DNA of 64,000 nt from contig DAOMFI010000002.1 in NCBI GenBank assembly GCA_035429725.1, positions 13,324 through 77,323 on the forward strand, in the 5' to 3' direction. The notes below the pieces were generated by a model, which saw only the letters and a program-made list of their open reading frames with translations, had not been told where the DNA came from and did no database searches. This document shows positions 1 through 64,000 of this stretch, piece by piece (positions within the stretch are counted from its first letter, which is position 1; every line of letters begins with the position of its first letter). Position numbers and translations under genes: made by a program. The stretch comes from Burkholderiaceae bacterium. GTDB lineage: Bacteria > Pseudomonadota > Gammaproteobacteria > Burkholderiales > Burkholderiaceae_F.

Positions 1-438
1 GGCGTGCGGCGGCTGGAGATCGGCACGCGCTGCGTCGGGCAGGCCCGTCGGGCGCTCGACATGCTGCTCGAGCAGGCGCGTGTGCGAAAGACCTTCGGAC
101 AGTTGCTGCAGGATCGGCAGGCGGTGCAGTGGTGGATCGCCGATTCCGCCGTCGACATCCACGCCACGCGGCTGATGGCCTGGCAGGCCGCGTGGCGCGC
201 CGACGGCGGCGAGACCGACTTGCGGCTGGAGTCCTCGATGATCAAGATCTTCGCCACCGAGATGGTCGGCCGCGTGGTCGACCGCGCGATGCAGGCCTAT
301 GGCGGCTACGGCATGAGCCGGGACCTGCCGCTCGAGTTCCTGTACCGCACCGTCCGCATGCACCGCATCTACGAGGGGCCGACCGAGATCCACCGCTGGC
401 AGGTGGCGAAGCACCTGCTGCGGGGCCGGGCGATCTGA
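1..438 (+). CDS. acyl-CoA dehydrogenase, C-terminal fragment (5' end lies outside the window)
   Basis: The ORF runs from the window edge. The C-terminal ACAD signature is present: AMQAYGGYGMSRDLPLEFLYR...IYEGPTEIHR. Confidence 0.85.
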   Translation, partial: GVRRLEIGTRCVGQARRALDMLLEQARVRKTFGQLLQDRQAVQWWIADSAVDIHATRLMAWQAAWRADGGETDLRLESSMIKIFATEMVGRVVDRAMQAYGGYGMSRDLPLEFLYRTVRMHRIYEGPTEIHRWQVAKHLLRGRAI

Positions 439-448
439 GGGGAGAACG

Positions 449-1222
449 ATGTCACTCGTCTACGAAAAGAACGGACCCGTGGCGGTCGTCCGGCTAAACC
501 GCCCTGATGCGTTGAACTCGATCGACCCGCCCACGCGCGATGCGCTGCGCGATGCCTGGATCGACATCGCGCGCGACGACGCGGTGCGGGTGGCGATCCT
601 GACCGGCACGGGCGACAAGGCGTTCTGCACGGGGACCGACCTCCGCGCCTCGCCATCGCCGACGGGAAGCTTCGCCGAGCAGATGCTGACGACCGGTAAG
701 CGCAACCTGACCGACGGGATGCAGATGCCCAAGCCCATCATCGCCGCGATCAACGGTTACGCGATGGGCGGGGGGCTGGAGCTCGCGCTGGCCTGCGACC
801 TGCGCATCGCGACCGACAATGCCTCGTTCGCGCTGTCGGAGGTGAAACTCGGCTCGCTCGCCGGCTCCGGCGGCACGCAACGGCTGATCCGCGCGATCCC
901 GCAGGCGGTCGCGATGAAGATGCTGCTGACGGGTGAGCGAATCGACGCGCGGGAGGCGCACCGCGTCGGGCTGGTCAGCGACGTCACGCCGCCCGACCAG
1001 CTGATGCCGCTCGCCCTGCAACTAGCCGAGCGCATCTGCGACAACGCGCCGTTGTCGGTGCGCGCGACGAAACTCGCGGCCCTGCGCGGGCGCGAGATGT
1101 CGATCGACGGCGGCCTCGCGCTGGAACAGTCGCTGTTCGGCCTGCTGCGCGACACCGAGGACCGCGCCGAGGGCCGCAAGGCTTTCGCCGAGAAACGCAA
1201 GCCGCGCTACAAGGGGCGCTGA
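449..1222 (+). CDS. enoyl-CoA hydratase/isomerase (crotonase family)
   Basis: 257 aa. Crotonase motifs LNRPDALNS, GTGDKAFCTGTDL, INGYAMGGGLELALACDLRIA and C-terminal FAEKRKPRYKG. It starts 11 nt after the upstream stop. Confidence 0.9.
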   Translation: MSLVYEKNGPVAVVRLNRPDALNSIDPPTRDALRDAWIDIARDDAVRVAILTGTGDKAFCTGTDLRASPSPTGSFAEQMLTTGKRNLTDGMQMPKPIIAAINGYAMGGGLELALACDLRIATDNASFALSEVKLGSLAGSGGTQRLIRAIPQAVAMKMLLTGERIDAREAHRVGLVSDVTPPDQLMPLALQLAERICDNAPLSVRATKLAALRGREMSIDGGLALEQSLFGLLRDTEDRAEGRKAFAEKRKPRYKGR

Positions 1223-1223
1223 C

Positions 1224-2369
1224 GTGCCGGACATGAAGGACAGGGCCGCCATCTGCGGCGTGGGCGCCTCCCGCCAGGGGCGCGTCGACGGCTCGACCCC
1301 GATCAGCCTGGCGGTCGAGGCGTTCCGGAAGGCGCTCGACGACTCCGGGCTCGCGAAGTCGGACATCGACGGACTGCTCACGATGCCGGGCACGACCTCG
1401 GCCGAGGGCGCGCGGCATTACCTGCACCTGGGCGAGGTCCTGGGCATCAACCCGCGCTACACGGGCTCGAAGTTCCTCGGTGGCGGCACGGCGGGCGTGC
1501 TGGTGCAGGAAGCGGCGCTCGCGGTCGCCGCCGGCATGGCGAACTACGTGGCGTGCGTCTTCGGCGACGCCGCCAAGACAGGCAAATCGCGCTTCGCCGG
1601 TTCTTACGGCTGGGGCGATTCGTGGGGCATCTGGGGGATGTTCTCGGCGGCGGCCAACTCGGCGGTCTCGGCCAGCCGGCACATGGCGCTCTACGGAACC
1701 ACCTCGCGTCACCTCGCCGAAGTCGCCGTCGCCTGCCGCCATCACGCGTCGCTGAACCCCGAGGCAGTGATGCGCGAGCCGATTACGATCGACGATCACC
1801 AGACGTCGCGCTGGATCGTCGAGCCGCTGCGCCTGCTCGACTGCTGCCTGATCAGCGACGGCGGCGTCTGCATCATCGTCACCACCGCCGAGCGCGCGCG
1901 CGACCTCGCGCAGCCCGCGGTGCCGATCATGGGGATGGGCCAGGCGCACACCATGCAGATGCTGGAGCATCCGGAATGGTGGTACGTGCCGCACCAGAAG
2001 GACGCCGTGGAGGCCGCCTTCCGGATGGCGGGCGTTGGACCGCGCGACATCGACGTCGCGCAACTCTACGATAACTTCACGATGTCGGTGCTGCTGTGGC
2101 TGGAGCACGCGGGCTTCTGCGAGCGGGGCGAGGCCGGTCCCTTCGTCGAAGGGGGGCGCATCCGCCTCGGGGGCGAACTGCCGGTCAACACGGCGGGTGG
2201 CAACCTGTCCGAGTCGTACATGGAAGGCTGGCTGCACATCGTCGAGGGCGTCCGGCAGATGCGCGGCGCCTGCGGGCCGAGGCAGGTGCCGGACGCCGAA
2301 CTGTGCCTGGTCACCGGACGCGGGATGACGCTGAACTGCAGCAACTCGCTCGTCCTGCGCAAGGACTAA
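1224..2369 (+). CDS. thiolase-like protein (SCP-x / lipid-transfer type, non-condensing thiolase family)
   Basis: 381 aa. N-terminus AICGVGASRQG and C-terminus VNTAGGNLSESYMEGW are typical of SCP-x-type thiolases. It is paired with a downstream DUF35 gene. Confidence 0.85.
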   Translation: MPDMKDRAAICGVGASRQGRVDGSTPISLAVEAFRKALDDSGLAKSDIDGLLTMPGTTSAEGARHYLHLGEVLGINPRYTGSKFLGGGTAGVLVQEAALAVAAGMANYVACVFGDAAKTGKSRFAGSYGWGDSWGIWGMFSAAANSAVSASRHMALYGTTSRHLAEVAVACRHHASLNPEAVMREPITIDDHQTSRWIVEPLRLLDCCLISDGGVCIIVTTAERARDLAQPAVPIMGMGQAHTMQMLEHPEWWYVPHQKDAVEAAFRMAGVGPRDIDVAQLYDNFTMSVLLWLEHAGFCERGEAGPFVEGGRIRLGGELPVNTAGGNLSESYMEGWLHIVEGVRQMRGACGPRQVPDAELCLVTGRGMTLNCSNSLVLRKD

Positions 2370-2382
2370 ACGGAACGACGCG

Positions 2383-2790
2383 ATGGTTGACTACCAGAAG
2401 CCGCTGCCGGAACTGACGGCCGAGAACCGTCCCTTCTGGGACGCGTGCCGCGAAGGACGCCTGGCTATGCAGCGCTGCGGAGCCTGCGGCCACGTCCGCT
2501 ATCCGGTGTCGGCGCTCTGTCCCCGGTGCCTCTCCGAGCAGGCGCAATGGATCGACCTGAGCGGGGCGGGGCAGGTGATGGCGCGGCTCGTGTTCCATCA
2601 GGTCTATCACAAGGCCTTCGCGAACGACGTTCCCTACAACGTCGTGCTGGTACAGCTCGACGAAGGGCCGCGGATGTTCTCGAACGTCGTCGGCGTACCG
2701 AACGAGCGCGTGCAGGTCGGCATGCGCGTCCGGGTGACTTTCGACGCAGTGACGCCCGAGATCACGATTCCGCGGTTCCGGCCGGCGTGA
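2383..2790 (+). CDS. DUF35 OB-fold / zinc-ribbon acyl-CoA-associated protein
   Basis: 135 aa. Rubredoxin-like CGACGHVRYPVSALCPRC followed by an OB-fold region. This is the classical partner of SCP-x-type thiolases. Confidence 0.85.
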   Translation: MVDYQKPLPELTAENRPFWDACREGRLAMQRCGACGHVRYPVSALCPRCLSEQAQWIDLSGAGQVMARLVFHQVYHKAFANDVPYNVVLVQLDEGPRMFSNVVGVPNERVQVGMRVRVTFDAVTPEITIPRFRPA

Positions 2791-2950
2791 CTCCGCGCCG
2801 GGAGCCGAGCGCGAGCGCGTGTTCCACATTCCGGCCGCGCCGATCCTCGACCATCGGAGCTCGCCGACCGGTGGCCGATGCCGCTTGTGTCGAGGCGCAC
2901 GCTGCGCAATGCTCCCAGTGGGGGCACGATGAACAACACAGGAGACAGCC

Positions 2951-3098
2951 ATGAACGTTGATCTCGCGCGACGGGCGCTGCTGGCCGCCGCTGGCCGTCG
3001 GCGCGCAGGCCAGCTACCCGAACAAGCCGATCCGCCTGCTCGTCGGCGTGCCGCCGGGCGGAACCACCGATCTCGTGGCGCGGCTCGTCGGCGACTAG
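2951..3098 (+). pseudogene. Bug/TctC-family periplasmic receptor, N-terminal fragment (frameshifted and interrupted)
   Basis: GGAGA RBS plus ATG. The signal peptide MNVDLARRALLAAA is in frame 2, then AQASYPNKPIRLLVGVPPGGTTDLVARLVGD continues in frame 3 (frameshift near 2990-2996) and ends at TAG 3096-3098. The coding sequence resumes at 11718. Confidence 0.75.
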
Positions 3099-3205
3099 CC
3101 TCGCAGCGCCCAGCGCCCCATCCCAGCCAGTTCATCCAGATCCCCTTCGAGCCACCTCAGCTCTCGGCGCTCGCCGTCGAGCGCAGCGCAGCATCAAGCC
3201 AGGCA

Positions 3206-3478
3206 CTGGAGCCTAGCAATGATGCCATCAAGGAAATTCGGAAGTACCTGCAAAGAAACCCGAAACGCGAATCTTCGAGAACGCTGGCACGCCTGGCGGC
3301 GGCCCTCGCGGAGGAAAACGAGTTTCCGCTCGCGGGACTCTATCGCCTCGATTACGACGCGTTCGAACTCGCGATGCAGCTGATGCAGGACTGGCGGCTC
3401 GATCGCTATTACGCAGCGCGGATCAAGCTCTTCGACGTCGTGCTGAACGACGTTCTGCCGGACCTCAAGGATCAGTGA
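3206..3478 (+). CDS. start-less C-terminal ORF fragment of a small hypothetical protein
   Basis: Open frame ...NDAIKEIRKYLQRNPKRESSRTLARLAAALAEENEFPLAGLYRLDYDAFELAMQLMQDWRLDRYY... It has no in-frame ATG or GTG near its N-terminus (only CTG at 3206) and lies at the left edge of the inserted segment. Confidence 0.3.
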   Translation: MEPSNDAIKEIRKYLQRNPKRESSRTLARLAAALAEENEFPLAGLYRLDYDAFELAMQLMQDWRLDRYYAARIKLFDVVLNDVLPDLKDQ

Positions 3479-3480
3479 GA

Positions 3481-3867
3481 TCAGTGCGGCTTGCTCGCGG
3501 CGCTGGCGGTGGCCCGGCGCCGCGAAGCCCGGCGTTTCGGCGCTGCGCGCGGCTGAACCGCTTCGGGTACCGACTCCGACTTCGCACTGGTTGCCGCGGC
3601 AGCCGCGACGGATGCGGTGGCGAAGGCCTGCGCGTCGATATCCTGGCGTGCATCCTCGCGGACCTCGGCCCAGAGGTCGGTCAGTTCCTCGCGCGACTCG
3701 GCGAGCGCTCCGGCGACGCGTTCGACACCGCCTGCCACCGCGCGCGCCACGCGCCGAAGCACCTGCGGGTCGCGCGCGACGACGAACCCGGCAGCGAACC
3801 CGAGCGCGCCGACCGCAGCAATGCCGAGCACGACGGCTCCGGGTTTCAACAGGTCACTTGCATTCAT
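3481..3867 (-). CDS. small single-pass membrane protein, DUF1490-like (tentative)
   Basis: 128 aa. It has an N-terminal TM helix (GAVVLGIAAVGALGFAAGFVV), an Ala/Arg/Glu-rich helical region and a basic tail. Its ATG abuts the stop of the upstream gene (TGAATG at 3865-3870). The architecture resembles the DUF1490 proteins found next to P-type ATPases in mycobacteria. Confidence 0.6.
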   Translation of the reverse strand: MNASDLLKPGAVVLGIAAVGALGFAAGFVVARDPQVLRRVARAVAGGVERVAGALAESREELTDLWAEVREDARQDIDAQAFATASVAAAAATSAKSESVPEAVQPRAAPKRRASRRRATASAASKPH

Positions 3868-5910
3868 TCAGTACTCCTCGTCAGACATTTGGGTTTCGGG
3901 TTCACGCTGCGCCCGCCGGCGCGAACGTGCGAATGAGCGCACATTCACGTCGACACGCGCCAGCCGGGCGCTTTCCTCGAGCAGGATGAACGCCAGCCCG
4001 TGCTTGATCGACGCGATCGCGATCGGCGGCAGCCAGCGCATCGCCGCAGCGATCATCAGGCCGGCATTCAGCGTGACCGAGCGGCCGAACTGGCGGCGCA
4101 GCGCGCGCCGGACTGCGACCGCAGCCTGCCGCGCCGCCAACAGGGAAGGCAGCGGTTCGCCGAGCAGCACGCCGTGCGCGCCCGCTTCGGCATCGACCGG
4201 ACACAGGCTGAGCCCGCCCGGCGGAAGAAGGTCGCGCAGACCCGTGTGCACCAGTGCGACACGCTCGCCCCGTTCGACGGCGCTGTCGAGCCAGCGTTCC
4301 TGCGTCTGACGGTCCTGACTGACGACGACATCGGCGCCGATCTGAGTCAGCGCCAGAGCCGGTTGTGCAGTCGGATCTTCGGTGAATACCGCGATGCGGC
4401 GTACCCCGAGCGCTCGCAACTCGGCCAGCTGCGCTGACACTTCGGGACGCAGGCGGCAACTGAGATGGACGGTCGCCAGCAGCCGGCCATCTTCGACGAT
4501 GCCGAGTCGCCGCACCAGGCTGCGTCGATCCGGTTCGGGCAGCGGCAGGCCCCAGGTCTGCGCGACCAATACGGCGCCGCCGATATGCACGACCCGCCCA
4601 TCGGTCCGCAGCAGTGCACCGTGCTCGCGCCACGCCGCAACCTGTTCGTCCGGGACCCCGGCCCTCACCAACTTGCCGTCGGCGTGTCCGGCCAGCAGCG
4701 AAAGCCAGCGCCGCACGTCGCGTTCACCGACTTCGTCGGCCTGCGGAATCACGCGCTCGACGAACCAGTAGGGTTCGGCAAGCACCCCGACATCCTCGAA
4801 CGCGAAGGTCGTCGCGGTCGCCAGTCGATCGAGACTCTCGAGACCGCTCAGCAGCGCGCCATGGCGCGCGGTCGCGTACAACGCAGCCTCCCGCGCGACC
4901 GGCTGCGCGAGCGAGATCCCGGTCTGCGGATCAGCCTGCAGCATCGCGGCCGTGCGAGCGGTATCGCCGGTCAGCGCAAGCACCAGCCCGGCGGCGGTCA
5001 TCGGCAGCGCGACGAGCCGTTCGAGATCCGGGGTCAGCGGACCCGGCGCATCACGCGTGCGCAGCACATGACGCACATGGTCGTGCAGCCGCTCGCTGCG
5101 CGAGTGCTTCGGCGGCCGTTCGATCCGGAGCAACACACTGCCGACGAGAACGCGCGTCCCCGACGTCAGCCGCGCGCCGCGCTGCACGTGGCGGGTTGCC
5201 GCTTCGTCGAGCAGCGGCGCCGTGGTCTCCGCCTCGCCGTCGACGACGATGCCGTCGGCCGGAACGGTGGCACCGCTGCCCAGCCAGGCATGATCACCCG
5301 CCTGCAGGTCGCCCAAGCCCGCGGCCAGCGGCCGGCCCCCGCGCTGGATTTCGTAGCTTCGGCCCGCGCCCGGCGCGAGATGAGCGAGCAGCTGATCGGT
5401 TTCGCGCAGCATCGCGTTGCGCCGCCGCTCGGCGACTGCGCCCATCAGCACCGACGTGGTCGCGGTCAGCGGGTGGCCGGTCAACGCGGTGGCCGCCAAT
5501 GCGACGGAGTCGAGCGCGATCGCCGTGATATCGGCGCCCTTCGTCCAGGCGGTGAACGACTTGCCGGCCAGCAGCGTCAGCGCCAGAGCGGAGCGCGCCG
5601 GCAGCGGCAACAACGGTGCCAGCGACGCCGCGAGCAGCGATGCCTCGAGCGGCAACGTCTCGTCGCGTCGGCGCGGCAGTTCGACGCCTGCACGCTGTGC
5701 CAGCGTCGATGTCAGTTCGATGATTGCGCGTCGCGTCGCAATCCGGCCGTCGTAGTTCAGCGTCAACGAGCGCGCCGGTGCCGAAACCCGCACCGATCTC
5801 ACTCCGCGCAGCATTTCGAGCGCAACGCGCGCCTGCGAGGCGTCATTGCCCGGCGCCAGGCGCAAGCGGATGCGCGTCGCGGTTTCGTGCACGACTTGCG
5901 CGCCGAGCAT
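3868..5910 (-). CDS. P1B-like P-type ATPase paralog with degenerate catalytic motifs (probable pseudo-ATPase)
   Basis: 680 aa from ATG 5910-5908, which lies 2 nt after the upstream stop. It aligns to the heavy-metal ATPase scaffold, but LTGES->LDEAA (5197-5211), CPC->DPQ (4924-4932), FDKTGT->FEDVGV (4780-4809), TGD->TED and GDGxND->HTGLRD. It carries an N-terminal Cys-less HMA-like domain. Confidence 0.8.
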   Translation of the reverse strand: MLGAQVVHETATRIRLRLAPGNDASQARVALEMLRGVRSVRVSAPARSLTLNYDGRIATRRAIIELTSTLAQRAGVELPRRRDETLPLEASLLAASLAPLLPLPARSALALTLLAGKSFTAWTKGADITAIALDSVALAATALTGHPLTATTSVLMGAVAERRRNAMLRETDQLLAHLAPGAGRSYEIQRGGRPLAAGLGDLQAGDHAWLGSGATVPADGIVVDGEAETTAPLLDEAATRHVQRGARLTSGTRVLVGSVLLRIERPPKHSRSERLHDHVRHVLRTRDAPGPLTPDLERLVALPMTAAGLVLALTGDTARTAAMLQADPQTGISLAQPVAREAALYATARHGALLSGLESLDRLATATTFAFEDVGVLAEPYWFVERVIPQADEVGERDVRRWLSLLAGHADGKLVRAGVPDEQVAAWREHGALLRTDGRVVHIGGAVLVAQTWGLPLPEPDRRSLVRRLGIVEDGRLLATVHLSCRLRPEVSAQLAELRALGVRRIAVFTEDPTAQPALALTQIGADVVVSQDRQTQERWLDSAVERGERVALVHTGLRDLLPPGGLSLCPVDAEAGAHGVLLGEPLPSLLAARQAAVAVRRALRRQFGRSVTLNAGLMIAAAMRWLPPIAIASIKHGLAFILLEESARLARVDVNVRSFARSRRRAQREPETQMSDEEY

Positions 5911-5912
5911 CG

Positions 5913-8900
5913 TCACGCCTGCGGATCCTGGGAGGCCGGCTTGGCGGCGCGCCACCGCAGCCGCTTCAGCGTCTCGCGCGCCAGCGTCGGCGAAGCGGCG
6001 CAGGCCGCGATGACCGCGGCGTCGACCACGCCGATCGGCGCCGTGCGCAGCAGCGAACGCAGTGGAGGGAACAGCACCGTAGCCGCCTGCGCACCGAGTG
6101 AAACGATGACGGTGCCCGTAAGCCACGGATTGCGCCGAAGCCGGCCGCGGCCGAAGAGCTTGAGCGGCGCCTCCGAACGCGCCGACAGTGCGTACAGCAA
6201 CTGCGAGCTGGTCAGTGTCATGAACGCGATCGTCCGGGCGCGCGGCGTCGGGCCGTAACGTGCGAGCCCGTACAGGAACGCCGCCATCGCGGCCGCGGTC
6301 ATCATGCCGCCATCGGTCGCGACCGTTTTCCAGTCGCGTGCGGTGAGCAGGCTCGACGTGCGCGGAAACGGTGGCCGCTCCAGGACGTCGGGCTCGGGCG
6401 GTTCGAGTCCGAGCGCGATCGCCGGCGAAACGTCGGTGATCAGGTTCGTCCACAGCAGTGCGAGCGGATCGAGCGGATCCGGCAGTCCGGCCACGACCGC
6501 GAGCCCCATCAGGCCCAGCTCGCTGACGTTCGTCGACACCAGGTACCGCACCGCCTTCTTCACGTTCAGGTAGGAAGTGCGACCCTCGGCGATCGCCGCC
6601 AGCAGGCCGTCCGGGTGGTCGTCCTGCAGCACGAGGTGGCTCATCGCCTGCGCGAAGTCGGTGCCGCTCGCGCCCATCGCAACTCCGACGTCCGCGGTCT
6701 TCAGTGCCGGGCCGTCATTGACGCCGTCGCCGGTCATCGCGACGACATGCCCCTTCGATTGCAGCGCGCGGATGATCTGAAGCTTCATCGCCGGGCTGCT
6801 GCGCGCAAAGCCGGTGGAGTGCTCGACCGCGTCGACCAGCTGCCGCGAATCTTCCGGCAGCGCACCGGCGTCGGCGACATGCTGCTCGCCGTTCAGGCCG
6901 ATCTCGCGCGCGACCGCCTGCGCGGTCCCGAGCTGGTCGCCGGTCAGCATCACCGTGCGGATTCCGGCCGCACGGAAGCGCGCGATCGACTTCGCGATTC
7001 CCGGCCGCAGCGGGTCCGAGAGACCGACCAGGCCCAGCCAGATCATCTCCCCGGTCGTTCCGAGCCTGCGCCCCTTCTGGCGCTTGATCGCGAGCGCGAG
7101 CACACGCTGGCCGAGCGCCGCGAGCGCGTCGTTTTCCTTCAACAGGCGCTTGCGCTGCGGCGCCGTCAGTGCGACGACGCGCCTGCCGTCGAACCATGTC
7201 CGGCAGCGCTCCAGCACCTCGGTCGGGCGCCCCTTCATCGCGACGATCGATTCGCCGCCCGTGGTACGCGTGGCCGCATGCAGCGTCACCATGTAAGGGT
7301 GATGCTCCGAGCGCTGCTTGATCTCGAGCCGCGGATGGCGCGCGCGCAGCGCCGGAACGTCGGCGCCGTGCGCAGCGGCCATCTCGATCAGCGCGATCTC
7401 GGTCGATGAACCCTGCCACCCGCCGCCGTTGGCCTCTTCGACATCGTTGCAGAGCGCGCAGACGCGCATCCATTCGTCGGGCAGCTCGAGTTGGTCGTCG
7501 CGGTTCTCCGAAAAATCAAAGCGGCACGTGCCCAACACGGCCGACGCGACGCTCATCCGGTTCTGCGTCAGCGTCCCGGTCTTGTCGAATCCGACGACGT
7601 CGACCGCGCCGAGGTTCTCGATCGCGTCGAGGCGTCGTGCATACACGTTGCGCTTCTGCAGCGTGCGGATGCCCGCGGCGAGCAGGCTGGTCGCGACGGT
7701 CGGCAGTCCTTCGGGAATGGCGGCCACGCCGAGCGAGACCGCGGTGCGCAGCAGCGGCAACGCCGGGCGGCCGCGCAGCAGACCGACCGCGAACAGGCCG
7801 ATGCACAGTCCCGACGCACCAATCGCCAGCCGCTTGCCGAGGCCGTCGAGCTCCTCCTGCATGCGAGTGTGGGGTGCTTCCGCAGTCTGCGCGAGCGCGC
7901 GAATGCTGCCGAGCGCGGTGCGCTCCGCGGTCGCGACGACCAGCGCGCGGCCGGTGCCGCCGGAGATCACGGTCCCCATGTGCAGCATGTTGCGGCGTTC
8001 GCCGAGTGGCGTCGCCAGCGGCAGGCTGTCGATCGACTCCTTGCGCACCGGCAGGCTCTCGCCGGTCAGCGGCGCCTCGTTGGCCGACAGCCGATGCGAC
8101 TCGATCACTCTTCCGTCGGCCGGAATCTGATCGCCAGGGGAAAGTACGAGCACGTCGCCGACGACGATTTCGCGCGCCGGCACCGAAACCTCCGCGCCGT
8201 CGCGCAGCACGGTGGCCGAACGCGGTGCCAGTTTGCGCAACGCGGACACCGTCTGCTCGGCGCGCCGCTCGGTCACGTAGCCGATCGCGCCGTTGGCCGC
8301 CAGCACGGTTCCGATCGCGGCGGCGTCGCCGAACGCACGCGTCGCCAGCGCGAGCGCGCCCGAGCCGGCGAGCAGCGCCACCGGCACCGAGTTGAACTGA
8401 TCGGTGAGGATCTCGATGTCCGAGCGCGCAGTGATGTCCCGGATTTCGTTCGGACCATGCTCAAGCAGGCGGCGGGCGGCCTCAGCCACCCCGAGACCCT
8501 CGAGATCCGCGTGCATCTCGGTCAGCAGAGCCTTCAGGCTGCTGTGATGGTGGCGCGTACTGAAATCGGTGCGCCGCGCCTTTTGCGTCTCGGCCGGCGG
8601 TGCGGCCGCCTTGCGTGGTTCGATCGAGCGGCCGGAGTGCGCCGGCGCGTCGATGTCCGGCGCGCGCTTGATCGCGCGCCGCGCGGCTCGCGGTCGACGC
8701 GGCTCCGAGCGCAGGCCATAGTCGCCTAACGCCCGTTCGAGAGCTTCTGCCCACGGCGGAGGATCGCTGTTGCGTGCGCGCCGGTCATCGACGCGCACGA
8801 TTCCGCTGTCAGCGCTCGCGAGCAGTCGCGCGCCGGGCGGCACCTCGCCCGCGTTCTGCAGCCAGTCCGCCAGCGCGGGATTTCCACGCAGGCCGCGCAC

Positions 8901-8981
8901 GCGAAAGCGCGGGCCAAGCGGTCCGGGCGCCAGTCGCAAAACGGCGGGCGGCGGCGAGGGAGGGGCTACGTCGCGCGGCAT
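5913..8981 (-). CDS. cation-transporting P-type ATPase (P2-like), catalytically intact
   Basis: 1022 aa. TGES (8055-8066), IPEGLP, DKTGT (7572-7586), KGRPTEVL, MLTGDQ and GDGVND (6714-6731) are all present. A Cation_ATPase_N-like GVAEAARRLLEHGPNEI follows a ~150 aa N-terminal extension. There is no obvious SD, so the start is uncertain. Confidence 0.9.
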   Translation of the reverse strand: MPRDVAPPSPPPAVLRLAPGPLGPRFRVRGLRGNPALADWLQNAGEVPPGARLLASADSGIVRVDDRRARNSDPPPWAEALERALGDYGLRSEPRRPRAARRAIKRAPDIDAPAHSGRSIEPRKAAAPPAETQKARRTDFSTRHHHSSLKALLTEMHADLEGLGVAEAARRLLEHGPNEIRDITARSDIEILTDQFNSVPVALLAGSGALALATRAFGDAAAIGTVLAANGAIGYVTERRAEQTVSALRKLAPRSATVLRDGAEVSVPAREIVVGDVLVLSPGDQIPADGRVIESHRLSANEAPLTGESLPVRKESIDSLPLATPLGERRNMLHMGTVISGGTGRALVVATAERTALGSIRALAQTAEAPHTRMQEELDGLGKRLAIGASGLCIGLFAVGLLRGRPALPLLRTAVSLGVAAIPEGLPTVATSLLAAGIRTLQKRNVYARRLDAIENLGAVDVVGFDKTGTLTQNRMSVASAVLGTCRFDFSENRDDQLELPDEWMRVCALCNDVEEANGGGWQGSSTEIALIEMAAAHGADVPALRARHPRLEIKQRSEHHPYMVTLHAATRTTGGESIVAMKGRPTEVLERCRTWFDGRRVVALTAPQRKRLLKENDALAALGQRVLALAIKRQKGRRLGTTGEMIWLGLVGLSDPLRPGIAKSIARFRAAGIRTVMLTGDQLGTAQAVAREIGLNGEQHVADAGALPEDSRQLVDAVEHSTGFARSSPAMKLQIIRALQSKGHVVAMTGDGVNDGPALKTADVGVAMGASGTDFAQAMSHLVLQDDHPDGLLAAIAEGRTSYLNVKKAVRYLVSTNVSELGLMGLAVVAGLPDPLDPLALLWTNLITDVSPAIALGLEPPEPDVLERPPFPRTSSLLTARDWKTVATDGGMMTAAAMAAFLYGLARYGPTPRARTIAFMTLTSSQLLYALSARSEAPLKLFGRGRLRRNPWLTGTVIVSLGAQAATVLFPPLRSLLRTAPIGVVDAAVIAACAASPTLARETLKRLRWRAAKPASQDPQA

Positions 8982-9031
8982 CGTAAGGAGCGAATCTAGG
9001 CGCCGTTGCCTGAGTTCGTATGACCGTTGCG

Positions 9032-9062
9032 TGACATGTCATTGGCGCTTGCGCTAGCGCAA
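9032..9062. promoter_or_regulatory. two perfect palindromes upstream of the ATPase operon (candidate operator sites)
   Basis: TGACATGTCA (9032-9041) and TTGCGCTAGCGCAA (9049-9062) lie 51-81 bp upstream of the ATPase start codon at 8981. Confidence 0.35.
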
Positions 9063-9085
9063 TGGGAAAGTACCGCGACCGCCGC

Positions 9086-9540
9086 TCAAGCACCGACCGC
9101 GACCTTCAACCCGGTAGCGCGCAGGCGGGGCACCAGCGCTTCGCCGAGCGCGGTGGCCGGTGTGTCAGCACGCCGCCGCAGGCCGCCCCGCCCGGCAGCT
9201 TTGCACCGTCGAACGCGAGGCACAGGCCGGACTCGCACAGGATGCGCAGCGTCGCGCGGTTGCCCGGGTCGCCGTCGTATGCGATGCGCGCGCGCGCCAT
9301 GCGGCCGTCTCCCGCGCGGCCGATCAGCTCGGTCGTGAACCAGCCGCTTGCCATCGTCTGCTCCGACGGACCTTCGCCGAGCTTCGGCAGCACCGCGCCG
9401 AGCAACGCGCGCGCGGCGGGGCTTTTCATCGCGAGATCGAATCCGGCCATCCCCGCGGCCAGCGCGCGCGCCTTCGCCTGCGCCAGCGGCGCATCGAGCT
9501 TCCTTTGTGGTGGGCCTACTCGGCGGCGCGATTTCATTTC
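9086..9540 (-). pseudogene. saccharopine dehydrogenase-like / trans-acting enoyl reductase family, C-terminal remnant
   Basis: GEGPSEQTMASGWF...IAYDGDPGNRATLRILCESGLCLAFDG...GGVLT, then a 2-nt frameshift near 9159-9166, after which PATALGEALVPRLRATGLKVAVGA* continues in another frame. The N-terminal NAD-binding half is absent. Confidence 0.6.
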
Positions 9541-9635
9541 ACGCCACGGTGCGGGCACTGCGCACCGGAACGTGGAACAAATGACATTCCTTCCGGGCAA
9601 TTTCGGACATCGAGGCAACCCAGCGGCATCGATGC

Positions 9636-10967
9636 TTAGCTGACAGCGCGAATCGCTTCTCGCACAGAACTGATGCTCGAACTCGCATGCACCGGCGCCG
9701 AGCTCATCGAAGTCGAACTTCCAGGCCGGCGATCCGGCCCCGACGTGTGCTGCAAAAAGAAGCGGACCATTTCGGTGGCCGCATCGGGGCCGCGCGGATC
9801 CGTGTACGAACCGGCGCGGCTGCCGCCAAACCACGCGTGGCCACCCCCATGTACGAGCCAGTGTTCGAGCAGCACTCGCCCGCCGGCGTCGCGGTGGAGC
9901 GTCCTGGTGAAAGTGTGACCGCCAGGCGCTCGACCCTCCTCGGTCAACACTTGCCCACCGTCGCCACCCTCCCAGTGTGCGGACCTTGAAATCGCATCGA
10001 TTCCGTTGCGCGGATGCACGGTCCGGTCGCGATCGCCGTGAAAGACGATCGTAGGCGTCGAGTGCAACATGCGTTCTGTTGCCGAGCGCTGACGGATCGT
10101 GAGTGACACTCCTTTCATCACCGCAAGCGCGCTTGGCAGATCGTGCGCGCTGCCGCAGGCGAGGCCAGAGTGAATACCGACGGCCGCGTATAGGTCGGGG
10201 TAGGTCACTCCCATGATCGCCGCCATCGCGCCTCCCGCGGACAGGCCGGCGACGAACACACTGCGCGAATCAGCGCCGTAGCGGTCGATGATGGTCCGCG
10301 TCATGTCCGCAATGATCGACGGCTCCCCCGCATCCCGAACCTGGTTCTCACGCAGATACCAGTTCCAGCACCGCGAATGATTGGCCGTTTCGGATTGCGC
10401 GGGATACAGGACAAAGCAGCCGCCTTCTTCAGCCAGCGCGTTCATCCGCGTTCCAACCGCGAGGTCGTCCGGCGTCTGCCTGCAGCCGTGCAGCATGACG
10501 ATCAGCGGTAACGGCTGTCCGACGCAGCAGGAGGGCACATACAGTTTGTAGGCACGTTGCCCGGCCGCGTTCTGAAAGTTGCCTGCAATCCACTCGCTAG
10601 CGACGGCTGCGCTGCGCACAGTGTCTGGCGCAAATTCATCCGCTGCCGCTTCTTCGTGCGGAGGGGATCGGACCGCGCCCTCGGCCGCGGCATGGGTCTC
10701 CGTGATGCCGCGCGCATTGGCGGCCAGCCCGGCTTCTTCGCGATCCCGAGGCAGCGCGACCTCAACGCTTAGACCCTCGCTAAGGCCTGTCTGCGCGCGA
10801 TCGGTCGCCGCTGGCCTTCCGTCAACCCGTGCGGCGCCTCGGCTGCCCGAATGCCCCTTCGGGATCAGTCGGGCTGCCCCGGCCAGCAGGACCGTCCGTG
10901 TCCATCGCATCGCCCGAGCGACGCGGGGCGAGATCTTCGTGAGCATCGCCTCCTTTCTGCAAAGCAA
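9636..10967 (-). CDS. PHB-depolymerase-family esterase (LpqC-like), N-terminus doubtful
   Basis: AGQRAYKLYVPS...PLIVMLHGCRQTPDDLAVGTRMNALAEEGGCFVLYPAQSETANHSRCWNWY...VFVAGLSAGGAMAA...YAAVGIHSGL. The first ~120 codons are low-complexity and overlap IS-like sequence on the other strand. Confidence 0.7.
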   Translation of the reverse strand: MLCRKEAMLTKISPRVARAMRWTRTVLLAGAARLIPKGHSGSRGAARVDGRPAATDRAQTGLSEGLSVEVALPRDREEAGLAANARGITETHAAAEGAVRSPPHEEAAADEFAPDTVRSAAVASEWIAGNFQNAAGQRAYKLYVPSCCVGQPLPLIVMLHGCRQTPDDLAVGTRMNALAEEGGCFVLYPAQSETANHSRCWNWYLRENQVRDAGEPSIIADMTRTIIDRYGADSRSVFVAGLSAGGAMAAIMGVTYPDLYAAVGIHSGLACGSAHDLPSALAVMKGVSLTIRQRSATERMLHSTPTIVFHGDRDRTVHPRNGIDAISRSAHWEGGDGGQVLTEEGRAPGGHTFTRTLHRDAGGRVLLEHWLVHGGGHAWFGGSRAGSYTDPRGPDAATEMVRFFLQHTSGPDRRPGSSTSMSSAPVHASSSISSVREAIRAVS

Positions 10968-11011
10968 TCGCCGCTCGCGGTCGCGCGCACAGCGCGTCGA
11001 CCAGCGGACAC

Positions 11012-11711
11012 CAACGGCGGCGGCTGACGCAGGCGCGCATCGGCCACGCGCTGGGCGTGTCCTGCAGTACCGTCAGCCGCGTACTGGCGCGCGCTGGACT
11101 GTCGCGACTGCGGGAGCTGGAGCCGGCCGACCCGGTGCAGCGCTATGAGCATGCGGCGCCGGGCGATCTGCTGCATATCGATGTCAAAAAGCTCGGCCGC
11201 ATCGCCCGCCCGAGCCATCGCGTCACCGGCAACCGCCGGGACACCGTTGAGGGCGCCGGTTGGGAGTATCTGTTCGTGGCGGTGGACGATCACGCCCGCA
11301 TCGGCTTCTCCGGCGTCTATGCCGAGGAGCGCGCCGCCACGGCCAGCCAGTTCCTGCACAACGCGGTGGCCTATTACCACTCGCTCGGTGTGCGGGTGCG
11401 CCGCGTCTTGACCGATAACGGCGGCGTGTTCCGGTCCAGAGACTTCATCGCCGCCTGCCACCGGCTGCGCATCAAGCAACGCTTCACCCGCGCCTACCGG
11501 CCGCAAACCAACGGCAAGGCCGAGCGGTTCATCCAGTCCGCGCTGCGCGAGTGGGCCTATGCCTTCACCTACCAGAACTCCGCCGAGCGCACCGCCGCTC
11601 TGGACGACTGGATCCACCATTACAACTGGCACCGCCCGCACCAAGGTATCCAAGGAGTCGCGCCCATGCAAAGACTCAGCGCTTCAAGAAACAACCTCTT
11701 GACGCTTCACA
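11012..11711 (+). mobile_element. IS481-family insertion sequence remnant (5'-truncated), right terminus ...CTTCACA
   Basis: The transposase core carries the DDE residues: HIDVKKLGRI, VLTDNGGVFRS, RPQTNGKAERFIQ, HHYNWHRPHQG, NNLLTLHN. The first ~80 codons and the left inverted repeat are missing. The right end, CTTCACA (11705-11711), is the IS481-type terminus. Confidence 0.8.
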
Positions 11712-11717
11712 ACTTAG

Positions 11718-11990
11718 CTGGGCCGGCAGCTGGGGCAACCGGTCGTCATCGAGAACCGCGGCGGCGCCGGCGGCAACATCGCGGCCGAGGCGGTTGCCAA
11801 GTCGCCGGCCGACGGCTACGCGCTGTTCCTGGGCCCGGTCGGCACGATGACGATCAACCCGTTCGTCTACGCGAAGATGCCGTTCGACACGATGAAGGAC
11901 TTCGCGCCAATCTCGCAGCTGACGTCGCTGCCGATCGTGATGGTCGTCAATCCGTCCGTTCCCGCGAAGAACGTGAAGGAGTTCATCGCC
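11718..11990 (+). pseudogene. Bug/TctC-family receptor, middle fragment (continuation of 2951-3098)
   Basis: LGRQLGQPVVIENRGGAGGNIAAEAVAKSPADGYALFLGPVGTMTINPFVYAKMPFDTMKDFAPISQLTSLPIVMVVNPSVPAKNVKEFIA follows directly on ...ARLVGD. The C-terminal ~200 aa are missing. Confidence 0.75.
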
Positions 11991-11997
11991 GTACCTG

Positions 11998-12642
11998 GTG
12001 GTACAGCCCGACGGCAGCGCCGACGTGACCAAGCTCGCGGGAACCGGCGGCGTGGTCAACCGTGCGATCTGCACCGAGCACCTGATCTACGAGATCCACG
12101 ACCTCGCCAACTACGTCACGCCCGACGTGGTCGTCGACTTCAGCGACGTGCGGCTCGACGAGGTGGATAATGACCGCGTGCGCATGAGCGGCGTCCGCGG
12201 CAAGCCGCGTCCCGACCAGTTGAAGGTGTCGATCGGCGTGAAGGAAGGCTGGATCGGGGAGGGCGAGATCACCTACGCGGGGCTCGGATGCCTCAACCGG
12301 GCGCGCCTCGCCGAACAGGTGGTGCGGGAACGACTGAGGATTTCCGGCGTGCAGCTCGAGGAACTTCGGGTCGACTACATCGGCCTGAATTCGCTGCACG
12401 GCGAGGCTTCCATCCCGCCGAAGGAGCCGCCGTACGAGGTGCGGCTGCGCTTCGCCGGCCGGGCGAAGACGAAACGCGAGGCGGTGCGGCTGGGCAACGA
12501 AGTCGAGACGCTGGTCGGTAAGGGGCCGTGCAGCTCGTCGCTGCCGCGGCAATACGTGCGCGAAGTCCTGGCGATCTACTCCTGCCTGATCCCGCACAGC
12601 GTCGTCAGGCCGGAAGTCGTGTTCGCGGAGAGCGGGGGATGA
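11998..12642 (+). pseudogene. AtuA-like DUF1446 protein, C-terminal ~214 aa only (5'-truncated)
   Basis: VVQPDGSADVTKLAGTGGVVNRAICTEHLIYEIHDLANYVTPDVVVDFSDVRLDEVDNDRVRMSGVRGKPRPDQLKVS. This is fused without a gap to the Bug fragment, and the N-terminal ~240 aa of the family are absent. Confidence 0.65.
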
Positions 12643-13001
12643 AGCGCGTCTACCTGCGCGAGATCGCCCACGCCCGCGCCGGCGACAAGGGCGACACCAG
12701 CAATATCGGCGTCATTGCCTACCAGCCGCAGTACTTCCCGGTCCTGCTCGCGCAGGTGACTCCCGATCGCGTGCGCGCGCACTTCCGCGGCCTCGCGAAA
12801 GGGCCGATCACGCGCTACGAGCTGCCGCAGCTATGGGCGATCAATCTGGTGCTGGAGCGGTCGCTCGGCGGCGGGGTCACGCGCTCGCTATCGCTCGATC
12901 CGCACGGGAAGTCGTATTCGACGCTGATCCTGACGATGGCCGTCGAGGTCGACGACGCGATCGCGGCGGAGCTGATCGAGGCCGGCCGCCAGCCGCTGTA
13001 G
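12639..13001 (+). CDS. small AtuA-partner protein (DUF4387-like)
   Basis: 120 aa, MKRVYLREIAHARAGDKGDTSNIGVIAY... It has an ATGA overlap with the upstream DUF1446 fragment, which is the typical two-gene arrangement. Confidence 0.65.
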   Translation: MKRVYLREIAHARAGDKGDTSNIGVIAYQPQYFPVLLAQVTPDRVRAHFRGLAKGPITRYELPQLWAINLVLERSLGGGVTRSLSLDPHGKSYSTLILTMAVEVDDAIAAELIEAGRQPL

Positions 13002-13005
13002 CGGG

Positions 13006-13540
13006 TCAGCGGCGCACCAGCCAGCGCAGCGCCATCAGCCCCAGCGCCGGGCCGACCGCCACCGGCGCGACCCACCACGCGATCGGCAGGCGCTCTGCGA
13101 GTCACGTCGTCGCATACAGCTGGGGATCGTGAGGGCGAACCCGATGCAGTGACAATGGTGAGCGCCGAGCCGACAAACTCCCTCGGCGCGGTGGCCGCGT
13201 TCAGCGCCGAGAACTGCGGCGAGTCGCCGACCACCACACCCCAGAACACCATGAACGCGAGGAACCCCGGCACGGGCAACGCGACCGCGAGCGGGGAGAG
13301 CAGGCAGCACAAGCCCGACAACGACAGCTGCGGGAAGCCACGCGCGCGCTGCCGACGAAGCGTGAAGACTGCCCGCCGGCGACGCAGCCGATCGCAGGAC
13401 GCGGACTTCGCCCGGGGCCGGATGAGGCGTTTCGATGTCGTCGATGGTCATCACCTCGCGGGCAGGATCGACGCGGGTGTCGCAGGCAGCGAGCATGGCG
13501 TTACCGCAGGGGAGGACGACGCCGATGATGCCAGCGATGG
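13006..13540 (-). pseudogene. MFS transporter C-terminal remnant with multiple frameshifts
   Basis: Three frames are needed to read ...SGLCCLLSPLAVALPVPGFLAFMVFWGVVVGDSPQFSALNAATAPREFVGSALTIVT / IGFALTIP / AERLPIAWWVAPVAVGPALGLMALRWLVRR*. Confidence 0.55.
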
Positions 13541-13590
13541 CCCGGTCGCGACGGTCACGCTGCCGGAGCCGGCGGATGCGCGCCGCTCCG

Positions 13591-14391
13591 TCAGCGAAGC
13601 GATGCCTCCGGCAGGAAGCCCGTCAACGCGGCGAGAACGGCCTCGGGCTTCTCGCGGTGCGGGACATGGCCGCACGCTTCGAGCACGATCGCGCGCGACG
13701 GCCCCTGCACCAGGCGCGCGATGCGGCCCGGGTGGCTCGGCGATCCGTACTCGTCACGGTCGCCGTGGATCGCGAGCGTCGGGCAGAACACGCGCCGCAA
13801 CGTCGGTTCGAGGTCCCAGCGCTCGAACGCCGGCGACAGCCAGGTCTCGATCCACGCATCGAGCACCCAGCGGGCCTTCGACCCGTGGTACCGCTTGAGG
13901 CGTTCGATCTGCCCGGGCTCCTGGAACGCGCGTTTCGCGGCCACGATGCCGGCCACGGTCACGTCCTCGACGAAGGTTTGGGCAGACTCGGTCACCAGCG
14001 CCTCGCAACGCTGCGGCGCGCGCGCGGCCGTGGCGACCGCCATGCCGCCGCCCACGCTGTGGCCGAAGGGAACGATCCTTTGGAGCCCCAGGCCATCGAG
14101 CAGCCGCGGAACGCTGCTCGCCGCCTCGTCGTCGATGAAATCCACGGGCAGCTTCCCGGGATGAGGGTCCGAGCGCCCGAAGCCGAGGCGGTCGTAGGCG
14201 ACGACCGTGCGATGTGTTGCCGTTGCGAGCCGGGCGGGAAAGTCGCGCCACAGTTCGACACAGCCGAGGGAGTCGTGGAACAGCACGACGGCCGCGGCAT
14301 CGCCCGCCTCGTGCGTGCCCTGCCTCCAGCGCCGGGCGTACATCCGTCCCGGGCCGGCGTCGATCCAGTGTTCAGTGACCGTGACGCTCAT
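13591..14391 (-). CDS. alpha/beta hydrolase
   Basis: Starts at MSVTVTEHW. Motifs VVLFHDSLG, GHSVGG nucleophile elbow, GDRDEYG and C-terminal ACGHVPHREKPE. Confidence 0.85.
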   Translation of the reverse strand: MSVTVTEHWIDAGPGRMYARRWRQGTHEAGDAAAVVLFHDSLGCVELWRDFPARLATATHRTVVAYDRLGFGRSDPHPGKLPVDFIDDEAASSVPRLLDGLGLQRIVPFGHSVGGGMAVATAARAPQRCEALVTESAQTFVEDVTVAGIVAAKRAFQEPGQIERLKRYHGSKARWVLDAWIETWLSPAFERWDLEPTLRRVFCPTLAIHGDRDEYGSPSHPGRIARLVQGPSRAIVLEACGHVPHREKPEAVLAALTGFLPEASLR

Positions 14392-15151
14392 CGCCCGCCG
14401 AGGCTCGACCGGATTGCAGGCGCAGCGACATTGTGTAGGTGAAGCGTTCGCCGGGGTGGAGGTTGACGGCGACCTCGATGACCCGGCGGCTCTTGCCGAC
14501 ATAGCGGCGGGTGACCAGCAGTCCCGCCGAACCCGGCTTCACCTTCAGGCGCCGGGCATCGGCGGTGCGGATCGTGACCCCGCGGATGGTCTGCTGCACT
14601 TCCACGACCGACTCGCCATAGGTGGCTTCGATCAGCCGGTACACGGGGACCTTCTGCGTGCCGATGAGCGTCGCGATGCCGCTGTAGGCCGCATTGATGT
14701 AGACGTCGGTCAGGGCGATCGGCAGCTTGCCGCGGCCCGCGTAGCGGTGACCGCTGAGCTGGCGCCAGCGCTGGCCGGGCGGGCACGCGAGCAGCCCGGC
14801 GAGCGCAGCGTCCGCGATGACGTCCTTGCTGGCGTGCATGACCAGGCGCGTGTCCTCGACGTACTGCAGCAGGTCCGCGATCGAGGTCGTCGACTGCACG
14901 TACCGGGGTTCGACGCGGTCGGCTCGCACCTCGGTGCCGACACCGCGCTGGCGCGTGATCAGCCCGTAGTCCTGCAGCCGACGGATCGCTTCGCGGATCG
15001 TGTGGCGGCTCACGCCGAACTGGGTGCACAGGTCGAGTTCGGGCGGCAGCAGGCTGCCGACGGGATAGCGGCCCCGCTCGATATCGTCGATCAGCGCCCG
15101 CGCCACAAGGGCGTACTGCGGCTCGGCGGCGGCCGGCGTGCGCGTGTGCAC
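14372..15151 (-). CDS. GntR-family transcriptional regulator (HutC subfamily, UTRA domain)
   Basis: wHTH LPPELDLCTQFGVSRHTIREAIRRLQDYGLITRQRGVGTEV plus a UTRA-like C-terminal domain. The GTG start at 15151 is chosen because it lies 5 nt after the upstream stop, so the start is uncertain. Confidence 0.8.
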   Translation of the reverse strand: MHTRTPAAAEPQYALVARALIDDIERGRYPVGSLLPPELDLCTQFGVSRHTIREAIRRLQDYGLITRQRGVGTEVRADRVEPRYVQSTTSIADLLQYVEDTRLVMHASKDVIADAALAGLLACPPGQRWRQLSGHRYAGRGKLPIALTDVYINAAYSGIATLIGTQKVPVYRLIEATYGESVVEVQQTIRGVTIRTADARRLKVKPGSAGLLVTRRYVGKSRRVIEVAVNLHPGERFTYTMSLRLQSGRASAGDERHGH

Positions 15152-15156
15152 GGTGT

Positions 15157-16347
15157 TCAGAGGACGCCCTCCGCGGCGAGGGCGTCGATGCGCGCGTCGT
15201 CGTAGCCGACGCTGCGCAGCACTTCCCGCGTGTGTTCGCCGAGCCGCGGCGCGACGCCGACGCGCTCGCTGGCACCCAGGCAGCGGATCGGGCAGGCGAG
15301 GGTGCGGATCGTGCCGCGCGCGGGGTGCGGCGCCGTCATCACGCGGCCCTGCTCGCGCACGAACGGATTGTCCATCGCCTGAGCGATGTCGTAGACGGGA
15401 GCGACCGGGACGGTCCCCGCCAGCCGTCGCACCCACTCGTCGGTCGTCGCGGTGCTCAGCACGTCGTCGAGGGCGCGCGTCAGCGCGTCACGGTTAGCAA
15501 GCCGCGCCTTGTAGGTGCCGAATTCCTCGTTGTTGGCCCACTCCGGCTTGCCGATCGCCTGCACGAAGAGCTTCCAGAACTTCTCCTTGTTGCACATGAC
15601 GAAGAGCCAGCCGTCCCCGGTACGGTAGAGCTGGCTGGGCGTGAGCGATGGATGCGCTGAGCGCGCTTCCCGCCGCGTCACCACACCCTCGTTCAGATAC
15701 CAGGTGCCGACGTAGCTGACGTTGTGGACCGCGACATCGAAGAGGCTGACGTCGAGGTCGCGCCCCTCGCCGTGGGCGCGCGCCGACAGGACGCCGGCGA
15801 GTAGCGCCAGCGCGGCCGTCACGCCGGTCATCATGTCGATCACCGACAGGCCGAAGCGGGCCGGCGGGCCGTCCGGCTCGCCGGTGAGCGACAGGTAGCC
15901 CGCCTCCGCCTGCATCAGGTAGTCGTAGCCCGGCCACGCGGCACGCGAGCCGGTCCGGCCGTAGGCGGACAGGTGCGCGCAGACGATCGTCGGGTTCACT
16001 CCCTTCAGTGCCTCGTACGTGACGCCGAGCTTCGCCGGCAGATCGCCGCGCAGGTTGTCGAACGTCGCGTCGGCGCTGCGCACGAGGTCGAGCAAGGCCT
16101 GCCGGCCGTCCGCGTGCTTCAGGTCAAGCGTGATGCTCTTCTTGTTGCGGTTGAACGACTCGTGGAAGTGGCTGTCGCCGGGCGCGAAGTAGTGCGGGCC
16201 GACGGCGCGGCCGATGTCGCCGCCGTCGGCCGGGTTCTCCACCTTGATCACCTCGGCCCCGAGGTCGGCGAGGTGCTGCGTGCCGAAGGGGCCGGCGCCG
16301 TACTGCTCGATCGCGACGATCCGCAGTCCTTCGAGAGGAAGCTTCAT
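15157..16347 (-). CDS. family III CoA-transferase (CaiB/BaiF)
   Basis: LEGLRIVAIEQYGAGPFGTQHLADLGAEVIKVENP, catalytic region PGYDYLMQAEAGYLSLTG, and SVIDMMTG. Confidence 0.9.
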   Translation of the reverse strand: MKLPLEGLRIVAIEQYGAGPFGTQHLADLGAEVIKVENPADGGDIGRAVGPHYFAPGDSHFHESFNRNKKSITLDLKHADGRQALLDLVRSADATFDNLRGDLPAKLGVTYEALKGVNPTIVCAHLSAYGRTGSRAAWPGYDYLMQAEAGYLSLTGEPDGPPARFGLSVIDMMTGVTAALALLAGVLSARAHGEGRDLDVSLFDVAVHNVSYVGTWYLNEGVVTRREARSAHPSLTPSQLYRTGDGWLFVMCNKEKFWKLFVQAIGKPEWANNEEFGTYKARLANRDALTRALDDVLSTATTDEWVRRLAGTVPVAPVYDIAQAMDNPFVREQGRVMTAPHPARGTIRTLACPIRCLGASERVGVAPRLGEHTREVLRSVGYDDARIDALAAEGVL

Positions 16348-17492
16348 GCGCGGTTCCGTTCGATGAGCTGGCGGGCGATGATGATCCGCTGCATCTCGTT
16401 CGTGCCCTCGCCGATCAGCAGCAGCGGGGCATCGCGGAACAGCCGCTCGATGTTGTACTCCTTCGAGTAGCCGTAGCCGCCGTGGATCCGCATCGATTCG
16501 AGCGCATTTTCCATCGCGGCCTCGGTCGCGAAATACTTCGCCATCCCCGCTTCCATGTCGCAGCGCTCGCCGCGGTCGAAGGCCTGCGCGGCCGACTCGA
16601 CGAGCAGGCGCGCCGCCTCCACGCGGGTGGCCATCTCGCCGAGCTTCAGCTGGATCGCCTGGTGCTCACAGATCGGCTTGCCAAAAGTCCTGCGCACCTG
16701 GGAATACGCAACGGCCTCCTGCAGGGCGGCGCGCGCCAGGCCCGCGCCCCGGGCGGCGACGTTGATGCGGCCGAGTTCGAGGCCCGCCAGCACCTGCTGC
16801 AGCCCGCGCCCTTCGGCCCCGCCGATCAGGCGGTCGGCCGGTACGCGATAGTCCTCGAACAGCAGTTCGCAGGTATCGATGCCGCGGTAGCCGAGTTTCT
16901 TCAGCTTGCGCGTCACGGTGAAGCCGGGCCCCTTCTCGGCGATGAACAGGCTCATGCCCTTGTGCTTCGGCTCGGCCCTGGGATCGGTCTTCACCAGCAG
17001 CGCGAGCGTGTTGCCGTAGCCGCTGTTGGTGATCCAGGTCTTCGCGCCGTTGATCACGTAGTGGGCGCCGTCGCGCACCGCCGTCGTGCGGATCGCCTGC
17101 AGGTCCGTGCCGCAGTCGGGCTCGGTGAGCCCGACCCCGCCACGCAACTCCCCGGTGGCGAAGCGCGGCAGCCAGGCCTGCTTCTGGTCGGGCGTTCCGT
17201 GGCGCTGCACCGCCGAGGCCATGATCAGGTGCGAGTTGATGATGCCGGCCACCGACATCCAGACCGCCGAGATGCGCTCGATCACCCGCGCGTAGGTCGA
17301 GGTCGCCAGGCCCAGCCCACCGTATTCCTGCGGGATCGTCGCTCCGAACAGCCCCATCGTCTTCATCTTCTCGACGATGTCGGCCGGGTAGATGTCCTCG
17401 TCCTCGAGCCGATGCACGTGCGGGCGCACCTCCGTTTCCAGGAAGCGGTCCACCGCGTCGAGGATCATGCGTTCGTCGTCGGGCTGCGTCAT
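16344..17492 (-). CDS. acyl-CoA dehydrogenase
   Basis: 382 aa. GLTEPDCGTDL, KTWITNS, and C-terminal RIHGGYGYSKEYNIERLFRDAPLLLIGEGTNEMQR. Confidence 0.92.
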   Translation of the reverse strand: MTQPDDERMILDAVDRFLETEVRPHVHRLEDEDIYPADIVEKMKTMGLFGATIPQEYGGLGLATSTYARVIERISAVWMSVAGIINSHLIMASAVQRHGTPDQKQAWLPRFATGELRGGVGLTEPDCGTDLQAIRTTAVRDGAHYVINGAKTWITNSGYGNTLALLVKTDPRAEPKHKGMSLFIAEKGPGFTVTRKLKKLGYRGIDTCELLFEDYRVPADRLIGGAEGRGLQQVLAGLELGRINVAARGAGLARAALQEAVAYSQVRRTFGKPICEHQAIQLKLGEMATRVEAARLLVESAAQAFDRGERCDMEAGMAKYFATEAAMENALESMRIHGGYGYSKEYNIERLFRDAPLLLIGEGTNEMQRIIIARQLIERNRA

Positions 17493-17520
17493 CGTGCGCG
17501 TATCCGTAAGGGCCAGGCGG

Positions 17521-18951
17521 TCAGCCGCGGGCGGCGAGGCCTTCGGCCAGTTGGGCCGCGTCGGGCAGGCGGTCGAGCGAGAGCACTAGGTCACGAATCT
17601 CGGCCGCGCGGGCGCGCGATACGGCGAGCGTGGCGTTCTCCATGAACTTCTTCTCGACCTCGGCGTTGCTGATCGGCCGCTCGGCGGCCCCGCGGTTGAC
17701 TTCCTCGCGGTGGCGCAGCTCTCGCCCGTCGACCGTCGTCACGATCACCTCGCCCGAGTAGTACTTCGGGAACGGCGAGTCCGGATCGACCGCATACTCG
17801 ACGCGCCGGGCGAGCGCCAGCACGTCGGGATCGGCGAGCGCCGCGTCCTCGAGGTGCTGCAAGCCGAAGCTCCCGCGGGCGAGGGCGGTGGCCACGATGT
17901 ACGGAATGCTGAACTGGGCGTCGTAGCTGTTCTGCGGCTTCTGCTTCGTCGCGACCGGTTCGCACACGGTCTTGACCACCTCGGCGGGGACGAGCGCGCG
18001 CACCGACCGGATATCCGCGAGCTTCAGGTCGTGCTCGCGCCGCAGGATCGCGGCGGCATCGGCGCAGGCATGCGTGAAGTGGCAGGCGGGAATCGGCTTG
18101 ACCGTGACGCGCGGGACCTCCCACACCGCGCCGAGGCCGGCGGTGGCGAGTGCGAGGTCGATGTTGGACGCGTACTGCCCGAGATGGCTGGCGAACAGGC
18201 CGAAGCGACCCTCGTACGCCGCGCGCGGGCCGACAAAGCCATGGCGCGCCAGCGACGCCGCGCTCGCCCCCGCCATGGCGGCCCAGCCCGGGTGCATCCG
18301 CTTGGTCCACGCGCCGTCCTGCAGGAACTCCAGGCTGCCGGCGCCGACGGACAGCGCGATGCCCTGCGCCATCGCCATCTGCGACGCCGTCATCCCGTAC
18401 AGCCGCCCCGCGACGAGCGCGCAGGCGAATGCGCCGACGAGCCCGGTGGGATGAAAGCCGATCTGATGAAAGCCGCCACGTGCGACCGCGCCCAGCCGGG
18501 TCGCCGTTTCCATGCCCACGACATAGGCCGCCAGCGCCTCCAGTCCGGACGTGCCGAGTTGCGCGCCCACGCCCAGCGCGCAGGGAAAACAGCTGGCGGT
18601 GGCGTGGATCACGCCGGCGGCGTGGGTGTCGTCGTAGTCGAGGCCGTGCACGAGGATGCCGTTCATCAGCATCGCGTCGCGCGGCAGCAGCCTCTGCGGT
18701 AGCCCGATCACGGGCATGTTGCCGGCACCCGCCGACATCTCGCTCACGGCGGACAGCGCGCGGTGCGCGAAGTCGTAGCGGGTCGATGCGCAGGCGATGC
18801 CCACCGCATCGAGGATCAAGTACTTCGCTCGCTCGAGGACCGGGGAGGGGATGTCGCGCGCCTCGAGGTCGGCGGCAAACCCCGCGAGCGTTTCGGCGAT
18901 GGTCGGCTGCGAGGCCACGGCCGTGGCGGGAGGGTCGAACATGGCGGTCAT
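17521..18951 (-). CDS. MmgE/PrpD-family protein (paralog 1)
   Basis: 476 aa. LAGFAADLEARDIPSPVLERAKYLILDAVGIA, HGLDYDDTH, GFHPTG, KPIPACHFTH. Confidence 0.9.
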   Translation of the reverse strand: MTAMFDPPATAVASQPTIAETLAGFAADLEARDIPSPVLERAKYLILDAVGIACASTRYDFAHRALSAVSEMSAGAGNMPVIGLPQRLLPRDAMLMNGILVHGLDYDDTHAAGVIHATASCFPCALGVGAQLGTSGLEALAAYVVGMETATRLGAVARGGFHQIGFHPTGLVGAFACALVAGRLYGMTASQMAMAQGIALSVGAGSLEFLQDGAWTKRMHPGWAAMAGASAASLARHGFVGPRAAYEGRFGLFASHLGQYASNIDLALATAGLGAVWEVPRVTVKPIPACHFTHACADAAAILRREHDLKLADIRSVRALVPAEVVKTVCEPVATKQKPQNSYDAQFSIPYIVATALARGSFGLQHLEDAALADPDVLALARRVEYAVDPDSPFPKYYSGEVIVTTVDGRELRHREEVNRGAAERPISNAEVEKKFMENATLAVSRARAAEIRDLVLSLDRLPDAAQLAEGLAARG

Positions 18952-18963
18952 GGAGGTCCCTGC

Positions 18964-19485
18964 TCAGGAGGTCGGCTGCGCGCGCGCGGCGAGGTCCTCG
19001 ACCGCGTGGCCGCGCTTGGGGATCAGGGCGGAGCGCACGAACGTCATCACGACCGTGCCGTCAGCCTTCCGTCCGGTCGTGCGTACCGTCACGATGCCCT
19101 GCGTCGGGCGGGACTTCGATTCGCGCTTGTCGATGACCTCGGATTCCGCGTAGAGCGTGTCGCCCGGATGCACGGGTGCGACGAGCTTGATGTCGGTCCA
19201 GCCGAGGTTGGCGATCGCCTTGCCGCTGACGTCCGCCACGGTCATGCCCACGACGATGGCGAGCGTGAAGGCGCTGTTGACAAGCGGCTTGCCGAATTCG
19301 CTGTGCGCCGCGAACGCGGAGTCGCAGTGCATCGGATGCTGATTCATGGTCAGCAGCGAGAAGTGGATGTTGTCCGTCTCAGTGATGGTGCGGCCGGGGA
19401 AATGCTCGTAGACGTCGCCGACGACGAAGTCCTCGAGGTAGCGGCCGATCGTGGTCCGGTAGCGGGCGGGTGCGGTTCGGTCCAT
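18964..19485 (-). CDS. MaoC-like (R)-specific enoyl-CoA hydratase / dehydratase
   Basis: 173 aa single hot-dog fold with the DNIHFSLLTMNQHPMHCD motif. Confidence 0.88.
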   Translation of the reverse strand: MDRTAPARYRTTIGRYLEDFVVGDVYEHFPGRTITETDNIHFSLLTMNQHPMHCDSAFAAHSEFGKPLVNSAFTLAIVVGMTVADVSGKAIANLGWTDIKLVAPVHPGDTLYAESEVIDKRESKSRPTQGIVTVRTTGRKADGTVVMTFVRSALIPKRGHAVEDLAARAQPTS

Positions 19486-19508
19486 CGGCGCTCCAGCTCT
19501 TGTCCAAA

Positions 19509-19644
19509 TGTCCGCACATTATATTGATACCGCGTCGGCTCAGCGTCAATCGGGAAGGAGCGGAATTGTTGCGAAGCAGCGAAGAGGTCAACGGAACTTT
19601 TCCTTTGACAGTAGGGCCGTTTCGCGTCTACTTTGTCCGGACAA
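19509..19644. promoter_or_regulatory. divergent promoter region with two related TGT-N4-ACA dyads (candidate GntR/HutC operators)
   Basis: TGTCCGCACA (19509-19518) lies 24-33 bp upstream of the MaoC start. The perfect palindrome TTGTCCGGACAA (19633-19644) lies upstream of the TRAP genes. Confidence 0.35.
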
Positions 19645-19686
19645 CCGATCTTTTGCCCCAACAAGGCCCGCCTGCTTTCCATAACA

Positions 19687-20184
19687 GTGATACGAAGAGC
19701 ACTTCGCGCCTTGATGACCGGCGTGCAGATGATTTGCGCGCTGTGTGTACTCGGCATGGGCGTCGCGGTCGCCTACGAGATCCTGGCCCGCACGGTGCTG
19801 GGCGAGCCGACGGTATGGTCTCAGGAGATTTCAATCTACCTGCTGATCGCTGTTGCCTTCCTCGGCCTCGCGCCGACGCTCGCGTCCGACGAGCACATCC
19901 GGATCGATCTGTTCACGCGCAGGCTCGGCAGCCGCGCCAGTCGTGCGCTGCGTGCGGCGGCGATGCTGGCGATTGCGACCTACGCGGCGGTGGCCGCCTA
20001 CGGGGGTATCGAGATCGTCCGGCATTCAGTGCGCTTCGGGAGGCGCTCGTTGACGCTCCTCGGCGTTCCCGTCTGGATACCGCAGATGCTGGTTCCGATC
20101 GGCATGGCGCTGCTGTGCCTCGTGGCGCTGGCTGGTTTCTGGGCGCTGCTGACGGGCGAGGAGCCCCCAGGAGCGAATGGCTGA
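19687..20184 (+). CDS. TRAP transporter small permease (DctQ family)
   Basis: Four hydrophobic helices, and it overlaps the start of the DctM gene. The start is uncertain: GTG 19687, ATG 19714 and TTG 19633 are all possible. Confidence 0.8.
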   Translation: MIRRALRALMTGVQMICALCVLGMGVAVAYEILARTVLGEPTVWSQEISIYLLIAVAFLGLAPTLASDEHIRIDLFTRRLGSRASRALRAAAMLAIATYAAVAAYGGIEIVRHSVRFGRRSLTLLGVPVWIPQMLVPIGMALLCLVALAGFWALLTGEEPPGANG

Positions 20185-21460
20185 CTTCGGCATCATCGTT
20201 GCGGTGCTATGTGCTCTGCTCGTGCTCGGGTTTCCGGTCGCCTTTGCTCTCGGCATCGCGGGAGCCGTCGGCCTGGTCCTCACGGACCAGTCGCTGGAGA
20301 TCATTCCCGAGGTCTTGTATTCGGCGGCCGACAGCTTCGTGCTGCTTGCCATACCGCTGTTCGTTCTGATGAGCCGCATCCTGATGAAGGCCGGGATCAG
20401 CGACGAACTCTTCGCGCTCATCAACGCGTTCGTGCGTCACGTGGCCGGGGGCATGGCGGCGGGGGCAGTGCTGTGCTGCGCGTTCTTTGCGGCGATTTCG
20501 GGCTCGAGCGTCACGAACGCTGCCGCGGTCGGCATGGTTGCCATTCCGGCGCTCGTCAAGCATGGATATCCGAAGCGGTTCGCTGCCGGCCTGGTGGCTG
20601 CCGGGGGCACACTCGGCATCCTCATTCCACCGTCCATTCCTTTCATCGTGTACGGCGCAATCACCGATCAGTCGGTGGGAGCGTTGTTCCTGGCTGGCGT
20701 CGTTCCGGGGCTCGTGGTGACGGTGCTGATCCTCGTCTACGCGGTCGCGGTTTCGCGGCTGCGTGGCTACGGCACACCGGGTCCACCGATTCCTTGGGGG
20801 GAGCGCCTTGGCCTGCTGCTGCGCAATGTCCCGGTGCTCGCCCTGCCGGTCCTGATACTCGGCGGCATTTACAGCGGTGTCTTCACGCCGACCGAGGCCG
20901 CAGCGGCTGCGCTCGTGCTTGCCGAGATCCTCGCTTCGACCTACTTCCGGCGCCTGTCGTTGAAGATGTTGTGGGAGGCGACCAGGGAGACGGTCAACGT
21001 CTCGGTGATGATCCTCACGATCGTGGCAGGCGCGAAACTCTTCGGTCATGTCAGTACGACGATGCAGATTCCGCAGGGTTTCGCCGACTGGATACAGGCG
21101 GCGAACATCGGGCAGTTCGAGTTCATCGCCGCGGTCATGATCCTGCTGATCTTCCTCGGCGACTTCCTGGATCCGATCTCGATCATCCTGATAGTGGTGC
21201 CAGTGCTGCTGCCCGCACTCACGGCCCTGCAGATCGATCCGATCTGGTTCGGCGTGCTTATCGTGATCAACATGGAGCTCGCCAACATCACGCCGCCGGT
21301 CGGACTGAACCTCTTCGTGATTCAGGCGATCCAGAAAGACATCAGCTTTCAGGAAGTGCTGCGGGGCACTGTCCCCTTCATGTTCGCGATAGTCGTCGCG
21401 CTGTTGCTGATCTGGTGGGAGCCGCGGCTCGCAACATGGCTGCCTGCCATGGCACGTTGA
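20177..21460 (+). CDS. TRAP transporter large permease (DctM family)
   Basis: 427 aa polytopic membrane protein with an AGGAG RBS. Typical DctM N-terminus and SGSSVTNAAAVG segment. Confidence 0.92.
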   Translation: MADFGIIVAVLCALLVLGFPVAFALGIAGAVGLVLTDQSLEIIPEVLYSAADSFVLLAIPLFVLMSRILMKAGISDELFALINAFVRHVAGGMAAGAVLCCAFFAAISGSSVTNAAAVGMVAIPALVKHGYPKRFAAGLVAAGGTLGILIPPSIPFIVYGAITDQSVGALFLAGVVPGLVVTVLILVYAVAVSRLRGYGTPGPPIPWGERLGLLLRNVPVLALPVLILGGIYSGVFTPTEAAAAALVLAEILASTYFRRLSLKMLWEATRETVNVSVMILTIVAGAKLFGHVSTTMQIPQGFADWIQAANIGQFEFIAAVMILLIFLGDFLDPISIILIVVPVLLPALTALQIDPIWFGVLIVINMELANITPPVGLNLFVIQAIQKDISFQEVLRGTVPFMFAIVVALLLIWWEPRLATWLPAMAR

Positions 21461-21476
21461 AGCGTAAGGAGAGCAA

Positions 21477-22877
21477 GTGGGCAATTCCACGATTTCGCGG
21501 ACGCTTGGCGACTTCGTCGCTGGTCTGCGTTTCGCCGATCTGCCGCCCGAGGTCGTCGAAAATGCAAAGGTACGCGTGCTGGACACCGTCGGGGTGTGCC
21601 TCGCGAGCGTCGGAGCGCCCTACGCCGAGGCCGTGTTCGACCTATGCGCGGAGCAGGGCGCAGCGACGACCGCGGCTGCCTTCGGCAAGGCGCGCCGGAT
21701 GCCGGAAGTCTGGGCAGCGCTGTACAACGGTTCGCTCGCTCATGGCAACGACTACGACGACACGCACAGCGAATCGATCGTTCACATCGGGGGCGTGGCC
21801 GTGCCGACCGCGGTGGCGTTGGCCGAGAAGGTGGGCGGCTCCGGCCGGGACCTGTTGACCGCCGTCGTGGCCGGGTACGAGGTTGCGGCGCGGATCGGTG
21901 CAGCGGCGTCCAAGGGACTTCACGCTCAGGGCTTCCACCCGACGGGGGTGTGTGGAGCGTTTTCGGCCGCGGCGGTGGCGGGCAAGCTGATGGGCCTGAG
22001 CGGCGCTCAACTGGCGAACGCCTTCGGCGTCGCGGGAAGTCAGGCGTCTGGATCGCTCGAATTCCTCAGCGACGGCGCGTGGACCAAGCGCATACACCCC
22101 GGATGGGCCGCGCACGCCGGCATCATCGCGGCCGGGCTGGCGCGCCGCGGCTTTCGCGGGCCGGCCTTCGAGTTTGAGGGCCGCTACAGCCTCTACGCGC
22201 TTTACGCGACCAACACCAAGCCGGACCTCGCACGCGCGACGCGAGGACTGGGAACGGAATGGGAGATTCTTGACACAGACGTCAAGCCATACCCGTGCGG
22301 GCACATCAGTCATCCCTATATGGATTGCGCGCTCCGGCTGCGCGACGAGCACGGCTTGACGCCGGAGCAGATCGACTCGATCGAACTGCACGTGCCGGCT
22401 GCAGCGGTCCCGATCCTTCTCGAGCCCATCGCCGACAAGCGACGCCCGGCCAGTTCCTACGCTGCGCGCTTCAGCATGCCGTACGCCGTGGCAGTGATCC
22501 TCACACGCGGTCGCGCGGGGATCGACGAGTTTTCGGACGAGGCGATCCGCGATCCGGCAGCGTCGATGTTGTGCGATCGGACAACCTACCTGATCGACGA
22601 TACGTTGCCTTTCCCGCACACCTTTCCAGGGTCCCTGCGCCTCCGGCTGAAGGACGGCCGCGAACTGGAGGCCCGCATGGATGCCTCTCGCGGATCACGC
22701 GAGATTCCGATGACGCCGGCAGAGCTGCGCCAGAAGTTCACTGACAACGCGCGGCGAGCGCTGCCGGCGCAACGCGTCGACGCGCTTTGGGACGCCGGTC
22801 AGGCGCTCGAGCGAGCCGGCGACATTCGCGAGTTTTCCAACCTGACGACCGTGTCATCGATGACGGAGCAATCATGA
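21477..22877 (+). CDS. MmgE/PrpD-family protein (paralog 2)
   Basis: 466 aa, AAGGAGA RBS plus GTG start. HGNDYDDTH, GFHPTG, KPYPCGHISH. Confidence 0.9.
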   Translation: MGNSTISRTLGDFVAGLRFADLPPEVVENAKVRVLDTVGVCLASVGAPYAEAVFDLCAEQGAATTAAAFGKARRMPEVWAALYNGSLAHGNDYDDTHSESIVHIGGVAVPTAVALAEKVGGSGRDLLTAVVAGYEVAARIGAAASKGLHAQGFHPTGVCGAFSAAAVAGKLMGLSGAQLANAFGVAGSQASGSLEFLSDGAWTKRIHPGWAAHAGIIAAGLARRGFRGPAFEFEGRYSLYALYATNTKPDLARATRGLGTEWEILDTDVKPYPCGHISHPYMDCALRLRDEHGLTPEQIDSIELHVPAAAVPILLEPIADKRRPASSYAARFSMPYAVAVILTRGRAGIDEFSDEAIRDPAASMLCDRTTYLIDDTLPFPHTFPGSLRLRLKDGRELEARMDASRGSREIPMTPAELRQKFTDNARRALPAQRVDALWDAGQALERAGDIREFSNLTTVSSMTEQS

Positions 22878-23878
22878 AGCGATCCTTTCTGCGATACCTC
22901 ATCACCTCGTCCGTTGCGCTGACCGTGGCCGTCCTGGCTGGCACGGTGCACGCCCAGGCCCTCCGGATCCGAATCACCAACCAGTTGCCACCAAGCTCGC
23001 CAATGTCCCGGGGACTGGAGCTGTGGAAGGACAAGGTAGAGAAGGGCTCCCAGGGCCGCATCCGGGTGGAGCTTTAGCCGAGCAGTCAGTTGTACAAGGA
23101 CAACGAGGTCATTCCGGCCGTGCAGAAGAAGAACATTGAAGCAGGACTCGTCGTCGCCGGACAGTTCTCGGCCTTCGATCCGATGTTCGCGGTCTTCGAC
23201 CTGCCGGGACTGTTCACTTCCTACCCGCAGGCGATCCGCGCAATCGATGGTCAGCTCGGCGAGCAGCTCGCGGCGCGCATGTCCAAGCTCGGGGTGCATC
23301 CGCTGTACTGGGCGCAGCAGGGGTTCGTCGAGGTTGCCACGGTCCGCAAACCGGTCAATGCCCCGTCCGACTTGAAAGGGATGAAGCTGCGGGTGCACAG
23401 TCGCGAGCTGGCGCGCATGGCCCAGCTGAACGGCGCGGCACCAACGACGATCGCGGCGTCCGAGGTTTCGACTGCACTGTCCCAAGGAACCGTCGACGGC
23501 ATCACCACCAGCATCTCTTCTTACGAGGCGCGCAAGTGGTTCGAAGGCGCCCCCAACGCGACGAACTCCAAGTTCGGCCTGGTGGCCATCGTCATAATCA
23601 TCAACCAGGACGTCTGGAACGGCCTGCCACAGGACCTCAAAGGGGTTTTGGCCGAGGCGTCTCGCGCGGCGAGCGCCTATTCGACGCAGCGGGTACTTCA
23701 AGAGGAGGGTGAGATCTTCTCGCGCCTGACGAAGGCAAACGTGAAAGTGACGCAGTTCGACGCGAAGGGGCGGGCTGAATTCGAGACCCGCACGAGGCCA
23801 ATGTATGACGAGTTCTACAAGGTCACTGGCAACGATGGGCGCATCGTCGTGAAGTACGTGCAGGGGCTACGGGAGTAG
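22874..23878 (+). pseudogene. TRAP solute-binding protein (DctP family) interrupted by an in-frame TAG
   Basis: The signal peptide MKRSFLRYLITSSVALTVAVLAGTVHAQA and the N-terminal lobe end at TAG 23075-23077. The same frame continues with PSSQLYKDNEVIPAVQ... through the rest of the DctP fold. ATGA overlap with the upstream gene. Confidence 0.85.
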
Positions 23879-23896
23879 AGACTTTCGCGTTCGTCA

Positions 23897-25057
23897 TCAG
23901 CCCGCGCCGGCGGTCGGGCCTTGCGGGAACTTGCGCTCGAACACTTCCTCGGCGACGCGGTTCTTCAGCATCTCGATCGAACCGCCGGCGATCATCCAGC
24001 CGCGGCAGCGGCGCAGGCAGTACTCGACGAGCGACTCCTGGCTATAGCCCAGTCCGCCCATCACCTGCATCGCCTCGTTGGCCACCTCGAATCCGGCCTG
24101 GTTGCAGGCGATCTTCGCGATGGCGGTGTCGAGTGCCGACGGGAATCCCCGGTCGGCGCCGGTCGCGGCCCGGTAAAGCAGCAACTGGGCGCCGTCGAGC
24201 TTCACCTTCATGTCGGCGAACTTCCACTGCAGCCCCTGGAACTCGCACAGCAGCCGGCCGAACTGCTTGCGCTGCGTCGCCCACCCCTTCGCTTCGTCGT
24301 ACGCATAGCGACCGAGCGACAGCGCGCGCGCGGAATTGCCGAGCCGTTCGACGTTGAAGCCCTTCATCTGCTTCTTGAAGCCGCCGGCCTGCAGCACGAC
24401 CTGTTCGTCGTCCACGTAGACATCGTCGAAGAAGATTTCCGCCCATTCCTCGCCCGACATGAACTTCGAACGCTGCCCGATGCGCACGCCGTCCGCGTTC
24501 AGTTCGATCAGCACCGAACCGATGCCGGCCACGCCGGGGCCGAAGCGGCAATAGGCCAGCATGAAGTCGGCGTTCGGCCCGTGCGTGGTGAACACCTTGG
24601 AACCGTTGATCCGCCAGCCGCGCCCGTCGCACGTCGCATGGCTCTTCAATTCCGTCACGGCCGAACCGGCCTCCGGTTCGGTCATTCCGACGGAGATCAG
24701 CGCTTCGCCGGAGAGCAGGGGACGCAGGTAACGGTCCTTCTGTGCGGGAGTTCCGTACTCGGCCAGCACGCGGATCGCCCCGAAGTTGCCGGCGTGGATC
24801 ACGTCCGCGCTGCGCGGGCAGGCCGAGGCGATCGCCTCGATCGCGACCACCGCGTCCATCACGGTGCCGCCGACGCCGCCGTCGGCCTCGGCGATGGTAA
24901 TGCCGAGCAGTCCCTGGGACGCCATGCGCCGCGCCACGTCGCGCGGGTATTCGCCCGCATGCGCCCGGGCCAGTGCGCCCGGTTTCAGTTCGCTCGCCGC
25001 GAAGCGGGCGACGGAGTCGCGGAAGGTGACTTGTTCTTCGGTCAGTCCAAAGCTCAA
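23897..25057 (-). CDS. acyl-CoA dehydrogenase
   Basis: GMTEPEAGSAVTEL, GSKVFTTHG, MGGLGYSQESLVEYCLRRCRGWMIAGGSIEMLK. The TTG start at 25057 follows AGGAGGG. The longer ORF to 25138 would overlap the upstream GntR gene. Confidence 0.85.
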   Translation of the reverse strand: MSFGLTEEQVTFRDSVARFAASELKPGALARAHAGEYPRDVARRMASQGLLGITIAEADGGVGGTVMDAVVAIEAIASACPRSADVIHAGNFGAIRVLAEYGTPAQKDRYLRPLLSGEALISVGMTEPEAGSAVTELKSHATCDGRGWRINGSKVFTTHGPNADFMLAYCRFGPGVAGIGSVLIELNADGVRIGQRSKFMSGEEWAEIFFDDVYVDDEQVVLQAGGFKKQMKGFNVERLGNSARALSLGRYAYDEAKGWATQRKQFGRLLCEFQGLQWKFADMKVKLDGAQLLLYRAATGADRGFPSALDTAIAKIACNQAGFEVANEAMQVMGGLGYSQESLVEYCLRRCRGWMIAGGSIEMLKNRVAEEVFERKFPQGPTAGAG

Positions 25058-25076
25058 TTTCCCTCCTGCGGAGGTG

Positions 25077-25847
25077 TCAGAATCCGGTTGGACGCTCTTC
25101 GAGCGTATTGAGAAGAGCGTCGCGGGCGCCGCTGACATGAGCGCGCAGCGACTTCTCAGCCCGCGCGAGGTCGTTCGCCTTCAGCGCGTTGAGCAGTTCC
25201 AGATGGTCGGCGTTGGCCTTCGACCCGCGGTCGGCGCGGTAACCCTCGATGCGACGCTTCAGCGTGATCCGCTCGAAGGTCTGGGCAAGCAGGCGCACGA
25301 GATACCGGTTGCCCGACTGCTCGGCCAGCCGCAGGTGCATCTCCGCGTCGGTCATCAGCCGCTCGCGCAGGTTCCCTTCGTCGAGCAGCGCCTGGTACCG
25401 GTCCATCAGTTGCGCGAGTTCCCCCAGGAATTTCCTGGGCAGGGGCCCCTTGGTCATCGACTGGCGCAGTGCGTGGATCTCGAGCGCTTCGCGCGCGTCG
25501 TACAGGTCGCGCGCCTCTTCGTGCGTCATTTCCGCGACATAGAACCCGCGCCGGGGCAACCGGGTCACGAAGCCTTCCTGGTACAGCCGTTCCAGCGCCT
25601 CGCGCACCGGCGTGCGCGAGACATTCAGGTAGGTGGCAAGGTCCTGGTGCACGAGTTTGCGACCGGGCCGCGCTTCGCCCGACAGGATCATTCCCTTGAT
25701 GTTGTTGTAGGTGGTCTGGCTGCTGCTCAGTTCCTCGTCGTCGTCGGCGCCATTGCCGAAACCGTGAAAGGCGGGCGCAGTGCCCGGAGAGATCGTTCCG
25801 CTTCGCGACTTGCGCGCACGTTTGGCGATGGCTTCTCTTGCCTTCAT
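25077..25847 (-). CDS. GntR-family transcriptional regulator (FadR/FCD subfamily)
   Basis: wHTH LVHQDLATYLNVSRTPVREALERLYQEGFVTRLPRRGFYV plus an all-helical FCD-like C-terminal domain. Confidence 0.88.
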   Translation of the reverse strand: MKAREAIAKRARKSRSGTISPGTAPAFHGFGNGADDDEELSSSQTTYNNIKGMILSGEARPGRKLVHQDLATYLNVSRTPVREALERLYQEGFVTRLPRRGFYVAEMTHEEARDLYDAREALEIHALRQSMTKGPLPRKFLGELAQLMDRYQALLDEGNLRERLMTDAEMHLRLAEQSGNRYLVRLLAQTFERITLKRRIEGYRADRGSKANADHLELLNALKANDLARAEKSLRAHVSGARDALLNTLEERPTGF

Positions 25848-26066
25848 ATTTCTTCTTCCCCCTTTTTTCCGCCCGGTCTTGCCGGCAAACTGTCAGCTGC
25901 CTGCTGCGCTGCAGCGGAGAGGATGAAATATTAGATTAAGTTTCGCGCGCCATATTGCATCCAATCTAACATGAAAGATAGAATCCAAAAAGAGACTTCG
26001 CAGTGGATGCATTGGCGCGCCGGCCGTGCTTCCGCTCCTTGCAACGGTGGATTCCTGGAGACAGAC

Positions 26067-27242
26067 ATGCCCCTCGACATAGTGCAGCACGGCAAGCGCG
26101 TTCAGAACTCGGTCATCACCGACGAGATGATCGAAAAGGTCAACAAGCTGGTCGGGGTCTGGCTGCGTCGCGACATCCACTTCCCGGGCATTGCCGAGCC
26201 GCTGTCGCTGCAGGACATCCGGCGCTGGGCCGTCTACAGCGTCGGCGATGACAACCCGCTGTGGTGCGACAGCGAGTACGCGAAGCGCACGATTTATGGT
26301 CTGAACATCGCGCCGCCCACGTTCCTTTACTCGATCGACAGCGGCATCGTGGCCCCGGGCCTCGCGGGCGTGCAGTGGATCTTCGCCGGCGGCACCTGGG
26401 ACCTCTACAAGCCCATCAAGGTCGGCCACACCCTCACCGCGCGAGCGCGGCTGATGCGCGTCGAGGTGAAGGAAGGCAAGCGCGTGCCGCGTTTCGTGAA
26501 CCAGGTCGGCGAAGTGCTGTACTACAACCAGAACGACGAGCTGGTCGGCCGCTATGAGAGCAACATCTTTCGTATCCCGCGCGCGGCCACGGGCGTCGGC
26601 TTCAAGTTCGACGCCAGCGAACGCCCGACGGACAAGCCGTACAGCTATTCCGACCAGGAGATCGAGGAGATCGCCGCGCACTACCGCAACGAGAAGCCGC
26701 GCGGCGCCGACCCCCGCTACTGGGAAGACGTGCAGATCGGCGATGCGCTGCCGATGGTGCTGAAGGGCCCGCTGACGCTGGTCGACATCGTCGGCTTCTA
26801 CGCCGGGCGCCGGCAGGTCTACAACGTATTGAAGCTTGCGTTCGCCGAGCGCGACCGCCATCCCGGAAACGTCTACTTCTCGCCGTCGATCAACTATCCC
26901 GTGCATCCGGCGGCAGGCCATTTCGACGTCGAGATCGCCACTGAGGTTGGCATGCCCGGCGCGTACGACCAAGGCTGGCAGCGCATGAACTGGGGCGCGC
27001 ACCTGATCACAAACTACATCGGCGACCACGGTTTCGTGCGGCAGTTCAGCGGGCGCGTGTTGATGCCCAACCTGGTCGGCGACCTGACGAAGCTCAACGG
27101 CAAGGTGGTCGGCAAGAGCAAGGAGAACGGCGAGGCGGTGGCCGACATCGAGTGGTGGGGCACCAACCAGTACGGAAAGAAGAACTGCGAGGGCACCGCG
27201 CGCGTGCGCCTGCCTTCGCGCGACGTCTCGCTGCGCTGCTGA
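26067..27242 (+). CDS. double hot-dog (FAS1-like N-terminal plus MaoC-like C-terminal) acyl-CoA hydratase/dehydratase
   Basis: 391 aa from ATG 26067 (GGAG RBS). Two hot-dog halves, with DDNPLWCD in the first and GMPGAYDQGWQR in the second. Confidence 0.75.
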   Translation: MPLDIVQHGKRVQNSVITDEMIEKVNKLVGVWLRRDIHFPGIAEPLSLQDIRRWAVYSVGDDNPLWCDSEYAKRTIYGLNIAPPTFLYSIDSGIVAPGLAGVQWIFAGGTWDLYKPIKVGHTLTARARLMRVEVKEGKRVPRFVNQVGEVLYYNQNDELVGRYESNIFRIPRAATGVGFKFDASERPTDKPYSYSDQEIEEIAAHYRNEKPRGADPRYWEDVQIGDALPMVLKGPLTLVDIVGFYAGRRQVYNVLKLAFAERDRHPGNVYFSPSINYPVHPAAGHFDVEIATEVGMPGAYDQGWQRMNWGAHLITNYIGDHGFVRQFSGRVLMPNLVGDLTKLNGKVVGKSKENGEAVADIEWWGTNQYGKKNCEGTARVRLPSRDVSLRC

Positions 27243-27257
27243 GCCGGGCCGCCGGAC

Positions 27258-28475
27258 ATGGTCAAGCCGCGTCCTCTCGAGGGCGTCAAGGTCCTCGACT
27301 TTACCCACGGCGTCGCCGGGCCGTACTGCACGATGGTCCTGGCCGACCTGGGCTGCGACGTCATCAAGGTCGAGAAGCCTGCGCGCGGGGATCCCACGCG
27401 CTACATGAACGTCAGCGAGTCGCTGAGGGGTGACATTCCGCGGGTCGGCGGGGACTACTTTCTCGCGATCAACCGCAACAAGCGAGCGGTGACGGTGGAG
27501 ATGAAGTCGCCGGAGGGGCGGGACGTCTGCCGCGACCTGGCGCGCTGGGCCGATGTGGCGCTGCAGAGCTTCCGCCCCGGCGTGATGACAAAGCTGGGCC
27601 TCGACTATGCGGCGCTGCGCGCGGTCAATCCCGGGATCATCTATGGCAACCTGACCGCCTACGGTCGCTCCGGCCCACTCGCCGACAAGGCGGGGATGGA
27701 CGTGGCGGTACAGGCGCGGTCGGGCGTGATGCGGCTGACGGGCAAGGTAGGCGACACCGAACCCCTGCGCCCGGGCGTCTCGCTCGCCGATTTCGGCGGG
27801 GGCATCTACTTCGCGACCGCGGTGGTCACGGCACTGTTCGAGCGCGAGCGCACCGGCGAGGGACAGGAGATCGACATGTCCCTCCTGGACGCCACGATGA
27901 GCATGTTGAGCAACTACACGGTCGCCTGCTACGACGGCGGCGCCGAGCTGCAGCCGATGGGGTCGGGTCATCCGCAGCTCGTGCCCTACCAGGCCTTTCC
28001 GACCCGGGACGGGTACGTCGTTATCGGCGCCGGGACCAACAAGCTCTACCGGGACATGTGCGAGGCGATGGGCCTGGCGGAATTGCGCGACGACCCCCGG
28101 TTCGCCGGCAACCAGGACCGGGTTGCCCGTCGCGCCGAACTGATCCCGCATCTCAGCCGGGCGATGCAGACGCGTACCACCGCCGAGTGGCTCGACATCT
28201 TCGACCGGGCCGACGTGCCGGCGGCGCCTGTCAACACGATCTCCGAAGCGCTGCGCGAACCGCAGTTGGTGGCGAACGACATGATCCAGGCGGTCGAACA
28301 TCCGGCCGTGGGCACCATTCACGTCTCGGGCTCGGCGTTCCGGTTCCGCGGAACCGACACGAGCGTGCGCCGCCATCCGCCGATGCTCGGCGAGCACAAC
28401 CGCGAAGTGCTCGGCGACCTGCTCGGCTACGACGAGACACGCATCGCTCGCCTGCAGCGGGAGGGCGTCATTTGA
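27258..28475 (+). CDS. family III CoA-transferase (CaiB/BaiF)
   Basis: LEGVKVLDFTHGVAGPYCTMVLADLGCDVIKVEKP, AGMDVAVQARSGVMRLTG, SLADFGGG. Confidence 0.9.
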   Translation: MVKPRPLEGVKVLDFTHGVAGPYCTMVLADLGCDVIKVEKPARGDPTRYMNVSESLRGDIPRVGGDYFLAINRNKRAVTVEMKSPEGRDVCRDLARWADVALQSFRPGVMTKLGLDYAALRAVNPGIIYGNLTAYGRSGPLADKAGMDVAVQARSGVMRLTGKVGDTEPLRPGVSLADFGGGIYFATAVVTALFERERTGEGQEIDMSLLDATMSMLSNYTVACYDGGAELQPMGSGHPQLVPYQAFPTRDGYVVIGAGTNKLYRDMCEAMGLAELRDDPRFAGNQDRVARRAELIPHLSRAMQTRTTAEWLDIFDRADVPAAPVNTISEALREPQLVANDMIQAVEHPAVGTIHVSGSAFRFRGTDTSVRRHPPMLGEHNREVLGDLLGYDETRIARLQREGVI

Positions 28476-28516
28476 ACGCTCCACGCGAAAAGCCAACGGA
28501 GGGCGTGCGCACCGCG

Positions 28517-30580
28517 ATGGACCGGCTGTTCCGGCCGCGGTCGGTGGCACTGATCGGCGTGTCGGCCGACATGCACAAGCTGAACGGGCGGCCCTTCTGG
28601 CTGCTGCGTCAGCACAGGTTTCCCGGCCCGATCCATCTCGTGAACCCCAAGTACGACGAGATCGATGGCGTGCGCTGCCTGCGCCGCGTCGACGACATTC
28701 CGGGGCCGGTCGATGCGGCGCTGGTGATGGTGCCGGCGGCACAGGTGCCCGAGGCGATTCGCGCCTGCGGCCGGGTCGGCATTGCCAACGCGATCGTGTT
28801 GAGTTCGGGCTTCGAAGAGGCGCAAGGCAGCGAGGCGCTGGTCGAGGACCTGACGGCCGCCGCTCGCGAAGGCAACGTGCAGCTCGTAGGCCCCAATTGC
28901 GAAGGCATCTGGTCGGTCGCGGCCCGCACCGTGCTGACCTTCGGCTCCGCCGCCCGGCGCGAGACCCTCCATCACGCGCCCATCGGGGTCATCAGCCAGA
29001 GCGGCTCGATCGGCGGCGCGGTCGTGCGGCTGCTGCAGGACGCCGGTCACGGCTGCAGCTACTTCGTCAGCGTCGGCAACGAGACCCTGGTCGACGCGAT
29101 CGACTTCCTCGAGTGGATGGTCGAGCAGGAGGACGTGCGGGTCGTCCTGGTGTTCCTCGAGGGCCTCACCGAAGGACACCGGCTGTCGGCGGTCGCCGCG
29201 CGCGGGCGTGCGCGCGGGGTGCGGCTCGTCGCGCTGAAGTCGGGGACGTCGGCGGCAGGCCGCGCGGCGACGGCATCGCACACCGGGAAGATCGCGGCGC
29301 CGTTTGCCGTCTACCGCACCGTGCTGAAGCAGTGCGGCGTGATCCAGGTCGATTCGATCTCCGAACTGATCGAGGCCGCCGAGATACTGAGTACGCAGCC
29401 CGATCCGACGCGGGTCACGGGACCAGCGCCCGGCGTGGCCGTGTTCAGCATTCCGGGCGGCACGCGCGCATTGACGGCAGATGCCTGCGAGCGGCTGGGT
29501 GTTCCGCTAGCGCAGTTCGACGACGCCACTGTCGGGCAGCTGCAGCGCCGCTTGCCGACCTTCGGCTACGCGCGCAACCCGACCGACATCACCGGGCAGG
29601 TGCTGTCGAATCCGGAGCTTTTCTCGTCCTGCCTCGGGATCATCGCCGGTGACCCGAACGTCGAGGCTGTGATCGTGCAGTTCGCCAACGGCGGCCCGCA
29701 CGATGCCGTGCGCTGGCGTCCGATGATCAAGCAGGTGGCGGCCGACACCGGCAAGCCGCTGGTGATGAGCTTCATGGCGGACCAGATGCCGGCCACGGCG
29801 CGACAGGGGTTCGCGAAGGACGGGTTGATGATCGCGCGCGAACCGGTCGAGGCCGTGAAGTACCTCGGCTGGCTGTATCAGTCGCGTGCGAGCCGAGCGA
29901 TGCGCCGTGCGCCGGATTCCGCGCCGGTGGCGCGGGCCGCGCTGCCCCGTGCCGACGACATCGAGGGGTGGGAGCGTCAGCTCGCCACCGCGGGCATCCG
30001 GATGCCATCCTGGCGACGCGTGCGCGCCGACGACGATCCTGCGCTCGCCTGCGCGGGGCTTCGGTTCCCGATGGTTGCGAAGGCCATGCCATCGGCAGCG
30101 GATCACAAGACGGAAGCGGGCCTTATCCACCTCGGACTCCGGAATGGCGAGGCGCTGGTGGCCGCCGTGGCCGACCTGCGGCACAAGCTGCCGGCCGGGT
30201 CGACCGTGCTCGTGCAGGAGATGGTGCGGGGCGGCGTCGAAGCCGTGCTGGCAATGACACGCGATCCGGACTTCGGGCCGCTGCTCGCGATCGGTTCGGG
30301 CGGAGTGCTGGTCGAACTGCTGCACGACATGACCTTCCTTTCGCCCCCGGTCGACGCCGGCCAGGTGCACGAGGCCACCGGCCGCCTGAGCCTTGGCCGG
30401 TTGCTCGATGGGTTCCGCGGCGCTCCCAGGGCGGACCACCATGCGCTGTGCCGCGCCGCGCTGGGCCTGGTCGAGCTTTACCGCTCGGCCGACCCCGCGG
30501 TGACTGCGATCGAACTGAACCCTGTGTTCGTCATGCCGGAGGGCGAGGGCGTCGTTGCCGTCGACCTCCTCGTGCAATGA
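28517..30580 (+). CDS. ADP-forming acyl-CoA synthetase (CoA-binding plus succinyl-CoA-ligase-like plus ATP-grasp domains)
   Basis: LFRPRSVALIGVS..., phosphohistidine loop ATASHTGKIA, and a C-terminal ATP-grasp region. The ORF-track N-terminal extension overlaps the upstream gene out of frame. Confidence 0.85.
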   Translation: MDRLFRPRSVALIGVSADMHKLNGRPFWLLRQHRFPGPIHLVNPKYDEIDGVRCLRRVDDIPGPVDAALVMVPAAQVPEAIRACGRVGIANAIVLSSGFEEAQGSEALVEDLTAAAREGNVQLVGPNCEGIWSVAARTVLTFGSAARRETLHHAPIGVISQSGSIGGAVVRLLQDAGHGCSYFVSVGNETLVDAIDFLEWMVEQEDVRVVLVFLEGLTEGHRLSAVAARGRARGVRLVALKSGTSAAGRAATASHTGKIAAPFAVYRTVLKQCGVIQVDSISELIEAAEILSTQPDPTRVTGPAPGVAVFSIPGGTRALTADACERLGVPLAQFDDATVGQLQRRLPTFGYARNPTDITGQVLSNPELFSSCLGIIAGDPNVEAVIVQFANGGPHDAVRWRPMIKQVAADTGKPLVMSFMADQMPATARQGFAKDGLMIAREPVEAVKYLGWLYQSRASRAMRRAPDSAPVARAALPRADDIEGWERQLATAGIRMPSWRRVRADDDPALACAGLRFPMVAKAMPSAADHKTEAGLIHLGLRNGEALVAAVADLRHKLPAGSTVLVQEMVRGGVEAVLAMTRDPDFGPLLAIGSGGVLVELLHDMTFLSPPVDAGQVHEATGRLSLGRLLDGFRGAPRADHHALCRAALGLVELYRSADPAVTAIELNPVFVMPEGEGVVAVDLLVQ

Positions 30581-30626
30581 CGCCGACCCGGGGCCGGGCG
30601 TCGACGAGCCGAGCCACGGAGGTCCC

Positions 30627-32036
30627 ATGAGCCAGCATCGCGTCTTCACTGACCTCGCGGAGTTCGTCGTCGGCCTGGCAACCGCCGACGTGCCGGAGCT
30701 CGCGGTCCGGCGCGCGGTCGACGCGATGATCGACGGCCTCGGCTGCGCGCTCGCCGGCAGCCGCGAGCCACTTGCGCCGATGATCCGCAGGGCCATCACG
30801 CCGGTGCCGGAGTCGCATTCCGGCGCGGCGCCGCTGCTCGGTTCGACCGACTACGCGGCGCCGGCGGACGCCGCGCTCTACAACGGCACGCTGTCGCATG
30901 CGATCGACTTCGACGACATCACGCATCCGGCGTACGCGCACCCGACGGCGGTGCTGCTTCCAACGATCCTTTCGCTTGCGCGGCTCGGCGGCAGCAGCGG
31001 CATGGACGCGGTGCTCGCGTACGTGATCGGGCTCGAGGTGTTCGGCCGCCTCGGCCGGGCGCTGAACACGCACCATTACCGCTCCGGCTGGCATGCGACG
31101 TCGACCTTCGGCTCGATCGCCGCGGCCGCGGCCGGTGCGCGGCTGCTGAAGCTCGATATCGATCGCACGCGCCACGCGCTGGCGATCGGCGGCTCCGCCT
31201 CGTCGGGTCTGCGCGCGAACTTCGGCACCATGACCAAGCCGCTGCACGCCGGGTACGCCGCCCGCAACGGCGTGCTCGCTGCGCAACTCGCTGCTGAAGG
31301 CTTCACCGCGACCGAAGACATCCTCACTGCCGACTTCGGCTTCGCCAAGACTTTCAATCAGAACGGCGAACACATCCGGTGGGGCGAACTGCGCCGCTGG
31401 GGCGACGAACTGGAGATCCTCAGCGAGTTCGGCCTCGCGCTGAAGCCGTATCCATCGTGCGGCGCGACCCATCCATCGATCGAGGCGGCGATCCTGCTGC
31501 ATCGGGACATCGGCGGGCGCTACCGTGAGGTCGCTGCGGTCGACGTCGGCGTCCCGGACATGGCGTTCCAGCCGCTGATATACCCGAATCCGGCCTCGCC
31601 GCTGCAGGGCAAGTTCAGCATGCAGTACGTGGTCGCCGCCGCGCTCAAGGACGGCGACGTCAACCTGCAGACGTTCACGGAGGAGCGGCTGGCAGATCCG
31701 GATACACGTGCGCTGATGGCGAAGGTCAACATGCAGGTCGATGATCGAGTGCAGGGGAACAGCGAGTTCGGCTGCGTCGTCGAGCTGCGGCTGGCGGACG
31801 GCGGCCGGTTCACGCGAGAGGTGCCGCTCGCGATCGGCAAGCCGAGCCGCTGGTTCCCGCGCGAACAGCTGCACCAGAAGTTCCTGAGCTGCGTCGACGG
31901 CATCGTCGACGGCGGCCGCGCCGAAGCGCTGTTCGGCGAATGGCTGGCGTTGCCGGAGGCGGAGCGGCTGGACGACCTCATCCACCGGCTGGCCGTTCCA
32001 TCGGCGCCGCGGGCGGCCTGGAACCCACAACATTGA
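30627..32036 (+). CDS. MmgE/PrpD-family protein (paralog 3)
   Basis: 469 aa from ATG 30627 (GGAGG RBS). LAEFVVGLATADVPELAVRRAVDAMIDGLGCA, HAIDFDDITH, KPYPSCGATH. Confidence 0.9.
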   Translation: MSQHRVFTDLAEFVVGLATADVPELAVRRAVDAMIDGLGCALAGSREPLAPMIRRAITPVPESHSGAAPLLGSTDYAAPADAALYNGTLSHAIDFDDITHPAYAHPTAVLLPTILSLARLGGSSGMDAVLAYVIGLEVFGRLGRALNTHHYRSGWHATSTFGSIAAAAAGARLLKLDIDRTRHALAIGGSASSGLRANFGTMTKPLHAGYAARNGVLAAQLAAEGFTATEDILTADFGFAKTFNQNGEHIRWGELRRWGDELEILSEFGLALKPYPSCGATHPSIEAAILLHRDIGGRYREVAAVDVGVPDMAFQPLIYPNPASPLQGKFSMQYVVAAALKDGDVNLQTFTEERLADPDTRALMAKVNMQVDDRVQGNSEFGCVVELRLADGGRFTREVPLAIGKPSRWFPREQLHQKFLSCVDGIVDGGRAEALFGEWLALPEAERLDDLIHRLAVPSAPRAAWNPQH

Positions 32037-32048
32037 CGTAGGAGCCCC

Positions 32049-33212
32049 GTGGCTTCGATGCTCTTCTCCCCGCTAAGACTGCGCGACCTGGTGCTCCCGA
32101 ACCGGATCATGGTGTCGCCCATGGGCCAGTACTCTTCGAAGGACGGATCGGCCAGCGAGTGGCACTTGATGCACTACGGGACGATGTCCGTGTCCGGTGC
32201 CGGCCTGGTGATGATCGAGGCCTCGGCGATCAATCCCGACGGGCGCCTGAGCCCCAGCGACATGGGGTTGTGGTCCGATGACAACGAGGCGGCGCTCAGG
32301 CGCGTCGTCGAGTTCTGCCGGCAGCACGGCGGCGCCCACCTTGGCATCCAGCTGTGGCACAGCGGACGCAAGGGGTCGGTGCGCGTGGCGTGGGAACACC
32401 AGGCGCGGATACCGGTCGAGGAGGGCGGCTGGGTCCCGCTCGGTGCCTCGCCGATCCCGTATCCCAAGCGCACCGAGCCGCGGCCGCTCGACGAGGACGA
32501 CATGGACCAGCAGATCCGCGATTACGTCGCCGCGGCCCGGCGTGCGGATCGGCTCGGGCTCGACGTGCTGGAACTGCACAGCGCCCACGGCTACCTGCTG
32601 CATAACTTCCTGTCGCCGCTCACGAACCAGCGCACCGACCGCTACGGCGGCAGCCTCGAGAACCGAATGCGCTTTCCGCTCGATGTCTTCAAGGCGATCC
32701 GCGACGCCTGGCCGGTTCACAAACCGCTCGGCGTCCGCATCTCTTCGGTCGATTTCGTGGAGGGCGGCTGGGCGATCGAGGACAGCATCACCTACGTGCG
32801 GGAACTGCAGAAGCTCGGCTGCGACTACGTGACAGCCTCCGGCGGCGGGTCCGTGCCGGAACAGCAGATCAAGGTGGGACCGGGCTATCAGGTGCCATAT
32901 GCCGAGCAGATCCGTCGCGCAACCGGCATGGTCACGGTGGCCGTGGGCTTGATCACTGAGCCGAGGCAGGCCGAAGACATCCTTCAGTCCGGGCGGGCCG
33001 ACATGGTCGCCCTGGGTCGCCGCATGCTCTACAACCCGCGCTGGCCTTGGCATGCGGCGGCGGAGCTCGGGGAGGAATTCTTCTACCCGAAGCAGTACGA
33101 GAGATCGCACCCGTCGATGCTGGGCGGGGATTTCCTGCGGCCGTCCCGCGTGGCGCAGGGATGGATGACGGGATCGAACGAGGCGAGGAGTGAAAGCAAT
33201 GAGCGAGCTTGA
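32049..33212 (+). CDS. NADH:flavin oxidoreductase (Old Yellow Enzyme family)
   Basis: LRLRDLVLPNRIMVSPMGQYSS, HSAHGYLLHNFLSPLTNQRTDRYGGSLENRMRF, and GRADMVALGRRMLYNPRWP. Confidence 0.9.
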   Translation: MASMLFSPLRLRDLVLPNRIMVSPMGQYSSKDGSASEWHLMHYGTMSVSGAGLVMIEASAINPDGRLSPSDMGLWSDDNEAALRRVVEFCRQHGGAHLGIQLWHSGRKGSVRVAWEHQARIPVEEGGWVPLGASPIPYPKRTEPRPLDEDDMDQQIRDYVAAARRADRLGLDVLELHSAHGYLLHNFLSPLTNQRTDRYGGSLENRMRFPLDVFKAIRDAWPVHKPLGVRISSVDFVEGGWAIEDSITYVRELQKLGCDYVTASGGGSVPEQQIKVGPGYQVPYAEQIRRATGMVTVAVGLITEPRQAEDILQSGRADMVALGRRMLYNPRWPWHAAAELGEEFFYPKQYERSHPSMLGGDFLRPSRVAQGWMTGSNEARSESNERA

Positions 33213-33993
33213 GTACCAGGACCTTCTCTACGATGAAACGGGCGGCGTGGCGACCATCACGTTCAACCGGCCGGACAAGCTCAACGCGTTCCGGATGCGC
33301 ACCTACGAGGAAGTCACCGACGCGCTGAACCGGGCGGGCTGGAACAAGGCGGTGGGCGTGATCGTGCTCACCGGCGCCGGTCGCGCGTTCGGCGTCGGTG
33401 GCGATGCCAGCGACAAGAAGTCCGAGCGCCAGGGGCGCGGCGTGATCGGCGTTCCGATCGAGGAACTGCACGCCGCGATCCGCGATGTGCCGAAACCGGT
33501 GATCGCGAAAGTGCGCGGCTATGCCATTGGCGGGGGCAACGTTCTCGCCACGATGTGCGACCTGACGATCGCGGCGGAGTCGGCCCAGTTCGGCCAGGTC
33601 GGGCCGAAGGTCGGGTCGGTCGACCCGGGGTTCGGCACCGCGTTCCTGGCGCGCATCGTCGGCGAGAAGCGCGCGCGCGAGTTCTGGTACCTGTGCCGCC
33701 GCTACACCGCGGCCGAGGCGCACGCGATGGGCCTGGTGAACAAGGTCGTCCCTGACGACCAGCTCGACGCCGAAGTCCAGCGCTGGTGCGACGACATCCT
33801 GCAATGCAGCCCGACCGCGCTGGCGCTCGCCAAACGGTCGTTCAACGCCGACTCCGAGAACATCCGCGGCATCGCTCAGATGGGCTTCCAGGCGCTCGCC
33901 CTGTACTACGGCACCGAGGAATCGAAAGAAGGCGGCAACGCGTTCCGCGAGAAGCGCAAGCCGCGGTTCCGCGAAATCAACAACGGATCGTGA
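33190..33993 (+). CDS. MenB/BadI-subfamily crotonase (2-ketocyclohexanecarboxyl-CoA hydrolase-like)
   Basis: GAGRAFGVGGD, GYAIGGGNVLATMCDLTIAAESAQFGQVGPKVGSVDPGFGTAFLARIVGEKRAREFWYLCRRY, and FREKRKPRF. GSVDPGxGTA is the BadI-type variant as I recall it. Confidence 0.8.
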   Translation: MKAMSELEYQDLLYDETGGVATITFNRPDKLNAFRMRTYEEVTDALNRAGWNKAVGVIVLTGAGRAFGVGGDASDKKSERQGRGVIGVPIEELHAAIRDVPKPVIAKVRGYAIGGGNVLATMCDLTIAAESAQFGQVGPKVGSVDPGFGTAFLARIVGEKRAREFWYLCRRYTAAEAHAMGLVNKVVPDDQLDAEVQRWCDDILQCSPTALALAKRSFNADSENIRGIAQMGFQALALYYGTEESKEGGNAFREKRKPRFREINNGS

Positions 33994-34053
33994 ACTCGGG
34001 CGGCAGCGCCGCGAACATCACCCGACAGCGGTTCATCGGCAACGAAGGAAGAC

Positions 34054-35217
34054 ATGTCCCAGTTCCAGCTGAACAGCGAGCAGATACTGATTCAAGACGC
34101 GATCCGGCGGATGGTGGAGCGCGACATCGCGCCGATCCTGAAGGCGCGCGACCCGGACAAGCCGTTGCCGAAGGAGGACATGCTGCGCATCCTGCAGGTC
34201 TGCGCCGCGCAGGGCCTGACCTGCGCGCGCGTGCCGGAAAGCGCCGGCGGCGCCGGCCTGCCGACTCTGGTCTACGGACTGATGGTCGAGGAGCTGCCGG
34301 CGGTGGTCACCCTCGCGACCATGGGGCAGGAAGTCACGGCCACACGCATCCACTACGACAGCACGCCCGAGCAGCGCGAGCGCTTCCTGCCGGACATCAT
34401 GGCGGGGCGACGCATCACCTGCACCGGTACCACCGAACCCGATGTGGGCTCCGACCCACGCGGGGTCAAGACGCGCCTGGAAGACGACGGCCCCGATCAC
34501 TACCGCCTGACGGGGCGCAAGATGTGGATCACGAATGCCAGCATCTGCGACCTGATCAACGTCACGGCGGCTTTCGGCAAGGACGCCCACGGCCGCGGCA
34601 AGACGACGCGCATCATCGTCGAGCGCGACGAATCGCCGTTCGAGGCCCGGGAGATTCCGACGCTGGGACTGCGGCAGGGCCACCTCGGCGAGGTCGCGTT
34701 CGACAACTGCAGGGTCCCGAAGCGCAACGCGCTGGGCGCACCGGGTGACGCCGCCCGCGTGCTGAACCTCACCTGGCTAGCCAACCGCCCGATCCTCGGC
34801 CTGTGCGCGGTTCACCTCGCGAAGCGCGCCCTCGACGCCGCCCTACGGTATGCCGGTGAACGCCAGCAGTTCGGCAAGCCGATCGCCGCGTTCCAGCTGG
34901 TCCAGGAGATGCTCGCCGACATTTCGGCGGCGGTCACCACCAGCCGCCTGCTCTGCTATCACGCGCTGTCGGCCATCGACGCCGGCGAAGAGGCGAACCA
35001 CCTGTCCGCGATGTCCAAGCGGTACTCGCTCACCGCCTGCCTGCGGGCGATCTCGCTCGCGATGGAGGTGCACGGGGCGATGGGCATCAGCCGCGAAGTC
35101 GGCCTCGAGGAACTGTTCCGGGATGCGCGGATGCTGCCGATCCCCGACGGCACCCATCAGATCATGACCCTGATCGAGGGCCGCGAGCTGACCGGCATCC
35201 AGGCGTATCGCCCCTAG
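34054..35217 (+). CDS. acyl-CoA dehydrogenase
   Basis: 387 aa. GTTEPDVGSDPRG, KMWITNAS, VHGAMGISREVGLEELFRDARMLPIPDGTHQIM. Confidence 0.9.
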   Translation: MSQFQLNSEQILIQDAIRRMVERDIAPILKARDPDKPLPKEDMLRILQVCAAQGLTCARVPESAGGAGLPTLVYGLMVEELPAVVTLATMGQEVTATRIHYDSTPEQRERFLPDIMAGRRITCTGTTEPDVGSDPRGVKTRLEDDGPDHYRLTGRKMWITNASICDLINVTAAFGKDAHGRGKTTRIIVERDESPFEAREIPTLGLRQGHLGEVAFDNCRVPKRNALGAPGDAARVLNLTWLANRPILGLCAVHLAKRALDAALRYAGERQQFGKPIAAFQLVQEMLADISAAVTTSRLLCYHALSAIDAGEEANHLSAMSKRYSLTACLRAISLAMEVHGAMGISREVGLEELFRDARMLPIPDGTHQIMTLIEGRELTGIQAYRP

Positions 35218-35229
35218 CTGCAGGAGCGC

Positions 35230-37263
35230 GTGTCCAGCGACCTCGCCCGCGCACTGACCGGCGTGACTGTCCTGGAACGGGACGGGCGGCTTGCCGTCGG
35301 TCTGTGCGGGCAGCTGCTGCGCGGACTCGGCGCCACCGTCGTGCGCTGGGAGCGGGACGAGCCCACGTTCCCGGACCTGACGGCGGCCGCGCGTGCGCAC
35401 GCTGTGCGCGCGGTGCGAAACGGGAAGGCCTGCCGCCGGCAGGCCGATGCACAGGCGACGTGGGAGGCGCTGCTCACGAGCGCCGACGTCGTTCTGATCG
35501 AACCGGACCGCGCGGACGAGCCCGCGGCGCTGACGCGGGTCGCGCGGATCGTCTGTTCGATCTCCGCCCACGGACTCGATGCCGGCGGCCCGCTGGCGGC
35601 GAGCGAGGTCGAGCTTCAGGCGCAGGCGGGGCTGATGGCCGCGACCGGCGCGGTGGGCGGACCGCCGGAGGCGATCGCGATTCCTGTCGTCGAGATGGTC
35701 ACGGCGATCAATGCGGCCACGGCTGTCCTTGCCGCCCTGCGCGCCGGCGGAGAGGCGCCGCAGCTGCTCGACATTGCGCTGTTCGACAGCTCGTTGGCGC
35801 TGTTCACGACCTTCGTCGGTACCGTGCACGTGGGCAAGGGGAGGGGCTACCGGCTCGGCGCGGCCCATCACCTGTGCGCGCCGTGGAACGTCTACCGAAC
35901 CGGCGACGGCTGGTTGCAACTGTGCTCGGCGAACGACGACGAGTGGCGCAAGGTGCTCGAGGTGATCGGACGGAGCGACCTGCAGGCCGAGCCACGCTAC
36001 GGCAGCGGCGGCGCGCGCGTGACTCACGTACAGGAAGTGGACGGCCTAGTTTCCGGGTGGACGGCAAGTCGCACCTCCGAGGAAGCGGTGGCGGCCTTCC
36101 AGGCCGCCGGCGTGCCCGTTGGGCGGGTTCGGCGCATTCCCGACCTGCTCGCGACCCGGGCGCGGCAAGGTGCGCGCACCGAGCCGACCTGCGGGATCGA
36201 CGCCTTCCTGAAGTTCGAAGCCAGCCAAGCGCCGGCCGCCGCCGTCGCTCGGCGCACGCCGAGTTCGTCGTCTTCGGCCGCTTCGCCGCTCGCCGGCGTG
36301 CGCGTGCTGGAGATCGGCCCGTACACCGCGGGGCCCCTGGCGGGGCGCTACCTCGCCGAGCTCGGGGCGGAGGTCATCAAGATCGAGCCGGCGAGCGGGG
36401 AGGTGTCGCGGCAGTGGGAGCCGAAAGGCGGGCCGTGGAGCGTGTTCTTCGTGAACGCCAACCTCGGCAAGAAGTTTCTCTCGCTGGATCTTCGCGCCGA
36501 GGCCGACCGCGAGTGCTTCCTGCAGCTCGCGGCGACCACCGACGTCGTGCTCACCAACCTGAAGCCCGGCGCGCTCGACCGTCTGGGCGTCGGCCCGGCG
36601 CAGTTGCTTTCGCGTTTTCCCCGGCTCTTGTTCTGCTCGATTTCCGGTTTCGGGTCGACGGGCGATGCGCGGCCGGCGCTCGACACGGTGGTCCAGGCCG
36701 AGGCGGGCGTCATGTCGCTCGTCGGCGACGGCACGCAGCCGCTGCGCATCGGCGTGTCGATCGCGGACCAGGGCGCGGCACACGCCGCGCCGCTCGCCAT
36801 CCTGGCCGCGCTCGCGCGGCGCGAGCGCGAAGGAGCCGGCGGCGCGCTCGACCTCTCGATGTTCGACGTGACCGCCTGGCTGACTGAACTCAGCTGGCCG
36901 TCCGGCGCGCCGGCCGTACGTCCGTGGACCCGGGTCGAGGCGAGCGACGGCTGGGTCATGGTGGACGCGGCCGGCGCGGAACTGCAGATGGAGGTGGCGC
37001 GCGGCGCCGACCGCCTCCGACTGGCGGAAGCATTCATGGGCCGCGGACGGCGGGCGGTGCCCGTCCTCGAGATGGACGAAGTCTTCCGGCATCCGACGGT
37101 GCAGCGGCGCTCGCTCGTGCGCCTGGTCGGCGCCGCGGGCGAAGCGGTGCCGGTGCTGCGGGCGCCACAGCGCCTGTCGACCGACGCGGCCGACGATCGC
37201 CGTGCCTGCGCCGCGCCCGACGCGGACCGTTCCGCTCTGCTCGGCAATACGGGGCCGAACTAA
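35230..37263 (+). CDS. tandem-fused family III CoA-transferase (two CaiB-like halves in one chain)
   Basis: 677 aa. The N-terminal half has LTGVTVLE...GATVVRWE...AASEVELQAQAGLM...PVVEMVTA. The C-terminal half has LAGVRVLEIGPYTAGPLAGRYLAELGAEVIKIEP...PALDTVVQAEAGVM...SIADQGAA. Confidence 0.8.
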   Translation: MSSDLARALTGVTVLERDGRLAVGLCGQLLRGLGATVVRWERDEPTFPDLTAAARAHAVRAVRNGKACRRQADAQATWEALLTSADVVLIEPDRADEPAALTRVARIVCSISAHGLDAGGPLAASEVELQAQAGLMAATGAVGGPPEAIAIPVVEMVTAINAATAVLAALRAGGEAPQLLDIALFDSSLALFTTFVGTVHVGKGRGYRLGAAHHLCAPWNVYRTGDGWLQLCSANDDEWRKVLEVIGRSDLQAEPRYGSGGARVTHVQEVDGLVSGWTASRTSEEAVAAFQAAGVPVGRVRRIPDLLATRARQGARTEPTCGIDAFLKFEASQAPAAAVARRTPSSSSSAASPLAGVRVLEIGPYTAGPLAGRYLAELGAEVIKIEPASGEVSRQWEPKGGPWSVFFVNANLGKKFLSLDLRAEADRECFLQLAATTDVVLTNLKPGALDRLGVGPAQLLSRFPRLLFCSISGFGSTGDARPALDTVVQAEAGVMSLVGDGTQPLRIGVSIADQGAAHAAPLAILAALARREREGAGGALDLSMFDVTAWLTELSWPSGAPAVRPWTRVEASDGWVMVDAAGAELQMEVARGADRLRLAEAFMGRGRRAVPVLEMDEVFRHPTVQRRSLVRLVGAAGEAVPVLRAPQRLSTDAADDRRACAAPDADRSALLGNTGPN

Positions 37264-38627
37264 CCGGCGAAGAGGTCGACCAGCGCCTGCCCGTCGGTCA
37301 TGCTCCACAGCGTACGCCGCGCAGCCGCCACGTCGAACCGCAGGCCGGCAGAGTCAATCAGCGCCTGCCCCTTCGCCTCGATCGCCTCCACCGACAGCGG
37401 ACGCGCCGGCGTGCCCCGGCTGTCCATCACCAGCGCTTCGCGCCGTGCGCCATCGCGGAAGTGCAGTTCGACGGCCGCGCCCATGCGCGCCGGGTAGTCC
37501 TTCTCGATCTCGACGTCGCGCGTGCCGTCGACCTTGTCGGCCAGCGCGAGGATCCTCGGGTCGTCGAAGAAGTCTTCGCGGTAGGCGTCGAAGCGCCTCG
37601 ACCCATAGGCCAGCGTGGCGCCGACGACATACGGCAGGCTGTACTGCGCGGCCATCACGGAGCGCGGCCGCCGCAGCATGTGCTGGTCGAAGACCACCTC
37701 GGGCGCGCGCACCCGGATCCGCTCCAGGCCGTCCAGCGGAAGGGTGAAGGCGTCGGAGACTTCCTCGAGCGCGTCGATCAGCGAGTGGAACAGGCGACAG
37801 CACGAATAGGGCTTCATGCTGATGTCGTGAATCTGCAGCCGGGCGCTCGGGGCACGCTGCAAGTGCCCGGCGTTGGCGCCCGACCCGTACAGGGCCATCA
37901 GCCCATATTTGCCGTCGAGCGCGCGCACCGGCGCCGCAATGCCGGCCCTGGCCATGCCCGCCGCCAGCACGCCGTGCTGCGCGCCGTAACCGGCATGTAG
38001 CCGCTTCACGGTGGTTCCGGCCGGTTCGTCGGAGAACTGCATCGAGCCGCCCGTCAGCGAAAGCGCGTGGCCCCACGCGCAGGCGAGCGTCGCCGCATCG
38101 AATCCGTGCAGCGCGCCGACGCCGGCGGCCGCCCCGAAGGCGCCGAACAGCGACGTCGGGTGAAAACCGCGTGAAATCACCGCGTGCGCGTTCACGGCCA
38201 TGCCCACGCGCGACATCGCCTCGTAGCCCGCGGCGATCGCCGCGTACACCTGCATCGCCGTGGCGCCGGATCCGGCGGCCGTGGACAGCACGGCCGGGAT
38301 GATGACCGCTCCGGGATGGCTCATCGATGCGTTGTGCGTGTCGTCCAACTCGTATCCGTGGCCGGCCGATCCGTTGACGAGGGCCGCGACCTGCGGCGTC
38401 GTGCGAAAGCCGCCACCGACCACCGGCGCCGCGCCGCCCCCGCGGAACTCGCCGGCCCACGTCGCCAGCGCGCGCGACCACGGCATCGTCGCGCCGAAGA
38501 TGGAAACGCCGAGCAGGTCGAGCACCAGCCGGCGCACCTGCTCGACATCCGGGGCGGCCAGCGGCCCGCGTCCGATGCGTTGGATGTCCTCCGCGAACGC
38601 GACCGTCGGGTTGGGTAGATCGGCCAT
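37260..38627 (-). CDS. MmgE/PrpD-family protein (paralog 4)
   Basis: 455 aa. HGYELDDTH, GFHPTS, KPYSCCRLFH. Its stop overlaps the stop of the convergent gene (CTAA). Confidence 0.9.
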   Translation of the reverse strand: MADLPNPTVAFAEDIQRIGRGPLAAPDVEQVRRLVLDLLGVSIFGATMPWSRALATWAGEFRGGGAAPVVGGGFRTTPQVAALVNGSAGHGYELDDTHNASMSHPGAVIIPAVLSTAAGSGATAMQVYAAIAAGYEAMSRVGMAVNAHAVISRGFHPTSLFGAFGAAAGVGALHGFDAATLACAWGHALSLTGGSMQFSDEPAGTTVKRLHAGYGAQHGVLAAGMARAGIAAPVRALDGKYGLMALYGSGANAGHLQRAPSARLQIHDISMKPYSCCRLFHSLIDALEEVSDAFTLPLDGLERIRVRAPEVVFDQHMLRRPRSVMAAQYSLPYVVGATLAYGSRRFDAYREDFFDDPRILALADKVDGTRDVEIEKDYPARMGAAVELHFRDGARREALVMDSRGTPARPLSVEAIEAKGQALIDSAGLRFDVAAARRTLWSMTDGQALVDLFAG

Positions 38628-38663
38628 GCACTTGCTCCTAAGCGGTTCGCGGCGCCCTCGATT

Positions 38664-39833
38664 TCAGCGTCCCGCCTCTCGGCGGATCTGCTCCGTGTGT
38701 TCGCCGAGACCTGGCGCGTGGCGACGGGCAGGATCAGCGAGGCCCGAGCGCGCGAGCGGATCGCGCAGCAGCGGAATGCGGCCATCGCGCGGGTGCTCGA
38801 GCCACTGCACCACGTCGCGCGCGCGCGCCTCGCTCGACTGCAGCACCTCGTCGGCCTCGTAGACCGGACAGATGGGAATGTGGGCCTCCGCCATGCGTCG
38901 GCACAACTCGTCGCGGTCGAGCGATCCGCACAGCTGTTCGAGCGCGGCGCGATACGCCGGCGCGTTCTCGCCGTGGTCGCTGTGGCGGTCGCTCCAGTCC
39001 TCGTCGTGGTCCATCAGGTCCGGACGGCCTATGTATTCGCAGAACCGCTTCCACGTATGCGGCTCCAGCAGGCTCACCGTGACCGATTTGCCGTCGCGCG
39101 TGGCGTAGGTGTTGTAGCGCGGGTTGCGTCCCCAGACCTCGAGTTCCGGCTGGCCGGCGAATCCGGCCGCGCGTGCCATCGCGCCGGACAGCATGATCTG
39201 CGACCACGCGACCAGGCTGTCGTACATCGGCACCTCGATGTGGCACCCGCGCCCGTCGCTGTTGCGCCGCAGGAGCGCCGCAAGGATGCCAATCGCCGCA
39301 TAGGCGGCGGCGGCGTAGTCGCCCGCCTGGAAGCCGGGCAACGGCGGTGGCGCGTCGGCCTTGCCAAGCAGGCCGGTGAGACCCTGGATCGACAGGTCGT
39401 GCGCCGCCATGCCGGCCAGCGGGCCGTCGCTGCCGAAGCCGTTCAGCGAGCAGTAGATCAGGCGCGGGTTGCTCTTTGCGACCGTTTCGAAATCCACGCC
39501 CAGATTCTTCGCGACGCCCGGCCGGAACGACTCCACCATTATGTCTGCGGAATCGATCAGGCGATGCGCGAGCCCGCGGTCGTCGGCACTGGTCATGTCG
39601 AGGACGACGCTGCGCTTGTTCCGGTTGACGTTCGAGAAGTAGACGCCGTTCTCGGCGTAGTTGGGCGGGTTGTGCCGGCTGTAGTCGCCGACGCCCGGCT
39701 GCTCGATCTTGACGACGTCGGCGCCGAGGTCGCCCAGCACCTGGGTCGACCACGGGCCAGGGAGAAGACGGCTGAAATCGACGACGCGCACGCCGTCGAG
39801 CGGCAGGCGGTTCGCGGCCCTGGGTTCGGTCAC
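38664..39833 (-). CDS. family III CoA-transferase (CaiB/BaiF)
   Basis: LDGVRVVDFSRLLPGPWSTQVLGDLGADVVKIEQP, AAHDLSIQGLTGLL, QAGDYAAA. Confidence 0.9.
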   Translation of the reverse strand: MTEPRAANRLPLDGVRVVDFSRLLPGPWSTQVLGDLGADVVKIEQPGVGDYSRHNPPNYAENGVYFSNVNRNKRSVVLDMTSADDRGLAHRLIDSADIMVESFRPGVAKNLGVDFETVAKSNPRLIYCSLNGFGSDGPLAGMAAHDLSIQGLTGLLGKADAPPPLPGFQAGDYAAAAYAAIGILAALLRRNSDGRGCHIEVPMYDSLVAWSQIMLSGAMARAAGFAGQPELEVWGRNPRYNTYATRDGKSVTVSLLEPHTWKRFCEYIGRPDLMDHDEDWSDRHSDHGENAPAYRAALEQLCGSLDRDELCRRMAEAHIPICPVYEADEVLQSSEARARDVVQWLEHPRDGRIPLLRDPLARSGLADPARRHAPGLGEHTEQIRREAGR

Positions 39834-39845
39834 TCGTTTGTCTCC

Positions 39846-40628
39846 TCAGCGGCCCTTGAAGGAGGCTTCGCGCTTCTCGAGAAACGCGCCGATCCCTTCG
39901 TTCTTGTCTTCGGTGCCGTAGATCGCGGTTACCAGGAAGCGCTCGAACTCGATCCCGGAAGTGAGGTCCATCTGCACGCCCGCGCGGATCGCCCGCTTCA
40001 CGTACGCGAGCGACAGCGGCGCGCGCTTCTCGTAGACCTTGACCATCGCCTTCGCTTCCGCGAGGGCCTGGCCGGCGGGAACCAGCCGCTCGACGATCCC
40101 GCAGCGGTAGGCCTCATTGGCGTCGATCGACTCCGCGGAGAACATGATGTCGAGCGCCTTGCCCATGCCGACGAGGCGCGGCAGCCGCTGCGTTCCGCCG
40201 GCGCCCGGCACCGTGCCGATCTTCGACGATGTCAGAGCGAAACTCGAGCCCTGCGCGGCGACCCGGATGTCGCAAGCCAGCACGAACTCGAAGCCGCCGG
40301 TCACGCAAAAACCCTCAATGGCGGCAATGACCGGCTTGTCGAGCCGCTCGACCGTGTCATTGAGCCGTTCCCAGTGCTTCATGTACTCGACGCCGTCGCG
40401 GGTCGACTTGATCGCCATTGCCTCGTTCAGGTCGGCTCCGGCGGAGAAGAACTTCGTGCCGCCGGTGACGATGACGCCGCGCACGCGGTCGTCCGCTTCC
40501 GCCTCGCGGCATGCTTCGGCGATCTCGCGCATCATCTGCTTGCTGAAGGCGTTTCGCTTGTCGGGACGGTTCAGCGTGACGACGAACGCCGAACCGTCGA
40601 CGGCGGTCTGCAGGGTTTCAAATGTCAT
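39846..40628 (-). CDS. enoyl-CoA hydratase/isomerase (crotonase family)
   Basis: 260 aa. LNRPDKRNAF, FSAGADL, IEGFCVTGGFEFVLACDIRVA, FLEKREASFKGR. Confidence 0.9.
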   Translation of the reverse strand: MTFETLQTAVDGSAFVVTLNRPDKRNAFSKQMMREIAEACREAEADDRVRGVIVTGGTKFFSAGADLNEAMAIKSTRDGVEYMKHWERLNDTVERLDKPVIAAIEGFCVTGGFEFVLACDIRVAAQGSSFALTSSKIGTVPGAGGTQRLPRLVGMGKALDIMFSAESIDANEAYRCGIVERLVPAGQALAEAKAMVKVYEKRAPLSLAYVKRAIRAGVQMDLTSGIEFERFLVTAIYGTEDKNEGIGAFLEKREASFKGR

Positions 40629-41502
40629 GGTTCGCAGCCATTGAGGTTGATGGGCCGGTGGATTCGCGGTACTCGCCCGCGAGGAAGCGCTCGATCAGGT
40701 CGTTGGTCCGGTCGGGCCGTTCGAACTGCAGCCAGTGGCCGGCGTCCGGAACGACTTCGAACGCGAGGTCGGGTGCCGCCGCGCGGCAGACCGCCGCTCG
40801 CGCATCGCGCGAGGGGTAGGGCGTCCGATCCTTCTCGCCGTACGCCAGCAGCAGCGGGCACCGCAGCTGCGCGAGAAACGCGGGCAGGCGGTTGGAGAAA
40901 CTGAAGCGGTCGTTGAGATTCTGGAAACGCGCATGCGCCAGGTTCCAGGACTGGATCGCGATGGCGTCCTCGTCGACGCTCGCCGGGTGCGCCAGCATCA
41001 TCGCCAGCAGGTTGTGGCGGATGAAGGCGCGGTCGCCTTCGGCGCCCTCGGGAAACGTCGAACGGGGGCGCCGGCCGAGCTCGCGGCCCACCGGGCGCTG
41101 GAATCCGCTGGGCGCGAAGAGAATCGTTCGATGGACGCCGCGGCCCAGCTGCGTTGCGACGCCGGCGCCGATCAGGCCGCCGAACGAGAACGCCACGACA
41201 TCGAACGAATCCGCCGCGGGGGCCGCCTCGCCGACGGCACGCACGACCCGCTGCACGTAATCGTCCAGCGAGATGTTCTCCGGCACGTCGTCCGATTCAC
41301 CGTAGCCCGGCAGGTCGACCGCGATCACGCGGTGACCACGGGCGAGGGGCTCGATGTTGCGCCACCAATGCAGCCACGAACCGGAACCGCCGTGCACGAG
41401 CACGAGCGGACGGCCGTCGCCCACCGTCCGGTAGACCACGCCGCTCGATGAGCGCCGGGCCGGCAGCGACGCCAGCCGCGGATTGCTGGTCGGTCCCTTC
41501 AA
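40618..41502 (-). CDS. alpha/beta hydrolase
   Basis: LVLVHGGSGSW, DLPGYGESD, nucleophile elbow AFSFGG, and C-terminal DAGHWLQFERPD. Confidence 0.85.
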   Translation of the reverse strand: MKGPTSNPRLASLPARRSSSGVVYRTVGDGRPLVLVHGGSGSWLHWWRNIEPLARGHRVIAVDLPGYGESDDVPENISLDDYVQRVVRAVGEAAPAADSFDVVAFSFGGLIGAGVATQLGRGVHRTILFAPSGFQRPVGRELGRRPRSTFPEGAEGDRAFIRHNLLAMMLAHPASVDEDAIAIQSWNLAHARFQNLNDRFSFSNRLPAFLAQLRCPLLLAYGEKDRTPYPSRDARAAVCRAAAPDLAFEVVPDAGHWLQFERPDRTNDLIERFLAGEYRESTGPSTSMAANHDI

Positions 41503-42236
41503 CCGTTGCTCCGTTCCAGCGGCTTGCCGAGATAGGCCTCGACGACCTCGCGCTTCTGGATCACGTCGTCCGGTAGGCCTTGCGCGAGTTCCCGGCCGAA
41601 GTCCATCACGTAGACGTAGTCGGACAGTTCCACCAGCGCCTGCACCACGTGCTCGATCATCAGCACGGTCGTCCCCGCTTCGCGGATCCGGCGCAGGACG
41701 TCCTTGATGTCCTCGATTTCCTCGTGCGTCAGGCCGCCCATCACCTCGTCCAGCAGCAGCAGGCGCGGCTTGGTGGCGAGGGCGCGCGCGAGTTCAAGCT
41801 TCTTCTTCGCGCCCAGTGTCAGTTCGCGCGCTTCCTTGGCGGCCTGGCGGCCGAGCCCTACAAGGCGCAGTGGCTCCATGCATTCCGCGCGGACCTGCTC
41901 GAGCGGTGTGCGCTGGCGCGGCCGCGAGAACAGGGCGCCGGCGATGACGTTGTCGAGCACCGACATCTCGTTGAACGGCTGGACCACCTGGAAGGTGCGG
42001 CCAATGCCGAGGCGGGCGACGTTATAGGGCGGCAGTCCGTGGATCGGCCGGCCCTCGAACGTGATCGTTCCCGACGTCGGCGGGAAGTAGCCCGTGATCA
42101 GGTTCAGCAAGGTGGTCTTGCCGGCACCGTTGGCGCCGAGGATGCCGACGAACTGGCCCTCATCGACCGTCATCGTCAGCTTGTCGACGGCCTTCAGGCC
42201 GCCGAAATGCTTGGTGAGCCCTTCAACGCGCAGCAT
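41499..42236 (-). CDS. ABC transporter ATP-binding protein (LivG-like)
   Basis: LRVEGLTKHFGGLKAVD, Walker A GANGAGKTT, signature LTLGAKKKLELARAL, Walker B LLLLDE. Confidence 0.9.
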   Translation of the reverse strand: MLRVEGLTKHFGGLKAVDKLTMTVDEGQFVGILGANGAGKTTLLNLITGYFPPTSGTITFEGRPIHGLPPYNVARLGIGRTFQVVQPFNEMSVLDNVIAGALFSRPRQRTPLEQVRAECMEPLRLVGLGRQAAKEARELTLGAKKKLELARALATKPRLLLLDEVMGGLTHEEIEDIKDVLRRIREAGTTVLMIEHVVQALVELSDYVYVMDFGRELAQGLPDDVIQKREVVEAYLGKPLERSNG

Positions 42237-42996
42237 GGTGCGGATCCGACTGGAGGGAAGGCGCCGGGGTCGAAGGCCGGCGCGCGCGTGCTAGGAACGC
42301 CTCCTGGACGAGTTGTGAACCGCGCAACTCATCGGCGCTGCCCGCCAGCGCGATGCGTCCGTTGTTCAGCACGTAGCCGCGGTGGGCGACCGACAGCGCC
42401 GCCTGCACGTTCTGCTCGACGAACAGGATGCTGATGCCCTGCTTCGCGGTCTGAAGAATCGCCTGGTAGACATCGAGGATCACCTTCGGCGCCAGGCCGA
42501 GCGACGGCTCGTCCAGTACGAGCAGGCGCGGCTTGCCCATCAGGGCGCGGCCGATCGCGAGCATCTGCTGCTGCCCGCCGGACAGCAGCCCGGCCGTCTG
42601 GTCGCGGCGCTCGGCGAGGATCGGAAACAGCTCGAACACCTGGGCCAGCATCTGCTTGCGCGTCCAGCGCGCGCGCCGACAGTAGGCGCCGAGCACGAGG
42701 TTCTCCATCACGCTCAGGTAGGGGAAGACCTGGCGGCCTTCGGGCGACAGGCAGATGCCCTTTTCCACCCGGTAGTAGCTCGGCTTGTCGTCGATGCGTT
42801 CGCCCGCGAAATGCACCTCGCCGCTCCAGGCGCGCAGCAGCCCCGTCAGTACGCGCGTGGTGGTCGTCTTGCCGGCGCCGTTGGCGCCGATCAGGCACAC
42901 CACTTCGCCCTCGTCGACCTGCAGGGACAGGTCGTGCAACACGATCGACTCGCCGTACCCGGCCCGCACGTTCGACATGCGAAGCAGGGCGGTCAT
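42223..42996 (-). CDS. ABC transporter ATP-binding protein (LivF-like)
   Basis: Starts at MTALLRMSNVRAGYG (ATGA overlap with the permease gene). Walker A GANGAGKTT, LSGGQQQMLAIGRAL, LLVLDEPSLGL. Confidence 0.9.
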   Translation of the reverse strand: MTALLRMSNVRAGYGESIVLHDLSLQVDEGEVVCLIGANGAGKTTTTRVLTGLLRAWSGEVHFAGERIDDKPSYYRVEKGICLSPEGRQVFPYLSVMENLVLGAYCRRARWTRKQMLAQVFELFPILAERRDQTAGLLSGGQQQMLAIGRALMGKPRLLVLDEPSLGLAPKVILDVYQAILQTAKQGISILFVEQNVQAALSVAHRGYVLNNGRIALAGSADELRGSQLVQEAFLARARRPSTPAPSLQSDPHHAAR

Positions 42997-43970
42997 GATG
43001 CCTCCTCCTTGGTGGCCGCGGGCGCCGCGCGCGCCGCCGTGGCCTTGCGGCGCCGGCGCATCCAGTCGTCGACGGCCCCCTTGAAACCCTGCGGCAGGAA
43101 GATCACGCACAGCACCAGCGCGATCCCGTACACGAGCAGGGCAGCGCCCTCGATGCTTCCCAGCGCGGTTCGAGTGACTTCGCCCAGCAACGTGGCCAGG
43201 AGCGTGCCGAGCAGCGGCCCGGACAGCGTGTAGATGCCACCGAGAATCGGCGCGATCTGCGCCATGATCGTCGTATGAAGCGAGAAGGCGATCGACGGAT
43301 CGAGGTAGCCGCCGTACCAAGCGCTCGCGCCGCCCGCGAACGAGGCCATGCCCCCGGACAGTGTGACGATGAAGATGCGGTACACGAGCGGCCGGATGCC
43401 GAGCATCTGCGCCGCATGCTCGTTCGCGCGCATGGCACGGAACGCGTACTGGTAGCGGGTGGTGCTGATGTACCAGGCGAGCCAGCCGACGAAGACGAGG
43501 CCGATCGAGCCCGCCAGGTCGATGTACAGCGTTGCCGGCACCAGCTTCGCGTTCAGGTACTGGCCCTGCGCGCCGCCGGTCAGGTCCGGGAGCATCACCG
43601 CGATCACGCGCAAGCCCTCCGACACGGCGAGTGTGCAGATCGCGAAATAGATGCCCTGCAGGCGGCCGGTGATAAGGGCGAGCCCGGCGCCGAGCAGGGC
43701 GCCCGCCAGCGTCGCACACACGAGCGACGGCAGGAATCCCAGCCCCAGCTTGTTGGCGACGAGGATCGCCGTGTAGGCGCCCATGCCCCAGAACGCGGAG
43801 TGACCGAGCGAGATCAGTCCGGCGCTCGCCATCATGTTCCAGCTCACCGCGATGATGCCGAGCAGAGCGGTGCGGAACAGCAGATCGGTGAGGAAGGGCG
43901 AAGCCGAGAACGGAATCGCCAGGACGACGACCGCGAGGACGATGGCGACGATGCGCGTGGCCTTGTGCAT
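42993..43970 (-). CDS. branched-chain-amino-acid-type ABC permease (LivM-like)
   Basis: 325 aa polytopic protein with LGHSAFWGMGAYT. Confidence 0.9.
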   Translation of the reverse strand: MHKATRIVAIVLAVVVLAIPFSASPFLTDLLFRTALLGIIAVSWNMMASAGLISLGHSAFWGMGAYTAILVANKLGLGFLPSLVCATLAGALLGAGLALITGRLQGIYFAICTLAVSEGLRVIAVMLPDLTGGAQGQYLNAKLVPATLYIDLAGSIGLVFVGWLAWYISTTRYQYAFRAMRANEHAAQMLGIRPLVYRIFIVTLSGGMASFAGGASAWYGGYLDPSIAFSLHTTIMAQIAPILGGIYTLSGPLLGTLLATLLGEVTRTALGSIEGAALLVYGIALVLCVIFLPQGFKGAVDDWMRRRRKATAARAAPAATKEEAS

Positions 43971-43977
43971 GCCCGCC

Positions 43978-44850
43978 TCAGTGCGACGTCTGACCGAGGA
44001 TGCCGCTCGGTCGGACCAGCATGATCAGGATGATCAGGATGAACGCGACGCCTTCGGACCAGCCGGACCCCTCCGGCACGTAGTATGAAAAGCCGGTTTC
44101 CGTGATCGCGAGTACGAAGGCGCCGATCGTCATTCCGGGGATGCTGCCGAGACCGCCGAGAATCACGATGGCGACCGCTTTGATCAGCATCGGGAACCCC
44201 ATGAAGGGGGTCACGGTGACGATGAAGCTCATCACGACCCCGGTGGCCGCGCCGAGCGCCGAACTGATCGCGAACGACTGCGCGTAGCTCGCCTTGACGT
44301 CAATGCCCATCAGCGCCGCGGCATCGCTGTTCTGGGCCACGGCCCGAACCGCGCGTCCGTCCTCGCTCCACTTCAGCCAGCCGATCAGGATCGCGACGAG
44401 CAGCACCGCTACGCCGAAGCCGATCAGCCGGCCGTATGGGACGAACACAGGCCCGAGCGCGAGCGCCGCGGTGGCGTACTCCGGCGTAGTTGACCGCGAG
44501 TTGCCGGTCCACAGGATGACCGCAAGGTGCTGCACCACCAGCCCGATGCCGAAGGTCAGCAGGATCTGGTTGATCTGCGGCGCATTGAGCACCCGCGCGA
44601 GTGCGACCTCGAACGTCAGCCAGCCGAGGATCAGTCCCAGCACGATCACGAGCGGCATCACGATCAGGGGGTCGAGGCCCCACAGCGCGAACATCCAGAA
44701 CGCGCCGTAGGCGCCGAGCATGATGAATTCGCCGTGCGCGAAGTTGATGATTCGAGTGACGCCGTAGGACAGCGAGAATCCGATCGCCATCAGCGTGTAC
44801 AACCCGCCGAGGAGGACCGAGTCGACCAGGAACTGCGGGAGCAGCAGCAT
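43978..44850 (-). CDS. branched-chain-amino-acid-type ABC permease (LivH-like)
   Basis: 290 aa polytopic protein with INFAHGEFIMLGAY. Confidence 0.9.
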   Translation of the reverse strand: MLLLPQFLVDSVLLGGLYTLMAIGFSLSYGVTRIINFAHGEFIMLGAYGAFWMFALWGLDPLIVMPLVIVLGLILGWLTFEVALARVLNAPQINQILLTFGIGLVVQHLAVILWTGNSRSTTPEYATAALALGPVFVPYGRLIGFGVAVLLVAILIGWLKWSEDGRAVRAVAQNSDAAALMGIDVKASYAQSFAISSALGAATGVVMSFIVTVTPFMGFPMLIKAVAIVILGGLGSIPGMTIGAFVLAITETGFSYYVPEGSGWSEGVAFILIILIMLVRPSGILGQTSH

Positions 44851-44943
44851 CGCGTCGGAGACTTTTCGAGGGTGGCGACCGTTACGGCAGGGGAGGCGCC
44901 CGTGCGCTTCCCCTGCCTCGCTGGCTCAGGTTGGAGGTGCGGC

Positions 44944-46182
44944 TCAGCTGCAGGGCTGCAGCTTGGCCTTGGCGATCTCGGGCGGATAGATGACGGCGGT
45001 GCTGAAGCCGTCCTTGCCCTTGACGCGCTGGAACACGACCATGTTCGAGAACGCCTGGTGCGGCGTGACCTCGCTCTTCGTAAACTTGCTGTTGCCGAGC
45101 GGCGTCATGTACTCCTGCTGTTCGAGCCAGGTGACTAGCTTGTCGCGGTCGGTGGACTTGGTGGCTTCCACCGCGAGCAGCGCGAGGATCGTCGAGGCGT
45201 AGTAGCCGGGCTCGAGGAACTCCGGTTCCCGCTTGAACTTCGCGCGCCAAGCAGCTTCCCACGAGTTCGAGTCCGGGAACAGCTTCGGTTCCCGCTTGTC
45301 GGCCGGGAAGCCCAGTCCCGGAATCCATGTCGTGACCCCGGTCCAGCATTCCTGAGCGTCCCCGACTCCTTCCTGCCATTCGGGCAGTTGAGCCTGGGCA
45401 GTGCCGACAAGGTACTTGATTCCCGTCTTGGCGGTGTGAACCTGCTTCGTGAACTGGATAGCATCGTTGGTCTGCATCACTGCGTACAGGACGTCCGGTC
45501 GCAATGCACGCACTTTGACGATGGCAGAGTTGAAGTCGCTGGATCCCTCGCGGACGAGTTCGCTCGACACGATGTCGAAGCCGGCCTCTTTCAAGTACTT
45601 GCGTGTAGAGTCGATGTGCGCGCGGCCGTACGCGCCGTCCGTGTAGATGATCGCCACCCGCTTGCCGGCGCCCAGCGCGCGCTTGAGCGCCTCCGCGTTG
45701 TTGCTGTGGTAGTGATAGGCCCAAGCGTACGTGTGAAAGAAATACTTATCGTCGCCGACTTCCTGCTCGATCCTGGTCGTCGACCCTCCCGGAAGAATCC
45801 ACACCGGGCGCTCGGGCGCCTTCTTCCAGGGCGGCACCGCCGCGGCCGCCGCGTTGGAGCCGTCCGGGCCGATGATCACGTGCACGTTCTTCGACTTGAT
45901 CATGTCGTTCATCACGGACACGGTGATCGCGTTGTCCGACTGGATGTCCACCATCACCAGCTCGATGGAGCGACCCGCCACCGTGTCGCCGCGCGTGGCC
46001 TTCCACACGTCGACCGCATGCTCGATACCGCGCTTGGCCTGCGCACCGAACGCGACGTAGCGTCCGGACTGCGACGTCGGCGCGCCGATCTTCAGGGTGT
46101 TCTGGGCAATTGCCGGCGACCAAGCCAGGCCGGCGAACAGCGCCGCAGCCAGGCAGCGCGAAAGCAGTGGCACGACTCTCAT
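44944..46182 (-). CDS. ABC transporter periplasmic substrate-binding protein (type I PBP, Leu/Ile/Val-binding family)
   Basis: ATG 46182 with an AGGAGA RBS. Signal peptide MRVVPLLSRCLAAALFAGLAWSPAIAQ, then the LKIGAPTSQSGRYVAFG motif. Confidence 0.88.
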   Translation of the reverse strand: MRVVPLLSRCLAAALFAGLAWSPAIAQNTLKIGAPTSQSGRYVAFGAQAKRGIEHAVDVWKATRGDTVAGRSIELVMVDIQSDNAITVSVMNDMIKSKNVHVIIGPDGSNAAAAAVPPWKKAPERPVWILPGGSTTRIEQEVGDDKYFFHTYAWAYHYHSNNAEALKRALGAGKRVAIIYTDGAYGRAHIDSTRKYLKEAGFDIVSSELVREGSSDFNSAIVKVRALRPDVLYAVMQTNDAIQFTKQVHTAKTGIKYLVGTAQAQLPEWQEGVGDAQECWTGVTTWIPGLGFPADKREPKLFPDSNSWEAAWRAKFKREPEFLEPGYYASTILALLAVEATKSTDRDKLVTWLEQQEYMTPLGNSKFTKSEVTPHQAFSNMVVFQRVKGKDGFSTAVIYPPEIAKAKLQPCS

Positions 46183-46360
46183 CGATCTGTCTCCTGTTGA
46201 TTCGATTTGCGGTGCGGACGGCAGTCTGCACACCGGGCCTCGCTACTTCGCGCATTCGACGCGTGCGCTTGTTTTCGACATCCATTTTGCATACAGTATT
46301 ACATGCACTTTTCACCGTCAACATGCGCTTCCCCTTTTTGATTCCGGAGTGAAACACGCG

Positions 46361-46789
46361 ATGCCAACGCCCGCAACGCTTGCTGCATTGCAGCGCGCCG
46401 AGACCGCACCGGACGGCGTGCGCGACCTGATCGGGTACCGGTTCCGCTGTACCGACAACGTGCTGCAAGTCGTCCTCGACATCGACGCCCGCCACCGCAA
46501 TCGTGCGGGAACCATGCATGGCGGTATCGCCCCTCTGTTGATGACGGTCGCCGGCGCACTGGCCGTATACGCAGCAGACGACACCGTCGACTTCGCTGCA
46601 AATACCGCGTTGTCGCTTTCGTACTTGACCGCAGTGAACGAAGGACACGTGGTCGCCATCGGCGTCGTCGAGCGGCTCGGAGGCACGCTCGCGCACGTGT
46701 CGACGCGCCTCGTGGCGCAGGCCTCGGGGGAAGCCCTGGCCGTGGGTGCCTGTGTGTATCGGCTCGTGCGGTCTTCGAGGGCCGCCTGA
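46361..46789 (+). CDS. PaaI/4HBT-type hot-dog thioesterase
   Basis: 142 aa. HRNRAGTMHGGIAPLLMTVAGALAVY, and ...GHVVAIGVVERLGGTLAHVSTRL. Confidence 0.8.
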   Translation: MPTPATLAALQRAETAPDGVRDLIGYRFRCTDNVLQVVLDIDARHRNRAGTMHGGIAPLLMTVAGALAVYAADDTVDFAANTALSLSYLTAVNEGHVVAIGVVERLGGTLAHVSTRLVAQASGEALAVGACVYRLVRSSRAA

Positions 46790-46790
46790 C

Positions 46791-48965
46791 ATGGCGGACG
46801 CGCTGCCGCTGTCCGGCGTCCTCGTCCTCGAGTGGGGCCAGCGGGTCGGCGCCTCCGTGTGCGGATCGTTGCTCGCCCAGCTGGGCGCCGAGGTCGTTTT
46901 CGTCGAGCGCAATCCGCCGGCGGCGTACGGGCACGGCAAGCTTGCCTGGCGGCGTTGCATGGCGGCCGGCAAACGCAGCCTGGCGCTCCGCGATGACGAT
47001 CCCGGGGACCGCGTTCTCCTCGAGCGCCTGGTGCAGCGTGCCGATGTGGTGCTGCGCTCCAGCGATGCGGACGGTACGTTGCGCCTTCCGGACCTTCCGG
47101 ACGATCGGATCGAATGCGATGTGACGGCGTTCGGACGCGGCGCCGCCGAGGCGGGGGACGGATGGAGCGAACAGCTCGTCCAGGCGGTGTCCGGCGTGAT
47201 GCACACGACAGGGCTGCCTGACGGCCCTCCGGTTCGCATCGACTTTCCGCTGGTGGAGTTCATGACCGGCTCCTACGCGGCCGCCGCCGTGCTGGCCGCG
47301 CTGCGTTGGCGGCGGCGCAGCGGGCAGGGGCAGGCCATCGACATGGCGATGTACGACTGCGCTTTCTACGCGATGTCGACGTTCCTGCCGCAGGTGCTGA
47401 CGGGGATCGGCACCGCCGCCAGGCGCGTCGGCAATCGCCACTCGATGGCGTCGCCGTGGAACGTCTATCAGGCGCGCGATGGCTGGGTGCTGATCTGCGC
47501 GGCGAGCGACGTGCAATGGCAACGCATGTGTGAGGTGATGGGCCGACACGAACTGGTCACCGACCCCCGCTTCGCGGCGCTGCCGGACCGGGTCGTCAAC
47601 AACGAAGATGTCGATGCCGCCGTGCAGGCCTGGGTTGGCGATAACACGACCGACGCGTGCATTGCGCGCCTCGGCGCCGCCAGCATCGCCTGCGGCCCGA
47701 TCGCAGAAATCGACGGCTACCCGCGCGAACGCAACATCGACCATCGGGGGATGGCGCTCCAACTGCGCGATCCGGATACCGGCGCCGATGTCCACATTCC
47801 TGCCTCCCCCTTGCGCATGAGCCGGACGCCGGGCGTGGCCCCGCATGCCATCCCGGCCGCCGATTCCGGACGCGCTTGGATCGAGGCGGAACTGCAGCGA
47901 CCGCGGTCGGGCGCCGGCGCCAGCGCGGGTGGGAGCGACGCCATGCCGCTCACCGGTGTCCGCGTGATCGAGATCGGTCACTACACGACTGCTCCGCTCG
48001 CGGCCCGGCACCTCGCGAACCTCGGCGCCGAAGTCGTCAAGATCGAGCCACCCGGTGGCGAGGCGGTGCGCGTGTGGCCACCGGCCAAGCGCGGGCAGGG
48101 GGTCTTCTTCACCTACACGAACGCCGACAAGAAGAGCCTGGTACTCGACCTGACCAACGACGACGACGCTGCGCTCCTGCGCCGGCTGGTGGCGGCGGCC
48201 GACGTGCTGATCGAGAACCTCAAGCCGGGAACCCTGGCCAAGCGCGGTTTCACCAGCGAAGCGCTGCTGGCCCTCAACCCGAAACTTGTCTACTGCGCGG
48301 TGTCCGGCTTCGGCTCGCACTCGCTCTACGCGGGCCGGCCGGCGTTCGACACGGTCATCCAGGCGATGTCGGGTGTCATGGACCTGATCCGCTCGGACGG
48401 GATGCCGTTGAAGTCTGGCCCGTCCAGCGCGGACATCATGGGCGGCGAGCTCGCGGTGGTCGCCATCCTGGCCGCGCTGGAGCACCGTGACCGGACCGGC
48501 GAAGGACAGTCGATCGACCTGTCCATGCAGGACATCGCGGCCTGGCTGACGCAGACACGATGGAATTCCGCCGGGCCCGCCGCGCCGGGCTCGCTGATCG
48601 AGTGCGCGGACGGGTTCCTGTACGCCGAAGCTGTCGCGGACGCGGACTCGTGCAGGGCGGGCTTGCCGGCCAGTGCGACCCGCGCCGAGGGGCAGGCGGC
48701 GCTGGCGGCCGCCGGCGTGCGATCCGCGCCGGTGAACACCGTGCCGGAACTCGTAGCGCATCCACAGACGGCGAGCCGCCGGCTCTGGTTCGAGTTCCGC
48801 GAACCGGACGGCGAGACATGGCCGTTGCTCGGTAGCCCCCTGCGGCTGACGGTCACGCCACCCCGCGTGGGCCGACCGATGGGACCGCTGGACCGGGATC
48901 GTGAAACCATCATCGGCCAATGGCTCGGCGTCGCCGAGAACCTCACACACGGAACGGAAGGTTGA
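46791..48965 (+). CDS. tandem-fused family III CoA-transferase (paralog of 35230-37263)
   Basis: 724 aa. The N-terminal half has LSGVLVLEWG...GAEVVFVE...GWSEQLVQAVSGVM...PLVEFMTG. The C-terminal half has LTGVRVIEIGHYTTAPLAARHLANLGAEVVKIEP...PAFDTVIQAMSGVM...SSADIMGG. Confidence 0.8.
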   Translation: MADALPLSGVLVLEWGQRVGASVCGSLLAQLGAEVVFVERNPPAAYGHGKLAWRRCMAAGKRSLALRDDDPGDRVLLERLVQRADVVLRSSDADGTLRLPDLPDDRIECDVTAFGRGAAEAGDGWSEQLVQAVSGVMHTTGLPDGPPVRIDFPLVEFMTGSYAAAAVLAALRWRRRSGQGQAIDMAMYDCAFYAMSTFLPQVLTGIGTAARRVGNRHSMASPWNVYQARDGWVLICAASDVQWQRMCEVMGRHELVTDPRFAALPDRVVNNEDVDAAVQAWVGDNTTDACIARLGAASIACGPIAEIDGYPRERNIDHRGMALQLRDPDTGADVHIPASPLRMSRTPGVAPHAIPAADSGRAWIEAELQRPRSGAGASAGGSDAMPLTGVRVIEIGHYTTAPLAARHLANLGAEVVKIEPPGGEAVRVWPPAKRGQGVFFTYTNADKKSLVLDLTNDDDAALLRRLVAAADVLIENLKPGTLAKRGFTSEALLALNPKLVYCAVSGFGSHSLYAGRPAFDTVIQAMSGVMDLIRSDGMPLKSGPSSADIMGGELAVVAILAALEHRDRTGEGQSIDLSMQDIAAWLTQTRWNSAGPAAPGSLIECADGFLYAEAVADADSCRAGLPASATRAEGQAALAAAGVRSAPVNTVPELVAHPQTASRRLWFEFREPDGETWPLLGSPLRLTVTPPRVGRPMGPLDRDRETIIGQWLGVAENLTHGTEG

Positions 48966-48967
48966 AC

Positions 48968-49750
48968 ATGGAACTGCAGCTTCAGGGCAAGGTCGCGCTG
49001 GTCACCGGCGGCGCGCGCGGGATCGGCTTCGCCACGGCGCAGCGGCTGGCGTCGGAGGGCGCCAAACTGGCGATCGTCGACGTGAACGGCGCGGCGGCGG
49101 AAGAGGCGGCGAAGCAACTGCGCGCCGGCATCGAGGCGATTGGCGTGGCGGCCGACATCTCGCGCGAAGACGAAGTGAAGCGGATGACGCAGACCGTGGT
49201 CCAGGCGTTCGGACGGATCGACATCCTGGTCAACAGTGCCGCGGTGCTCGACGACAAGCTCTTCCTCGACTCGACGCCGCAGGACTGGAACCGGGTGATG
49301 GGGGTGTGCCTGAACGGCGCCATGCTGACCCTGCATGCCGTGCTGCCCGGCATGGTGGAGCGCGGCTACGGACGGGTGGTGTGTCTCGCCTCCGACTCGG
49401 CTCGCGTCGGCCAGGCGCGCCTGTCGTATTACGCGGCGGCCAAGGCGGCCGTGATCGCGCTCGTGAAGTCGGTCGCGCAGGAGGTCGGCGACCGCGGGGT
49501 GACGCTGAACGTCGTCTCGCCGGGTGCGACCAATACGCCGCTGCGCATGGAGCGCGAGGAAAGCCTCAAGCAGCAGATGGGCGAGGAGAAATACGCGCGG
49601 CGGGTCAAGACGGTCCTCCACATGTACCCGACAGGCCGCCTCGGCGAGCCCGACGACATCGCCTCGGCCATCGCCTTCCTCGTCAGCGACCGCGCGTCGT
49701 GGATCACGGGTCAGGTCGTCAGTGTGAACGGCGGGTTCGTGATGCCCTAG
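48968..49750 (+). CDS. short-chain dehydrogenase/reductase (SDR)
   Basis: KVALVTGGARGIGFA, NSAAV, catalytic YYAAAKAA, PGATNTP. Confidence 0.9.
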   Translation: MELQLQGKVALVTGGARGIGFATAQRLASEGAKLAIVDVNGAAAEEAAKQLRAGIEAIGVAADISREDEVKRMTQTVVQAFGRIDILVNSAAVLDDKLFLDSTPQDWNRVMGVCLNGAMLTLHAVLPGMVERGYGRVVCLASDSARVGQARLSYYAAAKAAVIALVKSVAQEVGDRGVTLNVVSPGATNTPLRMEREESLKQQMGEEKYARRVKTVLHMYPTGRLGEPDDIASAIAFLVSDRASWITGQVVSVNGGFVMP

Positions 49751-49818
49751 GCCCGTGGTCCATGCCCTGCGACCCGACCGCGCCGCTTCATCGAGCACGA
49801 TCGCCGGCCTGACCGACG

Positions 49819-51054
49819 ATGGCGACCGCCGAGCCCACGCGGCACCGCACCCTCGCGGTGCTCGGCCTGACGACCGGCGTGCATACGTTGTCGGCCCTGC
49901 AGGTGTTCACGATCCCCGCGATCGCCCCCGCCATGGCGGCCGGCATCGGTGTGGGCGAGTCGCTGGTCGGCGTGCAGGTGATCCTCGTCTACCTCGCGTC
50001 GATGTTCACCTCCATGTACGCCGGTTCGCTGGTGGTCCGGATCGGCGCCGTGCGTACCGCGCAGTTGAGCATGGCGCTCGGCGCGGCCGGGCTGGGTTGC
50101 GCGGCGCTGCCCTTTCCGTCCGTGGTGGCGCTGGCGTCCCTCGTTCTCGGCATGTCCTACGGTCTGGTGAACCCGTCGACGGGTCAGATGCTCGACAGCG
50201 CCGCCAGCCCCGATCGCCGCGGTTTCTTGTTCTCGGTGAAGCAGACGGCGGTGCCGCTGGGCGGCATCCTCGCCGGCATGCTCGCACCGCCGTTCGCGGT
50301 GCTCCTCGGCTGGCAGGGGGCCCTGCTCGCCATCGGGGCGGCGACGCTCGGCGGCGCCGCGGCCGTGCAGATGAAGGCGCACTGGTTTCCGTTCACGCGC
50401 GCCCGGAATTCTGAAACGCGGCCCTCAATGTTCGGTGACCTCTCGGTGATCTGGCGGGTGCCCGCACTTCGCTACACCTGCCTCGGCGTCGGCTGCTTCG
50501 CCGGCGTGCAGTTTACGTTGACCACCTACCTCGTCACGCTGCTGGTGCAGGGTTCGGGCATCGGCCTCATCGCGGCCGGTGTCGGGCTGTCGTTCTTCAA
50601 CTTCGGCGGCATCGCCGGGCGGTTCGGGTGGGGTCTCGTCGCCGACCGCGTCGGCGCAGGCCTGCCGGTGCTGTCGGCGCTGTTCGCGACCGCGGTCGGA
50701 CTGCTGCTTGCCTTCCCGTGGATCGCAGCTGACTGGCCGACCGCACTGGTCTACGGCTTTCTCGGCGTGCTGGGTGTGGTGGTGGCCGGGTGGAACGGCG
50801 TGTTCCTCGGCGAACTGCTGCGGCTCGCGCCGCCGGGGGAGTCAGCGCGCGTGCTCGGCGGAGGACTCGTGTTCGGCTTTGCCGGCGCCCTCATCAGCAT
50901 CGGCACCTTCCTGCTCGTCTACCGCTGGGTCGGCAGCTACAACCTTACGGCGTGGACGATGATCGTCGTCGCGCTGATCGGCCTGTCCTTCATCCTGAAG
51001 GCGCTGGCGCTCGTACGCCGGACCGCTCGCACGCGGCCAAGCCCGGCGGAGTAA
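49819..51054 (+). CDS. MFS transporter
   Basis: 411 aa with about 12 hydrophobic segments. Confidence 0.85.
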   Translation: MATAEPTRHRTLAVLGLTTGVHTLSALQVFTIPAIAPAMAAGIGVGESLVGVQVILVYLASMFTSMYAGSLVVRIGAVRTAQLSMALGAAGLGCAALPFPSVVALASLVLGMSYGLVNPSTGQMLDSAASPDRRGFLFSVKQTAVPLGGILAGMLAPPFAVLLGWQGALLAIGAATLGGAAAVQMKAHWFPFTRARNSETRPSMFGDLSVIWRVPALRYTCLGVGCFAGVQFTLTTYLVTLLVQGSGIGLIAAGVGLSFFNFGGIAGRFGWGLVADRVGAGLPVLSALFATAVGLLLAFPWIAADWPTALVYGFLGVLGVVVAGWNGVFLGELLRLAPPGESARVLGGGLVFGFAGALISIGTFLLVYRWVGSYNLTAWTMIVVALIGLSFILKALALVRRTARTRPSPAE

Positions 51055-51094
51055 GGCACTCACTTCAGGACCAACTTTCCTTCGGAAACCTTCC

Positions 51095-51772
51095 ATGATC
51101 ACTCTCCACCACTGCGTCGGTGCACGCTCGTTCCGGCCGCTCTGGCTGCTCGAGGAACTCGGCGTGAAATACGAACTGAAGCCGCTGCCGTTCCCGCCGC
51201 GCGTCCTCGCGAAGGAGTACCTTGCGGTGAACCCGCTCGGCACCGTCCCCGCCTTTGCCGACGGCGACACCCGAATGACCGAGTCGGTGGCGATCTGTCA
51301 CTACCTGGCCGAGCGCCATGGCGGATCGCTGCGCGTCAACGTGGCGCCGGACGAGCCGGACTACGGGCGGTACCTGAACTTCCTGTTCTTCGGCGAGGCG
51401 ACCCTGACGTTCCCGCAGACGCTGGTGCTTCGGTACCAGCGCTTCGAACCGCCGGAGCGGCGCCAGCCGCAGGTGGCGGACGACTACGGCAAATGGTTCC
51501 ACGCTCGGCTACGTACCCTGGACGCCTACCTGGAACAGCACGACACGATCTGCGCCGGTCGCTTCACCGCGGCCGACGTTTCGGTGGGCTATGCCTTGCT
51601 GCTGGCGGATCACATCGGGCTGTCGGCACGCTTCTCGCCGTCGGTGAAGTCGTACTTCGAACGGCTGCGGTCGCGTCCCGCCTTCGTGCGCGCCCAGGAT
51701 GTCGAGCGCGGCGCGGCAGAAGGACTCGGCCTGTCGACGGTTCCGGTCGGCCGCATTCCGGCGCCGCAATAG
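51095..51772 (+). CDS. glutathione S-transferase
   Basis: Thioredoxin-like N-terminal domain (SFRPLWLLEELGV, NPLGTVPAF, TESVAICHYLAE) plus a helical C-terminal domain. Confidence 0.88.
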   Translation: MITLHHCVGARSFRPLWLLEELGVKYELKPLPFPPRVLAKEYLAVNPLGTVPAFADGDTRMTESVAICHYLAERHGGSLRVNVAPDEPDYGRYLNFLFFGEATLTFPQTLVLRYQRFEPPERRQPQVADDYGKWFHARLRTLDAYLEQHDTICAGRFTAADVSVGYALLLADHIGLSARFSPSVKSYFERLRSRPAFVRAQDVERGAAEGLGLSTVPVGRIPAPQ

Positions 51773-51829
51773 CGGGCGGCGCGTCCTCCCCATTCGAATC
51801 GACGAAGCAATCTGAAGAAGGAGAAGCGC

Positions 51830-52327
51830 ATGAAACTGCGAAGCAACAACTTCGAAGACGGCGACTACCTGGCGATGCCCCACATCCTGTCGGCGGACTA
51901 CGGGTTCGGCTGCAGCGGAGGGAACCGCTCGCCGCACCTGCAGTGGTCCGATGTGCCGCCGGGAACAAAGAGTTTTGCGATCACCTGCTTCGATCCCGAT
52001 GCGCCGACGGGCAGCGGCTTCTGGCACTGGGTGGTAGTCAACATTCCGGCCGGAGTCACCGAAGTGGCGGAGAACGCGGGTGATCCGGGGTCGGGCCTGC
52101 TGCCCGACGGCGCCCTCCAGACCCGCACCGATTTCGGCAAGCCCGGCTATGGCGGACCGTGCCCGCCGGACGGTCCGCACCGCTACGTCTTCACCGTGCA
52201 CGCGCTCTCAGGCGAGCGGCTGCCGGTCGCGGCCGACACGTCGGCCGCGGTGGTGGGCTTCAATATGCACTTCAAGACACTCGCGAAGGCCAGCCTGATC
52301 GGCATGGCACGACCGCCGCGACGGTGA
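51830..52327 (+). CDS. YbhB/YbcL-family PEBP (Raf kinase inhibitor-like) protein
   Basis: NRSPHLQWSDVPPGTKSFAITCFDPDAPTGSGFWHWVVVNIP and GYGGPCPPDGPHRYVFTVHAL. Confidence 0.88.
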   Translation: MKLRSNNFEDGDYLAMPHILSADYGFGCSGGNRSPHLQWSDVPPGTKSFAITCFDPDAPTGSGFWHWVVVNIPAGVTEVAENAGDPGSGLLPDGALQTRTDFGKPGYGGPCPPDGPHRYVFTVHALSGERLPVAADTSAAVVGFNMHFKTLAKASLIGMARPPRR

Positions 52328-52347
52328 CGTGCTCGGTCCCTGCGGGC

Positions 52348-52782
52348 TCAGAGCACCTTCTCGATCGCCTCGCCCACCATCACCAGTTCGCCGTGCTGGT
52401 TCTTCGACTCGACCTCGAAGCGGATGCGGCGCTTGGCGTCGATCTTCTCGACAAGGCGCACGGTGGTCGTGACCGTGTCGCCGGCGACGACGGGCTTCAG
52501 GTACTTCGACGTCGACGACAGCAGGGCCGTGTGGACGCCGAAGCGCTCGCAGAATTGGACCATCGGCCTCGACATCAGCGCCGCGGTCATCACGCCGTGC
52601 GCCACCCGATCCGGGTACGGAGTGTTGCGTCGCGCCCAGTCGCCATCCACGTGGATCGGGTTGAAGCTCTGTATCGCGTGAGCGAAGGCATCGATGGCGT
52701 CGCCGTCGATGCGCCGTACGCACGCCTCGAATGCACCGATGGGCAGCGCGTCGAAGGTTCCGGTGCTGGACTCCGAGGGCAT
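52348..52782 (-). CDS. MaoC-like hot-dog dehydratase
   Basis: 144 aa. FAHAIQSFNPIHVDGDWARRNTPYPDRVAHGVM. Confidence 0.85.
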   Translation of the reverse strand: MPSESSTGTFDALPIGAFEACVRRIDGDAIDAFAHAIQSFNPIHVDGDWARRNTPYPDRVAHGVMTAALMSRPMVQFCERFGVHTALLSSTSKYLKPVVAGDTVTTTVRLVEKIDAKRRIRFEVESKNQHGELVMVGEAIEKVL

Positions 52783-52844
52783 CTGTCACTCTCCAAGGTG
52801 TCTTTCCTGGCGCCGACCACCGCCAGACGGAACGGGCGCTCGCC

Positions 52845-53396
52845 TCATCGCCGCTTCCAGTGCTGCATCCGCAGGAAATGCACCAGCGGACGGTGCGCGG
52901 CATACGCATAGCAGGAGTCGACCTTCTTCTCGAGCGGGAACCCGTCCGTCTCCACGCCTTTCATCCGGTTGTGCGGGACGATCGTCTGGTAGGCGGCGGT
53001 GCCCATGGCGAGCAGCATTTCGACAAGGTGCGTGCAGCTCGCGGCGCCGCCCAGCCGGAGCTTGATCGTCATCGTCCACCCCGGACCGATCCTCAGACCC
53101 TTGACCATGGCGAGCGAGCCGACGGCCTCCGGACAGATGTCGAACGGCGTGGCATCGCTGCTCGCCTCCGCGTCCTCGACGACGAGTTGGTCCGAGACGA
53201 CGAGGCGAATCGCCATTTGGTGCACCGGCTCGCCGGACGCCACTGTCCGCGTCCCCCCCGGGGGTGTCATGTCGTAGCCCTTGGTATCGAGCAGGGTGCA
53301 CTCGATGTCGAAGCGGCCGTCTTGGCGGCGATAGCCGCGGAAGCTCATCCGGCGGTGGTGGAGCTCTTCGCGATCTGCGGGTGGCGACAGGGGCAT
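52845..53396 (-). CDS. DUF2889-family protein
   Basis: From ATG 53396. ELHHRRMSFRGYRRQDGRFDIECTLLDTKGYDM...GAASCTHLVEMLLAMGTAAYQTI, as I recall the family. The longer ORF to 53528 is less likely. Confidence 0.65.
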   Translation of the reverse strand: MPLSPPADREELHHRRMSFRGYRRQDGRFDIECTLLDTKGYDMTPPGGTRTVASGEPVHQMAIRLVVSDQLVVEDAEASSDATPFDICPEAVGSLAMVKGLRIGPGWTMTIKLRLGGAASCTHLVEMLLAMGTAAYQTIVPHNRMKGVETDGFPLEKKVDSCYAYAAHRPLVHFLRMQHWKRR

Positions 53397-53478
53397 GGTG
53401 CGCTCGTCGGTGGCGATTCGGAGGGAGAAGCGGCGGGAGCGCCGGACACCCACCGCGGCCGGCGGGTGGGAACCGATG

Positions 53479-53500
53479 ATTGGATGCTGGATTGGATGCA
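53479..53500. repeat. tandem direct repeat GATTGGATGC-TG-GATTGGATGC
   Basis: Two exact 10-bp copies with a 12-bp period, 83-105 bp upstream of the DUF2889 start on the minus strand. Confidence 0.3.
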
Positions 53501-53805
53501 ATATAGTTTCAACCCGCCTCTGCCGCAACCGCGTTTCGGTCCTTCCCGGACGCCGATCTACCCGTGACGCGCCTCTCGTGAACGCCTCAATTCTTCAACC
53601 GGCCCGCGGCAACAGGCGAACGGCGAGTCGGCTCTGGTCGACGTCCTCGTCGATTTTCGTCGCATTCCTTCTGAAGCGGCCGCCTCCAAGAGCTCATTTA
53701 GCTCGGTCATTGCTTCTGACTGCCCGATGCGCCAAAGGCAGTTAGCGAAATAGAGCGGTTCAATTTGTTGCGCGTTGTCCGAGGGTGGAACCCTGGAGCT
53801 CTTAA

Positions 53806-53925
53806 GCGAAGAAGCTGAGCCAGAAAGGCGGCCAGTGGAGCCTGCGGGTGAACGATCAGTTCCGCATCTGCTTTCGCTGCACGGGAAGCGACGCCGAAGA
53901 GGTCGAGATCGTGGACTATCACTGA
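53806..53925 (+). pseudogene. higB: HigB (RelE-type toxin) C-terminal remnant
   Basis: AKKLSQKGGQWSLRVNDQFRICFRCTGSDAEEVEIVDYH* matches the conserved HigB C-terminus. It is preceded by an in-frame TAA (53803-53805), and no intact N-terminal half exists in any frame. Confidence 0.6.
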
Positions 53926-53936
53926 GGTAGGACGAC

Positions 53937-54260
53937 ATGGGCAGGAAACTCAAACCTGTATCGCCGGGCGAGATGCTCGCCGAGGAGTTCTTGAAGCCGC
54001 TGGGCATGAGCAACTACCGTCTGGCAAAGGAGATCGGCGTGCCCGCGCAGCGCATCGGCGAGATCGTCGCAGGCAAGCGCGCCATCACCGCCGACACCGA
54101 TCTGCGGCTGTGCCGATTCTTCGGGCTTTCCGATGGCTGGTGGCTGCGCTTGCAGGCGGACTTCGATACCGAGGTCGCCAAGGCGAGCCTCGCGAAGGCG
54201 CTTGCGAAGATCAGGCCGTGGAAGGAAGCCGCGGAGCAGACGGCGGATGATGCGCACTGA
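53937..54260 (+). CDS. higA: HigA-family antitoxin (XRE-type HTH)
   Basis: 107 aa. PGEMLAEEFLKPLGMSNYRLAKEIGVPAQRIGEIVAGKRAITADTDLRLCRFFGLSDGWWLRLQADFD. Confidence 0.88.
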   Translation: MGRKLKPVSPGEMLAEEFLKPLGMSNYRLAKEIGVPAQRIGEIVAGKRAITADTDLRLCRFFGLSDGWWLRLQADFDTEVAKASLAKALAKIRPWKEAAEQTADDAH

Positions 54261-54427
54261 CCTTCTGCTCTCGAGCGGGAGCGCCGTGACGGTAAAAAAT
54301 CGTCCTAAAGACTCGATGCGACAACAACTTGAGGCCTTTGATGCCGGCGTCCCCTCGATCACTTCGCGCCGAACGAGGAGTCGTCTCACGCCAGAGGACG
54401 GTATTTCAGACGGGTCCAGCCAAGTCT

Positions 54428-55075
54428 TCACCGGGAACTGGTTTCCCGCACAGTTGGCTGCAGCTGTCTCATTCCAGACAACAGCAAATCAACCAGCGTC
54501 TCGGCACGATTCGCCAGGTCGAGCTTCGATGCCGGGTGCATCGCTGTCCGCATCAGTCCGGTGACGTATGAGTACATGGCTCGGGCCGTGAGCTCGACGT
54601 CGAGACTGCCGGGTAGTTGTCCCGTCGCGACGGCCGCTCGCAGAGTTTGCTCGAGGCTCCGGTAGCACTCTGACTCGGACTCTGCTTGCAGGCGATGAGC
54701 GCACTCGAGTTCATCGTTGAACTCGGTGCGCAAGAATGCCAGCTCGTACAGACGCGCCTCCGCTTCGTGCGAGGCGGCAGCTCGCAGCGCCTCGATCACT
54801 CCGTCGCGCAGGGCACCGAGCGGATCGCGCCGAGCCCGATTCGAGAGGCGTTCTTGGCGGTCGCGCCGAATTGATTCGGCGCACTCTGTGAGGGCCGTGA
54901 ACAACGCGGCCTTGTTCGCGAAGTGCCAATAGACCGCGCCTCGTGTCACGCCGGCCGCTTGCGCCACTTCGCTCAGCGAGGCTTGGGCCACCCCGCGCTT
55001 CCAGAACACCACCGCAGCGGCATCGAGCACGCGCTGCCGGGTGGCGAGCGCGTCTTCCTTGCATCTGCGGGCCAT
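54428..55075 (-). CDS. TetR/AcrR-family transcriptional repressor
   Basis: N-terminal HTH ASLSEVAQAAGVTRGAVYWHFANKAALF. It is divergent from the RND operon. Confidence 0.9.
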   Translation of the reverse strand: MARRCKEDALATRQRVLDAAAVVFWKRGVAQASLSEVAQAAGVTRGAVYWHFANKAALFTALTECAESIRRDRQERLSNRARRDPLGALRDGVIEALRAAASHEAEARLYELAFLRTEFNDELECAHRLQAESESECYRSLEQTLRAAVATGQLPGSLDVELTARAMYSYVTGLMRTAMHPASKLDLANRAETLVDLLLSGMRQLQPTVRETSSR

Positions 55076-55111
55076 CGGGGAAACTTACCTCTTGCGAATG
55101 CGGGCAGTATA

Positions 55112-55127
55112 GAATGAACGATCATTC
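55112..55127. promoter_or_regulatory. candidate TetR operator GAATGA-ACGA-TCATTC
   Basis: Perfect 6-bp inverted arms with a 4-bp spacer, in the 108-bp TetR/RND divergent intergenic region. Confidence 0.4.
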
Positions 55128-55183
55128 AATATCCACCAAGCTGCCGGACATCGGCGCGGGAAGCGAAAAGAGGACCACGGGTC

Positions 55184-56500
55184 ATGCGAAGACGCACGTT
55201 TTTCGGAAGGGCCGGTCGCGTGGTCGCGGGTCTGGCGACATTGCTACTGGCTGCGTGCGGTCAGGCAGGGCCGACGGAACCGGGCAAGAAGGGCGGTGGC
55301 GCAGCGCCGGCGCCCGAGGTGAACGTCGTCACGGTGCAGCCGCAGCAGGTGGTACTCACCACTGAACTCGCGGGTCGCACCAGCGCCTACCAGGTCGCGG
55401 AGGTGCGGCCGCAGGTGGGCGGCATCCTGAAGGAGCGGCTTTTTCGCGAGGGCAGCGAGGTGAAGGCGGGGCAGCCGCTGTACCGGATCGAACCTTCCAC
55501 GTTCGAGGCCGAGGTCGAGCGCGTGCAGGCTGCTCTTGTCAAGGCCGAGGCGAACATCGCCACCACGAAGCTGCGCGCCGAACGGTACGCCGAACTGGTG
55601 AAGATCAACGCCGTCAGCCAGCAGGCCTACGATGATGCCGAGGTCGCGCACAAGCAGGCCGTCGCGGATGTTGCCGCCGCAAAGGCGGCGCTGCAGTCGG
55701 CCAAGATCGCGCTCGGCTTCACTACGGTGACGGCGCCGATCAGCGGGCGGATCGGCCGCTCGTCCGTGACGCAGGGCGCGCTGGTGACGGCCAACCAGGC
55801 AAGCGCCCTGGCGACCATTCAGCGACTCGATCCGATCTACGTCGACGTCACGCAGTCGAGCGCTGAGCTTCTGCAGTTGCGGCGCGACCTCGAGTCCGGC
55901 GCGCTGAAAAGCGCCGGGCCTGACCAGGCCGGCGTGAAGCTGCTGCTCGAAGATGGCACACCCTATGCGCGGCAAGGCAAGCTGCAGTTCTCCGAAGTCA
56001 GCGTGGATCCGGCCAGCGGCAGCGTGACTTTGCGGGCGATCTTCCCCAACCCGCGCCAGCAGCTGCTGCCCGGCATGTACGTCCGGGCGGTGCTGGACGC
56101 GGGCGTGCGCGACAGCGCGTTGCTGGTGCCGCAGGAGGCCGTAACGCGTGACCCGAAAGGCAGTGCGAGCGCGATGATCGTCGCGGCGGACGGGACGGTC
56201 CAGCCGCGCATGCTGAAGACCGAGCGCACCGTCGGCAGATACTGGCTCGTCAGCGAAGGTCTCGCCGCCGGCGATCGGGTCATCGTGGAAGGCCTGCAGA
56301 AGGTCCGGCCGGGCGCGGCGGTCCGGCCGGTGGAGCGGCCCTCCCCGACCGCGGGCGGTACGGCTGGAAGCCCCGCCGCTTCAGCCAATGCGACGTTGCC
56401 GGGCGGCGGCAGGAATTCTCCCGGCGCTCCATCCCAGACCGCAGCCGACTCAGCGGGCAAGGGCGAAACCAAGGCCGGAGCGTCGGCGGCCGGCCGCTGA
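55184..56500 (+). CDS. RND efflux periplasmic adaptor (MFP, AcrA/MexA-like lipoprotein)
   Basis: Lipobox [36 protein letters not shown], and a Pro/Ala/Gly-rich C-terminal tail. Confidence 0.92.
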
Positions 56501-56523
56501 ACGCCCATTGCGCGGGAGCACTC

Positions 56524-59500
56524 ATGGCTCGTTTCTTCATCGACCGACCGATTTTCGCCTGGGTGATCGCGATCGTGATCATGCTGTCGGGCGGCCTGGC
56601 GCTCACCGGCCTGCCGGTATCCATGTACCCGCAGATTGCGCCGCCGGCGGTCGTCATCAACGCCAGCTACCCAGGCGCATCGGCGAAGACCGTGGAGGAC
56701 TCGGTCACGCAGGTCATCGAGCAGAAGATGACCGGACTGGACAACCTGCTGTACATGTCGTCGAGCTCGGATTCGAACGGCGCCGCCACTGTCACGCTGA
56801 CCTTCCGCGCCGGCACGAACCCGGACATCGCGCAGGTACAGACGCAGAACAAGCTGCAGCTCGCGCTGCCGCTGCTGCCGCAGGCCGTGCAGGAGCAGGG
56901 CGTGCGCGTCAACAAGTCGACGGCGGACTTCCTGATGCTGGTCGGCTTCATCTCCGAAGACGGCCGGATGAGCAACATCGATCTTGCCGACTACGTCGTC
57001 ACCAACCTGCAGGAGCCGCTGTCGCGGGTGCCCGGCGTCGGCGACATCACTTCGTTCGGCACCCAGTACTCGATGCGCATCTGGCTCGATCCGGCAAAGC
57101 TGCAGCAGTACCGGCTCGTGCCGGCCGATGTCACCGCGGCGGTCCGTGCGCAGAACGCACAGGTGTCGGCCGGCCAGCTCGGTGGGCTGCCCGCGATTCC
57201 GGGCCAACGGCTGAACGCGACGATCACCGCGCAGAGCCGCCTGCAGACGCCGGAGCAGTTCGGCGACATTCTGCTCATCACGCGCCCGGATGGCGCGGTC
57301 GTCCGGCTGCGTGACGTCGCCCGCATCGAGATCGGCGCGGAGAACTACCAGAATATCTCGCGCTACAACGGCTTACCGGCGACAGGCGTGGCGGTGCGCC
57401 TCGCGCCGGGCGCCAACGCCCTGTCCACGGCCGACGCCGTGCGCGCCCGTGTGGCCGAGTTGTCGAAGAACTTCCCGCCGGGCATGAAGGCGGTCGACGC
57501 CTTCGACACGACCCTGTTTGTGGGTGCGTCGATCGAGGAGGTGGTGAAGACACTGATCGAGGCCGTCGTGCTCGTCTTCCTCGTGATGTATCTGTTCCTG
57601 CAGAACTGGCGGGCGACGCTGATTCCCACGATCGCGGTCCCGGTCGTCCTGCTTGGCACGATGGGCATTCTGGCGGTGGCCGGCTTTTCGATCAACACAC
57701 TGACGATGTTCGCTCTGGTGCTGGCGATCGGCCTGCTGGTCGACGACGCCATCGTCGTGGTGGAGAACGTCGAGCGACTGATCCACGACGAGCATCTGAG
57801 TCCGCTCGAGGCCACGCGCAAGTCGATGGATCAGATCACCGGCGCGCTAGTCGGCATCGCCATGGTGCTGTCGGCCGTGTTCGTGCCGATGGCCTTCTTC
57901 GGCGGGTCCACCGGCGTGATCTACCGTCAGTTCTCGATCACGATCGTCTCGGCGATGGCGCTTTCGGTGCTGGTGGCGCTGATTCTGACGCCGGCGTTGA
58001 CGGCCTCGCTGCTGAAGCCCGCGCCCGAGAAGGGCCACCACATCGGCAAGGGCGGCTTCTTCGGCCGCTTCAACCGCGGGTTCGATGCCGCCGCCCGGAC
58101 GTTCGAGCGCAGCGTCGCCCACTCGTTCCGCAAGCCGCTTCGCTACGTTGCGATCTACCTCTCGGTGATCGGCGCCGCCGCGGTGATCCTGCTGCGGCTG
58201 CCGACCGCGTTCCTCCCGGAGGAGGACCAGGGCATCCTCTTCACGATGTTCGTGTTGCCGGCCGGCGCCACGCAGGAACGCACGCTGGACGTCGTCAAGA
58301 GTGTCGAGGACTTCTACCTGACACAGGAGAAGGACAACGTCGAGTCGATGTTCTCCGTCGCCGGTTTCAGTTTCGGCGGCAGCGGCCAGAACACCGGCAT
58401 GGCGTTCGTGAAGCTGAAGAACTGGGACGAACGGCCGGGCGCGGCGCGTAGCGCGCAGGCAATCGCCAGCCGCGCCATGGGGGCGTTTTCGCAGATCAAG
58501 GATGCGCTGGTGTTCGCGTTCGCTCCGCCGGCGGTGCCGGGCCTCGGCCAGGCGAACGGCTTCACGTTGCAGTTGCAGGACCGCGGCAACCTCGGGCACG
58601 AGCGGCTGATGGCGGCGCGCAACATGTTGCTGGGCCTCGCGGCCAAGGAGCCGGGACTCATGAGCGTGCGGCCGAACGGCCAGGAGGACACCCCGCAGCT
58701 TCAGCTGACGATCGATTCCGCAAAGGCCGGGTCGATGGGCGTCACGATGGCCGCCGTCAACGACATGCTCGCCACCGCCTGGGGCGGCACCTACATCGAC
58801 GACTTCGTCGACCGCGGGCGGCTGAAGCGCGTGTACCTGCAGGGCGCGGCGCCGTCGCGCATGGTGCCCGAGGACCTGCGCAAGTGGCACGTGCGCAACG
58901 CCACCGGCGACATGGTGCCGCTGTCCGCTTTCTCGACCGCGAGCTGGACCTACGGATCGCCGCGCCTCGAACGCTACAACGGCATCCCGACCCGGCAGAT
59001 CCAGGGTTCGGCCGCCCCGGGCAGTAGCTCCGGCCAGGCAATGGCCGCGATGGAGCGGCTGGTGGCCCAGGTGCAGCAGACCTTCCCGGGTGTTGCCCTC
59101 GAGTGGACTGCGCTTTCATTCGAGGAGCGCCAGTCGGGCGCGCAGGCGCCGCTGCTGTATGCACTGTCGCTGCTCGTAGTGTTCCTTTGCCTCGCTGCAC
59201 TGTATGAGAGCTGGTCGCTGCCCTTTTCCGTAATGCTGGCCGTCCCGTTCGGCATCTTCGGCGTGGCGCTCGCCACCTGGCTGCGGGGACTCGAGAACGA
59301 CGTTTACTTCCAGGTCGGCCTGCTGACGATCGTCGGCCTGTCGGCGAAGAACTCGATCCTCATCGTCGAGTTCGCGAAGGCTATGGTCGAGCAGGGCGAG
59401 GAACTGGTAAAGGCGACTCTCCACGCCGCCCGCATCCGGCTGCGACCGATCATCATGACGTCGCTCGCGTTCGGCTTCGGCGTGCTGCCGCTCGCGATCA

Positions 59501-59700
59501 GCAGCGGCGCGGGTGCCGGCGGGCGTCATGCGGTCGGAACGGGGGTGATCGGCGGCATGCTGGCCGCCACGCTCATCGGGGTGTTCTTCGTGCCGCTCTT
59601 CTTCGTTCTGGTGCGACGCTGGTTTCCCGACAAGCAGGTGGATAAGCAGGGCGCGGCGGCAGGGAACGCGGTCGCGGCCGGCGTGGGAGGGCGGGGATGA
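56524..59700 (+). CDS. RND multidrug efflux permease (HAE1, AcrB/MexB-like)
   Basis: 1058 aa. [21 protein letters not shown]..., [15 protein letters not shown], 12 TM helices and two large periplasmic loops. Confidence 0.95.
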
Positions 59701-61103
59701 CGACGTCGCTTCGACCGTCCGCCGCCGCGCTCGCGGCTGCCTCCGCGCTCGCCGGCTGTATGACACTCGCGCCGACCTACGAGCGCCCGGCCGCGCCGGT
59801 CCCCTCGAACTGGAGCGCGGCGAACGTCGCGACGGCGGGCAGATCCGCGCGGGACATCCCGTGGGAGCAGTTCTTTGCCGACGACCGTCTGCGCTCCCTG
59901 ATCGAGTTGACCCTCGCCAACAACCGCGACCTGCGTATCGCCGCGCTGAACATCGAGCGCGCCCGCGCGCAGTACCAGATCCAGCGTTCGGAGCTGTTTC
60001 CGTCGGTCGACGCGTCGATCGTAGGCACCAACCAGCGTGTGCCCGGCGAGTTGTCGGCGACTGGCGAGCCCGTGATCAACCGCAGCGTTGGCGCTGCCGT
60101 GGGCATCGTCAGCTACGAACTCGACCTCTTCGGCCGCATCCGCAGCCTGAACGACCAGGCGGCCTACCAGTACCTCGCGACGGAAGAAAGCCGGCGGGCC
60201 GTGCAGATCGCGCTGGTCGCGGAGGTGGCGAGCACGTGGCTGACGCTGGCGGCCGACCTGGAGCGGCTGCAGATCGCCGAGGCAACGTACAAGTCGCAGC
60301 GAGAGACGTTCGAGCTCGTGAAGAGGAGCAACGAACTGGGCGTGCAGTCCGGGCTCGATGTGCGCCAGGCCCAGGTGCTGCTCGAGGTCGCGCGCCGCGA
60401 CCGGGCCATCTATACGAGCCTGGTCGCCCAGGATCGCAACGCCCTCGCGCTTCTTGCGGGCGCGGCCGTTCCTCCGACGATGGAGCCGGCTGCGCCGTTG
60501 CCGCCCGGGGTCACAAGCGTGGCCGAACTGCCGTCCGGTGTTCCCTCGGAAGTGCTGACACGACGTCCGGACGTCATGGCGTCCGAGCGGCGGCTGCAGG
60601 CCGCGAACGCAAACATCGGTGCGGCCCGCGCGAATTTCTTCCCCCGCATCACACTGACGGGAAGCGCCGGCAGCGCGAGCCGCGAGCTGGATGGGCTGTT
60701 CGCCGCCGGTTCGCGCACGTGGGGCTTCACGCCGGCTGTCACGCTGCCGATCTTCACTGGCGGGGCGAACATCGCGACACTACAGGCGAGCGAGACGGAC
60801 CGCGCTATCGCGGTCGCCGCTTACGAGCGGGCGATCCAGTCCGCGTTCCGCGAGGTCGCGGACGCGCTGGCGCAGCGCTCGACGGTCGACGAGCAGTACC
60901 AGGCGCAGAAGGCGCTGGTCGAGGCGCTCGAGGACACCACGCAACTGTCGCTCGCGCGCTTCCGGAACGGCGTCGACAGCTACTTTGCTGTCCTCGACGC
61001 GCAGCGGCAGCTCTTCGCCGCGCAGCAGGTGCTTGCCGGACTCCGGCTGGCGCGCGATGCCAATCTCGTGACGCTCTACAAGGTGCTCGGAGGGGGGGCT
61101 TGA
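59697..61103 (+). CDS. outer-membrane efflux lipoprotein (OprM/NodT family)
   Basis: Lipobox [41 protein letters not shown]-terminal [12 protein letters not shown] overlap with the RND gene. Confidence 0.92.
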
Positions 61104-61105
61104 CC

Positions 61106-61807
61106 ATGGCGACCAAGATCAGGGGACGCCAGGGCACGCGGGCGAACGGCAGCGGGACAGCGGAGACAGCAGCCGTGCCCGTGCGCCGGCTCGAACGCGC
61201 CCGTCGGGTTACAACCGGTCCGGCCGCGGCGGCCCCCGTCGAACTCGCGGACCTGCGACGGCGGCAGATCCTCGATGCCGCCGAGGCATGTTTCCGCAAG
61301 CACGGATTCCACAGCGCGAGCATGGCGGAGATCGCGAAGAGCTTCGGAATGAGCGCCGGCCATATCTACAACTACTTCGACAGCAAGGAAGCGATCATCG
61401 CCGGCATCGTCGAGCGCGACCTCGAGGAGACTCTGCGCCTCGCCGCCGAGCTGCAGGGCGCCTCTGACATGACCGCGGCGCTGCTCGAACGCGTCGACGA
61501 GGGTGTGGCGGAGAAGCTCGATGCATCGACTGCGCAGCGGCAGTTCGAAGTCCTCGCCGAGGCCGGGCGCAATCCGAAGGTCCTGGCGATGGTGCAGGCG
61601 GCCGATGCGAGGATCCGCGCGGTGCTGCGTGACCTCGTTCGCCGCACGCGCGCCGACGGGCATTCCGGCCGCGACCTCGACGGGAAGGTCGCGGTCCTGA
61701 TGGCACTGTTCGACGGGCTGATGGTGCGAGGGCTTAGGCAGGACGAGGTCAACCGCCAGCAGGTCACGCGGGTGCTGCGCTCTCTGGTTGCGCAGCTGAT
61801 CGCGTAG
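61106..61807 (+). CDS. TetR-family transcriptional regulator
   Basis: ATG lies 2 nt after the OMF stop. HTH ASMAEIAKSFGMSAGHIYNYFDSKEAII follows a ~50 aa N-terminal extension. Confidence 0.85.
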   Translation: MATKIRGRQGTRANGSGTAETAAVPVRRLERARRVTTGPAAAAPVELADLRRRQILDAAEACFRKHGFHSASMAEIAKSFGMSAGHIYNYFDSKEAIIAGIVERDLEETLRLAAELQGASDMTAALLERVDEGVAEKLDASTAQRQFEVLAEAGRNPKVLAMVQAADARIRAVLRDLVRRTRADGHSGRDLDGKVAVLMALFDGLMVRGLRQDEVNRQQVTRVLRSLVAQLIA

Positions 61808-61810
61808 GCG

Positions 61811-61984
61811 TCATGCCTGCAGCGCGAGGAAGATCCGATAGGTGATCAGCGACAGCATGCAGAGCACGCCGAGTCCCAGCAGAAAGATGCCGAAGCCCTT
61901 TCGCCGGAGAGAGAAACCGACGGCGAAGAGCAGGATGCCGAGGAAGAGGAGGGTCGTCGAGAACCAGGGAGGCAGAAGGTTCAT
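61811..61984 (-). CDS. 57-aa two-TM small membrane protein (hypothetical)
   Basis: MNLLPPWFSTTLLFLGILLFAVGFSLRRKGFGIFLLGLGVLCMLSLITYRIFLALQA*. It is below the ORF-track length cutoff, has two clean hydrophobic helices with a basic loop, and shows no recognised homology. Confidence 0.35.
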   Translation of the reverse strand: MNLLPPWFSTTLLFLGILLFAVGFSLRRKGFGIFLLGLGVLCMLSLITYRIFLALQA

Positions 61985-62155
61985 TTGGAGTTCTTCGATT
62001 GCGAGAGGATTCTTCCACAGGATGCCCGCCCCTGGCTCGCCAGCTTTGAATTCTCGTCAGGACGGCGCCGAGGCGTAGCGCGGTCATGGATCGCACCTGT
62101 TGAACCGCGGAACGCGCAGTTTGCCGCGTTTCCATCGTCAGAGTGGAGAGTTGCC

Positions 62156-63016
62156 ATGATTCTTGTTTGCGGGGGTACCGGAACAATCGGCAGCGAGGTC
62201 GTCCGCCTGCTGAAGGCGCAGGACGTTCCGTTCCACGTACTGGTGCGTGATCCGGTCAAGGCCGACGCTCTGAGGGCGCAGGGCATCGAAACGGTTGCCG
62301 GGGATCTTCGTCAGCCGCAGACCTTGCCGCGCGTGCTGCAAGGGGTGGAGAAGGTCTTCGTCGTCACTCCCCTCGTGCCGGACCAGGTTCAGATGCGCGC
62401 CGCGCTCATCGCTGCAGCGAAGTCGGCGCGAGTCAGGCATGTCGTCATGTCCACAGGGATCGGCGCTTCCCCGGACTCGCCGGTGCAGATCGGGCGCTGG
62501 CACGGAGAAAACGAGAAGCAGCTGCAAGCATCCGGCATGGCGTGGACCTTCGTCCAGCCCGGCTTCTTCATGCAGAACCTGCTGATGCATGCCGAACCCA
62601 TTCGCGACAAGGGCGAGTTCTACCTGCCGCTCGGCGACGGCAAGGTAAGCTGGATCGACGCACGCGACATTGCCGCGGTGGCCGTCACGGCCCTCATCGA
62701 GCCGGGGCACGAGAACCGGGCCTATCCACTTACGGGGCCAGAAGCGCTGACCGGCGGCGAGGTGGCCACCACTCTGAGCGAGGTGCTGCGCCGCCCGGTT
62801 CGCTATGTCCCGATCACGCCCGACCAGGCGAAGCAGGCGATGACGCTCGCCGGAATGCCGGAAGCGCTGGCGGACGCAATGAACGAGCTGAATGCACTTG
62901 CACAGGCCGGCCACGCTGCCGGGGTGCTCGACACGGTCGAGAGCGTCACCGGCCGCCCGGCGCGCAGTTTCAGACACTTTGCAAACGACCATGCCGCAGC
63001 CTTCGCGAGGGCCTGA
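62156..63016 (+). CDS. NmrA-like / atypical SDR NAD(P)-binding protein
   Basis: ATG 62156 with a GGAGAG RBS. MILVCGGTGTIGSEVVRLL Rossmann motif, followed by NmrA-like length and layout. Confidence 0.85.
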   Translation: MILVCGGTGTIGSEVVRLLKAQDVPFHVLVRDPVKADALRAQGIETVAGDLRQPQTLPRVLQGVEKVFVVTPLVPDQVQMRAALIAAAKSARVRHVVMSTGIGASPDSPVQIGRWHGENEKQLQASGMAWTFVQPGFFMQNLLMHAEPIRDKGEFYLPLGDGKVSWIDARDIAAVAVTALIEPGHENRAYPLTGPEALTGGEVATTLSEVLRRPVRYVPITPDQAKQAMTLAGMPEALADAMNELNALAQAGHAAGVLDTVESVTGRPARSFRHFANDHAAAFARA

Positions 63017-63163
63017 GAGAATCGCCCCGGCGTCATGCCGTCTTGGACGATCCCCGCGTCATCGACGCGACTCGCACCTGGCTTTGGCCGTTCGCGCCGA
63101 GCGACGTGTCGGAGCATACAAGGACAGCCTCCGGGCGCATGTGCGACGGGCAACCGACCGGCC

Positions 63164-64000
63164 ATGTGGCGATGCCGGTCCGCGTTCGCTCTTCTCGCGT
63201 CGCTGGCAGCACTTCCGCCGATGGCGCGGGCAGAACAGACGCAAGGCGCGGGCGCGTTCAGCGTCGCGGTCGAGAACGACGTCCTCTCGGGCACTGATCG
63301 CGGGTACACGAATGGAATTGTGTTTACATGGGTTCCGCCCGCCGGATCCGCTCCGGAGTGGGCGGGGCGTCTGGTCCGGTCGCTTCCTTGGGCCTCGCGG
63401 AAAGCTTCCGTGCGCCACGGATACGCGATCGGACAGAACATGTACACGCCGCGTGACATCTCGCTCGCGGTTCCTCCCGCCGACGACCGCCCATATGCCG
63501 GCTGGCTTTACGGAACGGTAGGCTTGGCCACCGAGGCCGGCGATCAGTTCGTGCAGGCGGCAGTGACGCTCGGGGTCGTCGGGCCTGCAACTCGCGCAGG
63601 GCAAGTTCAGGCAGCGGTGCACAAGATCACTGGTTCGGATAGGCCACAGGGCTGGGACACGCAGTTGAGCAACGAACCCGGGATCGTCCTCGCATACCAG
63701 CAAGCCCGCAGGAACTGGATAACTGCGTCACACGCAGAACTAGGGTTCGATGTCACGCCATACTTCGGCGGTGCACTGGGAAACGTTTACACCTATGGGG
63801 GCGCCGGCCTGACGGCTCGCTACGGGCATGGGCTTCCCGCGTACACCGGGTCGCCACGCAGCCAGCCGGCTTTCCCGGCTTCGCGCGCCTTCGTGCCGAC
63901 GCCGCACTTCAGCTGGTACGTCTTCGCCACGGTCGATGGCCGCGCGGTGGCGCGCAACATCTTCCTGGACGGGAACACTTTCAAGGACAGCCCGGGCGTC
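63164..64000 (+). CDS. lipid A deacylase LpxR-family (DUF2219) outer-membrane protein, 3' end outside the window
   Basis: Signal peptide MWRCRSAFALLASLAALPPMARA, then VENDVLSGTDRGYTNG, GQNMYTPRDI, DRPYAGWLY, GWDTQLSNEPG. The frame stays open to the window end. It is absent from the supplied ORF track. Confidence 0.8.
   Translation, partial: MWRCRSAFALLASLAALPPMARAEQTQGAGAFSVAVENDVLSGTDRGYTNGIVFTWVPPAGSAPEWAGRLVRSLPWASRKASVRHGYAIGQNMYTPRDISLAVPPADDRPYAGWLYGTVGLATEAGDQFVQAAVTLGVVGPATRAGQVQAAVHKITGSDRPQGWDTQLSNEPGIVLAYQQARRNWITASHAELGFDVTPYFGGALGNVYTYGGAGLTARYGHGLPAYTGSPRSQPAFPASRAFVPTPHFSWYVFATVDGRAVARNIFLDGNTFKDSPGV

Follow-up and report, generated by a model that had tools for sequence, protein, structure and literature searches.

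Chan and co-workers reportedly described, in 2010, a type I ATPase joined to a type II ATPase, of which only the latter has kept its function. The FUPA24 family (TC 3.A.3.24) is characterized by a degenerate P-type ATPase module joined with a canonical P2-type pump (PMC13460109; PMC3573892), and its Mycobacterium tuberculosis members CtpH (Rv0425c) and CtpI (Rv0107c) consist of a degenerate N-terminal half and a canonical C-terminal half (PMC13460109). Small PacL scaffolds are needed by their cognate pumps (PMC13460109). Within the P1B pumps, the P1B-6 group is defined by the D[Y/F]SCA and N-x18-HNxxT motifs, and fez clusters also encode arginine-rich HMA-type and GxxxG proteins (bioRxiv 10.1101/2020.01.10.902569). 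In this work, we are presenting an analysis of three adjacent genes, A, B and C, located in a window (the whole stretch of DNA analysed, 64,000 nucleotides) of a Burkholderiaceae contig, where a live P2 pump is followed by a separate dead pump and a small membrane protein.

Layout of the locus and the pump encoded by gene A

The minus-strand genes are translationally coupled in the order A-B-C (Table 1). Re-reading of the window bore out all the reading frames, spacers and stop/start junctions of the original prediction, and its motif coordinates were reproduced on recomputation except for the end of FEDVGVL, which had been given as 4780-4809 and was 9 nt too long. The mechanical ORF of gene B extends further, to a GTG at 6453 within gene A, and a Shine-Dalgarno-like hexamer, GAGGAG, lies 6 nt 5' of the gene C ATG. 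At other loci genes A and B overlap by 4 to 11 nt (L002, 8004/8001; L003, 2595/2592; L028, 6004/6001; L032, 7011/7001).

Table 1. Coordinates of the genes, junctions and motifs in the window
Feature	Position	Strand	Remarks
Gene A	5913-8981	(-)	1022 aa; intact P2A-type (SPCA/LMCA1-like) cation ATPase
Gene A N-terminal extension, arginine-rich strand RFRVRGLRG	8682..8981	(-)	small alpha/beta domain; kept in orthologues
Gene A TGES	8055-8066	(-)	recomputed
Gene A IPEGLP	7701-7718	(-)	recomputed
Gene A DKTGT	7572-7586	(-)	recomputed
Gene A GDGVND	6714-6731	(-)	recomputed
A/B junction TGAcgATG, 2-nt spacer	5910..5915	(-)	A stop 5913-5915, B start 5910; direct reading
Gene B	3868-5910	(-)	680 aa from ATG at 5910; pseudo-P-type ATPase, P1B-6-derived by profile and tree
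Gene B N-terminal HMA-type domain (CoBaHMA / HMA_2-like)	5695..5910	(-)	histidine in extra first strand, RIRLRL in next
Gene B LDEAA at actuator-domain TGES position	5197..5211	(-)	variable within B family
Gene B TM4 metal-site position, DPQ of QADPQ for P1B-6 D[Y/F]SCA	4924..4932	(-)	D327, P328 invariant
Gene B phosphorylation-site position, FEDVGVL for FDKTGTL	4780..4800	(-)	family alignment
Gene B TED	4375-4383	(-)	recomputed
Gene B HTGLRD for GDGxND, then family-specific block LLPPGGLSLCPVDAEAGAHGVLLGEPL	4231..4248	(-)	family alignment
B/C junction TGAATG	3865..3870	(-)	B stop 3868-3870, C start 3867; direct reading
Gene C	3481-3867	(-)	128-aa single-pass membrane protein

Gene A had been predicted to encode an intact P-type ATPase with all catalytic motifs, and Pfam and the recomputed motifs agree with this: all five P2 domains are matched (E1-E2_ATPase, Hydrolase, Cation_ATPase, Cation_ATPase_N and Cation_ATPase_C), and TGES, PEGLP, DKTGT, TGD, GDGVND, M5 N..E and M6 N..TD are present in gene A and in 103-108 of 108 orthologues. 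The top NCBIfam model is that of the PMR1-type Ca2+ ATPase (TIGR01522, 542 bits vs the cut-off of 798), and among relatives of solved structure Listeria LMCA1 (6zhf, 443 bits) and human SPCA1 (8iwp, 429 bits) score best. Because the scores miss the equivalog cut-offs for both PMR1- and SERCA-type Ca2+ pumps, the substrate can only be inferred, and we consider it most likely that gene A exports Ca2+, or possibly Mn2+. The N-terminal extension, about 100 to about 140 aa long, was modelled by AF2 with a pLDDT of 86.7 and the order beta-beta-alpha-beta-beta-alpha; Foldseek, Pfam and hhalign gave no significant link of it to HMA/HMA_2. The P2 pump of a distant triad (L032) likewise bears an arginine-rich extension. 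In the loci examined, an orthologue of gene A without gene B was never found.

Gene B: a conserved P1B fold devoid of catalytic motifs

Gene B was expected to keep the P1B scaffold while having lost every catalytic motif, and database matches, models and recomputed motifs are in agreement on this point. Pfam E1-E2_ATPase matches with 38 bits, over the cut-off, and the P1B model TIGR01525 of NCBIfam with 75 bits across residues 133-642, far below its cut-off of 346; the AF2 model (pLDDT 79, pTM 0.72) has CadA (7qbz), ZntA (4umw) and CopA (7r0g) as top Foldseek matches (E 1e-25 to 1e-23). At the phosphorylation site of the B family the acceptor Asp is replaced by Glu or Gln and the next Lys by an invariant Asp, and the SEHP segment, which holds the His-Pro nucleotide-binding motif, is deleted. 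Since the phospho-acceptor Asp, the TGES dephosphorylation loop, the His-Pro motif and the GDGxND Mg2+ site are all lost, B is unable to run the Post-Albers cycle. The polar intramembrane residues at P1B-6 metal-site positions (D327, N615, H637) are invariant or nearly so.

For the N-terminal domain AF2 gives the order E5-9, E13-17, H24-32, E37-43, E48-53, H57-72, with E9, T10, R13 and R15 nearly invariant in the family. Pfam HMA matches six of 20 B-family members (best E 2.6e-4) and HMA_2 one of the 20, and the same N-terminal pattern is seen in HMA_2-matching relatives, P0158, P0229 and P0219 lying over the Pfam cut-off and P0152 and P0154 under it.

The replacement motifs QADPQ, FEDVGVL and HTGLRD are shared by about 114 protein clusters (42-87% identity) and kept in 88-95 of the 96 full-length members. 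DKTGT is absent from all of these clusters, and TGES, CPC and GDGxND are likewise missing throughout the family. About 96 full-length homologues have an uninterrupted reading frame, even at identities as low as 42%. Pairwise dN/dS, calculated by NG86 and rough in a 70% G+C genome, amounts to 0.16-0.35 for B, 0.14-0.27 for A and 0.11-0.31 for C; gene B is under purifying selection. Its reading as a retained pseudo-ATPase is upheld by the near-invariant replacement motifs, by these ratios and by the kept gene order: orthologues with canonical DKTGT/CPC, sought as a refutation, are absent from the family, and both neutral evolution (dN/dS near 1) and an A-B adjacency conserved nowhere else are ruled out.

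Profile scores, alignment and tree nest B among the D[Y/F]SCA / N-x18-HNxxT pumps. With the B-family profile, live D[Y/F]SCA pumps reach 130-265 bits, canonical P1B controls (P0115, P0116, P0119) 74-104 bits, and the solved full-length CopA, ZntA and CadA structures about 44-59 bits. Judged from these comparisons, gene B descends from the P1B-6 (FezB/CtpC-like) group, not from CopA/ZntA-type pumps.

Gene order, gene C and the role of the triad

Of the 26 related loci, all but L024, where the contig ends inside B, have the A-B order, and C follows B at every locus where the contig continues (those of L014 and L021 stop within B); the order is also kept in L028 and L032/L033. Neighbouring genes differ between informative loci while the A-B-C order stays the same. 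The triad occurs in genomes of Rubrivivax, Hydrogenophaga, Rhodoferax and Azohydromonas sediminis (Burkholderiales), and the order recurs, as P2 pump - dead pump - DUF5132, in a dead lineage further removed (P0167). In L032 a Na_Ca_ex gene lies two genes downstream, and L027, a locus of a live relative, reads HMA_2 - P1B-6 - DUF5132 - HMA_2. A P2-type C-terminal domain was found within 6 kb of live P1B relatives at 0 of 80 control loci; the A-B adjacency exceeds chance.

Gene C encodes one TM helix with G23-F-A-A-G27 (GxxxG) and an Ala-rich basic tail, and its family alignment reveals the invariant core RDP...RE...DLWAE. The DUF1490-like identity originally proposed for it was rejected in every test, there being no match to DUF1490 and an hhalign probability of <1% against two true DUF1490 proteins. 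Two DUF5132 proteins gave 88% and 75%, which suggests that gene C is weakly DUF5132-like.

Synteny and translational coupling point to B as a non-catalytic partner of A. We regard it as rather probable that the triad is one pump system, in which B, with C, would serve as partner or scaffold of pump A, and that it corresponds, in split-gene form, to the FUPA24-type proteins (CtpH/CtpI), in which dead P1B and live P2 parts are fused. The three genes would form one operon, with A as the sole catalytic component; B is a pseudo-pump from a P1B-6 ancestor and has kept the whole fold, the basic N-terminal domain of HMA type and some of the polar residues in the membrane. Produced in step with A, B and C would assemble with it and control its stability, membrane placement or activity.

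It is unlikely that B acts alone, as a passive channel, counter-ion conduit or metal sensor using D327, N615 and H637, co-expressed with A and forming no stable complex. The conservation of these residues speaks for such a role, and KdpFABC, in which a P-type ATPase is coupled with an ion pathway distinct from it, offers a precedent; however, conservation is as high in the cytoplasmic domains of B as in its membrane part, a feature unnecessary for a bare channel, fused versions exist, and strict adjacency with overlapping stop/start codons favours stoichiometric assembly.

Quite unlikely is also a compartment-loading toolkit which builds or loads an intracellular membrane-bounded Ca, Mn or Fe mineral store, with A pumping the cation in and B, a FezB descendant, and C shaping or targeting the membrane via basic HMA-type domains, as in proposals for ferrosomes and cyanobacterial intracellular carbonate inclusions. 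This reading draws on the live relatives of B, which belong to P1B-6, as does the ferrosome pump FezB, on the arginine-rich HMA-type and GxxxG proteins of fez clusters, on the layout of L027 and on the Na_Ca_ex gene of L032. At the Microcystis carbonate-inclusion locus, ccyA and cax, the gene of a Ca2+/H+ exchanger, are flanked by genes for DUF5132 and CoBaHMA proteins, and B shows the CoBaHMA pattern, defined by a histidine-bearing extra first strand plus basic residues. Yet no inclusion is reported for these Burkholderiales, the loading pump of the ferrosome model is here the dead one, the vicinity contains neither a calcyanin gene nor other fez genes, and by HMM the domains are only weakly similar.

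It is highly improbable that B has remained an enzyme by way of some non-canonical chemistry, for instance via Asp373, one residue past the lost acceptor. An invariant D373 and a nearly invariant D560 (in HTGLRD) speak for this, but the DKTGT glycine stays in register, so that D373 occupies the Lys position and not that of the acceptor, which is Glu or Gln throughout the family; TGES and the His-Pro nucleotide motif are missing, and of the three acidic or glycine positions in GDGxND two have been lost. A decaying pseudogene, recently and locally deprived of function, has only the missing motifs in its favour and is refuted by the open frames, dN/dS clearly below 1, the family's own invariant motifs and the lack of canonical motifs in every family homologue.

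Comparison with known systems

The P2A Ca2+/Mn2+ pumps LMCA1 and SPCA1 match gene A over residues 149-1009, and gene A has retained the glutamate of PEGLP together with the Asn and Asp of M6; it differs by its conserved extension with the arginine-rich strand, by the constant pairing with gene B in the examined loci and by scores below the equivalog cut-offs. The P1B-6 pumps (FezB, P1B-6-like CtpC) are the nearest live relatives of B by profile score and tree. B shares with them the LQAD with which the TM4 motif starts, two residues of N-x18-HNxxT (Asn and His) and an N-terminal domain with histidine and RxRxR, and in both cases the gene of a small single-pass protein adjoins (DUF5132 in L027, PacL1/DUF1490 for CtpC). 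B lacks D[Y/F]SCA, HNxxT and any catalytic motif, and it always stands beside a P2 pump, unlike the live relatives in the control loci.

In architecture, gene C may be regarded as analogous to the PacL scaffolds of the mycobacterial PacL-Ctp 'effluxosomes' (CtpC, CtpG, CtpV), which likewise have a small-protein gene beside a P-type ATPase gene and the same TM helix, Glu/Ala-rich cytoplasmic helix and disordered tail; the link of C to PacL/DUF1490 is one of architecture only. Gene C differs in lying downstream, not upstream, of the pump genes and in having no His-rich metal-binding tail, the window's protein and nine of the listed orthologues carrying one C-terminal His. The calcyanin neighbourhood resembles the triad in its components, namely basic domains of HMA type, single-pass proteins of DUF5132 type and a transporter for Ca2+, a likeness at domain level only and statistically weak for the window's proteins. 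The calcyanin gene is absent here, and in the calcyanin neighbourhood a CAX exchanger takes the place of a P-type pump.

A close counterpart is FUPA24, with its dead module and live P2 pump, the triad being likened to CtpH/CtpI by their descriptions and not by sequence. We also found single proteins of 1504-1581 aa in which one half is a dead P1B and the other a live P2 pump (P0429, P0433, P0435), and fusions with both halves live exist as well. Since FUPA24 and the dead-plus-live fusions exist, an active-plus-dead pairing is not unprecedented, although the original prediction knew of no characterised pair of this kind; the split-gene form is. The accompanying guess of a FUPA family came close, as the fusions have the same dead-plus-live architecture, but here the genes are split and their order is reversed. 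The triad further differs in its conserved third gene and in its Burkholderiales host, FUPA24 being found in Actinomycetota or Bacillota. While B comes from the P1B-6 clade, the N-halves of the examined fusions carry another TM4 (ACPSA-type), and that of P0229, the one placed in the tree, lies outside the clade of B; B and these N-halves share no recent origin. With the live pump first, the gene order is the reverse of the fusion domain order, which makes the split form an arrangement parallel to the fusions rather than the product of simple fission.

Gene layout and the P2A-type pump

Re-reading of the window sequence (G+C about 70%) reproduced the three minus-strand ORFs A, B and C described in the original prediction together with both of their junctions, TGAcgATG between A and B and TGAATG between B and C; a GAGGAG hexamer is located 6 nt 5' of the C start. 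The recomputed motif coordinates agreed as well, except for the end of FEDVGVL, which lies at 4800 and had been placed at 4809. The automatic ORF of B runs back to a GTG at 6453, the added stretch being inside A in a different frame; the B start is the ATG at 5910, which is where all homologues begin. In its public record (P0265, 995 aa) A is annotated without the 27 codons that begin with the ATG at 8981 (window 8901-8981), and since an MPRD start is conserved in many A orthologues, the longer form is probably right. A public record identical to the B protein (P0001, from a Burkholderiaceae MAG) is labelled 'hypothetical protein'.

Position of the triad genes and of other features noted in the window
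Feature	Position	Strand	Length
A, P2A-type ATPase	5913-8981	-	1022 aa
B, P1B-related protein	3868-5910	-	680 aa
C, small membrane protein	3481-3867	-	128 aa
ORF between the esterase gene and A, no Pfam match	9106-9834	-	242 aa
PHB-depolymerase-family esterase gene, upstream of A	9636-10967	-	
IS481-like integrase-core ORF (rve/rve_3)	11057-12028	+	
AtuA-matching ORF	11998-12642	+	
Three successive large ORFs	55184-61103	+	438, 1058 and 468 aa

The promoter and terminator scan of the window gave nothing useful in DNA of 70% G+C, and no sigma-70 promoter was recognisable in the 124-nt gap 5' of A (8982-9105). Elsewhere in the window, the integrase-core ORF abuts the AtuA-matching ORF, which covers only positions 233-436 of the family model, and the whole segment (11057-12642) looks like an insertion truncating atuA. 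In size, and judged by size only, the three large plus-strand ORFs resemble a tripartite RND efflux operon.

TGES, PEGLP, DKTGT, TGD and GDGVND as well as the M5/M6 ligand positions are present in A and kept in 103-108 of the 108 orthologues; the putative Ca2+ (or Mn2+) ligands among them are the E of PEGLP, N..E in M5 and N..TD in M6. The full P2 domain set (Cation_ATPase_N, Cation_ATPase as the N domain, Cation_ATPase_C) was found over the Pfam cut-offs. The best NCBIfam models were TIGR01522 (PMR1-type, 542 bits versus a cut-off of 798) and TIGR01116 (SERCA-type, 449 versus 703). A falls under both equivalog cut-offs; it belongs to the P2A Ca2+-ATPase class and is not a named equivalog. The closest solved structures are those of Listeria LMCA1 and human SPCA1. 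Judged by its motifs and domains, A is an ATPase of the P2A (Ca2+-type) class.

The protein also possesses an N-terminal extension of about 140 aa, conserved among orthologues, whose first 100 residues form beta-beta-alpha-beta-beta-alpha in a confident AF2 model, with the arginine-rich strand RFRVRGLRG and the element order of CoBaHMA/HMA_2 domains. Statistically this domain could not be tied to HMA, HMA_2 or the N-terminal domain of B: Pfam matched none of 18 members, hhalign against the B domain gave 0.2% and Foldseek returned nothing below E 0.65, the best HMA-fold matches being at E ~0.9. An HMA_2/CoBaHMA assignment was therefore set aside, with the topology and the arginine-rich strand left in its favour. 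An N-terminal HMA_2 is found on P2 pumps of about 1000-1090 aa, among them proteins of Pleurocapsa, Calothrix and Candidatus Magnetobacterium.

We collected 26 triad loci, 23 from a one-genome-per-species set and 3 from metagenome contigs. A, B and C follow each other in that order in all of them as far as the contig reaches (one contig, L024, is cut inside B, and two, L014 and L021, stop within it), and the stop and start codons of neighbouring genes often overlap. The hosts identified by name, all of them Burkholderiales, are Rubrivivax, Hydrogenophaga, Rhodoferax and Azohydromonas sediminis SYSU G00088 (locus L025), of which the last is the sole cultured isolate. Flanking genes vary by locus, those in the window being unrelated metabolic genes and an insertion-sequence remnant, so the conserved unit comprises A, B and C only. 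No P2-type C-terminal domain was found within 6 kb in any of 80 metagenome control loci with live P1B relatives. These loci came from a scan with the intermediate dead clade, the pattern of which was unspecific, all its hits being live P1B pumps of 22-31% identity. The A-B adjacency, for which a search of other genomes had been proposed, is conserved well outside the window.

A distant version of the arrangement was found in locus L032. Here a P2 pump that shares 46% identity with A, and likewise has an arginine-rich extension at its N terminus, is overlapped by the start of a dead pump (P0167), and the next gene, the positional equivalent of C, encodes a small protein over the Pfam DUF5132 cut-off (27.9 bits versus 25). 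Downstream of this triad lie genes for HSP20 and for a cation/Ca2+ exchanger (Na_Ca_ex; L032 9524-11332), the latter being a hint of calcium handling. In a long-read Burkholderiales MAG (L026 3007-7989) both A and B are in frame-shifted pieces, which may reflect assembly errors or genuine decay there.

Conservation and ancestry of gene B

In a search of a database of about 5.8 billion proteins, the B homologues made up 114 clusters with 42-87% identity, below which the score falls sharply from 389 to 63 bits, the level of ordinary P1B pumps. DKTGT, the CPC-type motif and GDGxND are absent from every member of the family, and the string TGE[SAN] occurs, by chance, in only two. In their place the TM4 metal site has QADPQ, the phosphorylation site reads F-[E/Q]-D-V-G-V-L, and the Mg2+ site has become HTGLRD with LLPPGGLSLCPVDAEAGAHGVLLGEPL directly after it. 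These replacements are kept in 88-95 of the 96 full-length members; the TGES position is variable, with LDEAA in the window. The helix that bears the His-Pro nucleotide-binding motif in P1B pumps has been deleted. Catalytic capacity has been lost in B, which scores 75 bits against the P1B model TIGR01525 (cut-off 346). Conserved surfaces specific to the family include LTPDLERL and PPGGLSLCPVDAEAGAHGVLLG. A complete P1B-type fold, with A, P and N domains and membrane core, is predicted by AF2 (pLDDT 79, pTM 0.72), and the best Foldseek matches of this model are CadA, ZntA and CopA (E 1e-25 to 1e-23).

Nei-Gojobori dN/dS values for 29 locus pairs, rough in DNA this G+C-rich, were 0.16-0.35 for B, 0.14-0.27 for A and 0.11-0.31 for C, which places B under purifying selection, relaxed only a little relative to the live pump. 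Together with the family-wide motif loss and the conserved gene order, these low values uphold the core inference of the original prediction, namely that B is a retained pseudo-ATPase.

The B-family profile was then scored against 1.84 billion representatives. The family itself ranked on top, followed by proteins of about 700 aa at 130-265 bits, most of which are live pumps (DKTGT, TGES, GDGxND) over the P1B model cut-off. Both D[Y/F]SCA in TM4 and N-x18-HNxxT in TM5/6 were present in 60 of the 83 live matches; these motifs define the P1B-6 group, the founding member of which is the ferrosome pump FezB (bioRxiv 10.1101/2020.01.10.902569), and the mycobacterial zinc pump CtpC has been described as P1B-6-like (PMC13460109). 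B has no intact P1B-6 motifs: it reads LQADPQ and N615...H637-G, where the LQAD beside the TM4 motif, the Asn and the His are all that is left. These remnants are common to B and its live P1B-6 relatives, as is an N-terminal His with an RxRxR strand.

At the N terminus of B (VVHETATRIRLRL...) the AF2 model contains strands E5-9 and E13-17, the His and RxRxR (RIRLRL) are present in the family alignment, and the predicted topology fits the CoBaHMA layout, in which an additional His-bearing strand comes first in the HMA fold. Pfam detected this region weakly: HMA matched six members out of 20 (best E 2.6e-4), HMA_2 one out of 20 (E 0.17). Among the profile matches an N-terminal HMA_2 was found in P0152, P0154, P0158, P0219 and P0229, being over cut-off only in the last three.

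In a neighbour-joining (NJ) tree the B family forms one clade with two further matches, P0140 and P0144 (100% bootstrap), nested among the D[Y/F]SCA pumps; tree and shared motifs thus place the ancestry of B in the P1B-6 clade. Partly or wholly degenerate lineages lie near it (P0158, P0162, P0166, P0167, P0171, P0150), of which P0167 reads FDHTGSLT and carries neither TGES nor GDGxND. A single origin of all dead lineages received a bootstrap of only 22%, and long-branch attraction among them is likely in this tree. Another match, P0413, was rejected as B-related context, its locus being an unrelated Firmicute FeoA-HMA-ATPase-CobW arrangement. The contigs of P0158 and P0154 are short and give no gene context.

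The third gene and wider parallels

In proteins of the C family the single TM helix carries a G-F-A-A-G that hardly varies, and it is followed by RDP..LRR, the core A.AE.RE...DLWAEAR and an Ala-rich basic tail. C had been called DUF1490-like, and this assignment failed: 12 family members gave no match to Pfam PF07371 at E up to 10, and hhalign gave 0.2% and 0.9% against genuine DUF1490 proteins from Pseudonocardia and Rhodococcus plasmids, where they are located 5' of CtpC-like pumps. We therefore reject membership and keep the architectural analogy with the DUF1490 scaffolds of Ctp pumps (PacL), which share with C one TM helix, a Glu/Ala-rich helix, a disordered tail and a gene beside a P-type ATPase, a resemblance only. 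In the Pfam search for DUF5132 (PF17195) at E up to 10 the window C had no match and 1 of 12 family members matched. Profile comparison by hhalign gave 88% against the DUF5132 protein encoded after a live P1B-6 pump (L027) and 75% against that of L032, versus less than 1% for DUF1490, so C is a probable remote relative of DUF5132 and a PacL analogue in architecture only.

The C-terminal His of the window C (3481-3486) is conserved in nine listed orthologues from loci L003-L013 (...KPH, ...TTH, ...TPH, ...SVH), while orthologues of the Rubrivivax/Hydrogenophaga type end without it. This residue may be a reduced equivalent of the His-rich PacL tail.

In Microcystis, the locus for amorphous calcium carbonate inside the cell has two DUF5132 genes beside the calcyanin gene ccyA, a Ca2+/H+ exchanger gene and genes of CoBaHMA proteins; CoBaHMA itself differs from other HMA domains by an added first strand, on which a conserved His is located, and by basic residues on the next strands. 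Ferrosome clusters combine a P1B-6 pump with arginine-rich HMA-type proteins and GxxxG proteins (bioRxiv 10.1101/2020.01.10.902569). For the window proteins these parallels are resemblances only, and they are the motive for a compartment hypothesis. It supposes a shared bacterial toolkit for membrane-bounded mineral or cation stores, represented so far by the ferrosome (FezB) clusters and the cyanobacterial carbonate loci, which would consist of a cation pump, basic HMA-type (CoBaHMA/arginine-rich) domains and a DUF5132/GxxxG single-pass protein. The triad could be its third case, in which the P2 pump (Ca2+/Mn2+-type) took over transport, the former iron-type pump was kept as a structural or targeting subunit and a new compartment is made, a proposal that we consider quite improbable. 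If it were true, triad cells would form a previously unseen Ca- or Mn-containing intracellular compartment.

Fused pumps, the role of B and known systems

The B-profile search revealed a 1682-aa protein, P0229 (locus L031), with HMA_2, a live P1B and a live P2A pump in one chain, and a search with P0229 gave further proteins of this kind from Negativicutes and Peptococcaceae. P0229 and P0421-P0428 (about 1630-1714 aa, Negativicutes/Sporomusa) keep DKTGT and GDGxND in both halves, and a single protein with two apparently phosphorylatable P-type ATPases is unusual in itself. TGES is absent from their N-halves, and in P0425-P0428 from both halves. In three others, P0429, P0433 and P0435 (1504-1581 aa), DKTGT/GDGxND are found only in the C-terminal P2 half; their degenerate N-halves read LLLENSWGLS, IFTDADVLC and LFDKPDYLF and match the B profile weakly, with best single-domain scores of 7-36 bits. 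The search with P0229 gave Bacillota fusions and no mycobacterial ones, and tblastn of B against plasmids yielded neither a close homologue nor a fusion. Since the TM4 of fusion N-halves is unlike that of B, the N-half of P0229 (the sole one in the NJ tree) lies outside the B clade and the order of the modules is reversed, split and fused forms look like parallel outcomes of the same partnership, neither derived from the other.

Links of another kind were also noticed. On the Burkholderia ubonensis plasmid pMSMB2035 (L036) a P-type ATPase gene directly follows HflK-HflC-SPFH genes, and other P1B pumps carry a fused Band_7/SPFH domain (P0211, P0118), which suggests that P-type pumps are recurrently linked to membrane-microdomain scaffolds.

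In the best-supported reading A does the pumping, and B and C are its co-expressed non-catalytic partners. A would transport an ion, by its ligands perhaps Ca2+ or Mn2+, with B and C acting beside it, and we infer that the three proteins associate physically and that B contributes to this assembly. Fusions have evolved repeatedly, which speaks for A and B being related physically and in fixed stoichiometry, and PacL provides a precedent for accessory proteins that are essential to P1B pumps (PMC13460109). B could instead be an independent channel or sensor; beside the fusions and the invariable company of A we regard this as unlikely. Residual non-canonical catalysis is highly improbable, every canonical site being replaced throughout the family. 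A decaying pseudogene or recent local decay is refuted by the family-wide motif loss, with no homologue carrying canonical motifs, by the conserved motifs of the family's own and by dN/dS far from neutrality.

Pseudoenzymes kept as partners of active relatives are well known among kinases and AAA+ proteins; to our knowledge they are almost unexplored for P-type ATPases, where the only described dead partner we know of is the degenerate N-half of CtpH/CtpI. The abstract of Chan et al. 2010 reportedly describes a type I ATPase fused to a type II one, with function kept only in the latter. CtpH/CtpI, classed as FUPA24, have the same dead N-half and live C-half layout as the degenerate fusions and are still uncharacterised (PMC13460109, PMC3573892, PMC10654040), the dead half being listed as an open enigma in a 2023 review (PMC10654040).

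The triad is accordingly not a categorically new kind of system, the pairing of a dead with a live pump being already known in fused form as FUPA24; we found no published description combining the split-gene form, P1B-6 ancestry, a conserved DUF5132-like third gene and a Burkholderiales distribution. The suggestion that the pair may correspond to a FUPA family comes close, as the dead-plus-live association is shared and the single-polypeptide architecture is not. In both systems a dead P-type module is obligately tied to a live P2 module (for CtpH/CtpI as described in the literature), but FUPA24 is one polypeptide with the dead type I half first, while the triad has two genes with the live pump first. 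The ancestry of B moreover joins three hitherto unconnected lines: the P1B-6 ferrosome pumps, scaffolds of the PacL type and the CoBaHMA/DUF5132 genes that carbonate-forming cyanobacteria carry. In CtpH/CtpI the dead half is fused to its partner in a slow-growing pathogen, whereas the triad modules are separate genes with at least one cultured, non-pathogenic host, so the parts can be deleted, tagged and purified singly and the role of a dead half becomes directly testable; the split form is thus the experimentally easier way into the question that FUPA24 has posed.
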